NCBI GenBank assembly: GCA_029260055.1
Contig: JAJDDX010000098.1
Location: forward strand, 4,962 to 68,961
Direction of reading: 5' to 3'
Source: Phycisphaerae bacterium
GTDB taxonomy: Bacteria; Planctomycetota; Phycisphaerae; UBA1845
DNA length: 64,000 nt
Part shown: positions 1 through 64,000 of the stretch, piece after piece
How the letters are laid out: every line of letters starts with the position of its first letter
Numbering within the stretch: position 1 is the first letter of the stretch
The notes under the pieces: generated by a model
Databases searched by the model: none
The model's input: the letters and a program-made list of their open reading frames with translations, nothing else
Told to the model about the DNA's origin: nothing
Position numbers and translations under genes: made by a program

Positions 1-955
1 TCCGAATGGCGCCGTGAGCGTGCAGGCGGTAAAAGAGGTCCTCGCGAAAGGCCCCCGTCCGCACGAGGTCGTTCAAGTCGCGGTTGGTGGCGGCGACGGT
101 CCGTACGTCGAAATACTGCACATCGTTGGAGCCGACCGGCAACACTTCGCCACTTTCGAGGGTGCGCAAGAGCTTCGCCTGCATCGAAAGCGGCATGTCG
201 CCGATCTCGTCGAGGAAGAGCGTGCCGCCGTCGGCCGCCTGGATCAATCCCTGACGATCGACCACCGCACCGGTGAAAGCACCCTTCTTGTGGCCGAAAA
301 GCTCGCTCTCCAGCAGTGTGTCGCTGACGGCCGCACAGTTGAGCACCTTGAAGGGCTTGCCTGCGCGGGGCGAGTTCTGGTGAATGGCTTGGGCGAAGAG
401 TTCCTTGCCGGTCCCCGTTTCGCCGAAGATCAGGACGGTGCTCTTACTCCGCGCGATCTTCTTGAGTCGTTTGATCTCACGCTGGATGGTCTCGGATGCG
501 CCGATGATGCCGGAGAATTCGAAAGCCTGATCCGTCTGCTCGCGCAGCAGGCGAGCTTCGCGGGCGGCTGTGGCCTGCTTCGCGGCACGAGCGACCTTGT
601 CGCGCAGCAGGTCGATATCGATCGGCTTGATCAGATAGTCGTATGCCCGGAACTCACTGTCGCGGCTAAGCGCGTCGCGGGCGAGTTCCTCGCTGCCATA
701 AGCGGTGATCAGGATGACTTCGGTCTCCAGCCGGGTTCGTTTGGCCTCGCGAAGGACGTCCATCCCATTGATCTTGCCACCGAGTTTGTAGTCGGTGACG
801 ACCAGGTCCGGCGGGCGCTGCCGGATCGACTCGACGGCGGCTTCACCGCTGACGACCACGTGACAGACGTACTTCGACCGCCGCAGGGCCTCGGCGATCG
901 CCTCGCCGTGGGCCACCTCGTCTTCGACAATCAGTACAAACGCCGTGTCACTCAT
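1..955 (-). CDS. Sigma-54-dependent response regulator (NtrC family), 3' end beyond the window edge
   Basis: Manual translation from ATG 955 gives a receiver domain ([13 protein letters not shown]), Walker [33 protein letters not shown] and FREDLFYRL. Absent from the ORF track because it has no stop in the window. Confidence 0.93.
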
Positions 956-1127
956 GTCGCGTGCATTATAGCCAAAACCGGCACTAGTGCTCTGTCAAAC
1001 GACCAATGATGGGTGGCATGGGTCCCGGCGCGCCGGGATTTGCCCGTGTTTGTTCGCTATCGAGGAACACGGGCAAGCTACCGCTTGCCCATGCCACCCG
1101 TCAGATCAGTGTTGACGGAGCCCCAGG

Positions 1128-1871
1128 TCAATCGATACCGGCCGCGTCGTGCTCCGGCTCGCGCGGCAGGCTGATCGTGATCGTCGTGCCCCGGCCGACC
1201 TGGCTTTCGAGCGTCAGTTCCCCGCCGTGTTCGTGTACGATCCGCTGCGTGATGGACAGGCCAAGGCCGTTTCCACGGGCCTTCGTGGAGAAGAAGGGTC
1301 GGAGAATTCGCTCTCGATCGCTGGGAGCTATGCCCACGCCGGTGTCCGAAACGATGACACATACGGCGTCTGCCCGCGTCTTCGTCTCGATCGTCAGCAC
1401 GCCGCCCTCGGGCATGGCCTGCTGGGCGTTGACCACCAGGTTCAGCAGCGATTGGCGGATCAGGTTCTCGTCCACCCGGCAGCTTGGCACTTCCGCGGAG
1501 AGGACCACGTCGACCGTTATGTCGTGGCTGTGGGCGAGCGGTTCGAAAAACTCGACCAGGCGGTCGACGGTCGCGTTCAGATCGGTGAGCCGCAGTTCGA
1601 GCCGGCACGGGCCGGTGAGGTTCAAGAACTCGTCGAACAGGCTCTGTAGCCGCTCGGATTCACGACGAAGTACGTCGACTTTCAGGATCGCTCGGCGGCG
1701 TACGTCCTCGAAGTTGGCCTCCGTATCGCCCAGGTCCTCGGACAGCAGCTTGAGGTTCACCATCATCGTCGACAGCGGGTTGCGGAGTTCGTGGGCGAGC
1801 CCGCCGGCCAGCTCCGCCATCTCCGCGATCATGCGCTGCTGCTGAGTTGTCGGGTCCGATGTGTCCGACAT
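1128..1871 (-). CDS. Histidine kinase (HisKA + HATPase_c) with essentially no sensor domain
   Basis: H-box LAHELRNPL, N-box LLNLVVNAQQAM, DTGVGI, FFSTKARGNGLGL; lies upstream of the NtrC-type regulator. Confidence 0.92.
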   Translation of the reverse strand: MSDTSDPTTQQQRMIAEMAELAGGLAHELRNPLSTMMVNLKLLSEDLGDTEANFEDVRRRAILKVDVLRRESERLQSLFDEFLNLTGPCRLELRLTDLNATVDRLVEFFEPLAHSHDITVDVVLSAEVPSCRVDENLIRQSLLNLVVNAQQAMPEGGVLTIETKTRADAVCVIVSDTGVGIAPSDRERILRPFFSTKARGNGLGLSITQRIVHEHGGELTLESQVGRGTTITISLPREPEHDAAGID

Positions 1872-1982
1872 GAAACATCCGCCGGCGGCTTTTCGCTGCC
1901 GCCCGAAAGACGCGTTGCCCAGACACCGTTCGATAGGCGGCTGGGCAACGCGGTTTGTCTTCCTGTCGCGAGCTTCGGCGTG

Positions 1983-4097
1983 CTACGCCGTCGCGGGCTC
2001 TTCTTCGACGGCGGCTGCCTTACGCGACAGCTTGATCCGTCCCTGATCGTCAATCGCGATCACTTTAACGCGAACGGTATCGCCGACCTTGACCACCTCG
2101 TCCACCGACTTGACGTACTCGGTGTCGAGTTCGCTGATGTGGCACAGGCCGTCCTGACCGGGTACCACCTCGATGAAGGCACCAAAGTCCTTCACGCTGG
2201 AGACCCGTCCGGTGTAGACCTTGCCGACCTTCACCTCGGCTGTGACGGCTTCGACCATCTCCAACGCCCTCTCGGCCGCGGTGAGGTCCAAGCACGCGAT
2301 GTTGATTGTGCCGTCGTCGTCGATCTCGACCTTCGCACCCGTCTCCGCCTCGATCGACTTGATGTACTTGCCGCCTGGGCCGATCACCCGGCCGATCTTG
2401 TCGACGGGCACCTTGGTGCTCAGGATTCGCGGCGCGTACTTGCTCGTATCCTCACGCGGTGCCTTGAGGGTCTTCAGCATCTCCCGGAGGATGTGCATGC
2501 GCGACTTCTTGGCGAGTTCGAAGGTCGGCGCCAGCAGGTGGATGGGCAGCCCGCGACCCTTGAGGTCCAACTGGATCGCCGTGATGCCGCGCTGCGTGCC
2601 CGCTACCTTGAAGTCCATCAGCCCGAAGTGATCCTCTTCACCGAGAATGTCCACCACGAGCGTCTCATCGCCGTCGTGTGCGAACCAACCGACCGAGATG
2701 CCGGCCACGGGCTGCTTGATCGGCACGCCGGCGTCCATCAGGGCCAGGCAACCGCCGCAGACGGACGCCATCGAGCTCGATCCGTTGGATTCGAGAATCT
2801 CGGAAACCAGCCGCACGGTGTAGGGGAACTTCTCCGGCGACGGCAGAACGGCTTCGAGCGCCTTCTCTGCCAGGTTACCGTGTCCGATCTCGCGCCGGCT
2901 CGTGAAGCCGACTCGCCGCGCCTCGCCCGTGCAAAACGGCGGGAAGTTGTAGTGCAGCATGAACTTCTTGCTGTACTCGTCGGTCAGGCCGTCGACGATC
3001 TGCTCGTCGCGTCCCGTGCCGAGGGTGATGACGCAGAGCGACTGGGTCTCGCCTCGCTGGAAGATCGCCGAGCCGTGGGTGCGTGGTAGCACGCCGACCT
3101 GTGACTCGATCGCGCGAATCTCCTCGGCGCCGCGTCCGCCGGCTCGCTTGCCGTCTTTCACGATCATCTCGGAGACGATTTCGCCCTCGACCTCGTCGAG
3201 CAAGTCGCGCACCGTGTTCCAACTGAATTCCGGCTTCTCGTCGGCGTCTTCCGGGGCGTACTTCTCTTTCGCGGCCCTGTAAACCGCCGAGATGGCATCG
3301 TTGCGATCCTGCTTGCCCTCGATGTTGCGGGCGTTACGAAGGTCGCTCTCGTACGCCTTGCGGAGTTCGACCCGAAGATCGTCCGTCGACGGCGGCTTGT
3401 TCCATTCCTTCTCGACGCCCGCCATCTCCACCAGTTCCGAGATCATCTCGCAGATCTCGACGATGGCTTTGTGTCCGAACTCGATGCCGGCGGTCACGAC
3501 CTCTTCGGACAGCTCCATCGAGCCGACCTCGACCATGTTGATCGCGTCCTTGTGCCCCGACAGCACCATCTCCATCGTGGAGTATTCCATCTGGCTGGTA
3601 GTCGGGTTCAGGACCAACTCGTCGTCCACGTAGGCGACGCGGACCGAAGCGCTGGGCCCCTCGAACGGAATCTTCGAGATGGACAGGGCGGCTGACGCCC
3701 CGACCATCGCCAAGATGTCCGGATCGTTTTCCTGATCGGTCGAGAGCGCCATGGTCTGGATCAGGACCTCATCCTTGAACCCCTTGGGGAACATGGGGCG
3801 GATGGGGCGATCGATCATCCGCATGGTGAGGATTTCTTTCTGCGTGGGCCTGGCTTCGCGCTTGAAGAAACCGCCCGGGAACTTGCCCGCGGCGTAGGTC
3901 TTCTCGCGATAGTCGACCGTGAGCGGGAAGAAATCGATCCCCGGCCGCGGGGTCCCTGTGACCACCGCCGCGAGCACTACCGTGTCCGCGTACGTGACCA
4001 CCACCGAACCGGCGGCCTGTCTTGCCAGCGTCCCCGCTTCGATCTTCAGCGTCCTGCCGCCGATCGTTCGTTCTACGACATGCTTTCCCATTGCCAT
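1983..4097 (-). CDS. pnp: Polyribonucleotide nucleotidyltransferase (PNPase)
   Basis: DFFPLTVDYREK, RMIDRPIRP, RREIGHG, ESNGSSSMAS, KH (VIGPGGK) and S1 domains; downstream of rpsO. Start trimmed to MAMGKH. Confidence 0.98.
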   Translation of the reverse strand: MAMGKHVVERTIGGRTLKIEAGTLARQAAGSVVVTYADTVVLAAVVTGTPRPGIDFFPLTVDYREKTYAAGKFPGGFFKREARPTQKEILTMRMIDRPIRPMFPKGFKDEVLIQTMALSTDQENDPDILAMVGASAALSISKIPFEGPSASVRVAYVDDELVLNPTTSQMEYSTMEMVLSGHKDAINMVEVGSMELSEEVVTAGIEFGHKAIVEICEMISELVEMAGVEKEWNKPPSTDDLRVELRKAYESDLRNARNIEGKQDRNDAISAVYRAAKEKYAPEDADEKPEFSWNTVRDLLDEVEGEIVSEMIVKDGKRAGGRGAEEIRAIESQVGVLPRTHGSAIFQRGETQSLCVITLGTGRDEQIVDGLTDEYSKKFMLHYNFPPFCTGEARRVGFTSRREIGHGNLAEKALEAVLPSPEKFPYTVRLVSEILESNGSSSMASVCGGCLALMDAGVPIKQPVAGISVGWFAHDGDETLVVDILGEEDHFGLMDFKVAGTQRGITAIQLDLKGRGLPIHLLAPTFELAKKSRMHILREMLKTLKAPREDTSKYAPRILSTKVPVDKIGRVIGPGGKYIKSIEAETGAKVEIDDDGTINIACLDLTAAERALEMVEAVTAEVKVGKVYTGRVSSVKDFGAFIEVVPGQDGLCHISELDTEYVKSVDEVVKVGDTVRVKVIAIDDQGRIKLSRKAAAVEEEPATA

Positions 4098-4320
4098 TGT
4101 TTTTTCCGCCAACCTTTCCGACACGACGCCATCACGCCCTGCGCGATGGCTCTCATCTGTCCATTTCACCAACTACGTCACTATCCAATGTTCGCGTGGC
4201 TTACACGTTTTCTTTATTTAGATGCTTCGACGCTTGCGGGTTGGGGGGGGTGGGCCCGACGGGCCTGCGCCCGGCGCGTTGTCAACGCCCGAAAGACAAC
4301 GTCCCGCGCGGCGACGCGGT

Positions 4321-4590
4321 TTACTTACGCAGTCCGAGGCTCGCAATCAGACTCTTGTACCGCGAGCGGTCGGTCCGTGTCAGGTACCGAAGGAGGCTGG
4401 TTCGCTGGCCGACAAGCTTCAACAGGCCGCGGCGGGCGGCGTGATCCTTCTTGTTGGCTTTGAGGTGCTCGGTCAGCTCCAGAATCCGCGCGGTCAAAAG
4501 TGCGACCTGAACCTCCGGAGACCCTGTGTCCTGCTCGTGGGTCCGGTGCTTCTCGATGATACCTGTCTTCGCCTCGGTGTTGATCGACAT
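4321..4590 (-). CDS. rpsO: 30S ribosomal protein S15
   Basis: [13 protein letters not shown]...[17 protein letters not shown]...LGLRK; start at MSINTEAK. Confidence 0.98.
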
Positions 4591-4794
4591 GCTTTTCACC
4601 AAACGCCCTCGGCAGCCGCACGGCGGCATAACCTATTTCAGGGCCTGAACTTATAGCCTTACCTGTTAACTTCCCACATACTCAAAGCACGGCACTTTAC
4701 CGTCAACACCCCGGTGATGCAAGAGCGATGTGCAGCTTCCTTTTGGCCGGTCTTGGCGGACCCTCTCGGGCTTCCACGGGACACTCGAACGGGC

Positions 4795-5958
4795 CTACAG
4801 ACGCCGGCGCGAAGCGGTTCGCTGACCCGAAACCTGAGCGCTGTCGGCGATGAACGCCTCGTTGTTCGGGAACCGCTCCATCTTCGCCAGCAATTGCTCC
4901 ATCGCCTGGAGCGGGTCTCGTCCTACGACAGACCGTCGCAAGAGGTGCGAGGCTTCGAGAGCCTCCGGCGTGAGAAGCAACTCCTCCTTGCGAGTGCCCG
5001 ACGGGTTGAGATCGATCGCGGGCCAAAGGCGACGGTTCGCCATCTCCCGCGACAGCATGATTTCCATGTTCCCAGTGCCCTTGAACTCGTTGAAGATGAC
5101 CTCGTCCATGCGGCTGCCCGTCTCGATCAGGGCCGACGCCATGATCGTCAGCGATCCGCCATTCTCGGCATTCCGCGCCGCGCCGAAAATCGACTTCGGC
5201 TCGGTCAGCGCTTTGATGTCGAGTCCGCCCGACATGATTCGGCCACCGCCGCGGATCCCCGCGTTGAACGCCCTTCCGAGTCGAGTGAGCGAATCCAGCA
5301 GGACAAAGACGTCGCGGCCTGTTTCGACGAGTCGCTTGGCCTTCTCGATCACGAGTCGCGCCAGCCTGATGTGGACGTCCACGTCCTTGTCATTGCTGCT
5401 GGCGATGACTTCGCCGTGCACCTTGCGACGCATGTCCGTGACTTCCTCGGGCCGCTCGTCGATGAGGAGGACGATCATGTACACGTCGGGGTAATTGGTA
5501 GCGACGGCTTGCGCCATTTGTTGCAGAAGGATCGTCTTGCCTGTCCGAGGCGGAGCCACGATCAGGCCGCGCTGCCCGAATCCGATGGGTGTCATGAGGT
5601 CGACCACGCGCATCGTCGCGGGGCCACCGGACGTCTCGAACACGATTTGACGGTCAGGATCGATGGCGGTGAGGGTATCGAACGGCTTGACGTCGAGATA
5701 GTCGGGTACGGACAGATCGCAGACGGCTTCGATCTTCTCGAGTTCGGTGGGTGCGTTGCGCGCCTTCCCGCTCTTTTGCCGGAGCGTGCCGGTCACGATT
5801 TCTCCGCCGCGCAAACCCGCCGCGCGACAAAGGGATGCGGGCACCATGACGTCCTGCCGGCTCACCGCGTAGTGAGTTTCCGCTGAGCGGAGGTGCCCTC
5901 CGCTCTTGGCTGCCGGCTCGAACGTGCCGGTGATCGTATCCTGCGTTTCCTCCGCCAT
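4795..5958 (-). CDS. rho: Transcription termination factor Rho (short N-terminus)
   Basis: PIGFGQRGLIVAPPRTGKT, LLIDERPEEVTD, LDSLTRLGRAFN, EFKGTGNMEI. Confidence 0.96.
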   Translation of the reverse strand: MAEETQDTITGTFEPAAKSGGHLRSAETHYAVSRQDVMVPASLCRAAGLRGGEIVTGTLRQKSGKARNAPTELEKIEAVCDLSVPDYLDVKPFDTLTAIDPDRQIVFETSGGPATMRVVDLMTPIGFGQRGLIVAPPRTGKTILLQQMAQAVATNYPDVYMIVLLIDERPEEVTDMRRKVHGEVIASSNDKDVDVHIRLARLVIEKAKRLVETGRDVFVLLDSLTRLGRAFNAGIRGGGRIMSGGLDIKALTEPKSIFGAARNAENGGSLTIMASALIETGSRMDEVIFNEFKGTGNMEIMLSREMANRRLWPAIDLNPSGTRKEELLLTPEALEASHLLRRSVVGRDPLQAMEQLLAKMERFPNNEAFIADSAQVSGQRTASRRRL

Positions 5959-6170
5959 ATTGCGACTCCGTAGAGGTCATGACGGCGTGGTTGGAGTCCA
6001 GCCGTACTGACATGGGTCAAGCGTCTTCTATGTAACCTACTGGTTTTGCGAACTTTATGTTCGATACTGGCCCGTGGCGGCCCGAGCTCGCCGTGGTGTT
6101 CCGGGCGGGCCGTCGGGGCGGGGATCGGACGCACGCTTAATCATACCGGCATGGCGCCGCTTGTCAGCAG

Positions 6171-6231
6171 ATATTTTTTTGAATTCTTCCAGCACAAACG
6201 GCTTGACATTCCAGGGCGAGTGTGACATTGT
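6171..6231 (+). promoter_or_regulatory. Putative sigma70-type promoter for the structured-RNA/small-ORF locus
   Basis: Perfect TTGACA at 6203-6208, preceded by an AT-rich tract (ATATTTTTTTGAATTCTT) that stands out in GC-rich DNA. The -10 element is imperfect (GACATT/CATTGT). Confidence 0.45.
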
Positions 6232-6248
6232 CTCGCGCCAGTGTGGTT

Positions 6249-7090
6249 GGGAGGCCGGTTTCTATTGGCTTCCTGATGGCTGCGTTGTGTCGCTCGGGAG
6301 GCTCTGTCGTCTTCGACCGACGGACGCATTAGCACAAAAAACTAATGTTCGCAGCGCCGCTATCCCGATAAGGGCCTACGTGTTTCGGCTCGCTGGCGCG
6401 GAGTCGAAAGCCGTGGCGCGGGGAAGGTGATCTTTCCCCAGTGGGCTCGAAAGGGCTTGCGGCAACGACGCGATGTTGGCATAATCCCGCTGCCAAATCG
6501 CGGAAGGCTGGCTGACGTTCACGAGGTAAGGCGCGGAGAACCGAGTGACGCGGCACATTGGTGGCGGGAGACGCCCGGATCGAACCGGGCAGTATCCGAA
6601 GGCTTTCGTTTTTCGAATCATGTGTAATCGGAGTGCGGGGTGGAACCGCACTCATTAGCTAGGGAAGAATGGCCGGGCCTGTGTCCGGCCGTGGGTATGA
6701 CGATCATACGTTCGTTCGGGCGTCCCCGCCGAACGAGGTCGCAAACCGTTCAAGTGAAGGAGATCGATAGATGCGCAAGAAGACTCTGAAGAGCGCTGCG
6801 ATGGTCGTGACCACGGGCATGCTGTTCCATTCGCTGGGATGCCTGAACTTTGGTGGTTTGGCCAAGTGGGCCGGCCCGATCCTGTACGATGGCGCCCTGG
6901 ATGTCGCTTGGGAGTACATCTGGGACCAGGACGGCGTCTTCGACCTGTTCGAGGATGGCAACGTCGTCGCCGCTGAGTAGAAATGCTCGGCTGACAGAAG
7001 GGATCTCCTTACGATCCCTGCCTCATCACTTTGCCTCCCGGGCGCTAGCCTGAGAGACCGAGCGACTGAGGCGGAGCGTGATTAGCTCTT
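6249..7090 (+). ncRNA. Large structured RNA or structured UTRs enclosing a small ORF (unclassified)
   Basis: At least 12 local hairpins in 6249-6737, plus nested long-range helices to 6985-7066 (see findings). No match recognised to RNase P RNA, tmRNA or a known riboswitch. Confidence 0.5.
6771..6980 (+). CDS. Small (69 aa) protein with basic N-terminus, hydrophobic segment, lipobox-like SLGC and acidic/aromatic C-terminus
   Basis: Strong RBS GAAGGAG upstream, GC3-rich codon usage, followed by an intrinsic terminator. Confidence 0.8.
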   Translation: MRKKTLKSAAMVVTTGMLFHSLGCLNFGGLAKWAGPILYDGALDVAWEYIWDQDGVFDLFEDGNVVAAE

Positions 7091-7133
7091 AAAGGGCGCG
7101 GGTCGGTATCTGCCGACGCCGCGTCCTTTTTTT
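7091..7133 (+). terminator. Rho-independent terminator
   Basis: Stem AAAGGGCGCGG-GTCGGTA/TGCCGAC-G-CCGCGTCCTTT followed by T7. Confidence 0.85.
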
Positions 7134-7167
7134 GCGCTCGTTTCCCGCCACGGATCACTTGGATGAA

Positions 7168-8034
7168 TCAGAGGGGAAGGACGCGACTGATGACGGGTCG
7201 GTCGATCGTGCCGCCGATCTCGACACCACCCACTTCGGGATCATGGGGAAACGCGAGCAGCAGGCCCTCGTCCAGGCACCGGCGGTAGATCGCCCGCTTC
7301 TCGGTGATAGTCGTGAGCGGTTGCACGTCGTACGCCATGACCCACGCCGGAGGCAGATGCGCCTTGGTCGGCACGATATCACCAATGAAGATCAGCTTGG
7401 TGCCGCCGGAGCCGAATACCGGATGCAACTGGCACGGCGTGTGGCCGCTCGAAACAAACCACGCCCAGCCCTCGCCGGGCGGCGCGGGCGTGTCACCCTC
7501 GACGATCGCCAGTTGGTCCGAGTCCGAAAGCGCTGCGAAGTCCTCCGGTAGGAACGACGCCCGGTCCTTGAGATACGGCTCGCGGGCGTGATCGAGGTGG
7601 CGGCTATGGATCCAGTGCCGTGCCGTCGGATATCGCAGGCGGGTCGCCCCTCCCCGCTCGTCGGTCCATTCAGTCAACCCGCCGTTGTGGTCGAAGTGCA
7701 GGTGCGTGATCACCACGTCGGTCACATCTTCGGGGCCAAGACCGGCCGCCCTGAGGGCGTTCGGGACAGCGTCCGCGTCGAACTCGATGGCGAACCGCTC
7801 GGCCTTGTCCGGTGCCCATTTCGTGCCGCAGCCGGTGTCCGCCAGGATCACGCGTTTGCTCGATCGGTCGATCGCGAGCAATGTACGCGTCGTAAGCAGA
7901 ATGCGGTGTTGATCGTCCGCCGCCGCCTCGCGCTGCCAGAGTACACGCGGGACCACGCCGAACATGGCGCCGCCGTCCAGCCGGACCGAGCCGTTGACCA
8001 CGGACCGGATCTCCCAATCGTCGATCGTCAGCAT
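7168..8034 (-). CDS. MBL-fold metallo-hydrolase (YtnP/AHL-lactonase-like)
   Basis: LDGGAMFGVVP, THLHFDHNGG, GHTP, AYDVQP, FPHDP. Confidence 0.92.
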   Translation of the reverse strand: MLTIDDWEIRSVVNGSVRLDGGAMFGVVPRVLWQREAAADDQHRILLTTRTLLAIDRSSKRVILADTGCGTKWAPDKAERFAIEFDADAVPNALRAAGLGPEDVTDVVITHLHFDHNGGLTEWTDERGGATRLRYPTARHWIHSRHLDHAREPYLKDRASFLPEDFAALSDSDQLAIVEGDTPAPPGEGWAWFVSSGHTPCQLHPVFGSGGTKLIFIGDIVPTKAHLPPAWVMAYDVQPLTTITEKRAIYRRCLDEGLLLAFPHDPEVGGVEIGGTIDRPVISRVLPL

Positions 8035-8190
8035 GTTCGACACCCTACCGCGCATGCCGTCGGCCCGCACGGGGTGCGTCCCACCACCTGGACCGCCATG
8101 CTGTTGAACGGCGACACCGGCACGGCTACAGTCTTACCGGTCTGCGCCGCGGGCCTGCGAGCGGCCCGGAACCTGGAGTAAGCCATCACG

Positions 8191-9144
8191 ATGGACACAT
8201 CGCCCGCCACGACAGGCACTCCGCCGGAAGCCGTACCCGCGCCGGCGGGGCCGACCTTGACGGCGTGGGACCGGTTCAGCTTCTCAGCCGCCCACGCCGC
8301 GGTGACGTGGCTACGCGTCCTGTTGACGCTTCGAGGGCTGTACTACTTCGGGCGCCTATTCGGCACGTTCGAATGGATGATCAACTTCAAGCGTCGTCGG
8401 CGGTTCGCCAAGGCCCTGAGGTTCGTGCTCGGGCGCAAGCCCACGGCGTCCGAGCGCCGTCGCTACACGCGCGAGTACTTCATGCAGACCAGGTGCGACA
8501 AGATCTGCTACCTGGCCATCGACACGCTGGGGCGCGACAAAGCCACGTCACTACTGACGATCGAGAATCGCGAGATTCTGGATGAGGCGCTGGCGCGGGG
8601 GCGCGGTGTGTACATTGCCTATTCGCACCAGGGGCCGCTGCACGTCTGCGCCATGCTCATCGCGCTGCACGGGTACCCACTGATCGCCGTCCGCGACCGC
8701 AATGAAGGTGGCATCCGGCGTTACGTTCAGGACCGTTTCGACCGGCGCCATCCCGACTTGCGGCGAGTCCGGTTCCTCTTCTCCGACAGCTTCCCGCGAG
8801 ATATCTATCGCTGCTACCAGGACGGAATGCTCGTGGGAAGTGCGATGGACGTGAGCCGCGTCCGCGGTGAGAACCAGAAGGTGGAGGAAGTCACGATCTT
8901 CGGCGAACGGCGCCCGTTCCTCGCCGGCCCGCTGCGGATCGCCTTGCGCAGCAAAGCACCGGCGATCCAGGCGTTCTTCTTCGCGGAGAGCGGCTTTCGC
9001 TATCGCATGGTCGTGTCCGGACCGATTCTCGACCCGGAGCATGTCGAGGACGAATCGGGGGCGGTGAGGGGGGCGGTCGAGACCTACGCCTCGAAAGTCG
9101 AGCGGTACATTCGCGAAAACCCGAGCCTGATCACCAAGATCTAG
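8191..9144 (+). CDS. Lysophospholipid/lipid A late acyltransferase family protein (LpxL/HtrB-like)
   Basis: ENREILDEALARGRGVYIAYSHQG, AMD and VTIFGE..FLAGP match the HtrB/MsbB-type motif layout. Confidence 0.7.
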   Translation: MDTSPATTGTPPEAVPAPAGPTLTAWDRFSFSAAHAAVTWLRVLLTLRGLYYFGRLFGTFEWMINFKRRRRFAKALRFVLGRKPTASERRRYTREYFMQTRCDKICYLAIDTLGRDKATSLLTIENREILDEALARGRGVYIAYSHQGPLHVCAMLIALHGYPLIAVRDRNEGGIRRYVQDRFDRRHPDLRRVRFLFSDSFPRDIYRCYQDGMLVGSAMDVSRVRGENQKVEEVTIFGERRPFLAGPLRIALRSKAPAIQAFFFAESGFRYRMVVSGPILDPEHVEDESGAVRGAVETYASKVERYIRENPSLITKI

Positions 9145-9213
9145 CCGGCGATCGGGGTCCGATATCCGCCGAAATGGATCCAGGCCGGGTGCCCGTGCTC
9201 CCGATACATGTCC

Positions 9214-9241
9214 TTGACGGTGCGGCCGGAGTTGGTACGCT
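9214..9241 (+). promoter_or_regulatory. Sigma70-type promoter of tRNA-Ala
   Basis: TTGACG-N16-TACGCT with an extended -10 TG, 17 nt upstream of the tRNA. Confidence 0.55.
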
Positions 9242-9258
9242 CATGGGTTCACGAAACA

Positions 9259-9332
<74 letters not shown>

Positions 9333-9361
9333 ATCCCCGTTTTTGACAACCTGGGGCCGGG

Positions 9362-10480
9362 TTATTGAGGTGATGTCGTCGCCGCCGACTCGGCTGCGCT
9401 TAGCACCAGCGACGGTGCGTGATCACCGTCCGGCTTCCGGTGATTGGCTCTGGCGAGGGCGGCCGCTACGTCGCCGGCAAGCCATTGCGACAGCTTCGCG
9501 GCCCCGCCGGGGCCGAGGTGGTCGTGATCGAAGTAGTCGTCATCGCTCAGCAGGCCGTCCGGCGGGCGAACGACGATGGCTCCGGTCTCGGACACGAGGT
9601 CGCGAAGGAACTCCTGGTAGGAAAGATTGTAGCGCGGGTTTGCCGTCGGATCGGCGGCGGACGTGATCGGCAGCTCGATAAGCCGAATCTCGACACCCTC
9701 GCGTCGCAGCATGTCGATCATTCTGCGAGCGGCGATACCGTTGATGTTGTCGATACGGATACGGGCTGGGTCGCGCAGGCGCACGTCGCGCGGTGCGTCG
9801 TGGTCCGCGGGGCTGTCGACACGATCCGCCATCGGCCCGAGCCATTCCGCCCAGCCTTGGTCGTCCACGCGGAGTTCGGTGGGAGACAGAATCGGCGCGC
9901 CGATCACGAGCCGTTTCGCGATGATGCGCACGTCGTTCCACTGATGGTAGCTGCGGAAGGCGGACGCCGTGGCGGTTTCAGCGAGCAGTCTGGCGTCACC
10001 ACGCGAAGCAAGCGGTATGTCGCGCAACTCACCGAACGCACGCAGGCCGCCGCGCAGCCACGTGTACAGGCTCACGTCCGCGGCGCTGGGCGTGACGCCG
10101 ATGTAGGCGATCCTCGGCAGTCGGCCGCTCTCGACCATCCGCCGTGCCAACAAGTATTCAGTCACGTGGCTGGATGCCGACGCGGCGAGGTTCAGTGAGC
10201 GGACGGGCTCTCCCGTCATCCGTGTGGTGCTCGCTTCGACAACACCCGGAGCGATGCCGCACAGTTCGAATGAGCACCCCATAAAGACGACGTCGGGCAC
10301 CCGGTCGATGTCCGCGAGGAGATCCCACTTCCACCTGATCTGGTTCGTGCTGCCGTCGACGTGCGGCAGGCGCACCATAGACAGCACGTAGTCGCCGGCG
10401 AGAAACGTCGAGACGAAGCCCGCGAGCAGCACCGCCAGGTGCCGGCTGTTCGAGCGTGTTGTCGGTTGCCGATTCGCCAT
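9362..10480 (-). CDS. Membrane-anchored SGNH/DltD-like partner of the MBOAT acyltransferase
   Basis: N-terminal TM, VVFMGCS (GDS-like block I), SLNLA, C-terminal YFDHDHL (DxxH); directly downstream of the MBOAT gene. Confidence 0.65.
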   Translation of the reverse strand: MANRQPTTRSNSRHLAVLLAGFVSTFLAGDYVLSMVRLPHVDGSTNQIRWKWDLLADIDRVPDVVFMGCSFELCGIAPGVVEASTTRMTGEPVRSLNLAASASSHVTEYLLARRMVESGRLPRIAYIGVTPSAADVSLYTWLRGGLRAFGELRDIPLASRGDARLLAETATASAFRSYHQWNDVRIIAKRLVIGAPILSPTELRVDDQGWAEWLGPMADRVDSPADHDAPRDVRLRDPARIRIDNINGIAARRMIDMLRREGVEIRLIELPITSAADPTANPRYNLSYQEFLRDLVSETGAIVVRPPDGLLSDDDYFDHDHLGPGGAAKLSQWLAGDVAAALARANHRKPDGDHAPSLVLSAAESAATTSPQ

Positions 10481-10492
10481 CTCGCCTCGCGC

Positions 10493-11890
10493 CTAGAACT
10501 GGAAGTAAATGAACGCCTTGGCGTCCGGGCTGAACAGAAGCAGCGCCCACATGCACACCGCGGCCAGAGTCCCTTGGCCGAACGCGGGCAGCCGGGCGAA
10601 CTTCTCGCCCAGCGTTCGCGTGAAGGGCCACGCGTGAGCCGCCATGCACAGCAGTACGATCGCCGCACATCGCAGTCCGCGAACGTGTCCACTCGAGAAG
10701 TCGACAAGATTCGCCGCCATCGCCTGGGCTGTGTCCCAATCCGGGGCGCGGAACAGCAGCCACCCGACGCAGCTCAGATGGAACATAGAGACTATGCAAA
10801 GCATGCGGTATCCGAAGGATTCACATTCGAACTCGGCCCGCGACCGACGTGAGCCGAACAGTCGCTCAGCCGTCAGCAGAATGCCGTGGTAGACGCCCCA
10901 GGCGACGAACGTCCACGCGGCCCCATGCCAAAGCCCGCCGAGGCCCATCGTGATGAACAGGTTTCGGATGGTCCGTCTGGCACCGCGCTGTGACCCGCCG
11001 AGCGGAATGTAGAGGTAGTCGCGGAGCCAGGTGGACAGCGTGATGTGCCACCGTCGCCAGAAATCCGATGGCGAGTGAGCGAGATAGGGGCTGTCGAAGT
11101 TCTCGGTCAGCTTCAACCCCAATAGCCGCCCCGTTCCGATCGCGACATCGGTATAGCCGGAGAAGTCCATATAGATCTGGAATGCGTAGGCGTACAGGGC
11201 GATCCACGAGGACAGGCCGGGATAGCCGCTGGGCGAGGCGAAAACCGCGTCCACGTAGAGTGCCAGGGCGTCGGCAACCACCATTTTCTTGAACAGACCG
11301 CGGAAGATGCGGTAGACCCCGGCTGATATGTCCACGTCTCTGAATGTTTGCTCTTTCGTGAGTTGCGGCAGAAAGTCGCGGGCGCGCATGATCGGCCCCG
11401 CGACGAGCTGCGGGAAGCAGGCCACGAAGATGGCGAAGTGCAGCAGGCTGCGTTCCGGCTTCGTGCCGCGGTAGACGTCGATCGTGTAGGACATCGTCTG
11501 GAACGTGTAGAACGAGATGCCCATCGGCAGGATGATCTGCAGCGTGGGCATGTCGACCTGCAAGCCGAGGGCCGTAGCCGTTGCCGCGAACGAGTCTCTA
11601 AAGAAATTGAAATACTTGAAAGTCGCCAAGACGCCGAGGTTCGTCGCCACGCTCGCGACGAGGAACTTCCCCGACCCGCCGGACCCGCGCCGACGGTCGA
11701 TTGCCCGCGCGCAACTGAAGTCGACGACGGTGCTGAGCAGGAGGAGGCTCAGGAAACGCCAGTCCCACGCCGCATAGAAGAGGTAGCTGCCCAGCAGGAG
11801 CGCCCACTTGCGAGATCGCCCTCGCAGCACCCAATACGCCGCCAGCATGACGGGAAGGAAGACGGCGAAGGCTGGACTGTTGAACAGCAT
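10493..11890 (-). CDS. MBOAT family O-acyltransferase (AlgI/DltB-like)
   Basis: MLFNS, LPMGISFYTFQ, FPQLVAGPI, QIYMDFSGYTD, FWRRWHITLSTWLRDYLYIPLGG, GLWHGA, FIYFQF. Confidence 0.95.
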   Translation of the reverse strand: MLFNSPAFAVFLPVMLAAYWVLRGRSRKWALLLGSYLFYAAWDWRFLSLLLLSTVVDFSCARAIDRRRGSGGSGKFLVASVATNLGVLATFKYFNFFRDSFAATATALGLQVDMPTLQIILPMGISFYTFQTMSYTIDVYRGTKPERSLLHFAIFVACFPQLVAGPIMRARDFLPQLTKEQTFRDVDISAGVYRIFRGLFKKMVVADALALYVDAVFASPSGYPGLSSWIALYAYAFQIYMDFSGYTDVAIGTGRLLGLKLTENFDSPYLAHSPSDFWRRWHITLSTWLRDYLYIPLGGSQRGARRTIRNLFITMGLGGLWHGAAWTFVAWGVYHGILLTAERLFGSRRSRAEFECESFGYRMLCIVSMFHLSCVGWLLFRAPDWDTAQAMAANLVDFSSGHVRGLRCAAIVLLCMAAHAWPFTRTLGEKFARLPAFGQGTLAAVCMWALLLFSPDAKAFIYFQF

Positions 11891-12108
11891 GTGGGTTCTA
11901 CCAACGCTCTCGGCGCGGGTCAGAGCTTCGCTTCAGCCCGCTCGGGGCGTACATTCGGCGTTTCCGGGACGACTCGGCCCGGCGTACGTGTTTTTATCGG
12001 TAGTTCAGGGGTGTGAGTGTGGTTCGCCCCGCCGTGCGGCATTTCAGCCACGGCAGGCGCCGGCGGGTGGCTGGCAGTTTCGGTCGACGGTATGATTTCG
12101 CTCCAGTC

Positions 12109-12990
12109 ATGGTAATCACGGGCGATACCTGCGAATCACGGACGGGATCGAAGGCCGACGCCGACGAAGTCCCCAGCCGTGCCCCGGCGGCCCCGGACAG
12201 GGGTCTGCGCGCGGGCGATGAGCGCTCCGGCCGGGCTACAAACCCTAATCCCGGCACGCTTGACGCGGTGCTGTTCGATCTGGGTGATACGCTGATTCAC
12301 TTCGAGACTTCGAGTCCGACGGTTCTGCTGAATACGACGTGCCGAGCGGGGCACGCCCGCCTGACCGAACTCGGGTTGAATCCGCCGCCGATATCGGCCT
12401 ACCTTCGTGCCCTCACGCTGGGGTTTTTCAAGGCATGGCTCGCCTCTCGGCTTTCGCGGCGGGAAATGAACATCATCAATCCGCTGGCGAAGTTCCACGC
12501 CCGCAAAGGCGTGGAGATTTCCGAGGCGCAGTTCCTCGAGGTCATCAAGTCGACGCTCATTCCCGCGATGAAGCGCCACACCACCGTCGATCCCGAGGCG
12601 AAGGAGCTTCTCGACAGGCTGCGCGACGACGGCGTGAAGATGGGTCTGGTCTCGAATACGCCGTTTCCCGACGTGGCCATCGACGCCTATCTCGAGACTG
12701 CGGGGTTGCTTGACTACTTCCCGGTGCGGGTCTATTCGTCCGACGTGGGGTTCATGAAGCCCCACCCTCGGATTTTTGAGATTGCCCTCGAGCGCATGGG
12801 CGTTGAGGCGGGGCGCTCGCTGTACGTCGGCGACCGGGTGGACAAGGACATTCGCGGCGCGTCGCGGGCGGGGATGGAGACGGTCCTGTTCGTCCACGAC
12901 ACAACCACTTTCCGCGGGCGTGCCACGCCCGATCATCGAATCCATGCCCTTTCCGATCTGGTGGAGATTGTGCGGCAGCGGATCGCCTGA
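12109..12990 (+). CDS. HAD-superfamily hydrolase
   Basis: AVLFDLGDTL, LVSN, MKPHPRIF, YVGDRVDKDIRGA. Start position uncertain. Confidence 0.88.
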   Translation: MVITGDTCESRTGSKADADEVPSRAPAAPDRGLRAGDERSGRATNPNPGTLDAVLFDLGDTLIHFETSSPTVLLNTTCRAGHARLTELGLNPPPISAYLRALTLGFFKAWLASRLSRREMNIINPLAKFHARKGVEISEAQFLEVIKSTLIPAMKRHTTVDPEAKELLDRLRDDGVKMGLVSNTPFPDVAIDAYLETAGLLDYFPVRVYSSDVGFMKPHPRIFEIALERMGVEAGRSLYVGDRVDKDIRGASRAGMETVLFVHDTTTFRGRATPDHRIHALSDLVEIVRQRIA

Positions 12991-13631
12991 TGCATCCCGA
13001 CCTGGTTCCCAATCGACTGCTGGCTGCCTACGCGGTCGGCATCTTCCCCATGGCCGACGAGACCGGCGAGCTTCGCTGGCTCGCGCCCGATCCGCGGGCG
13101 ATCATCGAGCTGGACGGGTTCAAGACCACGCGGTCCCTTCGCGCCGTGGTTCGAAGAGGAGTCTACACCGTCAGTGTGGATCGGGCGTTTAGGGACGTGA
13201 TCAAGGCCTGCGCGGATCGCCCGGAAGGCACTTGGATATCCCAAGAGGTCCTCGAGGCCTACTGCGAGTTGCACCGGCTCGGATTCGCTCATAGCGTGGA
13301 GGCCTGGAAAGCCGATGCGCTGGCCGGCGGATTGTACGGCGTGTCGATCGGCGGCGCGTTTTTCGGCGAATCGATGTTCCACCTTTTGGCCGATGCCTCG
13401 AAGGTGGCGACGGTACATCTGGTCGAGCACATGGTCAGCCGCGGTTTCGAACTGCTCGATGTGCAGTTTCTGACGGATCACTTGCTGAGGTTCGGCGCGA
13501 CGGAAATCCCGCGGACTCAGTACGAGCGACGACTCGCGGACGCCATTCGGCTTGACCGCTCATTCGTCGATCGCCCGGATGACGATAGCGAAGAACGTCC
13601 ACGGAGCGGACATGAGCCCCGCGACGACTGA
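12990..13631 (+). CDS. aat: Leucyl/phenylalanyl-tRNA--protein transferase
   Basis: AYAVGIFPM, PDPRAII, GTWI, AHSVEAW, GGLYGVSIGGAFFGESMF, DASKVA. Confidence 0.96.
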   Translation: MHPDLVPNRLLAAYAVGIFPMADETGELRWLAPDPRAIIELDGFKTTRSLRAVVRRGVYTVSVDRAFRDVIKACADRPEGTWISQEVLEAYCELHRLGFAHSVEAWKADALAGGLYGVSIGGAFFGESMFHLLADASKVATVHLVEHMVSRGFELLDVQFLTDHLLRFGATEIPRTQYERRLADAIRLDRSFVDRPDDDSEERPRSGHEPRDD

Positions 13632-15543
13632 CAAACCCACGCCGGCGGTCGGGAACGAGCTGTTCCTGCACAACATGCGAGCCCTGTGGCGGCATGACCC
13701 GGTCACCGCACTGCGCGTCGACGCCGTGCCGGACGAAGGTCGTTTGCCGCTCGAAGAAACACGGTCCGGAGCGTGGACCGTGAAAGCCCCTTCAGCCGAT
13801 GGCGGCTCCGTCTATCTGCACAGCCGATATGACCCCGCAAAAGAGGCGGACCGCTTCGTCGAGGCGATACCGCTCGACGAGAAGTACTGCTTCGTCGTGG
13901 CCGGCCTCGGCCTCGGCTACCACATCCGAGCCCTGTTCGAGCGTCTGCTCGGGGACGCGATGATCGTCTGTCTCGAGCCGTCGATCCCGCTGATCGCCAC
14001 GGCGCTGACCTGCGTCGACCTGTCCGATGTGATTGCATCCGACCGGTTCATCATTCTGATCGACGACGACAAGGGCCGGATTCACGAATGTCTTCGCCCG
14101 CGAAGCACGCTGATGATGCTCGGCACGCGCTTCGTCAGCCATCCGCCGTCGGTGCGTACCTCCCAGGCAGAGCACGAGAAGATCAACGATGCCATCTCGG
14201 AGTTCGTGACCTACACACGGATGTCCCTGCTGACCCTGGTCTCCAACTCGCGGATTACCTGCAAGAACATCGCGAACAACCTTGTCACCTATGCCGCGAC
14301 GCCGCCGATCGACCTGCTGCGGGATCGGTTCCGGGGCAACCCAGCCGTCGTCGTCTCGGCCGGGCCGTCGTTGTCACGCAACCTGGACGGCCTCAAGGCC
14401 ATGCGCGGCAAGGCGGTGGTGTGCGCCGTGCAGACGGCCATCAAGCCGCTCATCAAACACGGGATCGTGCCAGACTTCGTGACGAGTCTCGATTACCACG
14501 AAATGTCTCAGAAGTTCTTCGAGGAGGTCGAGGGTCTCGAGGGTGTTCACCTTGTGGCTGAACCCAAAGCGACGTGGCACGTCGTCGACAACTATCCGGG
14601 CCCGGTATCGCTGCTCGACAACGCCTGGGCGCGCCTCGTCATCGGTGAGAAGCTCGGTGCGCGGGACGGAGTCAAGGCCGGCGCGACCGTCGCCCACCTC
14701 GCCTTCTACCTCGCCGTCTATATGGGTTGTGATCCGATCATCTTCGTCGGACAAGACCTCGGCTTCACAGGACATGTGTACTACGTGCCCGGCGTGGAGA
14801 TCCACCAGGCGTGGCGAGCCGAACTCAACCGGTTTCAGTCGATCGAACAGAAGGAATGGGAGCGGATCGTGAGGGCTCGCCCGATCCTGCGGCGGGTCCC
14901 GGCGGCCGGCGGCGGCGAAATCTACAGCGACGAACTACTGCTTACCTATCTGGAGCAGTTCGAGAAAGACATCGCCGAGGCGCCCGCGCGGGTGATCAAT
15001 GCCACGGAGGGCGGCGCGCGCATCCGCGGCACGGAGGACATGTCGCTGGCCGAAGCCGCGGCGCGATTCGCGTCGGAGCCGATCGATCCGGAGCGACTCC
15101 GATACCGACGGACGACCGACTGGCACGATCCATCCCGTCTGAAGGATGTGGCGTCGCAGCTCGAATCGCGGATCGAGGAGCTTGATGATGTCGTCACGGT
15201 GTGCGACGAGATGTTGGCACTCCTTGCGGAGCTCGATGAGCTGACGCACGATCCGGATCGCTTCAACAAGAGGCTCGTTCGCGTGGACGAGCTTCGGGTG
15301 CGCGTGTCGCAGGAAAGCCGTCCGTTCCAGATCGTCAACGCCGCCACACAATTGGCTGAGTTCCGCCGCTTCTCGGCCGATCGCAAGATCAGCGCCGGAC
15401 AAAAGAGCGAGGCCCAGCGAGCCAAGGCCCAGATCGCGCGGGACATCGAGTTCGTCACGTCCGTCCGCGAGGGTACGAACGAGGTCAGACCCATTCTGTC
15501 CGAGGCGCTCGAGCGGATTGAGCGAGCGGTGAAGAAGGCATGA
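13612..15543 (+). CDS. Motility-associated factor (Maf/DUF115, MptE-like domain) glycosyltransferase-like protein
   Basis: YLHSRYDPAKEA, GLGLGYH, VVSAGPSL, PDFVTSLD, GATVAH, MGCDPIIFVGQDLGF, INATEGGA. Confidence 0.85.
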   Translation: MSPATTDKPTPAVGNELFLHNMRALWRHDPVTALRVDAVPDEGRLPLEETRSGAWTVKAPSADGGSVYLHSRYDPAKEADRFVEAIPLDEKYCFVVAGLGLGYHIRALFERLLGDAMIVCLEPSIPLIATALTCVDLSDVIASDRFIILIDDDKGRIHECLRPRSTLMMLGTRFVSHPPSVRTSQAEHEKINDAISEFVTYTRMSLLTLVSNSRITCKNIANNLVTYAATPPIDLLRDRFRGNPAVVVSAGPSLSRNLDGLKAMRGKAVVCAVQTAIKPLIKHGIVPDFVTSLDYHEMSQKFFEEVEGLEGVHLVAEPKATWHVVDNYPGPVSLLDNAWARLVIGEKLGARDGVKAGATVAHLAFYLAVYMGCDPIIFVGQDLGFTGHVYYVPGVEIHQAWRAELNRFQSIEQKEWERIVRARPILRRVPAAGGGEIYSDELLLTYLEQFEKDIAEAPARVINATEGGARIRGTEDMSLAEAAARFASEPIDPERLRYRRTTDWHDPSRLKDVASQLESRIEELDDVVTVCDEMLALLAELDELTHDPDRFNKRLVRVDELRVRVSQESRPFQIVNAATQLAEFRRFSADRKISAGQKSEAQRAKAQIARDIEFVTSVREGTNEVRPILSEALERIERAVKKA

Positions 15544-17192
15544 AGATCGTCGCAGTCATCAACGCCGACCTGGAGACCACGCCGCTCGGCACGCGCAGCC
15601 GCCTTGCCGACGAGCTTGGCGGCGTGCCCGTCCTGCGCCGCACGGTTCAGCGCGTGGCCCGCGCGACGCTCCTCGACGAGGTCTACGTGCTGTGCCCGAC
15701 GACGCAGTACGAGCGGTGTGCCGCCATGCTGCAAGGCACGACCGCACGCATCGAGCGGTACAACCCTGTGACTGCGCCCTGGGCGCAGCTCGTGCGGACC
15801 GCCAGGAAATGGTCCCTCGACGCGTGGCGGGGCGGTGTCGGCGGCACGACACACTTCGATGAATTCACCGACTGCGGTCTTATCGGAGGCCTCCTTCGGA
15901 CGCGACCCGCCGACGCAGTGCTTTCGATTCCGCCGGCTGCGGCCGCTATCGATCCGGAACTCATCGACGGCATGATTCGACACCGTCACGAGATCGCGGA
16001 GGGCACGCGTCTGGTGTTCACCCAGGCACCACCCGGTGTTACGGGAATTCTGCTCGACGCCTCGCTCGTGCATGAACTGGCGGACAAGGCGACGCCGGTC
16101 GGATGGGTATTGAGCTACAAACCGGACGCACCACAGAAAGACCTGACGACGCTGCCTTGCTGCTGCGAGATTCCGCCTGAGGTTCGTTACGCCGCTGGAA
16201 GGCTCGTGGCGGACACGGATCGAGGCACGGCGATTCTTGCGGCGTTGTTGAAGGAACAGCCGGAACCCGACGCCGTCGATGCGTGCCGATGGCTCACCGC
16301 TTACGAGGCGGAGATCTGCGAACCTCTGCCGCGCGAAGTCGAGATCGAGTTGACCACGGACGACCCCTACCCGCGTACGTTGGCCAGGCCGAGGGGGCTG
16401 TGGCCGCAGCCGAGGGGTCCCATCGCACCGGAGGTTGTCGGGCGCATCGCGGCCGAGTTGTCGCGTCTTGACGATTCGCTGATGGTGCTCGGCGGCTTTG
16501 GTGATGCGCTTCGCCATCCAAACTTCGCCGCTGTGCTGCGCGGCATACGAGAGGCTCCGTCGCCGGGCGTATGCGGCCTGGCGGTGCGCACGGCGGCCGT
16601 TGATCTGACCGACGAGCACACCGACGCGATGATCGAATGCGGTGTCGACATTCTGCAAGCAACGCTCGACGCCTGGACGGCACAGACCTACTGCCTTATT
16701 CAGTCGCCACACGACCCGTCAGCCGCCGACCTGGACGCCGTCATCGATCGGCTCAGTCGACTGGCGTCGCGCCGACAGGACCGCACCCGCGTCAATCCGA
16801 TCGTCGTGCCCGACATGACGAAGATCAAACAGAACGTCCAGGAACTCGACGACTTCCACGACGGCTGGCTGCGCAAGCTGGGCGCGGTCTCTATCACCGG
16901 TGCCTCGCATCACGCGGGGCAGACCGACGACCTCAGTGTCATACCCATGGCGCCCACCGCGCGGGTCGCGTGCCGGCGCCTGCGGAGTCGATGTGTGGTG
17001 CTGGCCGACGGACGCGTGCTGCTGTGCGATCAGGACCTTCACGGCCGCCACGCGATCGGCAACCTCGCCGACGCGTCACTCGAAGATCTGTGGCAATCGG
17101 CTGAGTGCCGGCGCGTCCGGCAAGCCCACCGCGAAGGCTGTTTCGACCCCACCTCGCTGTGCGCGGCCTGCGACGACTGGCATCGTCCGTGA
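15540..17192 (+). CDS. Cytidylyltransferase-like N-domain + degenerate radical SAM + SPASM domain protein (spiro-SPASM-like architecture)
   Basis: N-terminal MKIVAVI..SRLADELGGVPVLRRTVQRV (SpsF/NeuA-like); EVEIELTTDD without CxxxCxxC; C-terminal CRRL..VLADGRVLLCDQD..IGNL..CAAC. Confidence 0.75.
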   Translation: MKIVAVINADLETTPLGTRSRLADELGGVPVLRRTVQRVARATLLDEVYVLCPTTQYERCAAMLQGTTARIERYNPVTAPWAQLVRTARKWSLDAWRGGVGGTTHFDEFTDCGLIGGLLRTRPADAVLSIPPAAAAIDPELIDGMIRHRHEIAEGTRLVFTQAPPGVTGILLDASLVHELADKATPVGWVLSYKPDAPQKDLTTLPCCCEIPPEVRYAAGRLVADTDRGTAILAALLKEQPEPDAVDACRWLTAYEAEICEPLPREVEIELTTDDPYPRTLARPRGLWPQPRGPIAPEVVGRIAAELSRLDDSLMVLGGFGDALRHPNFAAVLRGIREAPSPGVCGLAVRTAAVDLTDEHTDAMIECGVDILQATLDAWTAQTYCLIQSPHDPSAADLDAVIDRLSRLASRRQDRTRVNPIVVPDMTKIKQNVQELDDFHDGWLRKLGAVSITGASHHAGQTDDLSVIPMAPTARVACRRLRSRCVVLADGRVLLCDQDLHGRHAIGNLADASLEDLWQSAECRRVRQAHREGCFDPTSLCAACDDWHRP

Positions 17193-17207
17193 CCCATCCG
17201 ATTGAGC

Positions 17208-18110
17208 TCAGGGAGCGTCCGGCTGTCCTGTATCGGCCGGGGTATCGTCGGTGCTGCGTGCCGGCGCGGCGAGCCACGCCTCAACCTCGGCGCTGGGCAG
17301 CAGATCGAGCTTACCGCCGGTCCGCATGACGAGGCGGTGCGGCGCGTCCAACTGCTCGCTGTCCTCGTTGAAATGTACGGGCTCGGAGATCAGAAGTGCC
17401 CAATCCGTTGACAGTCGTTGCTCGGCCGGCGGTGGCCGGTAGGTGATATGCTCGGGCAAGGTGAACCCTGCGGGCAGGTAGCGCCCGGCCAGGCCGTCTA
17501 CCGACGTGGGCCATTCCTTGTAATCCCGGCGGTGGCGTGACGCGGCCTTGTAGATCTGCCGAATGCTCTCTTTCCACTCGTCGGTCTGATGCCATCGTGC
17601 GAAGTCGCCGTCCGGGTCTTGTCCTGCGGAGGTGTAGCGCATCGAGCCGACCGTGACCGTGGTCGTGCCGGGCAGGGTGCCCGTCCACGTGCCGAGGTAG
17701 TTGAACAGCAGCCACCAGCCCGGAAGTGCCACAAGACAGAAACACAGACCGATCCAGGCCAAGCCCCGTCGCTCGTGGGGCCGCCGTCGGCGAAGCAGTG
17801 CGACCCCGGCTGCCACGAGCCCCACGGCCTGGGTGAGAAACGGCACGAAGAAGAGCAGCCCGGCGATGAACGCGACGATAGCCGAGGCCGGCACTCGCTG
17901 GGGCTCAGCCTCCACGGGACTCGCGGAATCCGTCGCCAGCATCCATGGCTCACCGTGCTGTTGTGCCGCTACGGGTGGGGTCGGCGCGGGAGGCGGTGGT
18001 GCCGGTGGCTGCGTCGGCGTCGTGACGGTGACGCCGCAGTTGGCGCAGGTGCCAGGGCCGCTTTCCGGCAACTCGACCACGTGGCGGCAGCTCGGGCAGG
18101 TCGTGGACAT
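17208..18110 (-). CDS. Zinc-ribbon/Pro-rich/DUF4190-like membrane protein
   Basis: CPSC..CANC, Pro-rich linker, two TM helices (ASAIVAFIAGLL..GLAWIG). Confidence 0.6.
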   Translation of the reverse strand: MSTTCPSCRHVVELPESGPGTCANCGVTVTTPTQPPAPPPPAPTPPVAAQQHGEPWMLATDSASPVEAEPQRVPASAIVAFIAGLLFFVPFLTQAVGLVAAGVALLRRRRPHERRGLAWIGLCFCLVALPGWWLLFNYLGTWTGTLPGTTTVTVGSMRYTSAGQDPDGDFARWHQTDEWKESIRQIYKAASRHRRDYKEWPTSVDGLAGRYLPAGFTLPEHITYRPPPAEQRLSTDWALLISEPVHFNEDSEQLDAPHRLVMRTGGKLDLLPSAEVEAWLAAPARSTDDTPADTGQPDAP

Positions 18111-18449
18111 GGGGCGACGTGTACACGAAATACGGCTTCAATGTAAGAGCGCGGCCGCCCCGGATGACGTGGTTCAAAGGGGGCCATCGGCGGGCGTGAA
18201 AATGGAAGGACGGCGGCACAGGTGCGGTCGGGGTGCAAGGAGGAACACCTGCACCACCGCCCTCCGACAAAGAACATACACCAAAGCTTCATCCGCGCCT
18301 GTCAGGGATAACCCCGGTTCATTTGAACTTTTTTTCGTCCGTTTCTCCCCGATCTGCTATCACCTCAGAGCGGCTTCTGTCACTACCAGGCAGCCCGTAG
18401 GCCGCCTACGGGGCTCGGTATGCGTTCGGGTTCAAATCGATGACCGTTC

Positions 18450-18458
18450 TGGTATGAT
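18450..18458 (+). promoter_or_regulatory. Extended -10 promoter element for SRP RNA/dnaX
   Basis: TGgTATGAT immediately upstream of the structured RNA. Confidence 0.4.
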
Positions 18459-18463
18459 CCCTC

Positions 18464-18640
18464 GCTGGAGGGTCGCCGCTCCGGCCTGGGGCCGGTACGG
18501 ACGCCTCTGGGGGCCGTCAGTGACGGCCAGGTCCCATGCAGTGGGTGTTGCAGGCAACGGGTCAGGCTGGAAACAGAGCAGCCCACCTGTTTCATTCAGG
18601 TGCCGTGGATCGCCTGGCCGTCACTGACGGCCTCCGGGGC
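18464..18640 (+). ncRNA. ffs: Signal recognition particle RNA
   Basis: Helix-8 motif GGGTCAGG-CTG-GAAA-CAG-AGCAG-CCC (18559-18584) at the tip of a long stem (18503-18531 pairing with 18613-18640); classic position upstream of dnaX-ybaB-recR. Ends approximate. Confidence 0.88.
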
Positions 18641-18698
18641 CAATGTCCCGGGTCCGTGCGGAGGGGGCTCGGCGAGCAAGGCGGGAGTATCGGTCGGC

Positions 18699-20165
18699 AT
18701 GTCTTATCGCGTTTTAGCCAGGGCCTACCGCAGCGCCACGTTTGACGAGATCGTCGGACAAGAGGCGATCGCCACGACCCTGACGAACGCGATCGGCTCG
18801 GGGCGCATCCACCACGGCTACCTGTTCACGGGTACGCGCGGGGTGGGCAAGACATCGACCGCCCGGATTCTCGCCAAAGCGCTCAACTGCCTCGAGTCCG
18901 ACGCCCCCACGACTACCCCTTGCTGTAAATGTGACTCGTGCGTGGCGGTGGCTGAGGGCGAGGATGTCGACGTCGTCGAGATCGACGCGGCCAGTAACAC
19001 GGGCGTCGACAACATCCGCGAATTGCGGAGCAACGCCGCGTTCCGTCCGGCCCGGTCTCGCTTCAAAGTCTACATCATCGACGAAGTTCACATGCTCTCC
19101 ACGCAGGCGTTCAACGCACTGCTCAAGACGCTCGAAGAGCCGCCCGAGCATGTGAAGTTCATCATGGCCACGACGGAACCGCACAAGGTTCCCGCCACGA
19201 TCCAGAGCCGTTGCCAGAACTTCGACTTCAAGGCGATCGGTGCTCCGGCGATTGCGGAGCACCTGGCCAGAATCCTGGACACCGAGAAGATCCAGGCGGA
19301 CGAAGTGGTCGTGCGCCGTGTCGCTCGATTGGCCAACGGCTCGATGCGCGACGCACTGTCCCTTCTCGATAAGCTTCTGTCGTACGAGTCGGAAAAGCTG
19401 ACGGCGGCTGTGGCGGAGATGATCATTCCGCCGCCGCACGACGAGCTCGCGTCCAAGGTGATGGCGTGCGTGGCCGGCCGGGACGCAGCCGGCGCGCTGC
19501 GCGAGCTGGATGCCGCACTGCAAGGCGGACGCACCGTCGAGCGCTTCTGTGACCACCTCATCGAGCACGTACGAACGCTCATGCTGTTATGCGTTTGTGG
19601 TGATGATACCGATCTGGTCGATATCGCCGAGCAGGCTAAGCCGCAGCTCGTGGAGCAGGCCTCCAAGTTCGACGGCCCGACCTACGTGTATATGATCACG
19701 CTCCTGGAGGAACTCCGGCGCAACGTGAAGTTCAGCGGAACAGCTCGCGCGCTGGCTGATGCCGCGATGGTTCGGTTGGCGATGAGTCACCAGTTTACCG
19801 AGATCGGAACGCTGCTGGAGTCGCTTGATCAGGGGGCTCAAGCGTCATCCGGGACGGTGGCGGCACCAAAAAAAAAAGCAACCCGGGCCGCGGTAGCTGA
19901 TTCCCCGCCGGCAAGGAGCGCCGTAGAGCCTGAGGTGGCTGCGCCTGTGGCTACTGCCAACGCCGCCGCGTCGACCGTGGCTCCACCGAAGTCGGTCAGT
20001 TCCGAGCAGTGGAACCGTGTCGCCCGCGACCCGGTGGTTCAGAGGTTCAAGGAAGCGGTAGACGGCACGCTGTTCGACGTGCGGCCGATCGAACCCGCCG
20101 CGGTTGACGAGTCGAAGGAGCACGCGTCGGACGAGCCCGCCGACGGGGTCGATCCCGACGCGTAA
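18699..20165 (+). CDS. dnaX: DNA polymerase III subunit gamma/tau
   Basis: MSYRVLARAYR, GTRGVGKTS, Zn motif C..PCCKCDSC, EIDAASN, IIDEVHML, NALLKTLEEPP, SRC. Confidence 0.97.
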   Translation: MSYRVLARAYRSATFDEIVGQEAIATTLTNAIGSGRIHHGYLFTGTRGVGKTSTARILAKALNCLESDAPTTTPCCKCDSCVAVAEGEDVDVVEIDAASNTGVDNIRELRSNAAFRPARSRFKVYIIDEVHMLSTQAFNALLKTLEEPPEHVKFIMATTEPHKVPATIQSRCQNFDFKAIGAPAIAEHLARILDTEKIQADEVVVRRVARLANGSMRDALSLLDKLLSYESEKLTAAVAEMIIPPPHDELASKVMACVAGRDAAGALRELDAALQGGRTVERFCDHLIEHVRTLMLLCVCGDDTDLVDIAEQAKPQLVEQASKFDGPTYVYMITLLEELRRNVKFSGTARALADAAMVRLAMSHQFTEIGTLLESLDQGAQASSGTVAAPKKKATRAAVADSPPARSAVEPEVAAPVATANAAASTVAPPKSVSSEQWNRVARDPVVQRFKEAVDGTLFDVRPIEPAAVDESKEHASDEPADGVDPDA

Positions 20166-20192
20166 GATCATCTGAGGATGGAGTAACCCCTC

Positions 20193-20531
20193 ATGTTCGG
20201 ACAACTTGGCGATATCGCCGGTTTGATGAAGTCCGCCAAGACGATGCAGGCGAACATCGCGACGCTTCAGGAGGAGCTCAAGACGCGGCGCTACGACGCC
20301 GATGCGGGCGGCGGCATGGTCCGCGCCGTCGTCGACGGCAAGGGGACGCTCGTCGATATCAAGATCGACCCCAAGGCTCTCGCTGATGTCGAGTTGCTCG
20401 AGGACCTGATCAAGGGGGCGATCTGCGCAGCCGGCGAGAAATCGCAGGAGGCGATGAAGCAGGAGATGGCCTCACTGACCGGCGGCCTCAACGTCCCCGG
20501 CCTGACCGACATGCTGAGCGGCGGCCAGTAA
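20193..20531 (+). CDS. ybaB: YbaB/EbfC nucleoid-associated protein
   Basis: AGGGMVRAVVDG..IKIDP..DVELLEDLI; between dnaX and recR. Confidence 0.93.
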   Translation: MFGQLGDIAGLMKSAKTMQANIATLQEELKTRRYDADAGGGMVRAVVDGKGTLVDIKIDPKALADVELLEDLIKGAICAAGEKSQEAMKQEMASLTGGLNVPGLTDMLSGGQ

Positions 20532-20574
20532 CCGTTCGCTCGACGTACCTCGCAGCGCAGATACGGATGGGCCG

Positions 20575-21177
20575 ATGAACACTGAGCCGATCGAATCACT
20601 CGCACGCCTGAAGGAGCTCCTGGCGAAGCTCCCCGGAATCGGTCCACGAAGTGCCGAACGACTGGCATTCCATCTGCTTCGGGAACCACGCGCGTTTGCA
20701 GCCCGGCTGTCCGAGGCGATCCTCGACGTGAAAGACAAGATCGCCCACTGCACGGTCTGTTTCAACCTGACCGAGACCGACCCGTGTGCGATCTGCGCCG
20801 ATACCGGCCGGGATCACGGCGAAATCTGGGTCGTCGAGCAGCCCAAGGACCTTCTCGCGCTCGAGGCGACCGGCCTGGTGCGGGGTGTCTATCACGTGCT
20901 GATGGGGCACATCGCTCCGCTGGACGGTATCGGCCCGGAACACCTGACGATCAACGGCCTCACGACGCGAGCCAAAGCCGATGAGACGCGAGAGATCGTG
21001 CTTGCCTTGAATCCGACCGTCGACGGCGACGGCACCGCGTTGCACATCCAGAGCCTGCTCGCGGACATCGACGTCCGTGTTACGCGGCCCGCCCGCGGGC
21101 TCGCCGTCGGGTCGCAACTCGAGTACGCCACCGCCGGAATGTTGGAAGCGGCGATTCGCGGACGTACATCCGTTTGA
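20575..21177 (+). CDS. recR: Recombination mediator RecR
   Basis: LPGIGPRSAERLA, CTVCFN..CAIC, VVEQPKD, YHVLMG, Toprim region. Confidence 0.96.
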   Translation: MNTEPIESLARLKELLAKLPGIGPRSAERLAFHLLREPRAFAARLSEAILDVKDKIAHCTVCFNLTETDPCAICADTGRDHGEIWVVEQPKDLLALEATGLVRGVYHVLMGHIAPLDGIGPEHLTINGLTTRAKADETREIVLALNPTVDGDGTALHIQSLLADIDVRVTRPARGLAVGSQLEYATAGMLEAAIRGRTSV

Positions 21178-21392
21178 TTTTCCTGCTATAATGCCCAACC
21201 GCCCTGACGCGGGGCCACGCCACGCGGCGGGGAATGTACTATAATAGGCGGAAGAGCGCACCGGCGCGCACCGCCCGATAACTGTGCTCCGATCGAGCGC
21301 TCTTATTGCATCGTTGGTGGTCTCGAAAGCGGCTGCCTCGTTCGAACTACTCGCAAGGGGAACGGCTTCCGGCGAGACGGGATGGTTGGTTG

Positions 21393-22856
21393 ATGTCGCA
21401 GTTTCTATCACAAACGCTGTCACATCAGATGCGGCTCGAGCAACGGCTCACGCCGCAGCTCATCCAATCCATGGCGATCCTTCAGAAGCCGGTCGCGGAC
21501 CTCGAAGCGCACGTGAATGAGGCGCTCGAGACCAACGCCGCGCTCGAGGTGGCTGAACCCGAAGAACAGGAAGCGGACAAGCGCGAAGGGCAGGAGCGCA
21601 ACGGCCGCGAAAACCCCGCACAAGCGGACGAGGCGAGCTTCGATCGTTTCGACCGTTTTTCGCGCACGTATGATCTCGACGGAGACAACCGCGCTCCGCA
21701 TCTTGCGCGGCGCGTGGTCGATGCGGGTGAGCACGACGCGAAGATGGGCGCGCTGGCGAATACCGCCGGTCGAGAGATCAGCCTCCAGGAACACCTTCAG
21801 GCCCAATGGGTGCTTCTCGACTTGGATGACGAGATGCGCCGAGCCGGCGAAGCCGTCATCGATCACCTCGATCCGGACGGCTACCTTCGGATTCGCCCTG
21901 AGGACATCGCGGAAGTGACACGGCCGCCATGCGGGGTGGACGTGCTTCTACGGGCGATGCTCGAAGTACAGCGGCTCGAGCCGGTCGGCGTCGGCGCTCG
22001 GGATATCGTCGAGTGCCTCTTGCTTCAACTAGAAGCACTACCCGGGGACAACGAGGTCGAGCGCGTCCTGATCGAGAGCCACCTCCATGACATCGCGCGC
22101 AATCGCCTTCCGGCTGTATCCAAGGCGACGGGCTTTGCGATCGGGGAGATCAACGAAGCCATCAACGTGATGCGCTCGTCCCTCTGCCTGCATCCGGGGT
22201 ATCTGGTGGGCGACCACTCGGTGCCGGCGATCAGGCCGGACGTGCTGGTCGAATACGCGGAAACGGGCGGAGGACTGACGATCCGCCTGGCTCGCGGCAA
22301 CATGCCCAAGCTGCAGATTCGTGAAGACGTGATGGCCATGGCCAAGTCCAAGGCCAACGGCAAATCCATGCGCGAGTTTGCGCGGAAGCAGATCGAATCG
22401 GCCACGGCCCTGATCGATGCGGTCAGCTTCAGGCAGAGCCGTTTGCTCGAAGTCGCACGCGCCATCGTCGAGAAGCAGCGCGACTTCTTCGACATCGGGC
22501 CCGACGGGCTGAAAGTCCTTCGAATGAGTGACCTCGCCGAGGAACTCAGTTGCGATCCGTCGACCATCAGCCGCACCGTGGCGGACAAGTACATGCAGAC
22601 GCCGCGAGGCATCTATCCCCTGCGTTACTTCTTCACCGGCGGAACGCAGACGGATGACGGCCGAAGCGTCGGTTGGGACCGCGTCAAGGCGCAAGTGCGG
22701 GAGCTGGTCGACGACGAAGATCGTAAGTCGCCGCTCAATGACGATCAGATTGCCGCGGCGCTGAAGGATCACGGCATCGAGATATCGAGGCGGACCGTGG
22801 CCAAGTACCGCCAGCAGCTAGGCATCCCGACCGCGCGGCAACGGCGGGAGTACTGA
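21393..22856 (+). CDS. rpoN: RNA polymerase sigma-54 factor
   Basis: QRLTPQLIQSMAILQ, LEPVGVGAR, STISR, RpoN box ISRRTVAKYR. Extended -10 TGcTATAAT upstream at 21184-21192. Confidence 0.96.
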   Translation: MSQFLSQTLSHQMRLEQRLTPQLIQSMAILQKPVADLEAHVNEALETNAALEVAEPEEQEADKREGQERNGRENPAQADEASFDRFDRFSRTYDLDGDNRAPHLARRVVDAGEHDAKMGALANTAGREISLQEHLQAQWVLLDLDDEMRRAGEAVIDHLDPDGYLRIRPEDIAEVTRPPCGVDVLLRAMLEVQRLEPVGVGARDIVECLLLQLEALPGDNEVERVLIESHLHDIARNRLPAVSKATGFAIGEINEAINVMRSSLCLHPGYLVGDHSVPAIRPDVLVEYAETGGGLTIRLARGNMPKLQIREDVMAMAKSKANGKSMREFARKQIESATALIDAVSFRQSRLLEVARAIVEKQRDFFDIGPDGLKVLRMSDLAEELSCDPSTISRTVADKYMQTPRGIYPLRYFFTGGTQTDDGRSVGWDRVKAQVRELVDDEDRKSPLNDDQIAAALKDHGIEISRRTVAKYRQQLGIPTARQRREY

Positions 22857-22928
22857 TCGTTACATTTCGCGTCTTGGCATCACGCTCTTCGAAGCTGATA
22901 GTTGCCCACTTTTTCGTGGTTCACCGTG

Positions 22929-23975
22929 ATGAGGATCGGCTCGCTACAACTTGATGTACCGTTCGTCCAGGCCGCGCTGAGCGGTTACAGCGACTTGCCG
23001 ATGCGTCGGGTCGCGCGGGCCTGCGGAGCGCCCTTCGCGCTCAACGAAGTGATGCTCGACAAGCTCGTTTTGACCAAGGGCAAGAAGTCCCGGGAGATCC
23101 TCGACGTAGCCGCGGACGACCATCCCGTCGGTGGGCAGCTCATGGGAGCCAAGGCCGAGGAGTTCGCGCCCGCAGCGGACGCCATGGCCAAGGCGGGGTA
23201 CGACCTCATCGACATCAACTTCGGTTGCCCGGTCAAGAAGGTCGTCGGGCGATGTCGCGGCGGATTCCTGCTATCCGAGCCGGACACCGCGCTCGACATC
23301 GTGCGACGAGTATATGACGCTGTCGGCTCCACCCACCCGGTGACGGTGAAGATGCGCCGCGGCATGGACGACACCCCGCAGAGCGAAGCCGACTTCTTCC
23401 GCATTCTAGACGGAGCGTTCGAGATCGGCGTGGCGGCTGTCACCGTCCATGGCCGCACCGTCCGGCAGCGATACGTCGGACCGAGCCAGTGGCCGTTCCT
23501 AGCCAAGGTCAAGCGGCACGTCGGCACGGGGGTGATCCTCGGCAGCGGCGACCTGTTCAGTGCCGAGGCCTGTATGAGGATGATTGAGCAGACGGGCGTG
23601 GACGGCGTGACGATCGCGCGCGGGTGCATCGGCAACCCGTGGATCTTCCAGGAATGCCGCGCCCTATGGGCGGGAGAGCCCTTGCCGCCGCCGCCCTCGA
23701 TAGCCCAACAACGCGACGGTATCGAACAACACTGCGCCCACTCCGTAGATACATACGGAGCCGAGCGCGCCAGCCGGATCATGCGCAAGTTCGGGATCAA
23801 GTACGCGGAGCACCATCCCCACGCCAGGCAGGTGAGGGATGCCTTTATTGCCGTGAAGACGGACGACGACCTTCGCGGCGTGCTCGACAAGTGGTATGAC
23901 CCCAGTGCCGATTGGCCGCCCGTGGTGCGGCGCGAGGGCCACGGGGACCTGATCGCAGCCGGCGCGACGCTCTAG
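22929..23975 (+). CDS. tRNA-dihydrouridine synthase (DusB-like)
   Basis: IDINFGCPVKKV, VTVKMRRG, VTVHGRT, GSGD, TIARGCIGNPWIF. Confidence 0.92.
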   Translation: MRIGSLQLDVPFVQAALSGYSDLPMRRVARACGAPFALNEVMLDKLVLTKGKKSREILDVAADDHPVGGQLMGAKAEEFAPAADAMAKAGYDLIDINFGCPVKKVVGRCRGGFLLSEPDTALDIVRRVYDAVGSTHPVTVKMRRGMDDTPQSEADFFRILDGAFEIGVAAVTVHGRTVRQRYVGPSQWPFLAKVKRHVGTGVILGSGDLFSAEACMRMIEQTGVDGVTIARGCIGNPWIFQECRALWAGEPLPPPPSIAQQRDGIEQHCAHSVDTYGAERASRIMRKFGIKYAEHHPHARQVRDAFIAVKTDDDLRGVLDKWYDPSADWPPVVRREGHGDLIAAGATL

Positions 23976-24023
23976 CGGCGCAATCGCGGCATCTGAATCT
24001 CCAACACGAGAGTCGACGTTTCG

Positions 24024-24605
24024 GTGATTAGCCGATTGCTCTTCGAACGTATGTGGTTGCTCGCGGTCCTCCTGATCGTCGCGCAGATCACGCTGATCGC
24101 GTGGTGGTCCTGGAGCCGCAGCCCGCGCGCCGGCAGGGCCGTGTGGATCGGCTTTGGCGCAATACCGATCCTGCTGATTCTCTCGGGCCTGGTCCGGACG
24201 CCGCGTGAGCGGATCGTGGCGACCGTCGTCGAGTTGGCGCAGTGCGTTGAAACGGAGGATCTGTACGGCATCGAGAATTGGCTGGCTCCCGAGTTTGAAG
24301 CAGAACCTTACGACCGCGCGGAATTCCTCGCTCAGATGGAAGCCGCGTTCGACCGGGCGAGCATCCGGTCGCCCACTGTGCACGGCTTCGAGATCAGTTT
24401 TCCTCGAAGCGGTGTTGGCGTGGCCGTGTTTCAGTCCGGCTGTCGAATCGAAACGAACGAGGCGTCGATCGGGTGGCTTCCGCTTCGCTGGCGCCTGACG
24501 TTCGAACGAAGGGGCGATCGGTGGTTGGTTGAGAAGATCGAGACGATGCCCGTTCCGCCGTTGCACGTTCACAGTCTCACCGCGCTGTTGCAGCGGCGCC
24601 CGTGA
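24024..24605 (+). CDS. Membrane-anchored NTF2-like hypothetical protein
   Basis: Two N-terminal TM helices; C-terminal LTFERRGDRWLVEKI typical of NTF2-like folds. Confidence 0.55.
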   Translation: MISRLLFERMWLLAVLLIVAQITLIAWWSWSRSPRAGRAVWIGFGAIPILLILSGLVRTPRERIVATVVELAQCVETEDLYGIENWLAPEFEAEPYDRAEFLAQMEAAFDRASIRSPTVHGFEISFPRSGVGVAVFQSGCRIETNEASIGWLPLRWRLTFERRGDRWLVEKIETMPVPPLHVHSLTALLQRRP

Positions 24606-25111
24606 CGCTGTTGGTTTAAACAATGATCGCCGTTCGCCGTCGGGATTCAGACGGTGAACAAGGTCCGATAGGACGTCCGGCTGCTCTTTTTTCCGAACCC
24701 GCCAGATTGGGATTCTAAACTTGGTGTGTACCGGTTATCTTCTATTGTAGTGTCAATGCGACGGTCGTGCTGACTGCTGTGTCGCACTGATTCCACGTGA
24801 CCCGCTCCCTCAGCGCGCGGAGCGGCGATCGGAGTCGACGGAGGTATGGGTATAGCGCTTTTCGGCGCATCCGCGCGCCGAATGTGCCGAATCCTCCTCT
24901 CGAACCCCGGCGTGGAACCACAAAGCCGGCGGTCGTCCAGCGCCTCCTGTCGATGTTCGCGGTCGCTTCAGCGCCCGACGTGGCAAGAGAAGCCACCGTC
25001 GCGCGCGTGGTGAGCGGATCAATCAGCCACGGTTCTCCGGCGGCCGATCGGCCTACTGGTTTGAAGCTTCGCCGGCCGGAAGAAGTAACACGGTTTGATG
25101 CAGGGGAAAGC

Positions 25112-28100
25112 ATGGCCGGATCTGACCGACACGCAGCACACACCCGGGTCGGCGCGAGGCACCTGTCTCGTCTGATGTGGGTTACGTTGACGTTGATGAT
25201 CGTGGTCCGCCCGGCTGCATTTGCGCAGGTTGCCGAGCGGGCCGATGTCATCGTTCACTTCGAGCCGGGTGCCGCGCGACTAGCGGCCAAAGCACTCACC
25301 GCCGCCGACGGCGCGTCGGTTCGTTATGAATTCGCCGTGCTCCCGAACGCCATGAGTGTTCGCGGGCTCAGTGATGCCGCCGCCGCGGAACTCGCGGCGC
25401 TTCCCGGTGTGGCGTTCGTCGAGAAGGACCGGCTCGTCACAACCAACCTGAATGACTCGACACCGCGCATCCGTGCGTTGCAGGATCAGATTACCGCGGC
25501 CGGGCTTTCCGCGACCGGTGGGGGTGTACGCGTTTGTGTGTGTGATACGGGGATCAACGCGAGTCACATCATGTACGCCGGACGCGTTGACGCGGCGGCG
25601 GGTTATGACTTCGTGAACAATGACGCCGATCCTTCCGACGACAACGGGCACGGATCACACGTGGCCGGGATAGCCGTCGGCGGGACCGGACTGACCGTGA
25701 ACTTCCTCGGAGGCAGCGGCAATGAGCCGTTGCAGGGCGTGGCGCCCGAGGCGACGCTCATCGGCGTGAAAGTCATGAACGCCTTCGGGACCGGGCAGTT
25801 GTCCGATGTGATCGCGGGCATCGACCATTGCGCATCGCCCACGCTGCCCGGTGGGCGAGCGGACGTGATCAATCTCAGCCTTTCCGACGGGCAGCAGTCC
25901 ATCGGCGTGTGTGACTCCAACAGCCTTGCGATCGCCGCGAACAACGCCGTCAACGCGGGCGTCGTCGTGGTGGCCAGCTCAGGGAATAACGGTTACGCCA
26001 ATGCGCTGCAAGCGCCCGCGTGCGGCTCCGGTGTGATTGCCGTCGGCGCTACGTACGACGATCCCTTTCCGAACTCGGACTTCCCACCGCTTGATTCCTT
26101 CACGTTCTGCCTGCGGCGTAACGTCTTCGGCACTTGTATCGAGGAATGCACCGATGTGATGCCTTCGGCGGATCAAGTGCCGTGCTACAGCAACAAGAGC
26201 GATCACTTGGATGTGACCGCGCCCGGCGGCTACATCTGGTCGGCGCGGCACGATTTCACCGACCAGATCATTGGCAAGCACGGGACCTCACAGGCGGCAC
26301 CGCATGTGGCCGGCTTGGCTGCGCTGCTACTGAGCGTCGACCCGCTCAAGACGCCGGCACAGATTCGCCAGTTGATTCGTGACGGCGCGGTCGATCTCGG
26401 CGCGCCGGGTTTCGATCAGGCCTACGGGTACGGCCGCATCGATATCATTGATACGCTCATGTTGCTCGAGCAATGCTCTGACGACCCGGACTGTGACGAC
26501 GGCTTGTTCTGCAACGGTGCCGAGACCTGCGTGGCGAGCGAGTGCCTCGGCGGAGCCTCTCCCTGTACGCCTCAGTTCTGCCGCGAGAGCGACGACACGT
26601 GCGTCGCCTGCCTGGTGCAGGTGCATTGCGACGACTTCGATCCGTGCAACGGTGTCGAGATATGCAACGCCGCCGGTTTGTGTCAAAGCGGCTCGATCGA
26701 CGACTGCAACGGGAACGGCGTGCTCGATTCGTGCGACATCGCGCAAGGAGCGAGCCTCGACTGCAACGCCAACGCGATCCCGGATGAGTGCGATGTGCTC
26801 TTCGGGGGTTCATCCGACTGTAACGGCAACGGCACGCCGGACGAGTGCGAGCCGGACTGCAACGGCAACGGTGTGCCGGATGATTGCGATCTATCAAGCG
26901 GATCGAGCCCGGACTGTAACGGCAATGCCGTCCCGGATGAGTGCGATGTCTCCGGCGGTGCGTCCTTGGACTGTAACGGCAACCACGTGCCGGACGAGTG
27001 CGAAACCGACTGCAACGGCAACGGTGCAGCCGACGCGTGCGACATCGCAGGCGGCACGAGCGCCGACTGTAACGCGAACGCCGTACCGGATGAATGCGAT
27101 GTCGCCGGCGGTACGTCGCCGGACTGCAACGCCAACGGTGTTCCCGACGAGTGCGAAGCGGACTGCAATGGCAACGGCGTGGCGGATGACTGCGACCTTG
27201 CCGGTGGCACGAGCCCGGACTGCAACGGCAACGGCGTGCCGGACGAATGCGACTTGGCGGCGGGCACGTCCGCCGACTGCAACGCCGACTCCATCCCCGA
27301 CGAGTGCCAGGCCGATTGCAACGTGAACGGGGTCCCGGACGATTGTGACCTCTCAGCCGGTACGAGCCCCGACTGCAACGCTAACGCGACCCCCGACGAA
27401 TGCGATATCGCCGCCGGGAGCTCCGCGGACTGCAACGGCAGCGGCGTGCCGGACGAATGCGAACCCGACTGTAACGGTAACGGGGTGCCCGATGATTGCG
27501 ATATCGCTGGCGGCGTGAGCGCCGACTGCAACATCAACGGGGTGCCCGACGAGTGCGACCTCGCCGGCGGCACGTCGCAAGATTGCAACGCGAACACGGT
27601 TCCCGATGACTGTGACGTGGCGTCCGGCACGAGCCCGGACTGCAACCTGAACGTCGTGCCCGATGAGTGCGATCTTGCCGGCGGCACGTCGCAGGACTGC
27701 AACGCTAACGCCGTGCCCGACGAGTGCGAGACGGACTGCAACACCAACGGCGTGCCGGACGATTGCGACCTCGCGAGCGGGACGAGCCAGGACTGCAACG
27801 CGACCGGCGTGCCGGACGAATGTGACATCGCCGGCGGTACGAGCCCGGACTGCAACGGCAACGGCGTGCCCGACGAATGTGAAAGCGATTGCAACGGTAA
27901 CGGTGTGCCGGACGATTGTGATCTGGCTGCCGGTACGAGCCCCGACTGCAACCTCAACGCGCTTCCCGACGAATGCGATATCGCCGGCGGCACGTCTTCG
28001 GACTGCAATGGTAGCGGCGTGCCGGATGAGTGCGAAACCGACTGTAACGGTAACAGCGTGCCCGATGATTGCGATATCGCGGGCGGTACGAGCTCCGACT

Positions 28101-29344
28101 GCAACATGAACGGCGTGCCCGACGAATGCGACCTCGCCGGCGGCGCATCACAAGACTGCAACACGAACAGCGTCCCCGATGAGTGCGAAAGCGATTGCAA
28201 CGGAAACGGCGCCCCGGACGATTGCGATATTGCCGGCGGGACTAGTGCGGACTGCAACGTGAACACCGCGCCCGACGAGTGCGACATCGCGTCCGGTACG
28301 TCAGCGGACTGCAACACGAACGCGATTCCCGATGAGTGCGAAACCGACTGCAACGCCAACGGCGTGGCGGACGCGTGCGATATCGCGGGCGGCACGAGCC
28401 TCGACTGCAACATCAACACGGTGCCCGATGAATGCGACCTCGCCGGCGGCGCTTCGCAGGACTGTAACGGCAACGGCGTGCCTGATGAGTGCGAGGAGGA
28501 CTGCAACGAAAACGGCATCCCGGACGACTGCGATCTTTCCGGCGGCACGAGTGCGGATTGCAACACGAACCACACGCCCGACGAATGCGACATCGCCGCC
28601 GGTGCGAGCGATGACTGTAACGGGAACACCGTGCCTGATGAATGCGAGCCCGATTGCAACGGTAACGGCACTCCGGACGACTGCGATCTGACGGGCGGCG
28701 CGAGCGCCGACTGCAACCTGAACGCTACGCCCGATGAGTGCGACATCGCGGGCGGCTCGTCAGCGGACTGCAACGCAAACGCCGTGCCGGACGAATGCGA
28801 GCCCGACTGCGACGGGAACGGCGTCGCCGATGATTGCCAGCCGCCGGTGGCCGTGGCTTCGGGAGCCCGCTACATCACCGTTGATCCGCAGCCTCGCTGC
28901 TCGACGACGCCCATCGCCTTGCGAGTTACCTCGCAGGATCTTCCGTGTTTCGATCGGTACGTCGATGCCGACGGGTACCTGTCCGATTCTCCGGTCTTCC
29001 TTTCTCCTTTGGCGTGGGGAAGGGTGCAGGTAGGCGACTTGGAGATAGTTCCCGAATACTCGTACCAGGTTTCAGCCGTCTCGGCTGCCGCTCAAACCGC
29101 TTCGACAACGGCGACGACATGGATGTGGGGCGATGTGGACAAGAACGGCATCAAGAACTTCAACGACATCTTCCTTGTGGTCGCCGCGTTCCAGGGCAAC
29201 TTCGCCGTGGTCAGCCTCGAAGCCGCCGATCTGTTTCCCTGCCGGCCGAATCGCGGTGTGGCTTTCGACGACATCAATGTGTGCGTACGCGCCTTCCAGG
29301 GGCACGGCTTTGACGAGACGTTCTGTCCGATTCCGTGCCGGTAG
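25112..29344 (+). CDS. Secreted S8 (subtilase) serine peptidase with Cys/Asp-rich repeat stalk and C-terminal dockerin/EF-hand-like domain
   Basis: I9-like propeptide, triad VCVCDTG / DDNGHGSHVAG / GTSQAAPHVAG, 42 DCN repeats, C-terminal WGDVDKNGIKNFNDI. Start uncertain (25112 or 25176). Confidence 0.92.
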   Translation: MAGSDRHAAHTRVGARHLSRLMWVTLTLMIVVRPAAFAQVAERADVIVHFEPGAARLAAKALTAADGASVRYEFAVLPNAMSVRGLSDAAAAELAALPGVAFVEKDRLVTTNLNDSTPRIRALQDQITAAGLSATGGGVRVCVCDTGINASHIMYAGRVDAAAGYDFVNNDADPSDDNGHGSHVAGIAVGGTGLTVNFLGGSGNEPLQGVAPEATLIGVKVMNAFGTGQLSDVIAGIDHCASPTLPGGRADVINLSLSDGQQSIGVCDSNSLAIAANNAVNAGVVVVASSGNNGYANALQAPACGSGVIAVGATYDDPFPNSDFPPLDSFTFCLRRNVFGTCIEECTDVMPSADQVPCYSNKSDHLDVTAPGGYIWSARHDFTDQIIGKHGTSQAAPHVAGLAALLLSVDPLKTPAQIRQLIRDGAVDLGAPGFDQAYGYGRIDIIDTLMLLEQCSDDPDCDDGLFCNGAETCVASECLGGASPCTPQFCRESDDTCVACLVQVHCDDFDPCNGVEICNAAGLCQSGSIDDCNGNGVLDSCDIAQGASLDCNANAIPDECDVLFGGSSDCNGNGTPDECEPDCNGNGVPDDCDLSSGSSPDCNGNAVPDECDVSGGASLDCNGNHVPDECETDCNGNGAADACDIAGGTSADCNANAVPDECDVAGGTSPDCNANGVPDECEADCNGNGVADDCDLAGGTSPDCNGNGVPDECDLAAGTSADCNADSIPDECQADCNVNGVPDDCDLSAGTSPDCNANATPDECDIAAGSSADCNGSGVPDECEPDCNGNGVPDDCDIAGGVSADCNINGVPDECDLAGGTSQDCNANTVPDDCDVASGTSPDCNLNVVPDECDLAGGTSQDCNANAVPDECETDCNTNGVPDDCDLASGTSQDCNATGVPDECDIAGGTSPDCNGNGVPDECESDCNGNGVPDDCDLAAGTSPDCNLNALPDECDIAGGTSSDCNGSGVPDECETDCNGNSVPDDCDIAGGTSSDCNMNGVPDECDLAGGASQDCNTNSVPDECESDCNGNGAPDDCDIAGGTSADCNVNTAPDECDIASGTSADCNTNAIPDECETDCNANGVADACDIAGGTSLDCNINTVPDECDLAGGASQDCNGNGVPDECEEDCNENGIPDDCDLSGGTSADCNTNHTPDECDIAAGASDDCNGNTVPDECEPDCNGNGTPDDCDLTGGASADCNLNATPDECDIAGGSSADCNANAVPDECEPDCDGNGVADDCQPPVAVASGARYITVDPQPRCSTTPIALRVTSQDLPCFDRYVDADGYLSDSPVFLSPLAWGRVQVGDLEIVPEYSYQVSAVSAAAQTASTTATTWMWGDVDKNGIKNFNDIFLVVAAFQGNFAVVSLEAADLFPCRPNRGVAFDDINVCVRAFQGHGFDETFCPIPCR
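26702..28840 (+). repeat. Intragenic array of 42 DC(N/D)xxxxxDxC units (19+19+13 aa higher-order period)
   Basis: Counted by hand from the translation; recurring GACTGCAAC at nucleotide level. Confidence 0.95.
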
Positions 29345-29570
29345 TGGGATGCCCGTCGTCACGCGGCGCACTGGCCGCAATCTGATCGCGACGTACCGCT
29401 TGCCGCATCACTGATCGGTGCGCGCATCGAAAAAGCGGTGGCACTTCACCGACTCCGTCATTCGCAACCTGCGAAAAAGACAGAGCAGGCGAAGTAGCCA
29501 CCGCCGTGTACCGTCACCATCTCGATGGGACAACCGCGGGCGCTAAAGCGCGTGCGGTAGCCGGAGATGC

Positions 29571-30149
29571 TCAGGATACCGTGTAGCTGCCGAAGCCGAC
29601 GCGCTTGACCTGCCCGATGTCGGGCAAGACGTTGCTGACGGCTTTCGTCAGATCCTTAGCGCGGGACTTGTAACCCGCCTTGATGACGGCAGTCGAGATC
29701 TGGTTCGGGCTGAGCGGTTGCTTGCGCTGACCCAACACCTTGATGATCATGTCCTTGAGTGAACCGGGGCGACCGGTTCCGCTTGCACTGACCTTTCCCT
29801 TTGGGCGGCCCGGGCCTCTGCGTACCGCGGTACGCGCGGCGCCACCCATTGCGCCGATAGCGGTCTCGATCGCGCTGATCTGTCCGTCGAGTTCGTCGCG
29901 CTTGGCGGTCAGGCTATCGTGGTAAGCCTGCATGTCGCTCAGGAAACCGGTCACGCCGTTTCCGCCCGTGCTCAACACTGCGGTCCTCTTGGTGGCCGGC
30001 CTTCCCGCCTTCCGTCCCGCCGACTTCTTCGCGGCCGCTCGGCGTGCGCCAGGCGACGCGTGGATAGTCGCCATGTGCCGGCCGAGATGGGCCTTCATGG
30101 AGAATGTGCGGGAACACTTCGGACACTTGATTGCACCCTTCTTTGCCAT
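29571..30149 (-). CDS. Basic protein with C2H2 zinc finger, AT-hook-like motifs, coiled coil and winged-helix-like C-terminus
   Basis: RBS GGGAGG; CPKCSRTFSMKAHLGRHMATIH; RRGPGRPKG; SLKDMIIKVL..PLSPNQISTAVIKAGY..RVGFGSY. Confidence 0.8.
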   Translation of the reverse strand: MAKKGAIKCPKCSRTFSMKAHLGRHMATIHASPGARRAAAKKSAGRKAGRPATKRTAVLSTGGNGVTGFLSDMQAYHDSLTAKRDELDGQISAIETAIGAMGGAARTAVRRGPGRPKGKVSASGTGRPGSLKDMIIKVLGQRKQPLSPNQISTAVIKAGYKSRAKDLTKAVSNVLPDIGQVKRVGFGSYTVS

Positions 30150-30692
30150 GTTTCTACCTCCCAAAAAAAGCTGGTCTTGGCTACGTATCCTGAAACCTAC
30201 ATCTGCGACCCCACAAAGGCAATAGGAAATCCCGGGAAAGTGAGAATTCCGTCGCGAAAATGACATGCGGATGAAGTCTCCATGAGGGACATCGACTGCC
30301 TTGGTCCGGCGCTTGAGCGGTGGCTCGGCTGGGAGCCCGATGCGGCCAAACGTTACGATGAAGGCCTCAGAAGGTAGGAGTTTCCCTAGGTTTCTAACTC
30401 TGACTCCTGCCCTTTCAAACCAGATAAAGAAGGCGAGCGACACGCCGTGGCATCACCGTGACATGGCCTGGCATGCCTCACGGGGCGGACCGAAGCATTT
30501 GGAGTATGCGGTGTCAGGCGATAGTGCTGTAGGGGCTGTCTCCTCCTGTTGTTTGGTGAGCCGGCGACGCGTCTCCCCGAATACACCCCTGTGTGAGCGT
30601 GACCTGGCGCATGGGCGGCTGCGAGGGGCTTTCCCCGACACCAAGGCCCGGCGATTCAAGTGACGGCGGACGCCCGTCGCGCCGTTTCCGGC

Positions 30693-32195
30693 CTACTCGG
30701 GGAGGTGTTGCGGCTCAGACACGGGCTCCAGCATGAACTGGAACTGGAACACGAGAGTGGATCTGGCGGGCTCGGGCCCATCCGGCCCTTCGATAGCGAA
30801 GGCACCGATGGGAATTCTGAACGTGCCTTTCATGTTCAACCGAGGGGCACCGTCTTCAGACACGGCGGGCTCGAAGGAGGCACGGACTGTGAGCGGGATT
30901 GAGACGCTTTTCAGGGTGAATATGCCATCCATGGTGGCCATGCTCGACTGGCCGTGCTGAAGCCGCTGCCGGTCCGCCGTGATCGATTTCGTGATGAAAG
31001 TGGATTGCGGAAACTGCTGTGAGCCGAGGAAGGTGCCGCCCTGAAGTGCATCATCCAGATCAGGCTCTCCCATCGTGACACTGGTCACGTCAACCTCGAA
31101 TGAGGCAGATGCGCCCTTCAGCGATCGCGGGGATGCCAGATCGAGCTTCCCCCGAACACGCCGGACCTCGCCGGAATAGCCACTGAGCGGGGACGGGAAG
31201 TGGAACACCAGTGTGGCCCGGGCACCCGACTTACGTGCGTCCGTGATCCAATGCCTCGTGCGAGGGACCCCGGCTTCTGGCGCCGGAGGTCCCGGAGGTG
31301 CCGGCGGGAGAGCGAGGCCGAGTGCCTCGAAACTCACCACCGGGATCCTGCTCGCGACAGGATCAAACGCGTCGCCGCTGCCGGCGGCTGCCATGTGACG
31401 AATGATCGCATCTTCGAGCGCACGCGCCGCCTCGGCGAACAGCGCTTCCCGCCTTACCCACGGGCCGACAAACGGCTTTCCACCGTGAGTGAAAACGGGC
31501 TTTTTGCAGTGGAATTGTGAGTACAGTTCAACGGAAAGGTGGAGCGTGCCATCCGGTGACAACCAGGGGTTGAAGTCCATGTAGTAGGAGCGGTCGGAGC
31601 GTTGGAGATCGACCACGTCTTGAAGGTGAAAGTGCCGAAGGCCTGCCAGGACAGCCTCCCTGGCGCTGCTTGCGAACCCGGCAGGATCGTGATGCTCCGG
31701 CACTTGCCCGGTAACAGGTGCCACTTTAATCGGGGCGGCCACCTGCGCTCGCCCGCGAGTCCACACTGGGACGTTTTCGCGCCGAAGAGGTTCTCGCTCT
31801 TGGGAAGCCAGTTGTGCGGTTCTCAAGAACGTCTCCATTCGGTCGAGAGTGGTATATCGCCCCTGGTAAGACGATCGCCCCCTGTGATCCTGGTAGATTA
31901 GCGAAGGTGTGGTCGTCACTGGAGCCGGAACGCCGCGACCGGCGTCGACAACTGTGACGGAAAGACCGGCACTGCGTGCGAGTCGCCGAATCGCCGGAAG
32001 GTGCTCGCGCTCGAAAGACCGCGCCACCTCGGATACTCCGGGCTGCACGAATACGATGATCTCTCCTTCCCCAGCCCCGCCGGGCTTGTCGCCGGCCATC
32101 GCTGCGGAGTCGTTCACTCCCACCGCGTAGGTTATCACAACCAGGCCGGCGGCCACGGCAGTGAACCCGGACTTGAGCGTGCGCCGGTACAGCAT
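30693..32195 (-). CDS. Exported protein with C-terminal YceI domain
   Basis: Signal-like N-terminus; C-terminal FEVDVTSVTMG..LDDAL..FLGSQQFPQSTF..GIFTLKSVS (YceI pattern). Confidence 0.75.
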   Translation of the reverse strand: MLYRRTLKSGFTAVAAGLVVITYAVGVNDSAAMAGDKPGGAGEGEIIVFVQPGVSEVARSFEREHLPAIRRLARSAGLSVTVVDAGRGVPAPVTTTPSLIYQDHRGRSSYQGRYTTLDRMETFLRTAQLASQEREPLRRENVPVWTRGRAQVAAPIKVAPVTGQVPEHHDPAGFASSAREAVLAGLRHFHLQDVVDLQRSDRSYYMDFNPWLSPDGTLHLSVELYSQFHCKKPVFTHGGKPFVGPWVRREALFAEAARALEDAIIRHMAAAGSGDAFDPVASRIPVVSFEALGLALPPAPPGPPAPEAGVPRTRHWITDARKSGARATLVFHFPSPLSGYSGEVRRVRGKLDLASPRSLKGASASFEVDVTSVTMGEPDLDDALQGGTFLGSQQFPQSTFITKSITADRQRLQHGQSSMATMDGIFTLKSVSIPLTVRASFEPAVSEDGAPRLNMKGTFRIPIGAFAIEGPDGPEPARSTLVFQFQFMLEPVSEPQHLPE

Positions 32196-32197
32196 GC

Positions 32198-32833
32198 CTA
32201 TTCCTTCGGAAGGATGCCGACGATGGCTACGCTAAGTTGGATCGTTTCGGCAACAACTTCGGGTCCATACTCCGGCTTGATGCCGTAATCCTTGCGTTGG
32301 ATCGTGAACTCGGAGCGCAGCACCAGGAGATCACCCTTCTGCCCTCCCATGCGCTCGGCGAGCTTCTCGGGCAGGTGGGTGGCGGTCATGTCGACGGTGA
32401 TCTTCTTGGTGGTGCCCTTGCAGGTGAAGTCGCCGACGGTGGTCATTTCGAAAGCGCCGTCGGGCTTGGTGATGACCTTCTTGATCTTCTTGATCGCGAA
32501 GGTGATCTGCTCGTGGCTCTTCACGTCGAGCCAGTCTTCGGAATGCAGGACTTCCGTCATGCGGCTGTTTTGCGTATGCAAAGTGGCGGCCTCGACCGTC
32601 AATGAGCCGCTCGTGCGTTTCGGCTTCTCGGGATCGAAACTGATCTTACCCGAGATACCCGAGGCCAGCCCGGCAATCGGTTCGAGTGGCGAATCGAGCA
32701 GGAATGAGACGGCGTTGACGCCCTTGGGGTCTCTGAAGTCGAAGGCCGATTCCTCGGCCACAACCGGGCTACACACGATGGCCGCGAGGCCGAGGCACGT
32801 CAGCGCCGCCACACGATGGGGAAGTCTCGTCAC
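32198..32833 (-). CDS. YceI family protein
   Basis: RBS AAGGAGG before GTG 32833; signal peptide; LHSEDWLDVKSHEQITF, GDFTCKG, FTIQRKDYGI. Confidence 0.88.
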   Translation of the reverse strand: MTRLPHRVAALTCLGLAAIVCSPVVAEESAFDFRDPKGVNAVSFLLDSPLEPIAGLASGISGKISFDPEKPKRTSGSLTVEAATLHTQNSRMTEVLHSEDWLDVKSHEQITFAIKKIKKVITKPDGAFEMTTVGDFTCKGTTKKITVDMTATHLPEKLAERMGGQKGDLLVLRSEFTIQRKDYGIKPEYGPEVVAETIQLSVAIVGILPKE

Positions 32834-33116
32834 CAGGACGCCTCCTTTTTTGAAGTCGAGAGTAGGTTCGCGGCCGGCGGCCCGTGCCCACCGCGTCTTG
32901 CACCCGCAAGCCATGCCTCCCGTGGACCCGTGGTGGCACTCTTTCCGGCTGTTGTATTTCAACAATTAACATCGCGGTGGAGCCAACGCAAGTAACACGG
33001 GCGCAATAGAGGAGCGGTTGGGGTGTGTGGTCGCCGTGATGCTCCGCGCGCAAGAATACACGCGCTCACCGATATGGTCGGTTGGTGCGGTGTCGCAAAC
33101 GGGTGGCGACGACGGG

Positions 33117-33761
33117 CTATGAGGCCGCGGGTAGGGCCGGCTTTCCGCCTGTCGCCTGGCCCTGGCGCTCTTGTTCGATCGTGGCCTGTGCTCGCTCGTC
33201 CGGCGTCATTCGGAAGAACTCCGTCGGGGTCTTCGCGACGGCGTGGCGCCACGCCTGCTGTTCCGAGACGGTTAGAATCTCGGTCAGCTTGGGGCGAATC
33301 CGATCCGCGCGACCGGCACGCGTCCGCGTCTGGCCGAACAGGCCGTCTTCGCTCTGCATGGAATCAAGCAGCCGGCAGAGGATGTCGAACAGGACCCGTC
33401 CCATCTCCGGTGTGACGACACCGAGGCGAACTTCGCGGTAGAGCCGATCCATCGCGTGGCCGACCGAGGCGCGATCGGTCAGTTTGCGCAAGTACCCATC
33501 GGGAATGTGAGACAGCCGCCGTCGCGAGCGGCCTCCCTTGGTGGCGTTGTACCGCCGCTGTTGCTCGGAGACCTCCGGGTCGTGGAAGGAGCAGAACTCG
33601 GTGCCCTCGCGGATCTTCCCGCGGCAGCGCCGGCCCGACTTGGTCTTTGCCGCACAGCGTCTATCGTAGGGTAAACGTGTCGTGCCTTGCGGATAGGCGT
33701 GTTCGTACAGGTTCTCTGCACGACGCTTGCGACGACCGTTGACGGCTTCCCAAAACAGCAT
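33117..33761 (-). CDS. Hypothetical protein with C-x-A-x-T-x-x-G-x-x-C...C-x-x-H Zn motif (DUF5763/HGGxSTG-like) and KGG motif
   Basis: RBS GAAGGAGG; RCAAKTKSGRRCRGK..FCSFHD; NATKGGRSRR. Confidence 0.65.
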   Translation of the reverse strand: MLFWEAVNGRRKRRAENLYEHAYPQGTTRLPYDRRCAAKTKSGRRCRGKIREGTEFCSFHDPEVSEQQRRYNATKGGRSRRRLSHIPDGYLRKLTDRASVGHAMDRLYREVRLGVVTPEMGRVLFDILCRLLDSMQSEDGLFGQTRTRAGRADRIRPKLTEILTVSEQQAWRHAVAKTPTEFFRMTPDERAQATIEQERQGQATGGKPALPAAS

Positions 33762-34185
33762 CACAGATCCTCCTTCCGTAGAGGCATTCACGCCGCGAGG
33801 GGCGCGAAAGTGACCTCCAACCGACAATCGTCCGTGATGCATCGGCCGCTCTACCAAGCCGTGGCTTGGCACTGCGCTGTCGCTGGCGAAAGCCCTGCTC
33901 CCCGGTCCGTCGAAACGCTGCGAGTCGACTCCTTCGCGTCGCAGCCTTCCATGTCACAGAGCCGTACGATGGAACCGATTCTAGCCCGACGCTGGCGTGC
34001 TACAAGCGAAACTGGGTCGTGTCGCACACGCCTAAGCTGTGAGTTTCTTCGTTAACGGCGCGTAAACTCCGGCAATCTCGTGCCCTGCACGCTACGCACA
34101 TGGCATGTGACATTTTGCGGGGCGCGCCGGTAAATCGCAGGTTTCGGCTCCGCCGCGGTCGACGGGAAGGTGTGACGTTTGCACG

Positions 34186-34218
34186 AAAAAAGGGCGGCAT
34201 CGGGTTCGATGCCGCCCT
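34186..34218 (-). terminator. Rho-independent terminator
   Basis: Perfect 12-bp stem AGGGCGGCATCG/CGATGCCGCCCT, followed by a T-tract on the minus strand. Confidence 0.85.
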
Positions 34219-34258
34219 CGTTGGCAACGACTGGTTGCGGGAAGCGTTGCCTCAGTCG

Positions 34259-36496
34259 TTATTCCGTCTCGCTCTGGAAACGTTCGAGCGTCTCTTCGAG
34301 CGTCTTCTTCGATTTGCCGTCGGCGAGGGCTATCGCCGTCTGTTGGGCTGCAATGGCTCCGTCGCGGTCGCCGGTCTCGAACTTGGCCAGCGCCAACGTA
34401 TCGACGTAGGCCCAGTTCTTCGGCTCGACTTCGTTGGATCGCTCCGCGAACTTCAGAGCCAGCTTGGGGTACTCACCGCCGAAGTCATCGTCCGTCAGAA
34501 GGGCCCACGCGAAGTTGTTCAGCGCTTGGGCATTATCGTGCCATGCCTTGAAGAGCTTTTCCGATACAGCTAGCGCGCCCGCCCGATCCTTCTTGCCGAC
34601 GGCGAGGACCTGGAACTTCTTCTGCACGAGTGACGTGCTCGGCGCTCCCGCTATCGCGTGGTCGATGTGGCTGAGCGCATCGTCCCAGTCGCCGGTCCGC
34701 ATCGCCTTGCTGAGCTGCGACCTCTGCTGTTCCTCGCGTTGCTCGGCCGCGATCAACTCGCTCAAGAGGGCTCCGACCTCGGGGATCCCGCTGACCTCGA
34801 TCGACATGCTCAAGCGCCGGCTCGAGTGTTCGACGACCAACGACGCGACCGTGTCACTCAGGAGACTCTCGAACGGCGCGACCTCGGCCAGGTCACCCTT
34901 CGACATGAAAGGCTTGCATATCTGCAGGACGCGTCCGGGATGGACGAAAACGGCCTTGGTGCTATCGGGGCCGACACGCGGCAGGCTGCTCGCGAACGCC
35001 TTATCTTGCAGGATCGACTTGCCGCCACGCTGGGTCTGGATCGAACGGGCGACCGCCATCTTGCTCGTGGCGATGACGACGTTGTGATCAAGCGAGGCGA
35101 AGTAGACCGTGATGCCCTCGGGCAGGGCGAAGTTCCTTACGGCGACGCCCTCGATTTGGACAACGTCGCCCTCGATCGACGGAGCACCGGCTGCCATGCT
35201 CGCAAGGCCCAACACCGTCGTCCACAGTGCCTCGGACTTCGCGGGGTCGTTCACGCGGATGGCGGCTGCGACGTCGGGAATCGGCGGACCGGCCGGCTTG
35301 CCGGCTGCGTCCGGCGGCAGCACGTAGAGGGCGATCGTGGCGATGTTCGCGAAGATCTCGCGACCGAAGTCCAGCCCCGTTACGATCGGCGGCTCAGAAG
35401 TGGTGGGCGTCGCGGCGTGGCGGCTATCTGCCTCATTCAGGGCACCGACGAGGAACCCAGCCGCCCCGTGCGGGATGGACTTCAGAGCGTCGCGGTCGAT
35501 CGCGGGGGTGCGGAGGAAGTTGTAGACGAGGTTCTGGTGGCCCTCGTCCAGCGTGAGGGCGACATCGACGAACAGGCCGTGGTCGTTGACGCCCAACTGC
35601 CCGGTCAGCGAATGGAGGCTCTTGACGTCGAGCATGGCCATGACCATGGCGGCTTCCGGATCGCGGGCGGCTTCAGCCTCCAGGATTCCCGTGATCATGG
35701 GCATGATCGGCTCGGGGTAGACGAAGAAGGTCAGCAGGGCATCCTCGCGGCCCTTGAGCATTTCGCCGACTTCGGGATTAGCGGCCAAGCTGTCGGAGCT
35801 CTCGCCGGTCAGGCGGCTGACTACGCCGCGGATGGGGTCCAGTTCGGTGCTGGCGATGACGAGCCGGTTGGTGAGGGTGACGTAGGCCTCGTTCTCGACG
35901 TGGTAGGTCGGGAAGCCACCGATGGCCTCGACCGCCTGGCCGCCGGCCGGCAGACCGGTCTCGAGAAGGCCGCGGATCGGGTCGACATCGCCCGGGTGCA
36001 GGACGAGCACACCGGTGGGCTCGCCGTTTTGCGGGTTGATGCCGGTGATGCCAACCGCCGCCCCGCGGATGCCCAGTGTGTCGATGAGCGCAGGGCTGAC
36101 GGCCACGCGCTGGCCCTCGGGCGGCGGCTCTCCCGGCACGCCCAGGATGCCCAGGTCGGCCAGGAGCCGCTTGATCTGCTCGCCCGGCTGAGATAGCTCG
36201 ATGTAGGCGAATGCGTTGGCGGGCATGAGCCTGGCGAGATCGGACGAGATCGCGTCCTCGCGGCAGATCGCGAGGCCTGTCTTGGCCTTGGCTTTGAGTT
36301 CGGCGTCAGCGCCTCGGGCAGACAGGACCTCCTTGTAGAGGTCAGCCGCTCCGGCTGGGTCGTTCGCCTCGTGCTGGAGGTAGTAGGCCCGATGGAATTT
36401 CGCCTCGACCGAATCGGCTTTCGCCATCCCGGCCGAGAAGAATAGCCCGGTCGCCACAGCCACAATAATCTTGTATTTCCACGTACCGCAACACAT
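34259..36496 (-). CDS. Exported protein with TPR-like termini and a DUF3352-like central region
   Basis: RBS GGAGG; signal peptide; C-terminal LNNFAWAL..YVDTLALAKFETGD TPR motif. Confidence 0.7.
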   Translation of the reverse strand: MCCGTWKYKIIVAVATGLFFSAGMAKADSVEAKFHRAYYLQHEANDPAGAADLYKEVLSARGADAELKAKAKTGLAICREDAISSDLARLMPANAFAYIELSQPGEQIKRLLADLGILGVPGEPPPEGQRVAVSPALIDTLGIRGAAVGITGINPQNGEPTGVLVLHPGDVDPIRGLLETGLPAGGQAVEAIGGFPTYHVENEAYVTLTNRLVIASTELDPIRGVVSRLTGESSDSLAANPEVGEMLKGREDALLTFFVYPEPIMPMITGILEAEAARDPEAAMVMAMLDVKSLHSLTGQLGVNDHGLFVDVALTLDEGHQNLVYNFLRTPAIDRDALKSIPHGAAGFLVGALNEADSRHAATPTTSEPPIVTGLDFGREIFANIATIALYVLPPDAAGKPAGPPIPDVAAAIRVNDPAKSEALWTTVLGLASMAAGAPSIEGDVVQIEGVAVRNFALPEGITVYFASLDHNVVIATSKMAVARSIQTQRGGKSILQDKAFASSLPRVGPDSTKAVFVHPGRVLQICKPFMSKGDLAEVAPFESLLSDTVASLVVEHSSRRLSMSIEVSGIPEVGALLSELIAAEQREEQQRSQLSKAMRTGDWDDALSHIDHAIAGAPSTSLVQKKFQVLAVGKKDRAGALAVSEKLFKAWHDNAQALNNFAWALLTDDDFGGEYPKLALKFAERSNEVEPKNWAYVDTLALAKFETGDRDGAIAAQQTAIALADGKSKKTLEETLERFQSETE

Positions 36497-36685
36497 TTCG
36501 TGTACCTCCAATGGGCGGGTCGTGACCGCCGAACCAGTCGATATGCCCGATATGACGCCGGCGCAGGCCGCGCCATCGCCTCGGCCGCAACACCCGACCG
36601 AGGCATGATGATGATTCGGCAAGCTGGGGGGAATATTCGGCTCAGTAACGTGTGAATTTGTCTGCCGAAGTCGAGGCCGACGGGC

Positions 36686-37825
36686 CTATTTCGCCTTGCG
36701 GACCGTGGCTCGCAGCAGCGTCTTGTAGGTCTTTTCCAGGTCGCTGATCTGCTTGATGAGCGTCTCGTCCTTGCCGGTATAGGGGTGCGGGGCGCGGGCG
36801 AGTTCGACGAACCACTTCACGACGTTGTCGTAGTCGTCGAGGTCGATGTATTCGGGGCCGAGCGTGCCTCGCTTGCGGTTGACGTTGTGGTAGTTGCCCA
36901 GGGCGACGCACAGGCCCGTCGCTTCGTAGCCGAGCGTGCAGTAGGCGGACGACTCGCACGTCCCGCCGTCCATGAGCTTTCGCTGGAATTTGAACCGCTT
37001 ATCGGCCTGCGCCAGCTCGCGCGCGATGCGATGGCAGTAGGCTGTGACCTGCGGCGTAAACGCACTGGCCCGGTCGCCGACGCGCAGGATGGGCCCATCG
37101 CCCATTTGGGCGTGAGGCAACTCCGAACTCGTCTCCATCGCCACGATGAAGCATTTCTTCGGGATGGTCTTGAGCCGGCATGCGGCGATGGCCCCGATGA
37201 AGCCGACTTCTTCAGCGCGGGTGAACAGGAAGTACGCGTCGCAACTGTGACGGCGCCGCAAGAGTTGATCGATGCAGGCGAGCATGGCGGACGCGCCGGC
37301 CATATCGTCGCAGTCGCGGGCGTAGATGCGCGAGCCGCGCACGGTCGGGTCGCCGAAGTCCCACATGCCGATCGAGCCGGGCGGCACCTCGCGCGGTACG
37401 TTGATGACGGCGGTGTCGACGCGCCGCTGTCCGTTGCGCATGACCGTCTTGATCGACTTGACCCGTCCGCGCATCCACTTGTCGTCGACCCAAAAGCGCA
37501 CGCGAGAACCGACGAAATATTCCTTCGGCACACCGCCGCGCCAAAACGCTCGCACACGATCCTTACCGGCCATCTTGTCGGCGACGAAGCCGGGATGGTC
37601 GAGATGGGCCGTGATGCACACCGGCCTGGCGATCTTCCGATTCCCCTGCTTGACGCGCACGAGCATGTTGCCCGCGGCGTCGCGCGTCAGCGTGACGTGC
37701 TTGCGGCGATCGCAAAACTGCTCGATGTGCTCGACGACGAGGTGTTCGGCGAACGGCGCGGTCGGGATGGACATCGCGTCGTGAAGGATCTTGCGACTCA
37801 TGTTCGTTGCGGTCTTTTGCGGCAT
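36686..37825 (-). CDS. M20/M42-family metallo-hydrolase
   Basis: TAHLDH, RDCDDMAG, FTRAEEVG, METS, GNYHN metal-ligand motifs. Confidence 0.85.
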   Translation of the reverse strand: MPQKTATNMSRKILHDAMSIPTAPFAEHLVVEHIEQFCDRRKHVTLTRDAAGNMLVRVKQGNRKIARPVCITAHLDHPGFVADKMAGKDRVRAFWRGGVPKEYFVGSRVRFWVDDKWMRGRVKSIKTVMRNGQRRVDTAVINVPREVPPGSIGMWDFGDPTVRGSRIYARDCDDMAGASAMLACIDQLLRRRHSCDAYFLFTRAEEVGFIGAIAACRLKTIPKKCFIVAMETSSELPHAQMGDGPILRVGDRASAFTPQVTAYCHRIARELAQADKRFKFQRKLMDGGTCESSAYCTLGYEATGLCVALGNYHNVNRKRGTLGPEYIDLDDYDNVVKWFVELARAPHPYTGKDETLIKQISDLEKTYKTLLRATVRKAK

Positions 37826-37860
37826 GGGAGGAATCCGTTGATACTGCCTGCGGGTCAAGT

Positions 37861-38220
37861 TCAGTTCTTCTGGTGCAGCCGCAACATGGCGAACGCGATC
37901 AGCAGAATCAGCGCCGACGTCACGACGGCTCCACCGACGAAGAAGCCGAACCAGGAGCGGCCCTGCTTCTCGTTGATGCGCTGTCCGGCGCTGTTCCATC
38001 CGAGAATGCACGCCACACCGCCGAGCAGCAGCGCGGAGCCGATACAAGCCAGTAGGGCAAGGGCATAACTATTGGCGGCATAGATGATCTGCCGCACGTC
38101 GGGATGGTAGTTGCGCCACACAAGGAAGATGCTTCCGATCAGCGGAAAGACCGCGATGATCGCCAGCACCCGGGCGTAGTTGGCTTGCACGTCAAACCGG
38201 CGAAGGGAACCAAGACCCAC
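37861..38220 (-). CDS. Small three-TM membrane protein
   Basis: Three hydrophobic helices; co-oriented with its neighbours. Confidence 0.65.
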   Translation of the reverse strand: MGLGSLRRFDVQANYARVLAIIAVFPLIGSIFLVWRNYHPDVRQIIYAANSYALALLACIGSALLLGGVACILGWNSAGQRINEKQGRSWFGFFVGGAVVTSALILLIAFAMLRLHQKN

Positions 38221-38414
38221 ATTGAACTCCTTGTGACTGTCAGCGGGCCTAGCGGCGCGCCGTTTCGCGGAAGTCTAACCGAGCGCCGGGGCGTTCGTCC
38301 ACCGGCGCGGCCGGATGCCGTTCGCGCGCGGTCGGCTTCGCCCCGCACACGGGCAAATCCCGGCGCGCCGGGACCCATGCCACCCCCGCGCGGCGGGTCT
38401 TCATCGACGCGGGC

Positions 38415-39950
38415 CTAGCGCTGCGTCCAGAACCGCGGGGACAGGAGCACGACGATCGTGAACATCTCGAGCCTGCCCAGCAGCATCAAGACGCTCATGA
38501 CCACCTTGCTGGAAGCGCCGAACCAGGCGTAGTTCTGTGTCGCTCCGACTCTGGCCAGGCCCGGGCCGATGTTGTTCAGCGTGGCGGCTGACGCGGTGGC
38601 GGCGGTCGTGATGTCGATGCCGTTTGCGTCTTCCAGCAAACGCAGCGCGACGGTGCCGAGCGCGAACAGGACCCCGATGCCGAGCACGTACACCAGGGTA
38701 TTGGTCTTGAGATCGGCATCGATGGTGGATCGCCCGAGTTTGACGGTGCGGACCACCTTGGGTCGGTAGACGTGCTCCAGTTCCGCAAGCAACACCTTCA
38801 CCGCGATCACGACGCGCGTGACCTTGATCCCGCCGCCGGTCGAGCCCGCACATCCGCCGACGAACATGAGCACGAGCAGGGTCGCCTTCGCGACAAAGCC
38901 CCAGGTGTCGAAGTCCGCGCTACAAAAGCCGGTCGTCGTCTGGATGGAGACTACCTGGAACAGGGCGTCACGCGTGGTCAGCCCGGGGGACTTATCGACG
39001 GCGGAAGCGGGCGGACTCTGCATGAGACTCGCGGTGACGATGAGGGTCGCGACCGCAAGCAAGCCGAGGTAGACGCGCAATTCGGGGTCTCGGATGACCT
39101 CACGCCATTGCCGGCGGAGCAACTGGTGGTAGAGACTGAAGTTGATGCCCGCCAGCACCATGAAGAAGATGAGGACAAGGTGGATGGCTGTCGAGTCGAA
39201 CGCGGCCGCACTGGCGTCCTGGGTACTGAATCCGCCGGTCGCGAGCGTGGCGAACGTATGGCAGACGGAGTCGAACCAGCCCATGCCGCAGATGCGCAGC
39301 ATGAGGATCTCCGCGGCTGTCATGCCGCAGTAGATGAGCCACAGAATGCGAGCCGTGTCCTGAATGCGCGGCGTGACGCCTTCGGGGGTAGGACCCGGCG
39401 CCTCGATGCGATAGACCTTCCGTCCGCCGACACCCAGCATCGGCAGCACGGCCACGAACAGCACGACGATCCCGAGCCCGCCGAGCCAGTGCGTCAGCGC
39501 TCGCCAAAGCAGTATGCCCCTGGGGACCGTCGCGAGGGATTCGACCACGGTGGCCCCCGTGGTCGTTAGCCCGCTCATGGCCTCGAAGTAGCAGTTCACG
39601 AAGGCGTCGAAGCTGTGTGTTGTGTCGGCTGCGTCCTGCCGGAGTGAGGACCAGACGAAGAACGGCGCCGCGGAGACGGCCGCTCCGATGATCCAACTCA
39701 GCGCGACCAGCAGCAGGGCTTCACGCTGGCCGAACGCACGTTCTCCTTTGCGCCCGGCTAGGAACAGCAGTGCCCCGAGGGCAGCGCCGACGGCAGCGCT
39801 GTACAGCAGCGCCGCTATCTCCCCTTGGGCCTCTGACAGGCCGGTGGCATGTTCGATCACAGAGAAGAGGCCGACGGCCAGGATGAGTCCGCTGAGCACG
39901 AACATCAGCAGGCCGAGGTGGCGGCTTACGAGTCGAAGGTCGACGATCAT
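38415..39950 (-). CDS. trkH: Trk potassium uptake membrane subunit
   Basis: FEAMSGLTTTGAT, WLGGLGI, TGGFS, GGCAGSTGGGIK, NNIGPG, GRLE. Confidence 0.96.
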   Translation of the reverse strand: MIVDLRLVSRHLGLLMFVLSGLILAVGLFSVIEHATGLSEAQGEIAALLYSAAVGAALGALLFLAGRKGERAFGQREALLLVALSWIIGAAVSAAPFFVWSSLRQDAADTTHSFDAFVNCYFEAMSGLTTTGATVVESLATVPRGILLWRALTHWLGGLGIVVLFVAVLPMLGVGGRKVYRIEAPGPTPEGVTPRIQDTARILWLIYCGMTAAEILMLRICGMGWFDSVCHTFATLATGGFSTQDASAAAFDSTAIHLVLIFFMVLAGINFSLYHQLLRRQWREVIRDPELRVYLGLLAVATLIVTASLMQSPPASAVDKSPGLTTRDALFQVVSIQTTTGFCSADFDTWGFVAKATLLVLMFVGGCAGSTGGGIKVTRVVIAVKVLLAELEHVYRPKVVRTVKLGRSTIDADLKTNTLVYVLGIGVLFALGTVALRLLEDANGIDITTAATASAATLNNIGPGLARVGATQNYAWFGASSKVVMSVLMLLGRLEMFTIVVLLSPRFWTQR

Positions 39951-41287
39951 TTCGTGACAAACAGCTTGCGTAGGTCGTCGGCGATACCGGCCGGCCCGAT
40001 CGCCAGAAGCGTGTCGTCCGCAAGGACCTGGTCTTCGGCACCCGGTACGTACACTTTGTCGCCGCGGCGGATGGCGGCGATCATCGTCTTCGGCGGCAGT
40101 TTGATGTTACGCAGTTCGTGCCCGAGAAGCTTCGCGCGCTTCGAGGGCGTGATGTCGTACACCTCAGCCACGCCGTCGGCGAATTGGGCGACGGAGCGAA
40201 TGGCACTCGTGTCGATGAGCTTGAGGATCGCTTTGGCTGCCACATCGCGCGGGCTGAACGGGTAGTCGATGCCCACGTGCCCGAACAAGTGCAGGTACTT
40301 CTTGCGCTGTACGACGGCGATGGCCGTCTTGGCGCCGAGCGTCTTGGCCTGGGCGCAGCCGAGTATGTTGTGCTCGTCGTCGTTGGTCACGGCGATGAAC
40401 ACATCCGTCATTTCGATGTGCTCATCGGCGAATGTCGTGGCGTCGGTGGGGTCGGCCTCGACGATCGTGACATGGTCGAGTTTGCCCGCCATCTCCTCCG
40501 CCCGGGCATGGTTTTCGACGTAGACGCGGACGGTAAACAGGCGGCTCTTGAGCGCGCGGCACAACCACACGGCCGTCGCGGTCTCGCCCATGATCGCGAT
40601 GTTGCGCCGCTTGGGCTTACCCTTGTTGAACACCTTCCGGGCGGCGTCGAAGGTCTTGGTCTCGCCGATGACGGTCACGTGGTCACCCTCCGCGACGAGT
40701 GTCCCGGCGGAAGCGATGGCCGCGTCGCCGTTGCTCTCGACCGTGGCGACTCTGGCACTGGGCGGCAAGACGACCTCGGCGAGCTTCTTGCCGTCTGCGG
40801 GCGTGCCCGCGGTGACGGGGAAGCGCTGCATCAGAAGCTGACCGTGGGAGAACTCTTCCAGCACGATCGATCCGGGGTTGCGAATGGCGCGAGCAATGGC
40901 CAGTGACGTAAGATGCTCCGGGCAGAGCAACTGATCGATGCCGAGCTTCTCCATATGCTCGGTGAAGCGTAGCGAGAAATTCGCCGTGTGATGCACTCGT
41001 GCGACCGCCTGCTTGGCGCCGGTGGTCTTGGCGAGAGACGCGGCGAGGAGGTTGATCTCGTCGACCTCGGTGGCTGCGACGAAGAGCTGGCACTTCTGGC
41101 AGCCCGCTTTGCTGAGGATGGCCACGTGGGCGCACGATCCGGCGAGGGTGCGTACGTCGAGGCGCTCGTTCAGCGCGCGCAGCCGCTCGGCTGACAGATC
41201 GATCACGGTGACGCCATGCCCCGCGGAAGAGAGGACCTCCGCCGCATGCGCGCCCACCTCACCGGCGCCCGCTATGATCACGTTCAT
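39947..41287 (-). CDS. trkA: Trk potassium uptake regulatory subunit
   Basis: IIAGAGEVG; two RCK-N/RCK-C pairs; overlaps the trkH start. Confidence 0.95.
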   Translation of the reverse strand: MNVIIAGAGEVGAHAAEVLSSAGHGVTVIDLSAERLRALNERLDVRTLAGSCAHVAILSKAGCQKCQLFVAATEVDEINLLAASLAKTTGAKQAVARVHHTANFSLRFTEHMEKLGIDQLLCPEHLTSLAIARAIRNPGSIVLEEFSHGQLLMQRFPVTAGTPADGKKLAEVVLPPSARVATVESNGDAAIASAGTLVAEGDHVTVIGETKTFDAARKVFNKGKPKRRNIAIMGETATAVWLCRALKSRLFTVRVYVENHARAEEMAGKLDHVTIVEADPTDATTFADEHIEMTDVFIAVTNDDEHNILGCAQAKTLGAKTAIAVVQRKKYLHLFGHVGIDYPFSPRDVAAKAILKLIDTSAIRSVAQFADGVAEVYDITPSKRAKLLGHELRNIKLPPKTMIAAIRRGDKVYVPGAEDQVLADDTLLAIGPAGIADDLRKLFVTK

Positions 41288-41351
41288 GTGGTAATTCCGC
41301 GCCGCACCAACATGGAATTGAATGATACCGCCTCAGACACCTCGAGGCCAG

Positions 41352-42545
41352 CTATCGTCCAGCCTCGCGGCGATCGAGGCGCAGCTTCAGCATCAACGCT
41401 GCGAAGTCATGCATCAAAGCCTCGCCTGCGGGCCCGAAATGCGATTCAAACAGCCGAATCTCGGCGTTCGCGTCGACCGATACGCCGGGTTGACGCTGAG
41501 CGATGGCGGTCACGTATTTGGCAAACTGATCGCGGTGGGCTCGATTCAGATAGTGGACGAAGCCCCACGCCTGCGCGTATCGAAATACCGTGTTCGGTCC
41601 GGCTTGCGACAGGATGTCGGCGTCGCCAATCAGATCCCGAAGCGACACCATCCGGCCGGATCGCAATGCGGCATCCAGGTCCTCGTCCGACATGCTTCGC
41701 ACTTCCAAATCCACGCCTAGGGCGTCGCGCAAATCGGCCAGGCGCATGTGATTGACCCGCCCGACGCCCTGCGCGGAACGCGCCTGGGGCACCTCGAACT
41801 GGCACGCGAGACCCTCGACGAGCCACAGCGGGTTTTCGGCCCCGCGCACGTGGACCCCGATGTTGAAGAACATCTGGTGCGCCGCTTCGTGCTGAATGAC
41901 GAAGCGGTTGAAACGCTCCGCGATTGCGTCGCGCTGCGCGTATATACCGGCCAGGCGCCCGGCGAGTGCCTTTCGTTGAGCCTGCGTGGCGCGTGAACTC
42001 CGATCCTTTCTGGCGAGGTCACGCAGGCGTGCGCTGATGCTCTCGATTTCCCGGTTGACGGCGTTCATCTCCGGCATGTGCTGCGTGTTGCCGAACGCGG
42101 ACAGATTGGTGCCGTGATGGTAGAAGCCGGCCGCCGCGCCGGAATGGATGCCGCAGGCCTCGCGATACCCCTTGAAACCCTCATACTTGTCGAAAAGGAG
42201 CACCCCGAGTCGTCCCTCGGGCGGTGCCACCTTCAGCTCGAGCCCCTCGCAGTATCGCCACATGGCGTCGTAGGTCCCCTCGAGCCTGGCCACCAGTGCC
42301 GCGACGATCTCCGGGGCGGTGTCGTAGGCGATCGCGAAATGGTCAGTGCGGCGCAGATGCGCGTCCTCACCGATGAGTGCGACTAAGGACGCCTCGAAGG
42401 CCTCGTCCGGCGGTGGCGGCTTCGGGCTTCCTGCCGTGGCATGGGTCCACGCCACACACATGGTCGCGATCGACACCGCGAATACCCACGCGCGGTAAAG
42501 CGTCCGAGTCGAGTGTGGTGACAAAGAGCGACGTCGTGGCATCAA
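41352..42545 (-). CDS. DUF1570-type exported zinc-peptidase-like protein
   Basis: AAGFY, IQHEAAHQMFFNIG, PLWLVEGLACQFE, YAQAWGFVHYL. Confidence 0.8.
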   Translation of the reverse strand: MMPRRRSLSPHSTRTLYRAWVFAVSIATMCVAWTHATAGSPKPPPPDEAFEASLVALIGEDAHLRRTDHFAIAYDTAPEIVAALVARLEGTYDAMWRYCEGLELKVAPPEGRLGVLLFDKYEGFKGYREACGIHSGAAAGFYHHGTNLSAFGNTQHMPEMNAVNREIESISARLRDLARKDRSSRATQAQRKALAGRLAGIYAQRDAIAERFNRFVIQHEAAHQMFFNIGVHVRGAENPLWLVEGLACQFEVPQARSAQGVGRVNHMRLADLRDALGVDLEVRSMSDEDLDAALRSGRMVSLRDLIGDADILSQAGPNTVFRYAQAWGFVHYLNRAHRDQFAKYVTAIAQRQPGVSVDANAEIRLFESHFGPAGEALMHDFAALMLKLRLDRREAGR

Positions 42546-42566
42546 ACCTCCGGGCTAGACCCGTAG

Positions 42567-43253
42567 TCAGATCGGGCTGGCTACGATTTCCGCGATTAAC
42601 TCACGCGGCGCGCCGATGTCCGCGACTTCGACCCGGCCCACGTAGTCGGCGGCGGTTGGCTGAAGGAAGCCCCTCTTATTGGCGACGAAGGTGATCGTCA
42701 GGTCGGCGCGGATCGTGGCGTTGGAGGGCTCGCCCGTGTCACAATCGAGGCCCGAGGGCACGTCCACGGCCACCAACCCGCATCGCGGTGCCGCGTTGAT
42801 CGCCTGAATCAGCTCCGCAGTCGGGCTGCGTACCTCGCCTCGAAAACCGGTGCCGAGCAGGGCGTCGATGACCACTTCGCCGCTTTCGATCGATCGAGCG
42901 AATGCCGTCTGCGGCTCAGCGGTCGGCGCGATCGTAACCGCCAAGCCCATCGCCTGGATGATGTCGAAGTTGACGCGCGTGTCGGGGGTGAAGCGGTCCT
43001 TTGTGGCTGTGATGAGGAATCGAACCGTCCAGCCGGCATTGTGGAGGTGGCGTGCGATGACGCAGCCATCCCCGCCGTTGTTGCCCGGACCGGCGAAGAT
43101 GACGGCTCGTCCGTCATTGCCATACGTCGCTCGAATCAAGTCGGCGGCGTTGCGCGCGGCGTTCTCCATCAGAATGATACCGGGGATTCGGTATCGCTCT
43201 ATCGCGAGTTCATCCACCCGCCGAACCTGTGCGCGACTCAGAGTGATGGCCAT
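42567..43253 (-). CDS. nnrE: NAD(P)H-hydrate epimerase (stand-alone YjeF N-domain)
   Basis: LMENA, GPGNNGGDG, IDALLGTG, AVDVPSG, ADLTITF, DIG. Confidence 0.93.
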   Translation of the reverse strand: MAITLSRAQVRRVDELAIERYRIPGIILMENAARNAADLIRATYGNDGRAVIFAGPGNNGGDGCVIARHLHNAGWTVRFLITATKDRFTPDTRVNFDIIQAMGLAVTIAPTAEPQTAFARSIESGEVVIDALLGTGFRGEVRSPTAELIQAINAAPRCGLVAVDVPSGLDCDTGEPSNATIRADLTITFVANKRGFLQPTAADYVGRVEVADIGAPRELIAEIVASPI

Positions 43254-43298
43254 GCCGGCAGTATACCCGGGGCTGGGCGCTTTCCGAAATGGACTCCT

Positions 43299-43320
43299 GA
43301 GCCGCGGGCTTCAGCCCGCG
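43299..43320 (+). repeat. REP-like palindrome
   Basis: GAGC-CGCGGGCT-TC-AGCCCGCG in the nuoN-nnrE spacer; partial copy GCTTCAGCCCGC near 11930. Confidence 0.4.
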
Positions 43321-43378
43321 CGGACTCGCGGCACGGAGATGCAGATAGTACTCGTGCGGCGCGGGGCAACCTGTCTGG

Positions 43379-44968
43379 TTAAGGGGTATCGCTGCCGATC
43401 ACGTCGCGTGAGGCGAGGTCGGCTTGCCCGTGCTCCGCGGCGGTTACCTTGCCCTGGTCCGCACGGATCGACTGATGCACGGACGCCGTGGCGTCGCGAG
43501 CCTCACCGGCGAGGCGGCTGGGCCATGCGAAGAAGACGAGCATCGGGATTGCACAGAGCGCCAGGCCCCATCGTAGGGGCATACCGCCGGTTGGCTTGGC
43601 TTCCTGGACTTCCTCGCGAACGTAGGCGGCTGCCACGATCCGCAGGTAGTAGGCGGCACCGACCGCGGAGTTGAGCACGCCGATGATTGCCAGAGCCACC
43701 ATGGCGCCGTGATAGGGATGAGCCGCGTCGAGCGAAAACGCGCTGCTGAAGATGTAGAGCTTGCCGAGGAAGCCGGCTGTCGGCGGGAACCCCATGAGGC
43801 TGAATACGCAGACCGCAAGGGCCAGAGCCGCCATCGGGGCCCGGCGGGCGAGACCCGCGAGGTCGTCGAGCGTTTCCGTATCCCGGTCCCCGCTACGGAA
43901 GGCCGATAGCAAGGCGAACGCGCCGAGGTTCATGGCTCCGTAGACCGCCATGTAGAAGAGCAGTGCCGCGACGCCGTCGTGCATCGGGCCTGAGCCCGCG
44001 ACCGGCCCGACCAGCAGGGCGACCAGCATGTAACCCGTGTGAGCGATGCTGGAGTAGGCGAGGATTCGCTTGGCGCTGGTCTGGAGCAGGGCGAGTGCGT
44101 TGCCGAGCGTCATCGTGGCGGCTGCCATGAGCCACAGCACCCAGAAGACCTCGGTCGGCAGTTCCCAGTTCAGTGCCGAGAGCACCTTGATCAGGGCCAA
44201 GAAGCCGGCGAACTTCGGCACGAAGCCCAGCAGGCCCGTCACCGGCGAGGCCGCCCCTTCGTAGACATCCGGTGCATATACGTGGAAAGGCACAGCCGCG
44301 ACCTTGAACGCCAGTCCGCCGAAGACGAGCAGCAGGCCGATGATCGCCTGCGGGCCGAGGTCGGCACCGTTTTGCCAGAGTGAGGCGACGGCGCCGCCGG
44401 TCAGCGAGAAGAGCGTGGTCGTGCCGGCTGCCCCGTAGAGGAACGACATGCCGTAGGCCAGGATGGCGGCTGCCATCGCGCCGAGGAAGAAGTACTTCAC
44501 GGCGGCTTCGGACGCTCGCGAGTCGGTCCGGCTCAGCGCGATGATGACGTAGGTCGGCACGCTGACCAGTTCGATGGCGAAGAACAGGACGATCAGATCG
44601 TTGGCTGACGCCGTCAGTGTAATACCCAGAAGCGACAGCAGCAGCATGGCCATGTATTCGCCGCGCTCCTCGGCCACGGGCTGGTGCCAGTTGACCAGGA
44701 CGATCAGCGCACCGATCACTAGCGTGATCAGCCGCGCGAAGTAGGTCAGTGAGGTGAGCCAAAGCCCCGGCGGGCTGACCGTCTCAGCGGTCGGGCTGCC
44801 CAGCCAGACTGTCGCCACCAACGCCGCAAGCACGACGAGCAGGGCGAAGGGCGAGACGAACTGACGCCGGTCGTCCGTTTGCGTGAGCCCTACGATGAGC
44901 GCCGCGCACGCGCCGATGAGCATGATGAACTCGGGCGCCAGCGGAATCAGATAATCGCCAAGGCTCAT
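43379..44968 (-). CDS. nuoN: NADH-quinone oxidoreductase subunit N
   Basis: EAAVKYF, FKVAAVPFH..PDVYEG, KRILAYSSIAH, SLMGFPPTAGF. Confidence 0.95.
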   Translation of the reverse strand: MSLGDYLIPLAPEFIMLIGACAALIVGLTQTDDRRQFVSPFALLVVLAALVATVWLGSPTAETVSPPGLWLTSLTYFARLITLVIGALIVLVNWHQPVAEERGEYMAMLLLSLLGITLTASANDLIVLFFAIELVSVPTYVIIALSRTDSRASEAAVKYFFLGAMAAAILAYGMSFLYGAAGTTTLFSLTGGAVASLWQNGADLGPQAIIGLLLVFGGLAFKVAAVPFHVYAPDVYEGAASPVTGLLGFVPKFAGFLALIKVLSALNWELPTEVFWVLWLMAAATMTLGNALALLQTSAKRILAYSSIAHTGYMLVALLVGPVAGSGPMHDGVAALLFYMAVYGAMNLGAFALLSAFRSGDRDTETLDDLAGLARRAPMAALALAVCVFSLMGFPPTAGFLGKLYIFSSAFSLDAAHPYHGAMVALAIIGVLNSAVGAAYYLRIVAAAYVREEVQEAKPTGGMPLRWGLALCAIPMLVFFAWPSRLAGEARDATASVHQSIRADQGKVTAAEHGQADLASRDVIGSDTP

Positions 44969-46791
44969 GGACCTGCCCTCCACAAAGCCTCAGACGCGCC
45001 TGATTCGTTGGACCCGCGTGGGGTATCAGCAGCCACCCGTGCGTCGCCCGATTCCGCAACACCATGGTCGAGTGGAGCCGTCCGAGCTTCCCCCCTTACC
45101 AAGGGGGGATTGAGGGGGGTGCCTTCTGCGGCAGCGGTAAGCTGCTCGAGTTGGGTCTCATCGGACTGCGTCACCGTCGCCTCAGCCGAGGCGTGCAGGA
45201 TGTTCTGTGTGATGGCACCCTCGAAGCTGTCGAGCACCGGCTTGGGGTATACCCCGAGGAAGATGCACACCAGGGCGATCGGCACCAGGAAGCCGATCTC
45301 ACGGGGCGTCAGGTCTTTCGTCAGGCCGGTCGACGTATCAGGAGTGCCAGCCGGCTCCTTGAGGGGGCCAAACAGAACGCGCTGACACATCCACAGCATG
45401 TAGACCGCGCCGAGGATGATTCCCAACGCCGCGGGGATGACGTAGCCATAACCGAGCGGGCCGGCTGCCTTCATGTCGGTCGTCGTGGCCGAGGTCGCCG
45501 TGCCGAGCAGCACGAGGAACTCGCCGATGAAGCCGTTGAGCCCGGGCAGGCCGATGCTGGACAGCGTGAAGAAGATCAGGAAGAAGGCGACCCACGGCAT
45601 CTGCCGCGCGAGCCCGCCGATTTCGTAGATGCTTCGTGTGTGATACCGCTCGTAAATGCAGCCAATCACGAGGAACAAGGCACCCGTCGAGAGGCCGTGG
45701 TTGACCATGTAGATCACCGCACCGCTGACGCCCGCCACCTTGAGGCTGAACAGCCCCAACATGCAGAAGCCCAGGTGCGATACGGAGGAGTACGCGACGA
45801 GCTTCTTCACGTCCTCCTGCACCCACGCAGCCAGGGCCGCGTAGATGATGCCGATGATGGCCAATACCGCGACAACCGGCGCCAGATGGAAAGCCGCTTC
45901 CGGCAGTATCGGAATGCTCAGCCGGCAGAAGCCGTAGGTGCCGAGCTTCAGCAGCACACCCGCCAGGATGACGCTGCCGGCTGTCGGTGCCTCGGTATGG
46001 GCCAGCGGCAACCAGGTGTGAACCGGGAAGAAGGGCACCTTGATGGCAAACCCGGCTGCGAACGCCAGGAAGAGCCACCACTGCACGTTGAACGGGATCT
46101 CGCCGTTCTTACCCATTTCGGTGAGGGTCCAGAGGTTCAGCGTCAAGTCGCCGCGAACCGTGTAGGCGTAGTAGGCTAAGAAGACCACGCCGGCGAAGGT
46201 CAGCACGCTGCCGGCTAGGGTGAAGATGAAGAACTTGTTGGCAGCGTAGCGTCGCTGCGGGCCGCCCCAGATGCCGATCAGGAAGTAGAGCGGTACCAGA
46301 GTGAACTCGAAGAAGACGTAGAAGAGCAGCAGGTCCCGAGCGCAGAACACGCCGAGCATCGCCATGTGCAAAAGCAGCAGCAGGATGTAGTACTCGCGGA
46401 CGCGCGTGCGGATCGCCGTGAAGCTCCCCAGGATCGCCAGCGGCATGAGGAAGGCTGTCAGCGCCAGAAGCCAGACGCTGATCCCGTCGATGCCGACGCT
46501 ATAGGCGATGTCGATATTCGGCGAGTTGCCCGAGATGTCGAGGCCCGACGAGTCGCGCAACTCGGCGCCGATCCACGGCACATAGGCCTTGAGCGTGAAG
46601 CCGTCACCCGACGCGGTCGGCGGATCAGCGTAGAATGCCGCGATCGCCAGTACGGTCAGCACCGCCGTGATCAGCGAGATGCCCAGGGCAGCCCAGCGGA
46701 TCGTGGCGTCCGACCCGCGGCGCGGCAATAGCAGAAGCGCCGCGCCGACAAGCGGCGAGATGATGATGAGAGTTAAGAGCCAGCTATCCAA
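44965..46791 (-). CDS. nuoM: NADH-quinone oxidoreductase subunit M (extended C-terminus)
   Basis: GIDGIS, FFEFTLVP, IKVPFFPVHTWLP..HTEAP, KKLVAYSSVSH, GLPGLNGFIGE. Confidence 0.96.
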   Translation of the reverse strand: MDSWLLTLIIISPLVGAALLLLPRRGSDATIRWAALGISLITAVLTVLAIAAFYADPPTASGDGFTLKAYVPWIGAELRDSSGLDISGNSPNIDIAYSVGIDGISVWLLALTAFLMPLAILGSFTAIRTRVREYYILLLLLHMAMLGVFCARDLLLFYVFFEFTLVPLYFLIGIWGGPQRRYAANKFFIFTLAGSVLTFAGVVFLAYYAYTVRGDLTLNLWTLTEMGKNGEIPFNVQWWLFLAFAAGFAIKVPFFPVHTWLPLAHTEAPTAGSVILAGVLLKLGTYGFCRLSIPILPEAAFHLAPVVAVLAIIGIIYAALAAWVQEDVKKLVAYSSVSHLGFCMLGLFSLKVAGVSGAVIYMVNHGLSTGALFLVIGCIYERYHTRSIYEIGGLARQMPWVAFFLIFFTLSSIGLPGLNGFIGEFLVLLGTATSATTTDMKAAGPLGYGYVIPAALGIILGAVYMLWMCQRVLFGPLKEPAGTPDTSTGLTKDLTPREIGFLVPIALVCIFLGVYPKPVLDSFEGAITQNILHASAEATVTQSDETQLEQLTAAAEGTPLNPPLVRGEARTAPLDHGVAESGDARVAADTPRGSNESGASEALWRAGP

Positions 46792-46803
46792 CGCCGTCGC
46801 CTT

Positions 46804-48807
46804 TTATGACCAGAAGACCCAGAGGGCCAGGATCGCCATGCCCGCGACCATGCTGACCGCATAGCCCTGCAACTTGCCCGCCTGCAGGCCGCGTACCAAG
46901 TACGCCAAAGCCCGCGGAACGGCGGTTACGATCCACACCAAACCGTCGATCAGATAATCATCGAGCCCGACGCAGACCTTGCCGCCCATTTTGGCGGGCT
47001 GCACCAACGTCTCGTCGTATAGCTCGTCGAGGTAGTACTTGTTCAAGAGCGTGTCGTAGACGCCGGGAGCCGTGTTCTTCATGACCCCGGCGAACCACTG
47101 GTTCCTCACGTACACGAAGTAAGCAGCCAGGATGCCGATGATCGCCAGCGCCGCGGAGAGGATCAGCAGGCCGTATGCGGCCAGGAAACCGGCGTCTGCG
47201 GCGTGCCCGGCAGCTTCGGCTGCGTGCGCCGCCGCCTCGCCGGCATGGCCGGCGGCTTCGGCACCATGCGCGCCAGCCGTTGCGAACGTGTCTGCGAAGA
47301 CCGGTTCGAGGAAGCCGTGGAAGCATTTTCCGGTCAGGCCCGTTCCGGCCAGTCCCGCGAAGATGGAACCGATGGCGAGGATGAACAGCGGCAGCAGCAT
47401 CCACTTACCCGATTCATGGGCGTGGACGCCTTCCGGGATGCGTTCCTTGCCGAGGAAGGCCAGGCAGAACATGCGGGAGGTATAGAACGCCGTGAGCACC
47501 GCAGTTACGAGGCCGATGCCGCCGAGGATCCAGTGCTCGCTGAATGCGTGATGGATGATCTCGTCCTTGCTCCAAAACCCGCTGAGCAACGGGAAGCCCG
47601 CGAGCGTGAGCGATCCAATCAGGAAGGTCAGGAACGTCCACGGCAGGACCTTCCGCAAGCCGCCGAACTGACGCACGTCGATGATGCCGCCCATGGCGTG
47701 CATCACGCTGCCGGCGCCGAGGAAGAGCAACGCCTTGAAGAAGGCGTGCGTGTACAGATGGAAGATAGCCGAGTCGGCTGCGTAAACGCCGATGCCCAGG
47801 AACATGTAGCCGAGTTGGCTGATCGTCGAGTAGGCTAAGATGCGCTTCATGTCCGTCTGGACCAGCGCGATCGTGGCGGCGAACAGGGCGGTTACGGCTC
47901 CGATGACCGCGACGACCGTCATGGCGACGGGCGAGGCGGCGAAGATGGCACCGCAGCGGGCGATCATGAAGATGCCGGCTGTCACCATCGTGGCTGCGTG
48001 AATCAGCGCGGAGACCGGCGACGGGCCTTCCATCGCGTCGGGCAGCCAGACGTGCAGCGGCAGTTGGGCGCTCTTGCCGCACGCCCCGCACAGCAGCAGC
48101 AGGGCGATGATCGTGATCTTGGTTTGGAGTATCGGATCGCCGGACGCGACCGCTACCCGTACCGCGTCGAAGACGGCCTCATACTGAATGCTACCAAAGG
48201 TCAGGTAGATCATCAGGATGCCGAGCCCGAAGCCGAAGTCGCCGACACGGTTGACTAAGAACGCTTTCTTGGCAGCCGCGGCGGCCGAGGGCTTCTGGTA
48301 GTAGAAGCCGATCAGCAGGTAGCTGCACAGGCCGACCGCCTCCCAGCCGAGGTAGAGCAGCAGGAAGTTCCCGCCGAGCACCAGAGCGCACATCGCGAAG
48401 ACGAACAGGGCGAGGAAGGAGAAGAAGCGCTCGTAGCCGCGCTCGGGGTTGCCGTGGTCGCGCATGTAGTCGCGCGAGTAGATGACCACGAGCAGCGAGA
48501 TGCCGGTTACCACCAGCAGCATGACCGAGGTGAGCGGGTCGATCAGCAGTTCGACGTTAAAGACGGTATCCGTGCCGTTGGCGATCCACTCGTAGATCGG
48601 GACCAACGCCGATACCGACCCGGTTTCGACGCCGCTGACGTGGATGAAGACGCAGATGGCCGCCGCGAACGCGGTGCCCACGCCGAGGATCGATACCCAG
48701 TGCGTGTTGCCCTTCAGCTTGGGCCCAAGTGCGCCCGCGAGTATGGCACCCGTCAGGGGAGCCAGCAGGATCACGACCCCGAGGATTTTCAGCGTATCTA
48801 CGTCCAT
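46804..48807 (-). CDS. nuoL: NADH-quinone oxidoreductase subunit L
   Basis: GWEAVGLCSYLLIGF, NRVGD, GKSAQLPLHVWLPDAMEGP, HAFFKALLFL. Confidence 0.97.
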   Translation of the reverse strand: MDVDTLKILGVVILLAPLTGAILAGALGPKLKGNTHWVSILGVGTAFAAAICVFIHVSGVETGSVSALVPIYEWIANGTDTVFNVELLIDPLTSVMLLVVTGISLLVVIYSRDYMRDHGNPERGYERFFSFLALFVFAMCALVLGGNFLLLYLGWEAVGLCSYLLIGFYYQKPSAAAAAKKAFLVNRVGDFGFGLGILMIYLTFGSIQYEAVFDAVRVAVASGDPILQTKITIIALLLLCGACGKSAQLPLHVWLPDAMEGPSPVSALIHAATMVTAGIFMIARCGAIFAASPVAMTVVAVIGAVTALFAATIALVQTDMKRILAYSTISQLGYMFLGIGVYAADSAIFHLYTHAFFKALLFLGAGSVMHAMGGIIDVRQFGGLRKVLPWTFLTFLIGSLTLAGFPLLSGFWSKDEIIHHAFSEHWILGGIGLVTAVLTAFYTSRMFCLAFLGKERIPEGVHAHESGKWMLLPLFILAIGSIFAGLAGTGLTGKCFHGFLEPVFADTFATAGAHGAEAAGHAGEAAAHAAEAAGHAADAGFLAAYGLLILSAALAIIGILAAYFVYVRNQWFAGVMKNTAPGVYDTLLNKYYLDELYDETLVQPAKMGGKVCVGLDDYLIDGLVWIVTAVPRALAYLVRGLQAGKLQGYAVSMVAGMAILALWVFWS

Positions 48808-48855
48808 CGTTTCGCCAAAGGCGGGCCCTTACGCCCGCACCAAATATCTTGCCGT

Positions 48856-49158
48856 CTAGCCGCGCATGGCTGACCAGACTTCCGCGTCGAGCGTGCCGCG
48901 TCTTCGATAGAGCATGACGACCATACCCAACGCCAGACCTGCCTCGACCGCTGCTATCGCCAGAAGGAACACCGCGAAGGCCTGGCCTTCGAGGTTCCCA
49001 TGATGCCTTGCCATTGCGACCACGTTGACCACGACGCCCTGGAACATCAGCTCCGTCGAGAGGAACATGACGATCAGGTTGCGGCGGGACATGAAGCCCA
49101 CCAACCCGAGGGCAAAGAGGATCGCGCCGACAATGATGTACTCGGTCATTCCGGTCAT
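48856..49158 (-). CDS. nuoK: NADH-quinone oxidoreductase subunit K
   Basis: RRNLIVMFLSTELM, GQAF, AAVEAGLAL. Confidence 0.95.
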   Translation of the reverse strand: MTGMTEYIIVGAILFALGLVGFMSRRNLIVMFLSTELMFQGVVVNVVAMARHHGNLEGQAFAVFLLAIAAVEAGLALGMVVMLYRRRGTLDAEVWSAMRG

Positions 49159-49919
49159 CAGAATGGCGCAACCTCCCTTCCAGCCTGGCCGAGCGGCTTC
49201 GGTTTCGTGACCATCCCTTCCACCGGAACCTTCTTCCTCGACATCGCAATCGCGCCGACCATCGAGACGAGCAGGAGTACGCCGGCGATCTCGATCGCGA
49301 CGACGTATTTGGTCATCAGCAGGGTGCCGACGGCCATCGAATTACTCGCAGCCGCCGGGGATTCGGTCTGCGTCGTGTCCTGTACGGAGATCGCCTCGGT
49401 CTTCTCGACCACGGGTAGGTCCGAAGCCCGACCCGCGACAGCCGCCATGAGCACGAACCCCGCCACGACGGCCATGAAGGGCTCGCGCGAACGGTGATCG
49501 TAGACGGCTGAGCCTCGCTGCTTGGCGAGCATGATGACGAAGAGATAGGTCACCAGGATCGCGCCAGCGTATACGATGATCAGCGCGACAGCCGCGAACT
49601 CGGCCCCTTGAAGCACGAGCAGGGCCGCGACGGCGACCACCACCAACACGAAGTACAAAGCGGAGTAGACCGGTTTGGGGTGCGTGACCACGCGGGTCGC
49701 AGCCACGATCGCGATCGTCGCGAACAGGTAGAAGTAGAAGCTTGTGTCCGGCCCCGCGATCTGGGTGGCCAGCAGCGTGATCAGACCAACGACACCAGCC
49801 ACGCCGAAGATCGCGCCGGCTCGCCCCATGGAGCGCCCGGCCCGCGGCAGCAGGAAGTAGACCCCCGCGCCGCCCAGGGCGAATACCAGATAGAGGAGAT
49901 AGGTCGTCGTCGCTGTCAC
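49158..49919 (-). CDS. nuoJ: NADH-quinone oxidoreductase subunit J
   Basis: PVYSALY, AEF, IVYAGAILVTYLFVIML, EIAGVLLLVSMVGAI. Confidence 0.94.
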   Translation of the reverse strand: MTATTTYLLYLVFALGGAGVYFLLPRAGRSMGRAGAIFGVAGVVGLITLLATQIAGPDTSFYFYLFATIAIVAATRVVTHPKPVYSALYFVLVVVAVAALLVLQGAEFAAVALIIVYAGAILVTYLFVIMLAKQRGSAVYDHRSREPFMAVVAGFVLMAAVAGRASDLPVVEKTEAISVQDTTQTESPAAASNSMAVGTLLMTKYVVAIEIAGVLLLVSMVGAIAMSRKKVPVEGMVTKPKPLGQAGREVAPF

Positions 49920-50509
49920 GCGCCCGCTTCTCCTTGCTCGGACGATTGGTCAGCCGAGCGATTCCCGGTTCCCGGATAGCCCGCGACATGCGGGTTCTTC
50001 CGAGGCTTGATGTCCTTGGTCTTGTCGTAGATGCCGAGCAGTTCTTCCTTATCGAGGATCATCTGTTCGCGCGAGCGGCCCACCAGGTCGAAACCAGGCG
50101 TCAGCTCGATGGCATCCACCGGGCAGGCCTCTTCGCACATGCCGCAGTAGATGCAGCGAAGCTCGTCGATGTCGAACTTGGCCGGGTACTTCTCCCGGTC
50201 GTCCCACGGTGACTCAGCCCCTTCGATGTGAATGCAGTTCACCGGACAGGCCGTCGCACACATGAAACAGGAGACGCACGCCACGCGGCCCTTCTCGTCC
50301 CGGTTGAGGCGGTGGATGCCACGGTAGTTTTCGACCCGCAGCGGCCGCTGCTCCTCGGGATACTGCACGGTCTCTCGCGTGCCGGCGAGCGACGTGAACA
50401 TGTGCGTGATGGTCGTAACCATCCCGCCGAGGATCTGCGGTACGTACAGCCGCTCGGTCATGGAGAGCACCGGCTCAACGATTTCGACGATGTCTTCGTT
50501 TTTCATCAT
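49916..50509 (-). CDS. nuoI: NADH-quinone oxidoreductase subunit I
   Basis: TVQYPE, CVSCFMCATACP, CIYCGMCEEACP. Confidence 0.96.
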   Translation of the reverse strand: MMKNEDIVEIVEPVLSMTERLYVPQILGGMVTTITHMFTSLAGTRETVQYPEEQRPLRVENYRGIHRLNRDEKGRVACVSCFMCATACPVNCIHIEGAESPWDDREKYPAKFDIDELRCIYCGMCEEACPVDAIELTPGFDLVGRSREQMILDKEELLGIYDKTKDIKPRKNPHVAGYPGTGNRSADQSSEQGEAGA

Positions 50510-51717
50510 GCCGAAGCCCCCGTCGCCGCCCGCGCCGCCATCGTGATGTTCTTAGCCCGTGGCATGTTGTCCTGCCTGCCCGTGATCTCCCGACCGCGGG
50601 CGGCTGCGTATGCCAATACGAAGGCGAGAATCGCGACGTTACCCACCAGCGCCCAGATCGAGCGGTGCAGGTTGAAGTACAGTAGTATCGTAGCCAGGAT
50701 GACCAGCGCCAGCGTCACTGGGATCAAGCCCTGCCACGCCATGCGCATGAGCTGATCGAACCGGAAACGCGGCAGCGTCCAGCGAAGCCACATCATCATG
50801 AAGATAAATGCCGTCACCTTGCCGACGAGGACGCCGATCTTGAGGAGCACGGCGAAGGTCGAAGTCGCTTCGGGTTCCGCAATCCACGGGAAGTGCCATC
50901 CGCCCAGGAACAACACGCAGATAAACGCGCTGCCCGTGACCATGTGGGCGTACTCGCCGAGGAAGAACATGCCGAATTTCAGGGCGCCGTATTCCGTGTG
51001 GAAGCCGCCGACGAGTTCCTGCTCCGCCTCCGCCAGGTCGAACGGCGCCCGGTTACACTCGGCCAGCACCGTGACAAAGAGGATCGCGAAGGCCAGCGGG
51101 TGGAGGAACACGTTCCACTTCGGGATGAAGCCGAACCAGTATCCAGCCTGCTCCGCCGTGATCCCTTCGAGTCGAAGCGTGCCCATGGTGAGCACGACGA
51201 CGACGATGCAAAGGCCCATGGGGATTTCGTAGCTGAGCATCTGCGCGGTAGCTCGCACGCCGCCGTAGAAGGAATACTTGTTGTTGGACGCCCACGCGCC
51301 GATGACGACGCCGTAAACGCCCATCGACCCGACGCCGAGGATGTAGAGCAGGCCGATGTCCGGGTTGGTCACCTGTACCTGGACGAGCTTGCCGTCCAGC
51401 ATCCATTCCCCACCCCACGGGATGGCTGCGAACCCGATGAACGAGATCAGGAATGCCAACGACGGGGCAACGACGAACAGGACCTTGTCTACGTGGCCCG
51501 GGATGATGTCCTCTTTGAGGGCGAACTTGCCGCCGTCAGCCAGCGGTTGGAACAGGCCGAGCGGCCCGACGCGGTTGGGCCCCCACCGATCCTGCATCCA
51601 GGCGGATATCTTGCGTTCGTAGTAGATGCAGTAGGCCACGTAGCCCAACAGCGCGAGGAGAACCCCGATCGCCAGGAGGATGCTCACGCCGAGCTGGCTG
51701 GTGATGAATTCGTACAT
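50506..51717 (-). CDS. nuoH: NADH-quinone oxidoreductase subunit H
   Basis: ERKISAWMQDRWGPNRVG, AQMLSYE, NRAPFDLAEAEQELVGG, PRFRFDQLM. Confidence 0.97.
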   Translation of the reverse strand: MYEFITSQLGVSILLAIGVLLALLGYVAYCIYYERKISAWMQDRWGPNRVGPLGLFQPLADGGKFALKEDIIPGHVDKVLFVVAPSLAFLISFIGFAAIPWGGEWMLDGKLVQVQVTNPDIGLLYILGVGSMGVYGVVIGAWASNNKYSFYGGVRATAQMLSYEIPMGLCIVVVVLTMGTLRLEGITAEQAGYWFGFIPKWNVFLHPLAFAILFVTVLAECNRAPFDLAEAEQELVGGFHTEYGALKFGMFFLGEYAHMVTGSAFICVLFLGGWHFPWIAEPEATSTFAVLLKIGVLVGKVTAFIFMMMWLRWTLPRFRFDQLMRMAWQGLIPVTLALVILATILLYFNLHRSIWALVGNVAILAFVLAYAAARGREITGRQDNMPRAKNITMAARAATGASA

Positions 51718-51731
51718 CGTGCTCTACTACA

Positions 51732-53354
51732 TCAATGCGTGTGTGCCGGCACCGGCGGCGCCTCGCACACTTCGTTAAACGCCGGGATGGTGGCAGCCAT
51801 CAGCTCGCGAACTCGCTCGCCGCTGTAGATGCCTTCAAACCCGGCTGTCTCGAACAAATACTGCCCGTCCCGCATCGCCCCAGCCGGCGGCTCGATGGAC
51901 CGCGCAAAGGGTTGGATCAGACCGGCGTGGTTGGCAAAGCTGCCGTCTCGTTCCACCCACGCACAGGCGGGCAGGACGATGTCGGCGGCTGCCGTAAACT
52001 CGTTTTCGAACATATCCTGCGCGACAAGCAGCTCGAACTTCGCGGCCGCCTTGCCCACAGGCTTCTCGACCCACGCCTTGGGATAGCCGCCGACAACCCA
52101 GCCGGCACTGAATTCGCCGGCTGTCGCCTTCTCGACGAATGCGTCGAACGCCAGCGTCTCTCCGCCGGCTGCTTCGAGCAACATCTCGATGCCGCGCTTG
52201 TTCGGGCACTTCTCTTTGAGGATCGTGAACTTGACCGCGTCGCCGGTTGCTCCGGCTGGGAACTGCTGATCCTCGCCCTCGACCGGCACCGGGCCCATCA
52301 CGAGCACGGCGCTGGGCGCGATGTCACGAATAAAGCGAATCAGCAACCACGCTTCCTCGCACGCCATAAACGGCGAGAGCACGACGGCTACGGAGGCGCC
52401 TTCATGCTCGCGCACGTGCGTCTCGAAGCGCGTCTTCAGAATACCCGGCAAGTCTTGCCACTCGGGCGTGGTCTTGTCTTTCCCACGGCGAACGACCGGA
52501 GCGGCGATGCGCTTGTCATCGTGAACGTACTCGAAGCCGAATCGGCCTTCGTCGCACATCCACCAGTCGTTGACCTTCGGGTTGTAGCGCGGCTTGAGCC
52601 GGTACACGTGCTCATCCGCCTGATCGACGCGGATGGAGCAACCCATCGCACAACCGGGACAGGTCGACGGCGTACCCTTCAGCTCCCACACCCGCCGCTT
52701 GAACAGGAAGCTCTTGTCCAAAAGGCATCCCACCGGGCAGAGGTCGACGACGTTGCCCTGAAGCGGGTTATCGAGCGGCCTTCCCGGGAATACGTCGATC
52801 TCGTTCTTTGAGCCCCGGTTGGTCAGGCACAGCTCGTTGGTACCGGAAATCTCTTGTGTGAACCGAACGCATCGCGTGCAGAGCACACAACGATCGGTGT
52901 ATAGCAACGTCTTGGGGCCGATGTCTTTCTTCGGCGTGACGTGCTTCTGATCCACCATGCGCGACTCGGCGTTGCCGAAGCGCTGGGAGTAGTCCTGAAG
53001 ATGGCACTCGCCGGCCTGGTCGCAGACCGGGCAGTCGAGCGGATGGTCAAGCAGGTAGAACTCGAGGCAGTTGGCCCGGTTCTGCTTCACCTTGTCCGAG
53101 GCGAAGCGAACCTCGAGGCCGTCACGCACCGGTGTCTGGCAGGCCGGCATGAGCTTGGGCGACCAACCCATCTCTCGCGTCTGCGGATGGGGCATCTTCT
53201 GCTCCATCAGGCAGAGACGGCATGACGCCGCGATCGAAAGGCCTGGATGGAAACAGTAGTGCGGCACATCCCAGCCGGCTTTGGACGCCGCCTGAAGGAC
53301 GGTGATGCCCTCTTGGCACTCGACTTCCTGATTGTCGATGATGATCTTGGCCAT
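51732..53354 (-). CDS. nuoG: NADH-quinone oxidoreductase subunit G (short form)
   Basis: PHYCFHPGL..CRLC, HPLDCPVCDQAGEC, CVLCTRCVRF, CPGCAMGC. Confidence 0.93.
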   Translation of the reverse strand: MAKIIIDNQEVECQEGITVLQAASKAGWDVPHYCFHPGLSIAASCRLCLMEQKMPHPQTREMGWSPKLMPACQTPVRDGLEVRFASDKVKQNRANCLEFYLLDHPLDCPVCDQAGECHLQDYSQRFGNAESRMVDQKHVTPKKDIGPKTLLYTDRCVLCTRCVRFTQEISGTNELCLTNRGSKNEIDVFPGRPLDNPLQGNVVDLCPVGCLLDKSFLFKRRVWELKGTPSTCPGCAMGCSIRVDQADEHVYRLKPRYNPKVNDWWMCDEGRFGFEYVHDDKRIAAPVVRRGKDKTTPEWQDLPGILKTRFETHVREHEGASVAVVLSPFMACEEAWLLIRFIRDIAPSAVLVMGPVPVEGEDQQFPAGATGDAVKFTILKEKCPNKRGIEMLLEAAGGETLAFDAFVEKATAGEFSAGWVVGGYPKAWVEKPVGKAAAKFELLVAQDMFENEFTAAADIVLPACAWVERDGSFANHAGLIQPFARSIEPPAGAMRDGQYLFETAGFEGIYSGERVRELMAATIPAFNEVCEAPPVPAHTH

Positions 53355-53402
53355 CAAAACCCGTTTACGAAATCCGCTGATCGCTCTTACTTATCGAGAG
53401 CG

Positions 53403-54710
53403 TTAGTTCATCGTTTGCAGTATCTGCTCCGCCGCCTCAGCCGACTGCGCCGCGATCGCCGCTTCCAACTCCCCGCGGTACTTCTTCACGATTGTCTCGA
53501 TCGGGAATGTCGCGCCGTCAGGCAGACCGCAGATACTAAGACCCGGCATCATGCCCATATTCCGGGCTGTTTCAAGTAGGATGTCCAGGTCCTCGTTACG
53601 CCCCGCGCCACTTTCGATGCGCGTGGCCATCTTGTTCATCCATGCCGTGCCCTCACGGCATTGCGTACACTGTCCGCACGACTCACTCGCGTAGAAACGG
53701 GCGACATTCCGAAGGACCGCGCGGATGTCGGTACTCTCGTCGAACACCACCGCAGCCGCCGTGCCGAGGCCCAGCAGGCCGTACTTGGCCGGGTCCGCGA
53801 AGTCCATTTTCATGTCCAGCTCGTCCGCGGTCAGCACGCCCATCGAGATACCACCGGGCAGTACGCCCTTGAGCTTCTTGCCGGGCAGCATGCCGCCGCC
53901 CATGTCCTCGCGTTCGAGCAGGTCGCGCATGGTGATGTCCATGGCGGCCTCATAGCAGCCGGGGTTCTTGACCGGTCCGCTGATGCTGAACAGCTTGGGA
54001 CCCGTGCTGTGTTCCGGGCCGATCGACGAGAACCAGTCGCCGCCGCGCTCGATGATGTGCGGCACGCACGAAAGCGTTTCGACGTTGTTGACCACGGTGG
54101 GCAGGCGGAAGAGGCCTTCGATTGCCGGGAAGGGCGGCTTAATGCGCGGCTGACCGCGCTTGCCCTCGATCGACTCGATCAGGCCCGTCTCTTCGCCGCA
54201 GACGTACGCTCCGGCGCCCCTGTGGATATAGCAATCGAGCGAGTAGTCGCTGCCGAGGATGTTCTTTCCGAGAATGCCGGCTGCGTATGCCTCGTCGATC
54301 GCCTTCTGCACGATGTGGAAGACCTCGTGGAATTCGACGCGAAGGTAGATGTAGGCAACCTGTGCCTGCGTCGCGAAGGCCGAGATGATCGTCCCCTCGA
54401 TAAGCTGGTGGGGATCGTTCTCCATCAGCACGCGGTTACAGAAGGTCGGCGGTTCGGACTCGTCGCCGTTGACGCAAAGCAGCGTGCGCGTGCGGTCTTT
54501 CGGCAGGAAGCCCCATTTCACGCCGGCTGGGAAGCCCGCGCCGCCGCGACCACGAAGGTTGGCCTTCTTGACCTCCTCGGTGATCGTCTCCGGCGTCATC
54601 TTCAGAGCCTTGCGCAGTGCCTGATAGCCACCGCGCGACTCATATACCTTCAGCGCGGTCGAATTCACGACACCGCGGTTCTTCAGCAGAATGGGTTCGA
54701 ACTTAGCCAT
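53403..54710 (-). CDS. nuoF: NADH-quinone oxidoreductase subunit F
   Basis: LRGRGGAGFPAGVKW, GAGAYVCGEET, ESCGQCTQCREG. Confidence 0.97.
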   Translation of the reverse strand: MAKFEPILLKNRGVVNSTALKVYESRGGYQALRKALKMTPETITEEVKKANLRGRGGAGFPAGVKWGFLPKDRTRTLLCVNGDESEPPTFCNRVLMENDPHQLIEGTIISAFATQAQVAYIYLRVEFHEVFHIVQKAIDEAYAAGILGKNILGSDYSLDCYIHRGAGAYVCGEETGLIESIEGKRGQPRIKPPFPAIEGLFRLPTVVNNVETLSCVPHIIERGGDWFSSIGPEHSTGPKLFSISGPVKNPGCYEAAMDITMRDLLEREDMGGGMLPGKKLKGVLPGGISMGVLTADELDMKMDFADPAKYGLLGLGTAAAVVFDESTDIRAVLRNVARFYASESCGQCTQCREGTAWMNKMATRIESGAGRNEDLDILLETARNMGMMPGLSICGLPDGATFPIETIVKKYRGELEAAIAAQSAEAAEQILQTMN

Positions 54711-54754
54711 AACGTTGGTCTAGCGGGCCTGCTCCGATCCGGACACCTTGAAAG

Positions 54755-56008
54755 TCAAATGAGAAAGCGGAAGTACACCACGCTCCATACGACAAGCACC
54801 GGGCTGACCCATTTTCGCCAGCCGACGCGACAGCTTACCGCCACCAGCGCCAGCAGGACCGGCAGATAGTCCAGCGAGTACCGGTTGAAACCGCGCTGCT
54901 GGAAGCCGGTGCTGTGGTAGAACATTAGCGCGGCAAACGCCAGCCCAGCCGCAATGAGCAAGTATCGCTCGCGTTGATCCCCGACGATCCGCCGCAAATC
55001 GACGAACAGCAGCAACAGCAGCGGTGTCGTCCACCAGATGCCGGTGCCCATCTGGTTGGGGCGCAAGTGCGTCTCCATCTCGCCGGCCATCTCGATCTCG
55101 TGGACCCGCGGCAGGCCGAGGTTCGTGTAGTAGAGATTCCGTGGTACGTAGTGAGTCGAGAAGATGCCGTACTGCCTCGCGTCCCGTGAGAAGCTGTCTT
55201 CCGGCCGATCGTTGTAGAGATACATGTAGCCCGAATCGAGCGGATGGCCGAACTTGATCGTGTTCATCGCCATGGGGACGCCGGCTGTGATCAGTCCCAC
55301 AAGTGCCAGCACCGCGATCCGCCCGGTGCGCCGCTGCCCCGGTTCGATCTGCCAGGCCATGATCGCCAGAGGTAGGGCATAGCAAATCGTGAGCTGCCGG
55401 GATAGCGAGGAGATGATCAAGCCGATCCCCGCGACCCAGACTCGTCGCCGCCCGAAATACTCGATCAGCAGAATCAGCACGCCGATGGTGCCGAGCAGTT
55501 GGTTCACATAGTAGGGATTCGCACCACGAATCGCCTTGTCGATCACGGGATAGGCGCTGCTGCCCAGCGTCAGGCCGATCGCAAGCAGCGTCGCCCACTT
55601 GGCCGAGCCGGTTCGCCGCAGGAACAGCACATAGGCCAGGACAGGCACGGGCAAAGCCAGCAAAGCGACGATCAGCCAATGCGGCACGCCGCCCAGCAGC
55701 GCCACCGCGGTAACCGCGACGAACGAGAACATCGGCGGGAAGTGGCTGTAGACGCGCCCGTCCACGAGTGCCGTGTCGTGGGCTCGCCTCGGCAGTGTTG
55801 TACGTCCGTCTAACCACGCCTCTGCTTCGCCTATCTGGGTGTTGTGTTCGAATCCGAACTCAGCGTTCGGGCGCCACAACTTTGCTTCGCACAACAAGAA
55901 GACCGTCGCCAGAACGACCGCGAGTCCGATCCACACGCCGCCGCGAGCGGGCTTGGACCTCTTCTGGTCCGTCGGCTCGAGTACTCTTGGCTCTGCGCCT
56001 TCATCCAT
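54755..56008 (-). CDS. Polytopic membrane protein (GT-C-like) inserted between nuoE and nuoF
   Basis: Multiple TMs; DTALVDGRVYSHFPP, N..KFGHPLDSGY, GFQQRGFNRYSLDY. Not a Nuo subunit. Confidence 0.7.
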   Translation of the reverse strand: MDEGAEPRVLEPTDQKRSKPARGGVWIGLAVVLATVFLLCEAKLWRPNAEFGFEHNTQIGEAEAWLDGRTTLPRRAHDTALVDGRVYSHFPPMFSFVAVTAVALLGGVPHWLIVALLALPVPVLAYVLFLRRTGSAKWATLLAIGLTLGSSAYPVIDKAIRGANPYYVNQLLGTIGVLILLIEYFGRRRVWVAGIGLIISSLSRQLTICYALPLAIMAWQIEPGQRRTGRIAVLALVGLITAGVPMAMNTIKFGHPLDSGYMYLYNDRPEDSFSRDARQYGIFSTHYVPRNLYYTNLGLPRVHEIEMAGEMETHLRPNQMGTGIWWTTPLLLLLFVDLRRIVGDQRERYLLIAAGLAFAALMFYHSTGFQQRGFNRYSLDYLPVLLALVAVSCRVGWRKWVSPVLVVWSVVYFRFLI

Positions 56009-56071
56009 AGGCCGACCGTTTCGCGGCAGCGACCGTTTGCGCCGCTTGTCGCCGGCGGACCGGCCGACGGC

Positions 56072-56707
56072 CTAGTTCCCCTCTTGTGCCTCGTTGGCAT
56101 CCGACGTGCCGTCCGATGCATCCGTCTTCGTTACCGCCGATTCCGGCGGCGGGTCGAACAGATCGCTCCTTTCGGAGTCGATCTTGTCGTTGTTTTCGTC
56201 AGCCAGCAGCTTGGCCACATCTTCCGGCTTCACACACTTGTGCAGTTTCTCGTTGATCAGCAGGCAAGCCGAATGATCGCAGCCGGCCAGGCACTCCTCC
56301 GTCACGAGGCTGTACTTGCCGTCGGGCGTCGTCTCGTGCAGGCCTATGCCGAGCTGCTTCTTGATTTCGTCCAGGACCTCCTTGCCGCCCATCACCTCGC
56401 AGCTCAGGCTGCGGCAGACGGTGATGACCTTCTCGCCCTTGGGGTGGGTCCAGAAGTGCGTGTAGAAGCTCAACGTGTCCAGCACGTCGGACGGGTGAAT
56501 ATCGAGGACCTCGGCGATCTCTTCCATCGCCTGATAGGACACGTGCCCCAGCGTGTTCTGGACGATGTGCAGTGCGGGCAATAGCGCCGCACGCTTCGTC
56601 TCGTATCGCGGGAAGAACGACCGGATCTTCTCGCGCAGTGCCTCGGAGAGCAGGGGGGCCTCGCCCTCAGCCACCGGTGTCAGTCGATCTAGTGCTTTCC
56701 AAGCCAT
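56072..56707 (-). CDS. nuoE: NADH-quinone oxidoreductase subunit E
   Basis: AALLPALH, SFYT, VCRSLSC, EECLAGC. Confidence 0.95.
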   Translation of the reverse strand: MAWKALDRLTPVAEGEAPLLSEALREKIRSFFPRYETKRAALLPALHIVQNTLGHVSYQAMEEIAEVLDIHPSDVLDTLSFYTHFWTHPKGEKVITVCRSLSCEVMGGKEVLDEIKKQLGIGLHETTPDGKYSLVTEECLAGCDHSACLLINEKLHKCVKPEDVAKLLADENNDKIDSERSDLFDPPPESAVTKTDASDGTSDANEAQEGN

Positions 56708-56713
56708 GCGTTC

Positions 56714-57973
56714 TTATCGATCCAGTTCAGCCGCGATGATGTTGAGCGACCCGAGGATCGCGACGGCGTCGGACACCTGGTGTCCGACCAACAAATCCGA
56801 GAAAGCCTGATAACAGATGAAGCTCGGCGGCCGACACCGCGCCCGATAGGGCGTGTTGCCGCCGTCGCTTATCAGATAGAAACCGAGTTCGCCGTTGGGC
56901 GCTTCGGTCGCGCCGTAGGCCTCGCCGACCGGCGGCTCAAAGCCGCGGTTGGTCATGATCGTCTCGAAGTGGTGAATCAACCCTTCGATGCTCGTGTAGA
57001 CGGCGTTCTTGTCCGGTAGGGTCTGCTTTTCGCCGGGCAGCACGTCGATCGGACCGGCCGGCACGTTGTCGATCAGTTGCTCGACGATCTCGGCGGACTG
57101 GCGAATCTCCTCGAGCCGTACCAGATACCGCGCGAGCACGTCGCCGCCGGTCGCTACCGGGACCTTGAAGTCGACCCCGCTTGCGCCCTTGCCGTCCCAG
57201 TTGTCGGCGTAGCACAAGTAGGGCTCGTCCTTGCGGAGGTCGCGCCGTACGCCGCTGGCACGCGCGAGCGGACCAGTCCAACCCCAGTCGATCGCGTCAT
57301 CGTGGCTCAAATAGCCGACGCCCTTGGTGCGTTCGATGAAGATACGGTTGCGCGTCAGCAGCGATTCGATCTCGCCGAGGACCTTCGGGATCGCTTTCAG
57401 GAAGTCCTTCACGTGCGCCGGCCACACGTCGGGCATGTCCTGCGAGAGACCGCCGACACGCGTGTAGCTCGTCGTGAAGCGGTGGCCGCAGATCTCCTCG
57501 AACAGGTCGTTGACCGTCTCCCGCTCGTTGAAGCCGAACAGGAACGCGGTGAAGCCGCCGAGGTCGAGCCCGGCTGTGCCGACGTTGAGCAGGTGGTCCT
57601 GGATTCGCGCCAGTTCCGCGATGATCGTCCGGAGCACCTTGCAGCGCGGCGTCAGGTCGATACCGAATAGCTTTTCGCAGGCGTGGTGCCAGGCGATGTT
57701 GTTCGCCATCGGCGAGATGTAGTTCATCCGGTCGGTGACGACGACGTATTGGTTGTAGTTCAGGTGCTCGCCGAGCTTCTCGAAGCCGCTGTGCAGGTAG
57801 CCGATGTGCGGCGTGCAGGAGATGACCCGCTCGCCGTCGAGTTCCATCACCAAGCGCAGCGTGGTGTGCGTGGCCGGGTGCTGCGGGCCGAAGTTCAGGA
57901 CCCAGCGGTCCGACCCCGGCTCTTCCTGCACGACGGTGGTGCCTTGCATCTGTGGTGCGGTATCGGTGGTCAT
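56714..57973 (-). CDS. nuoD: NADH-quinone oxidoreductase subunit D
   Basis: LNFGPQHPATH, GYLHSGFEK, TDRMNY, EAPNGELG, ELDR. Confidence 0.97.
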   Translation of the reverse strand: MTTDTAPQMQGTTVVQEEPGSDRWVLNFGPQHPATHTTLRLVMELDGERVISCTPHIGYLHSGFEKLGEHLNYNQYVVVTDRMNYISPMANNIAWHHACEKLFGIDLTPRCKVLRTIIAELARIQDHLLNVGTAGLDLGGFTAFLFGFNERETVNDLFEEICGHRFTTSYTRVGGLSQDMPDVWPAHVKDFLKAIPKVLGEIESLLTRNRIFIERTKGVGYLSHDDAIDWGWTGPLARASGVRRDLRKDEPYLCYADNWDGKGASGVDFKVPVATGGDVLARYLVRLEEIRQSAEIVEQLIDNVPAGPIDVLPGEKQTLPDKNAVYTSIEGLIHHFETIMTNRGFEPPVGEAYGATEAPNGELGFYLISDGGNTPYRARCRPPSFICYQAFSDLLVGHQVSDAVAILGSLNIIAAELDR

Positions 57974-57994
57974 CGTTCCCGGGATTCCTCGGTC

Positions 57995-58525
57995 TTACGC
58001 ACTCTCGGTCGTCAGCACCGGATAGTCTTCGCGCTCACCGCGACCCCGCAGCGGATAGTCCTTACGCAACGGGTGGGCCTTGAATCCGTCCCACGTCAGG
58101 ATGCGTCGCAGGTCGGGGTGGCCGGTGAAGGTGATGCCCATAAGGTCGAAGGCCTCGCGTTCCATCCAGTCGGCACCGCGCCAGATGCTCGTCACGGATG
58201 GTACTGTCGGGTCAGGGTCGTTCACGAAGCACTTCACCCAGATGCGGTGTCCGAGCGACAGCGATAACAAGGCGTAGACCACGGCGAAGCGGTCACGCGC
58301 TTTCGGGAAGTTGAGGTAGTCGACGCCGCTCAGGTCGCAGAGCTGCTCGAAGCTACATCGCTCGTCCTCACGGAGGAAGCTCATCACCTCGATGAGTCGA
58401 TCGGCCGGCACACGCACGCAAGTCTGCTCGTCCGCCTGGTCTTCACGCGGCATGAGCGGCGAAGCGGCGAAGTCGATGTCTCGGAACTTCGCGGTCAGGA
58501 TGTCGACGATCGAGTTGGCGTTCAC
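57995..58525 (-). CDS. nuoC: NADH-quinone oxidoreductase subunit C
   Basis: [36 protein letters not shown]. Confidence 0.96.
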
Positions 58526-58544
58526 GCGATTCTTGCCCTTTGCA

Positions 58545-59123
58545 CTACGTTCGAATCTGGACCGGAGGCTGCACCACCATGCCCGTTCCCCGATCGCGTT
58601 CCTTGCTGCTCTTCACGCCGTCCCGCTCGACGATCCCCTGTATCATCATGACGCCTTCGAGCAGCGTCTCGGGTCGTGGTGGGCAACCCGGCACATAGAC
58701 ATCGACGGGCAGGAACTGGTCCACGCCCTGCACGACGGCATAGGTATCGAACACGCCGCCGGTGCTAGCGCAAGCACCCATGCTGATGACCCACTTGGGC
58801 TCCGCCATTTGCATGTAAATGCGGTGAAGAACGGGCATCATCTTGATCGCCACGCGCCCGGCGCAAATCATCAGATCGCACTGGCGCGGGGAAAAACGCA
58901 TGACTTCGGCGCCGAAGCGGGCGATGTCGTAGCGGCTGGCGCCGGTCGCCATCAGCTCGATGCCGCAGCAGGCGGTCGCGAACGGCATCGGCCACAGCGA
59001 GTTCTTGCGCGCCCAGTTCACACCGTTCTTGCGGACGAAATCGGTGAGGTAGGAAAGCTTCGTCGTGATGAAGTCTTCCTTGCTGGCCTGATAGGCTCCG
59101 CTACCCGGTGCCTCTAGTCCCAT
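58545..59123 (-). CDS. nuoB: NADH-quinone oxidoreductase subunit B
   Basis: [32 protein letters not shown]; start MGLEAPG overlaps the nuoA stop. Confidence 0.97.
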
Positions 59124-59530
59124 TTGAATGCTCCCTTCTTCCACTCGTAAAGAAGGCCGAACACAAGCAGGACGAAGAACATTCCCATCCCGAACAGCAG
59201 GAAGCCCTTGCCGGCAAGCTCGCCGGACGCAAGCTCCACCGTCTGTCCGGTGGTCGCGGCGTGGTAGAACGACAACACCCACGGCCACATGAAGATGATT
59301 TCAACATCGAACAGCAGGAACAGCACCGCCACGACGTAGAAGCGGACGTTGAAGCGCCGTTCGGTGTCCATCACGATCGGCATGCCCGACTCGTATGCGC
59401 TGTCCTTGACCGGGCCGCGGCGCTTGGGGCCGACGACATGCGCGATGATCAGCATGATGACGACGATGATGGCGACAACCAGGACCGTCGCGCCGATGGC
59501 GATATAGGGTTCAATCGAGGCCAGGAGCAT
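59114..59530 (-). CDS. nuoA: NADH-quinone oxidoreductase subunit A
   Basis: [32 protein letters not shown]; start MLLASIEP. Confidence 0.95.
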
Positions 59531-59667
59531 GACGGACCGCAATGCCTTTCCACACGGGGTTGTCGACTCGCGGGCAGGTTGACCGACGCCGTGATCGGCC
59601 CGCCAACACGGCCTGCGGCGAATCCTACTTTGCGTGCGCGGGGGTGTACACGCTGCGTCCGAAAAAT

Positions 59668-59685
59668 AAATGAAATCTTTCACAA
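59668..59685. promoter_or_regulatory. Putative Rex operator upstream of nuoA
   Basis: AAATGAA-ATCT-TTCACAA matches 11 of 14 positions of TTGTGAA-N4-TTCACAA, in an AT-rich island. Confidence 0.5.
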
Positions 59686-59931
59686 AGTACACATAAGGTA
59701 CGGCCCGCCAAGCGCTTACATGTTCGATCCAAGGACGCGGCACGCTCGCTACCGTGGCTCGCGACCGACAGCGCGATCGCCTACGCACCGCCGGCAGGGA
59801 GCAGGCTCAGCGGACGCTTGCGCGTCGGTGTGCGCGGCGCGTTCGGCCCCCCGCGCAAACGCTGCTAAAGGCGAAGGTTGCGACTTGTCGAGTCGATAGA
59901 TGGCGGTCTTAGCGCATAAGGAGCACGTTGC

Positions 59932-60549
59932 ATGGACACCGAGTTGGGGTACGACAAGGGGACCGGAACCGGGACGTCTCTCTGCGGTGTCGGACCATGG
60001 CCTCCCGTAGGCATCCTCGGGTTTGTCTTGTTGTTGTGGTGGGCGATGGGTGGGAAGTCCGATGTCGCGACCTTCGCCGATGCGGGCACTTTGGCGGTTG
60101 TGGGTCTGGGCACGCTGGCTTTGCTGATCGCGAGCTTCGGGCCTGACGGGATCCAGAGCGCCTTCATGGCGTTCTCGCGACGCAAGCTTACCCCGGAACG
60201 GACGGCGCAGGCGGCCGCCTTCTTTCGGCTCGCCGCCGTCTATGCGCTGGCGTGCGGCTTCCTGGCAGCGCTGATCGGCATGGTCATCATCCTGACGAAC
60301 ATGGATGACCCCAGTGCGCTCGGCCCCGCGCTCGCGATGGTTCTTCTGGGCCAGATCTACGGCGCGGTGCTCGCACTGCTGGCGCTGGTCGCCGCCACGA
60401 TCGTCGTGCGCCGCGAGTCGGGCGCGACGGTGACCCCGCCGCTTGACCAAGTCAGTCGTTCAGCCACTCCGATCGCCACTGCGGCGACCGCTCTCGGCCT
60501 GCTCATCGCCCTGGCGGGCTTCTGTGCGGTCTTGCTGACATTTGTTTGA
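59932..60549 (+). CDS. MotA/TolQ/ExbB-like small membrane protein
   Basis: GFLAALIGMVIILTNMDDPSALGPALAMVLLGQIYG resembles the last TM hairpin of MotA/PomA. Confidence 0.6.
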   Translation: MDTELGYDKGTGTGTSLCGVGPWPPVGILGFVLLLWWAMGGKSDVATFADAGTLAVVGLGTLALLIASFGPDGIQSAFMAFSRRKLTPERTAQAAAFFRLAAVYALACGFLAALIGMVIILTNMDDPSALGPALAMVLLGQIYGAVLALLALVAATIVVRRESGATVTPPLDQVSRSATPIATAATALGLLIALAGFCAVLLTFV

Positions 60550-60658
60550 AACCGCAGTCGACCTCGACCGTCCGGTACCGCCCGGCGTCCGTCAGCGGTT
60601 CGACTGCCAAAGTTAATCTGATAAATCACATGCCGATTGCGGGCGGTATTCTCTTCTG

Positions 60659-60667
60659 TGGTATAAT
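60659..60667 (+). promoter_or_regulatory. Extended -10 promoter (TGgTATAAT) for the small ORF at 60719
   Basis: Perfect TGnTATAAT. Confidence 0.6.
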
Positions 60668-60718
60668 GTTAGATGGCAATCGAGGCTGCAGGTCGAGCCT
60701 CTCTTCAGGAGAAAAGTC

Positions 60719-60907
60719 ATGAGTCGCTGCCAGCGGATGCTCCGGTGGCTGATGGTTGTGTCGGTGGCTGGTGTCCTACCCGCGTTCGTGCTTCGGTGCG
60801 ATAAGGCTGCGCTGAACTTCCAGCGCGGTTTGATGCAGGGTTTGGGTGAGGACGTTGGCGACCTGATCATCGAGCAGGCCGGCGTGACGGGCGAAGAGCA
60901 GGACTAA
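60719..60907 (+). CDS. Small (62 aa) protein with basic N-terminus, hydrophobic segment, Cys and acidic C-terminus
   Basis: Own promoter and RBS AGGAG; same layout as the ORF at 6771-6980. Confidence 0.65.
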   Translation: MSRCQRMLRWLMVVSVAGVLPAFVLRCDKAALNFQRGLMQGLGEDVGDLIIEQAGVTGEEQD

Positions 60908-61018
60908 CGCTCATTCGCACGGTCCCGGGCTGACGCGCGACGTTGCCGGCACACCCGGTTTTCCGAGCCCGGCAGCAGCAGGGGAGTTCCCGCAGACGAT
61001 TCGACCAGCCGATGGGGC

Positions 61019-61330
61019 TCACAGGTGGAACGGATCGTCGTGGTCGCCCTCGTCATCGTCGTCGCTATCGTACTTCCAGCCATCGGCCTCTTCGGCCTCA
61101 TCGATCTCGCGCTCGACGTGTCGGAACATCTTCTCTTGTAGCGGGGCGAGGCGGCGGTAGACGTCGAGCGTCGCCCGGTGGGATTGGGCAAGTTCGCTAA
61201 GGTGGAGAAGGTTCCACTTCGCGAGGCACTCCGGCTCTTTAATGGTCTTGAACGGATCGCAACTCAGAAGCGGCGCTCCGTCGGGACCGGCGCGGTAGTA
61301 CTCGCATTCGCTGCACTGCAACATATTCAT
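61019..61330 (-). CDS. Hypothetical protein with four Cys and an acidic tail
   Basis: MLQCSECEYY..SCDPF..KEPECLAKW; GC3-rich codons. Confidence 0.7.
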   Translation of the reverse strand: MNMLQCSECEYYRAGPDGAPLLSCDPFKTIKEPECLAKWNLLHLSELAQSHRATLDVYRRLAPLQEKMFRHVEREIDEAEEADGWKYDSDDDDEGDHDDPFHL

Positions 61331-61621
61331 GCACCCCCACGAAGTCGGACCTGCCGTCGCGTCGGAATTGTACGGCGGACTGGTAGCCGCAGCCAACTTC
61401 GCCTGCGAGGCATCGCCACGCGCCGATGACGCACCTGTAGCGTTTTTGGTACATGTTCGGTCCGGGACGCTGTCGAGGCTTGGCCCGAAGCCGTCGATCG
61501 GCCCGGACTAGCGGCCCATAATATGGGTGATTTACGCCAGCCAAGTGACCGGCAAGGTCGCACGGACAAATTTGGCGAGAATTCTCTTGCGAATCACGCG
61601 GAGTTGTGGCACATTCTTATC

Positions 61622-61703
61622 TAGTCCAATAAGTCCTCTTACCGACCCGTCCCCCCATGGGTCGGTTTCCCCCAAGGCCCGGTCCACCCCGCCGGGCCTC
61701 TCT
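61622..61703 (+). ncRNA. Candidate small RNA with two C-rich-loop hairpins
   Basis: Promoter-like TTGCGA-N17-CACATT (61587-61615), then ACCGACCC-gtccccccat-GGGTCGGT and AGGCCCGG-tccaccccg-CCGGGCCT. Confidence 0.4.
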
Positions 61704-61854
61704 CATGCGCTGTGCGGTCCCCGGCTGTGGCTCCGAAGCCCGAGAAGTGTGACAGACAATCGCTGGGCGCGGCTTCGTGCTCGGGAACCAGGAATTCCGG
61801 CCAGTGCGGACAACGTGGAGGGCGCTCTCGATCCGAATCGGGCGATGCGCGGGG

Positions 61855-62433
61855 CTACGGCTGTGGTTCGGTTTCGTTGGGCGGCGTCATGGCGTCGGTT
61901 TGTTCCGTGACCGCGTTCAGGATTTGGCGTTCCTGCGCTTTGTCGCGGCGGATGGTCTTCCACACGGTGTTCTGGCCGCGCGTCGATCCCGCTTCGCGGT
62001 CGATGGGCGTGGCCGAGGGCGATTCATCCGATCGAAGGTCGCCCTCCCGCCATCGGTAGGCTTCGCTCACCTGCTCTTGGATAAGAACCTTGCAGTACGC
62101 GGTGACGCCGTCCTCACCTTGCTCGATGCGCATTTGGCCTATACGGCGCAAACGTGACGGCGATACGAGACGCCGATGGGAGCCGTCCGACGCACCTCGT
62201 GATTGGCTGTAGATCGGAAGTGTCGTCAACACGCCTGCTGCGTCATCGCGACGATCGATCCGATAGCCGGCGTCGAGCAACGCGGCTTCGGCAGCCGACA
62301 TGGCGGCACCGGCGTCCGCCGCCACGCGCCGCACGCCGTACGTCGTGGCCGAAGGTCCGGGCGCGCTGCATCCGGACGCCCACGCGGGCAACAACGCAAG
62401 ACCAAGAACCATTAACGAACGAATCGGTTGCAT
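61855..62433 (-). CDS. Putative lipoprotein
   Basis: Signal peptide with lipobox-like ASGC; AEAALLDAGYRIDRRDDAAGVLTT. Confidence 0.7.
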   Translation of the reverse strand: MQPIRSLMVLGLALLPAWASGCSAPGPSATTYGVRRVAADAGAAMSAAEAALLDAGYRIDRRDDAAGVLTTLPIYSQSRGASDGSHRRLVSPSRLRRIGQMRIEQGEDGVTAYCKVLIQEQVSEAYRWREGDLRSDESPSATPIDREAGSTRGQNTVWKTIRRDKAQERQILNAVTEQTDAMTPPNETEPQP

Positions 62434-62496
62434 GGGCGCATTATCCGCGCGGCCGCGATGGCTGCAAGCGCGGCGGAGCAGGAGTTGTACGCTGCG

Positions 62497-62835
62497 TTAG
62501 TCGGACACGATCTGAACGTTGGCGAGTGCGTTGGCGACGTTGTCGGCGAAGTCAAAGACCTTGTCGAGCCCTGTAACGAGGAACAGGCCCCATACGCTCG
62601 TGTCGATTCCACACAGAATCAGGCGTCGATGGTTAGTGATCGTCTTCTTGCGAAGCTTCAGGAGCTTCGCGATGTTGGAGGAGTTGAGATAGCTCACGCC
62701 GGCGAACGAAACGACCACGTCCACCTCGGGGCCGGCGGCCAACTGATCCATCACCGCGTTCAGATCGTCGCTGAACCCGGGATCGTCCTGGAGTTCGACC
62801 TTCAGCACGCTATCCGACCAGTTCTCAATCGACAC
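62497..62835 (-). CDS. STAS-domain anti-sigma-factor antagonist
   Basis: VVVSFAGVSYLNSSNIAKLL..LCGI..VTGLDKVF. Confidence 0.9.
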   Translation of the reverse strand: MSIENWSDSVLKVELQDDPGFSDDLNAVMDQLAAGPEVDVVVSFAGVSYLNSSNIAKLLKLRKKTITNHRRLILCGIDTSVWGLFLVTGLDKVFDFADNVANALANVQIVSD

Positions 62836-62943
62836 CGGCTGCTATCTCCTCGTATCGGGGACCCGACAAGTACCGTACCGGTGCCCCCTTATGGTGTCAA
62901 TCGGCTTGTTCGACGGGTGCTTGAAGTGGATTCGACGGGGAGT

Positions 62944-63912
62944 TCACTGCTGCCGAACGAGGAGCGCCTCGTCGACGGCCAGGCTTGCGATGGCCGGTTT
63001 GGCGTCAGCCAGCCATCGCTTGGCGTCGACGTAATATCCCGCCGTGGGTTTCAGTCCCGCCTGGCGATCGCACCAGAAACGATTGAAGGCGTGCATGTGC
63101 AGTTCGCGTACGTACTTGCTGTAAATGCTCGCCAGGGCCACCGGGAAATGGCGACTGTCGCCCTTTGTCCTGAATTCGATTTCGACCATACGATCCGAGC
63201 GGCGGAGCCGGTAGGCGCTCCGGCTCTCGGTCTCCTCGAGTATCTCCAGATCGAAGCCCGGCAGGGCGGTCGTGAGTGGCTCGCGGTATCGCTTTCGGCC
63301 TCCCAGGCGATCGACCAGAAGCCGAATGCGTTCTTCCGGCGCGGCTCGCATGATTCGGTCGACCACGCGCAAGGCCATACCCATCAGCACGACACTCTTG
63401 TTGCGGGTGTTTCTCACGAGTCGGTTGTAGTGCCCTTCGGGCAACGTTTCGACAAACGGGCCGAGCGGCTCGATGCCGGCACGACGGAAGTCCATCGCCA
63501 CCGCGTTCGCCCTCGTGGCGATTTGGTCTGCCATTGCGGTTATCGGAAGTTCGATATCATCGCCGGTGTACCAAGCGTAGTCTCGCAGGCCGGCGCAGGC
63601 GTCCGGTGTGACTTCATTGAGGAGTGCTCGCCATGTACGCGGGTTGAAGCCGCCGGCTGCCAACATGACGAGTGCCGTTCTTTCGAGCGCATCCATGCCG
63701 CTGCCGGACTTGTGCAATCGCTTGCTGTCCGCCACGGGAAGGCGGCGGGAGCTGCGCCTGACCGTTTTCGTGCACGTCAGAGCCAGCGTATCCCATAAAC
63801 AGGTGCCGAGCTGCCGGTCCGGCACCCGGAACGCGGTTCCGGACACGACCAGCGGACCCAGGAGCGGGCCAAACCCGGCTTCGTCAATCCCTGCCAGAAT
63901 TGCCACCGGCAT
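62944..63912 (-). CDS. Ribonuclease HII-like protein
   Basis: LAGIDEAGFGPLLGPL, VADSK, KGDSRHFPVALASIYSKYVRE, GY. Confidence 0.85.
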   Translation of the reverse strand: MPVAILAGIDEAGFGPLLGPLVVSGTAFRVPDRQLGTCLWDTLALTCTKTVRRSSRRLPVADSKRLHKSGSGMDALERTALVMLAAGGFNPRTWRALLNEVTPDACAGLRDYAWYTGDDIELPITAMADQIATRANAVAMDFRRAGIEPLGPFVETLPEGHYNRLVRNTRNKSVVLMGMALRVVDRIMRAAPEERIRLLVDRLGGRKRYREPLTTALPGFDLEILEETESRSAYRLRRSDRMVEIEFRTKGDSRHFPVALASIYSKYVRELHMHAFNRFWCDRQAGLKPTAGYYVDAKRWLADAKPAIASLAVDEALLVRQQ

Positions 63913-64000
63913 CTCACGTTAGGGGCCAATCTCGAAGGAGGCGAATTGTACGGATCACGCCGGGAAGTCACAAGCGACCGGCGCACGCCTTCCGGCGCTC

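Follow-up and report, generated by a model that had tools for sequence, protein, structure and literature searches.

A predicted three-promoter leader with GGCGCGG-capped hairpins ahead of a conserved small lipoprotein-like gene in Phycisphaerae

What kind of genetic unit is formed by a 69-aa open reading frame (ORF) and the long, densely folded RNA that surrounds it? The question arises in a Phycisphaerae genome, in a stretch of 64,000 nucleotides that is called the window here and supplies all coordinates unless another contig is named. A sequence-only reading of this DNA had proposed that the leader and the 3′ flank clamp around the ORF and place it in the loop of one large RNA, possibly of an undescribed system. 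The ORF and its immediate surroundings are laid out as follows.

4795..5958, minus strand: divergent neighbour, a Rho-family termination factor of 387 aa (Pfam Rho_RNA_bind and ATP-synt_ab)
6757..6762, plus strand: Shine-Dalgarno sequence AAGGAG, predicted to be fairly open
6771..6980, plus strand: conserved small protein of 69 aa (profile search and sequence pattern)
7091..7133, plus strand: intrinsic terminator, with a fourth GGCGCGG (7095-7101) in its 5′ arm
7168..8070, minus strand: convergent neighbour, a metallo-beta-lactamase-fold (MBL) protein (Pfam Lactamase_B)

The unit is stand-alone, as had been proposed, with its own TTGACA upstream (located at 6203-6208), the ORF at 6771-6980 on the plus strand, a terminator and intact rho and MBL genes on either side. 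The terminator is borne out by a fold of -29.3 kcal/mol, though a pattern scan does not list it. Among 81 homologous loci, 37 have rho upstream in divergent orientation, a figure capped by the length of the loci, and 36 have the MBL-fold gene. Counts of neighbours, terminators, hairpin tips, tandem gaps, small ORFs and intergenic hits were made with a crude gene caller of local design. The Rho protein itself is short, with little sequence ahead of its RNA-binding domain, and a sigma70-like site on the minus strand (6167-6140) stands back to back with the first promoter of the unit. The only Rfam matches in the 64-kb window are a tRNA (9259-9332) and a small SRP RNA (18525-18622).

The clamp was said to consist of four long-range helices.

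6289-6297 with 7058-7066; 6505-6512 with 7044-7051; 6523-6531 with 7029-7037; 6541-6546 with 6985-6990

These complementarities are present letter for letter, but in the ensemble of the segment 6239-7140 none has a pairing probability above 0.001, and a fold constrained to contain all four is 17 kcal/mol less stable (-405.1 versus -422.2). Better local partners exist for the clamp arms, such as 6541-6554 for 6284-6297. As a nested set, the four do not clearly exceed chance, since 29% of 300 shuffles contain four nested helices of 8 bp or more. Conservation points the same way: the closest homologue (L092, 83% amino acid identity) retains 5/9, 4/8, 4/9 and 5/6 pairs, and a pair of genomes of the same genus retain 6/9, 3/8, 3/9, 1/6 and 6/9, 1/8, 4/9, 2/6. 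Across 31 homologues, cognate leaders and 3′ flanks show no excess of complementarity over swapped ones (best helix z -0.5, four-helix chains z -1.2).

Several signals nevertheless favour the clamp. The window's own leader ranks first and second of 31 for complementarity to its 3′ flank, two runs of at least 9 bp made of Watson-Crick pairs only occur between leader and 3′ flank in just 0.7% of shuffles, a 12-bp helix absent from the earlier list (6291-6302 with 7033-7044) retains 9/12 pairs in L092, and more than 15 expected leader-3′ pairs are found in 7 of the 16 homologues folded, a count taken without a control set. They are read as chance in GC-rich RNA because no register is common to the homologues. 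The RNA does fold well by prediction: the segment 6200-7140 is more stable than 20 dinucleotide shuffles (z -6.2), and the folding z of homologous leaders is -2 or lower in 12 of 16 (16 of the 31 were folded). All 12 leader hairpins of the sequence-only reading can form when each is folded alone, the weakest being 6327-6347 (-2.2 kcal/mol) and 6695-6709 (-3.2 kcal/mol). Some fall on predicted promoter DNA, namely 6327-6347 on the A-tract and -35 of promoter P2, and 6441-6460 with 6469-6502 on the -35 and -10 of P3. A further pairing, 6485-6494 with 6560-6569, exists in the letters and is partly retained in three close homologues (8/10, 7/10 and 6/10), but cognate partners beat swapped ones in only 13 of 27 loci; its 5′ side coincides with the P3 -10 and discriminator.

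Given its low pairing probability, its breakage in three close homologues and the lack of a family-wide excess, the end clamp was rejected, and the placement of the ORF in the loop of a clamped large RNA is not supported. A single large RNA with flanks clamped round the ORF, be it a self-splicing intron, a large ncRNA or an end-paired type I toxin mRNA, is very improbable. Besides the broken helices, it is opposed by internal promoters and tandem ORF arrays, which are ill-suited to a fixed clamp, and by the failure to find the hallmarks of either named class. For introns, the search for a domain-V-like pattern of group I/II introns was negative, no Rfam intron is matched, and neither catalytic-core motifs nor an interrupted host gene were found, the flanking rho and MBL genes being intact. 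For type I toxins, an antisense promoter is seen in 3 of 31 loci only, at unrelated places. The unit does share with hok, aapA and fst mRNAs a small hydrophobic ORF, a long structured transcript and its own promoter and terminator. It differs from them in having no conserved 5′-3′ helix and no conserved antisense promoter, in its open Shine-Dalgarno sequence, in its acidic, lipoprotein-like product, in conserved synteny and in the core-like character of the gene. In local folds of 28 homologues, the mean unpaired probability of the Shine-Dalgarno sequence is 0.52, versus 0.35 in the nearby leader, and it falls below 0.3 in 4 of 28. A low folding z-score with nested helices in GC-rich DNA can thus be the mark of a promoter stack and not of one ncRNA.

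Rfam 15, searched at gathering and E-value thresholds, yields nothing real in the unit and 0 matches in 15 homologous loci. The earlier statement that the RNA is not RNase P RNA, tmRNA, 6S RNA or a named riboswitch agrees with this covariance-model search, which has no match in the unit. What remains of the proposed undescribed system is a long structured RNA without an Rfam match, but the conserved novelty resides in a promoter stack and in hairpins capped by GGCGCGG. No description of this gene, promoter or word was found in the portions of the literature available to the search, and supplementary motif tables, which lie beyond those portions, may hold the element.

Sequence comparison indicates that the ORF is a real conserved gene. 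A 16-sequence profile finds it in 86 of 100 genomes of its Phycisphaerae family, and an order-level profile search recovers it in 30 of 34 members of the family, in 3 of the 4 genomes of a sister family and in 3 among the other 112 genomes, all of these last being weak matches. The 122 representatives at 50% identity are nearly all stand-alone small proteins, and 43 of the 45 named records with relatives of the ORF belong to Phycisphaerae or Planctomycetota. The layout comprises a basic N-terminus, a hydrophobic stretch, G-C at 23-24, a helix and an acidic DxDxVFDLF tail. Among 121 sequences, the Cys column is 99% conserved, 110 have [GAS]C at a lipobox-like site, and the mature part has a median net charge of -6. 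This pattern makes a lipoprotein resembling signal peptidase II substrates the likely product. The commonest lipobox of the family is FGG-C, which departs from the textbook lipobox. No match to Pfam, NCBIfam or a PDB fold was found for the 69-aa protein; its AlphaFold model (pLDDT 67) has three helices and no PDB match, and its Atlas matches are only Planctomycetota clusters. Entericidin A/B and other small lipoproteins are comparable in having a signal peptide, a Cys, a short helix and, in some genomes, tandem paralogues; tandem copies of the present ORF likewise stand behind one leader in some genomes. The family differs from Entericidin A/B in the missing Pfam/NCBIfam match, in its acidic mature part with DxDxVFDLF and in the lack of toxin-antidote evidence.

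One subfamily (L055, L098, L102, L111-L113, L116, L123, L125-L127) has a C-terminal extension with a conserved QDDFGTG..YDDRF...R.EP. About ten other ORFs of 44-82 aa, outside the family profile, carry a signal, G-C, a helix and often an acidic tail; in the genome of the window (G000) they lie on contigs C20, C29, C62, C85, C144, C172, C273, C339, C432 and C437, and in L018, L034, L105, L108 and L110 such ORFs adjoin the family gene. They possibly form, with the family, a wider superfamily of small Phycisphaerae lipoproteins.

The leader ahead of this gene is, as far as its motifs tell, a stack of three predicted promoters.

6203..6231, plus strand: P1, predicted sigma70-type, TTGACA-17-CATTGT with a TG extension; predicted start ~6238
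6249..6274, plus strand: first predicted hairpin of the P1 transcript, -15.3 kcal/mol, sequence not conserved
6336..6370, plus strand: P2, predicted sigma28-like, A-tract and CTAATG(6342-6347)-17-CCGATA(6365-6370); predicted start ~6378
6457..6485, plus strand: P3, predicted sigma70-type, TTGCGG-17-CATAAT with a TG extension; predicted start ~6492

From P1, P2 and P3, the predicted leaders measure about 530, 390 and 280 nt. The P1 pattern TTGACA-17-nAnnnT occurs in 31 of 51 mutually unalignable leaders; in L092, P1 is 93% identical and the next 100 nt are 62% identical. P3, as TTGCnn-16/17-CATAAT, is found in 27 of 57 P2-bearing loci, 85-133 nt past P2 and mostly at 108-120, and among the 51 independent leaders it appears 15 times in sense and 0 times in antisense. 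The P2 pattern is YTMAYG-17-CCGATA, whose spacer is 17 in 38 of 51 independent leaders and 13-16 or 18-21 in 0; among loci fetched afterwards, 9 of 12 have it at spacer 17 and none at another spacing. Little sequence is conserved within the spacer (no column above 0.42 bits), and a T/A initiator-like bias lies 7-8 nt downstream. The P2 of the window is the top-scoring site in the genome (31.6 versus 20.9), and genome matches at spacer 17 are intergenic in 19 of 23 cases, compared with 9/23, 6/16, 16/31 and 12/28 at other spacers. The alternative that YTMAYG-N17-CCGATA is an RNA motif was discarded, its spacer having a constant length but almost no sequence constraint.

Sigma28 elements are given as -10 GCCGATAA and -35 TCTAAAG, with a spacer of 15 in the Pseudomonas fliC promoter, in the excerpted text of PMC12784957. 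P2 matches the sigma28 -10 element (G)CCGATAA; the -35 CTAAAG at canonical spacing is not matched, since P2 has YTMAYG at 17 and not at 15-16. As a variant in both -35 and spacer, P2 is therefore classed as sigma28-like only. It shares with FliA/SigD/WhiG promoters the -10 CCGATA(A), a -35, CTAATG, that resembles TCTAAAG, a spacer free of sequence constraint and an A-tract upstream, and differs from them in its spacer of 17, versus 15 in Pseudomonas fliC and 16 ahead of two of the six flagellin-domain genes of this genome, and in a target that is not a known motility gene. Three FliA/WhiG-like sigmas are encoded here (G000 C92:23030-23695, C163:30826-31494 and C320:5204-5863); at least two are found in 27 of 29 related genomes, and two are conserved family-wide. 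Five genomes of one genus have a third FliA/WhiG-like sigma and lack the P2 motif at this gene. Other intergenic 17-bp sigma28-like sites lie on G000 C98, C132, C322/C2, C106 and C217, one ahead of a ParA-like gene and one ahead of a methyltransferase-like gene, and a small regulon of such sites is possible.

RNA data from relatives are consistent with transcription of the unit. Of 24 runs in 17 studies, at word shares of 0.14-0.21, four were examined, as contigs only, and in 4/4 the contigs cover leader and ORF (6324-6505 and 6583-6973). Over these segments, which stop short of the 3′ flank, no splice joints were found. Two relatives' contigs cross P2, consistent with use of P1, in a material that may include DNA and gives neither level nor strand. 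Coverage is lacking over the P1 region and the 3′ flank, where divergence is greatest, and absence there proves nothing.

Downstream of P2 and P3, a single heptamer recurs in the leader.

6383..6409, plus strand: predicted hairpin at the 5′ end of the P2 transcript, with GGCGCGG box 1 (6395-6401) as its cap
6415..6421, plus strand: GGCGCGG box 2, 20 nt past box 1, not at a tip in the predicted fold
6509..6557, plus strand: predicted hairpin near the beginning of the P3 transcript, with GGCGCGG box 3 (6530-6536) as its cap

GGCGCGG is the commonest word of the leaders, with 140 sense and 2 antisense sites in 64,325 nt, against about 20 expected per strand from genome frequency or 28 from a third-order model. 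After kin are collapsed, the counts are 86 and 3, and in loci fetched afterwards 10 and 2. The word is at a hairpin tip in 66 of 144 cases, compared with 56/387 for words of the same composition and 72/500 for coding sites. Its flanks pair better with their cognate than with swapped partners at 25 of 29 first boxes and at 105 of 144 boxes in all (controls 72/140), or 64 of 85 once kin are collapsed. Stem sequences are unrelated and the loop register varies between sites, while single-letter variants of the word are mostly at background for tip position. In hairpin 6383-6409, the 3′ arm varies in same-genus genomes with pairing kept; box 3 is altered in L092. Boxes also have a characteristic place: 52% of 122 lie 5-60 nt past a predicted start (21% at random), with clusters at +16 to +19 and +32 to +40 from the P2 start and at about +42 from the P3 start, and a distance of 60 nt or less from the ATG is seen for just 2 of 130. 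The box-enclosing stem begins at most 4 nt from the predicted P2 start in 21 of 29 cases. Eleven of 73 leaders are without any box.

Conventional covariation analysis captures little of this. RNAalifold returns 0 consensus pairs for the box hairpin because box-stem registers vary; covariation in a fixed register is weak, since 12 of 500 shuffles do as well and shifted registers give similar scores. A covariance model generalizes poorly, with 1 match below E 0.05 in 13 new loci, and in its genome-wide search nothing but the window falls below E 1. The drift of the stem register would hide such a loop word from standard covariation pipelines.

A genome-wide regulon of box hairpins, first hinted at by many exported proteins, is not supported by an unbiased test. 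Signal-like N-termini are encoded by 8 of 18 genes behind box hairpins versus 804 of 4062, and in tandem gaps throughout the genome the word stands at hairpin tips 7 times in sense and 9 in antisense, outside the top 25 words. It is not conserved ahead of rplK (3/22) or rplM (3/23), the denominators being the readable loci of 30 each, and the same test at other small lipobox ORFs gave no support. The GGCGCGG element looks specific to this gene on these counts; as it is enriched neither genome-wide nor before rplK/rplM, a dedicated binder would have few targets. GGCGCGG was also rejected as a sigma54 -24 element (at most 0.08 bits at positions 10-13 after the box, and no -12 TTGC; the excerpt of PMC12316311 bears on sigma54 only) and, for want of a downstream element, as the -35 of another promoter.

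The remaining parts of the transcript are predicted to form local structures.

6671..6747, plus strand: conserved GCCGGG/CCCGGC hairpin (6671-6690) followed by a long stem whose end, GRTCGCAAACC, directly precedes the ribosome-binding site
6981..7090, plus strand: 3′ flank, predicted local folds with hairpins near 6999-7019 and 7020-7074

For hairpin 6671-6690, the RNAalifold consensus of 14 selected sequences contains 6 pairs, one of which shows a double-sided change; the long stem appears in single-sequence folds and is absent from the consensus fold. In the 3′ flank, double-sided changes between the window and L092 turn A-U into G-C, C-G into U-G and G-U into C-G. The terminator stem has a conserved base, RCGCGG/CCGCGY, with CCGCG in 20 of 71 family terminators versus 17 of 474 others of this genome. 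This base resembles the leader box and its complement.

The locus thus combines a conserved ORF, promoter motifs of fixed spacing and a strand-specific heptamer at the tips of variable-stem hairpins. It is read here, with a probability of roughly 0.58, as a gene for a lipid-anchored small protein served by three stacked promoters, with nested mRNAs whose GGCGCGG-capped hairpins would be bound by a putative RNA-binding protein that protects their 5′ ends. P1 and P3 would be read by sigma70 and P2 by one of the two conserved FliA/WhiG-type sigmas. Such a gene for a strongly expressed envelope protein would be fed by two sigma70 promoters and one alternative-sigma promoter, and with both promoter types combined, its output would therefore continue across growth or motility states. 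The first hairpin past the P2 start, and often one past the P3 start, would display GGCGCGG in or at its loop. The putative protein would recognise the unpaired word, much as CsrA recognises GGA in loops, and its binding would shield the 5′ end or the nascent untranslated RNA. Translation would not be blocked, given how far the boxes are from the ribosome-binding site. The other end would be guarded by local 3′ hairpins and the strong terminator, and the product is presumed to be exported and acylated at Cys24.

Other functions can be assigned to the box. RNA polymerase has to cross several hundred untranslated bases here, and the boxes could be sites of loading or pausing for an elongation factor of the NusG/RfaH type or for another anti-Rho device. 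They are strand-specific and promoter-proximal, the leaders are rich in G (skew 0.18), a second NusG-family gene is present in the genome, and rho is the conserved divergent neighbour. The RfaH ops site is GGCGGTAG, and the box starts like it. However, the NusG paralogue is itself preceded by the canonical GGCGGTAG and not by the box, no conserved pause-type base follows the box (at most 0.13 bits), and the unit is short and closed by a strong terminator, all of which leaves this explanation unlikely. Much the same must be said of GGCGCGG as a DNA site for a transcription factor tuning the stacked promoters, with hairpins incidental to it. In 9 of 23 close pairs, the spacing between adjacent boxes is 19-21 bp, or two helical turns, and the boxes lie between P2 and P3, yet the flanks pair specifically with their own partners, box position follows the upstream start more closely than the downstream -35, and the sense strand folds better than the antisense at 79 of 85 sites, a weak argument in that G-rich strands fold better.

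Pairing of the loops with RNA, through GCGC/CGCG loop-loop kissing, a small-RNA seed or the 3′ arm of the terminator, is quite unlikely. It would draw on the two palindromic 4-mers of the word and on the CCGCG end of the terminators (20/71 versus 17/474), but only 4 bp are available for kissing, the non-pairing outer Gs are conserved as well, the loop register differs from site to site, and the single-letter variants are mostly at background for tip position.

The reading as a leader bound by a 5′-protecting protein has parallels. CsrA recognises GGA in loops, and its binding close to the 5′ end protects flhDC mRNA (excerpts of PMC7652899 and PMC13443453), and the 5′ stem-loop of ompA is a 5′-terminal mRNA stabilizer (an excerpt of PMC7509114, citing Emory 1992). 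As in CsrA/RsmA leaders and CsrB/RsmZ-type RNAs, several copies of a short word, often paired, occupy loops of variable stems, and the pattern of a repeated word at the tips of such stems is indeed matched. The leader differs from CsrA targets in that the conserved loop word is GGCGCGG, not GGA or ANGGA, and almost never lies at the Shine-Dalgarno sequence. By analogy, it would work like a CsrA-type multi-site leader, and it falls outside that class on the word. Stable envelope-protein mRNAs such as ompA and lpp also have a short gene for an exported protein, a predicted 5′-terminal stem-loop, 3′ hairpins and a strong terminator; the present unit differs from them in its three promoters, its leaders of 280-530 nt and its sequence-specific loop word. 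A bolder version is doubtful: a putative undescribed RNA-binding regulator would read GGCGCGG, and the abundant multi-site leader, switched on in part by a non-flagellar sigma28 paralogue with its own 17-bp promoter, would be at once the stabilized mRNA of a major envelope lipoprotein and a sponge titrating that regulator.

The locus matters in several respects. It contains a near-universal small lipoprotein-like family, apparently undescribed, in a widespread uncultured planctomycete family; an apparently undescribed sigma28-type promoter variant with a 17-bp spacer, possibly the one used by the second conserved FliA/WhiG paralogue; and a repeated RNA loop word that also appears undescribed. 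If a dedicated protein reads GGCGCGG, it would represent a new bacterial post-transcriptional system, and the 27-nt hairpin 6383-6409 is a ready bait for the putative binder. The candidate binders considered in the genome (one CsrA, four RRM proteins and one NusG paralogue) show no telling link to the box, and none is linked to the locus; the single CsrA lies in a flagellin cluster. Ahead of the NusG/RfaH-like paralogue (G000 C84:23787-24381), the ops-like GGCGGTAG is situated ~125 nt upstream of the predicted start codon. Three near-identical glycine-tailed RRM genes (G000 C469:2668-2977, C469:5413-5830 and C422 near 12300) share an upstream CCCTGAAAG and have their own promoters and terminators.
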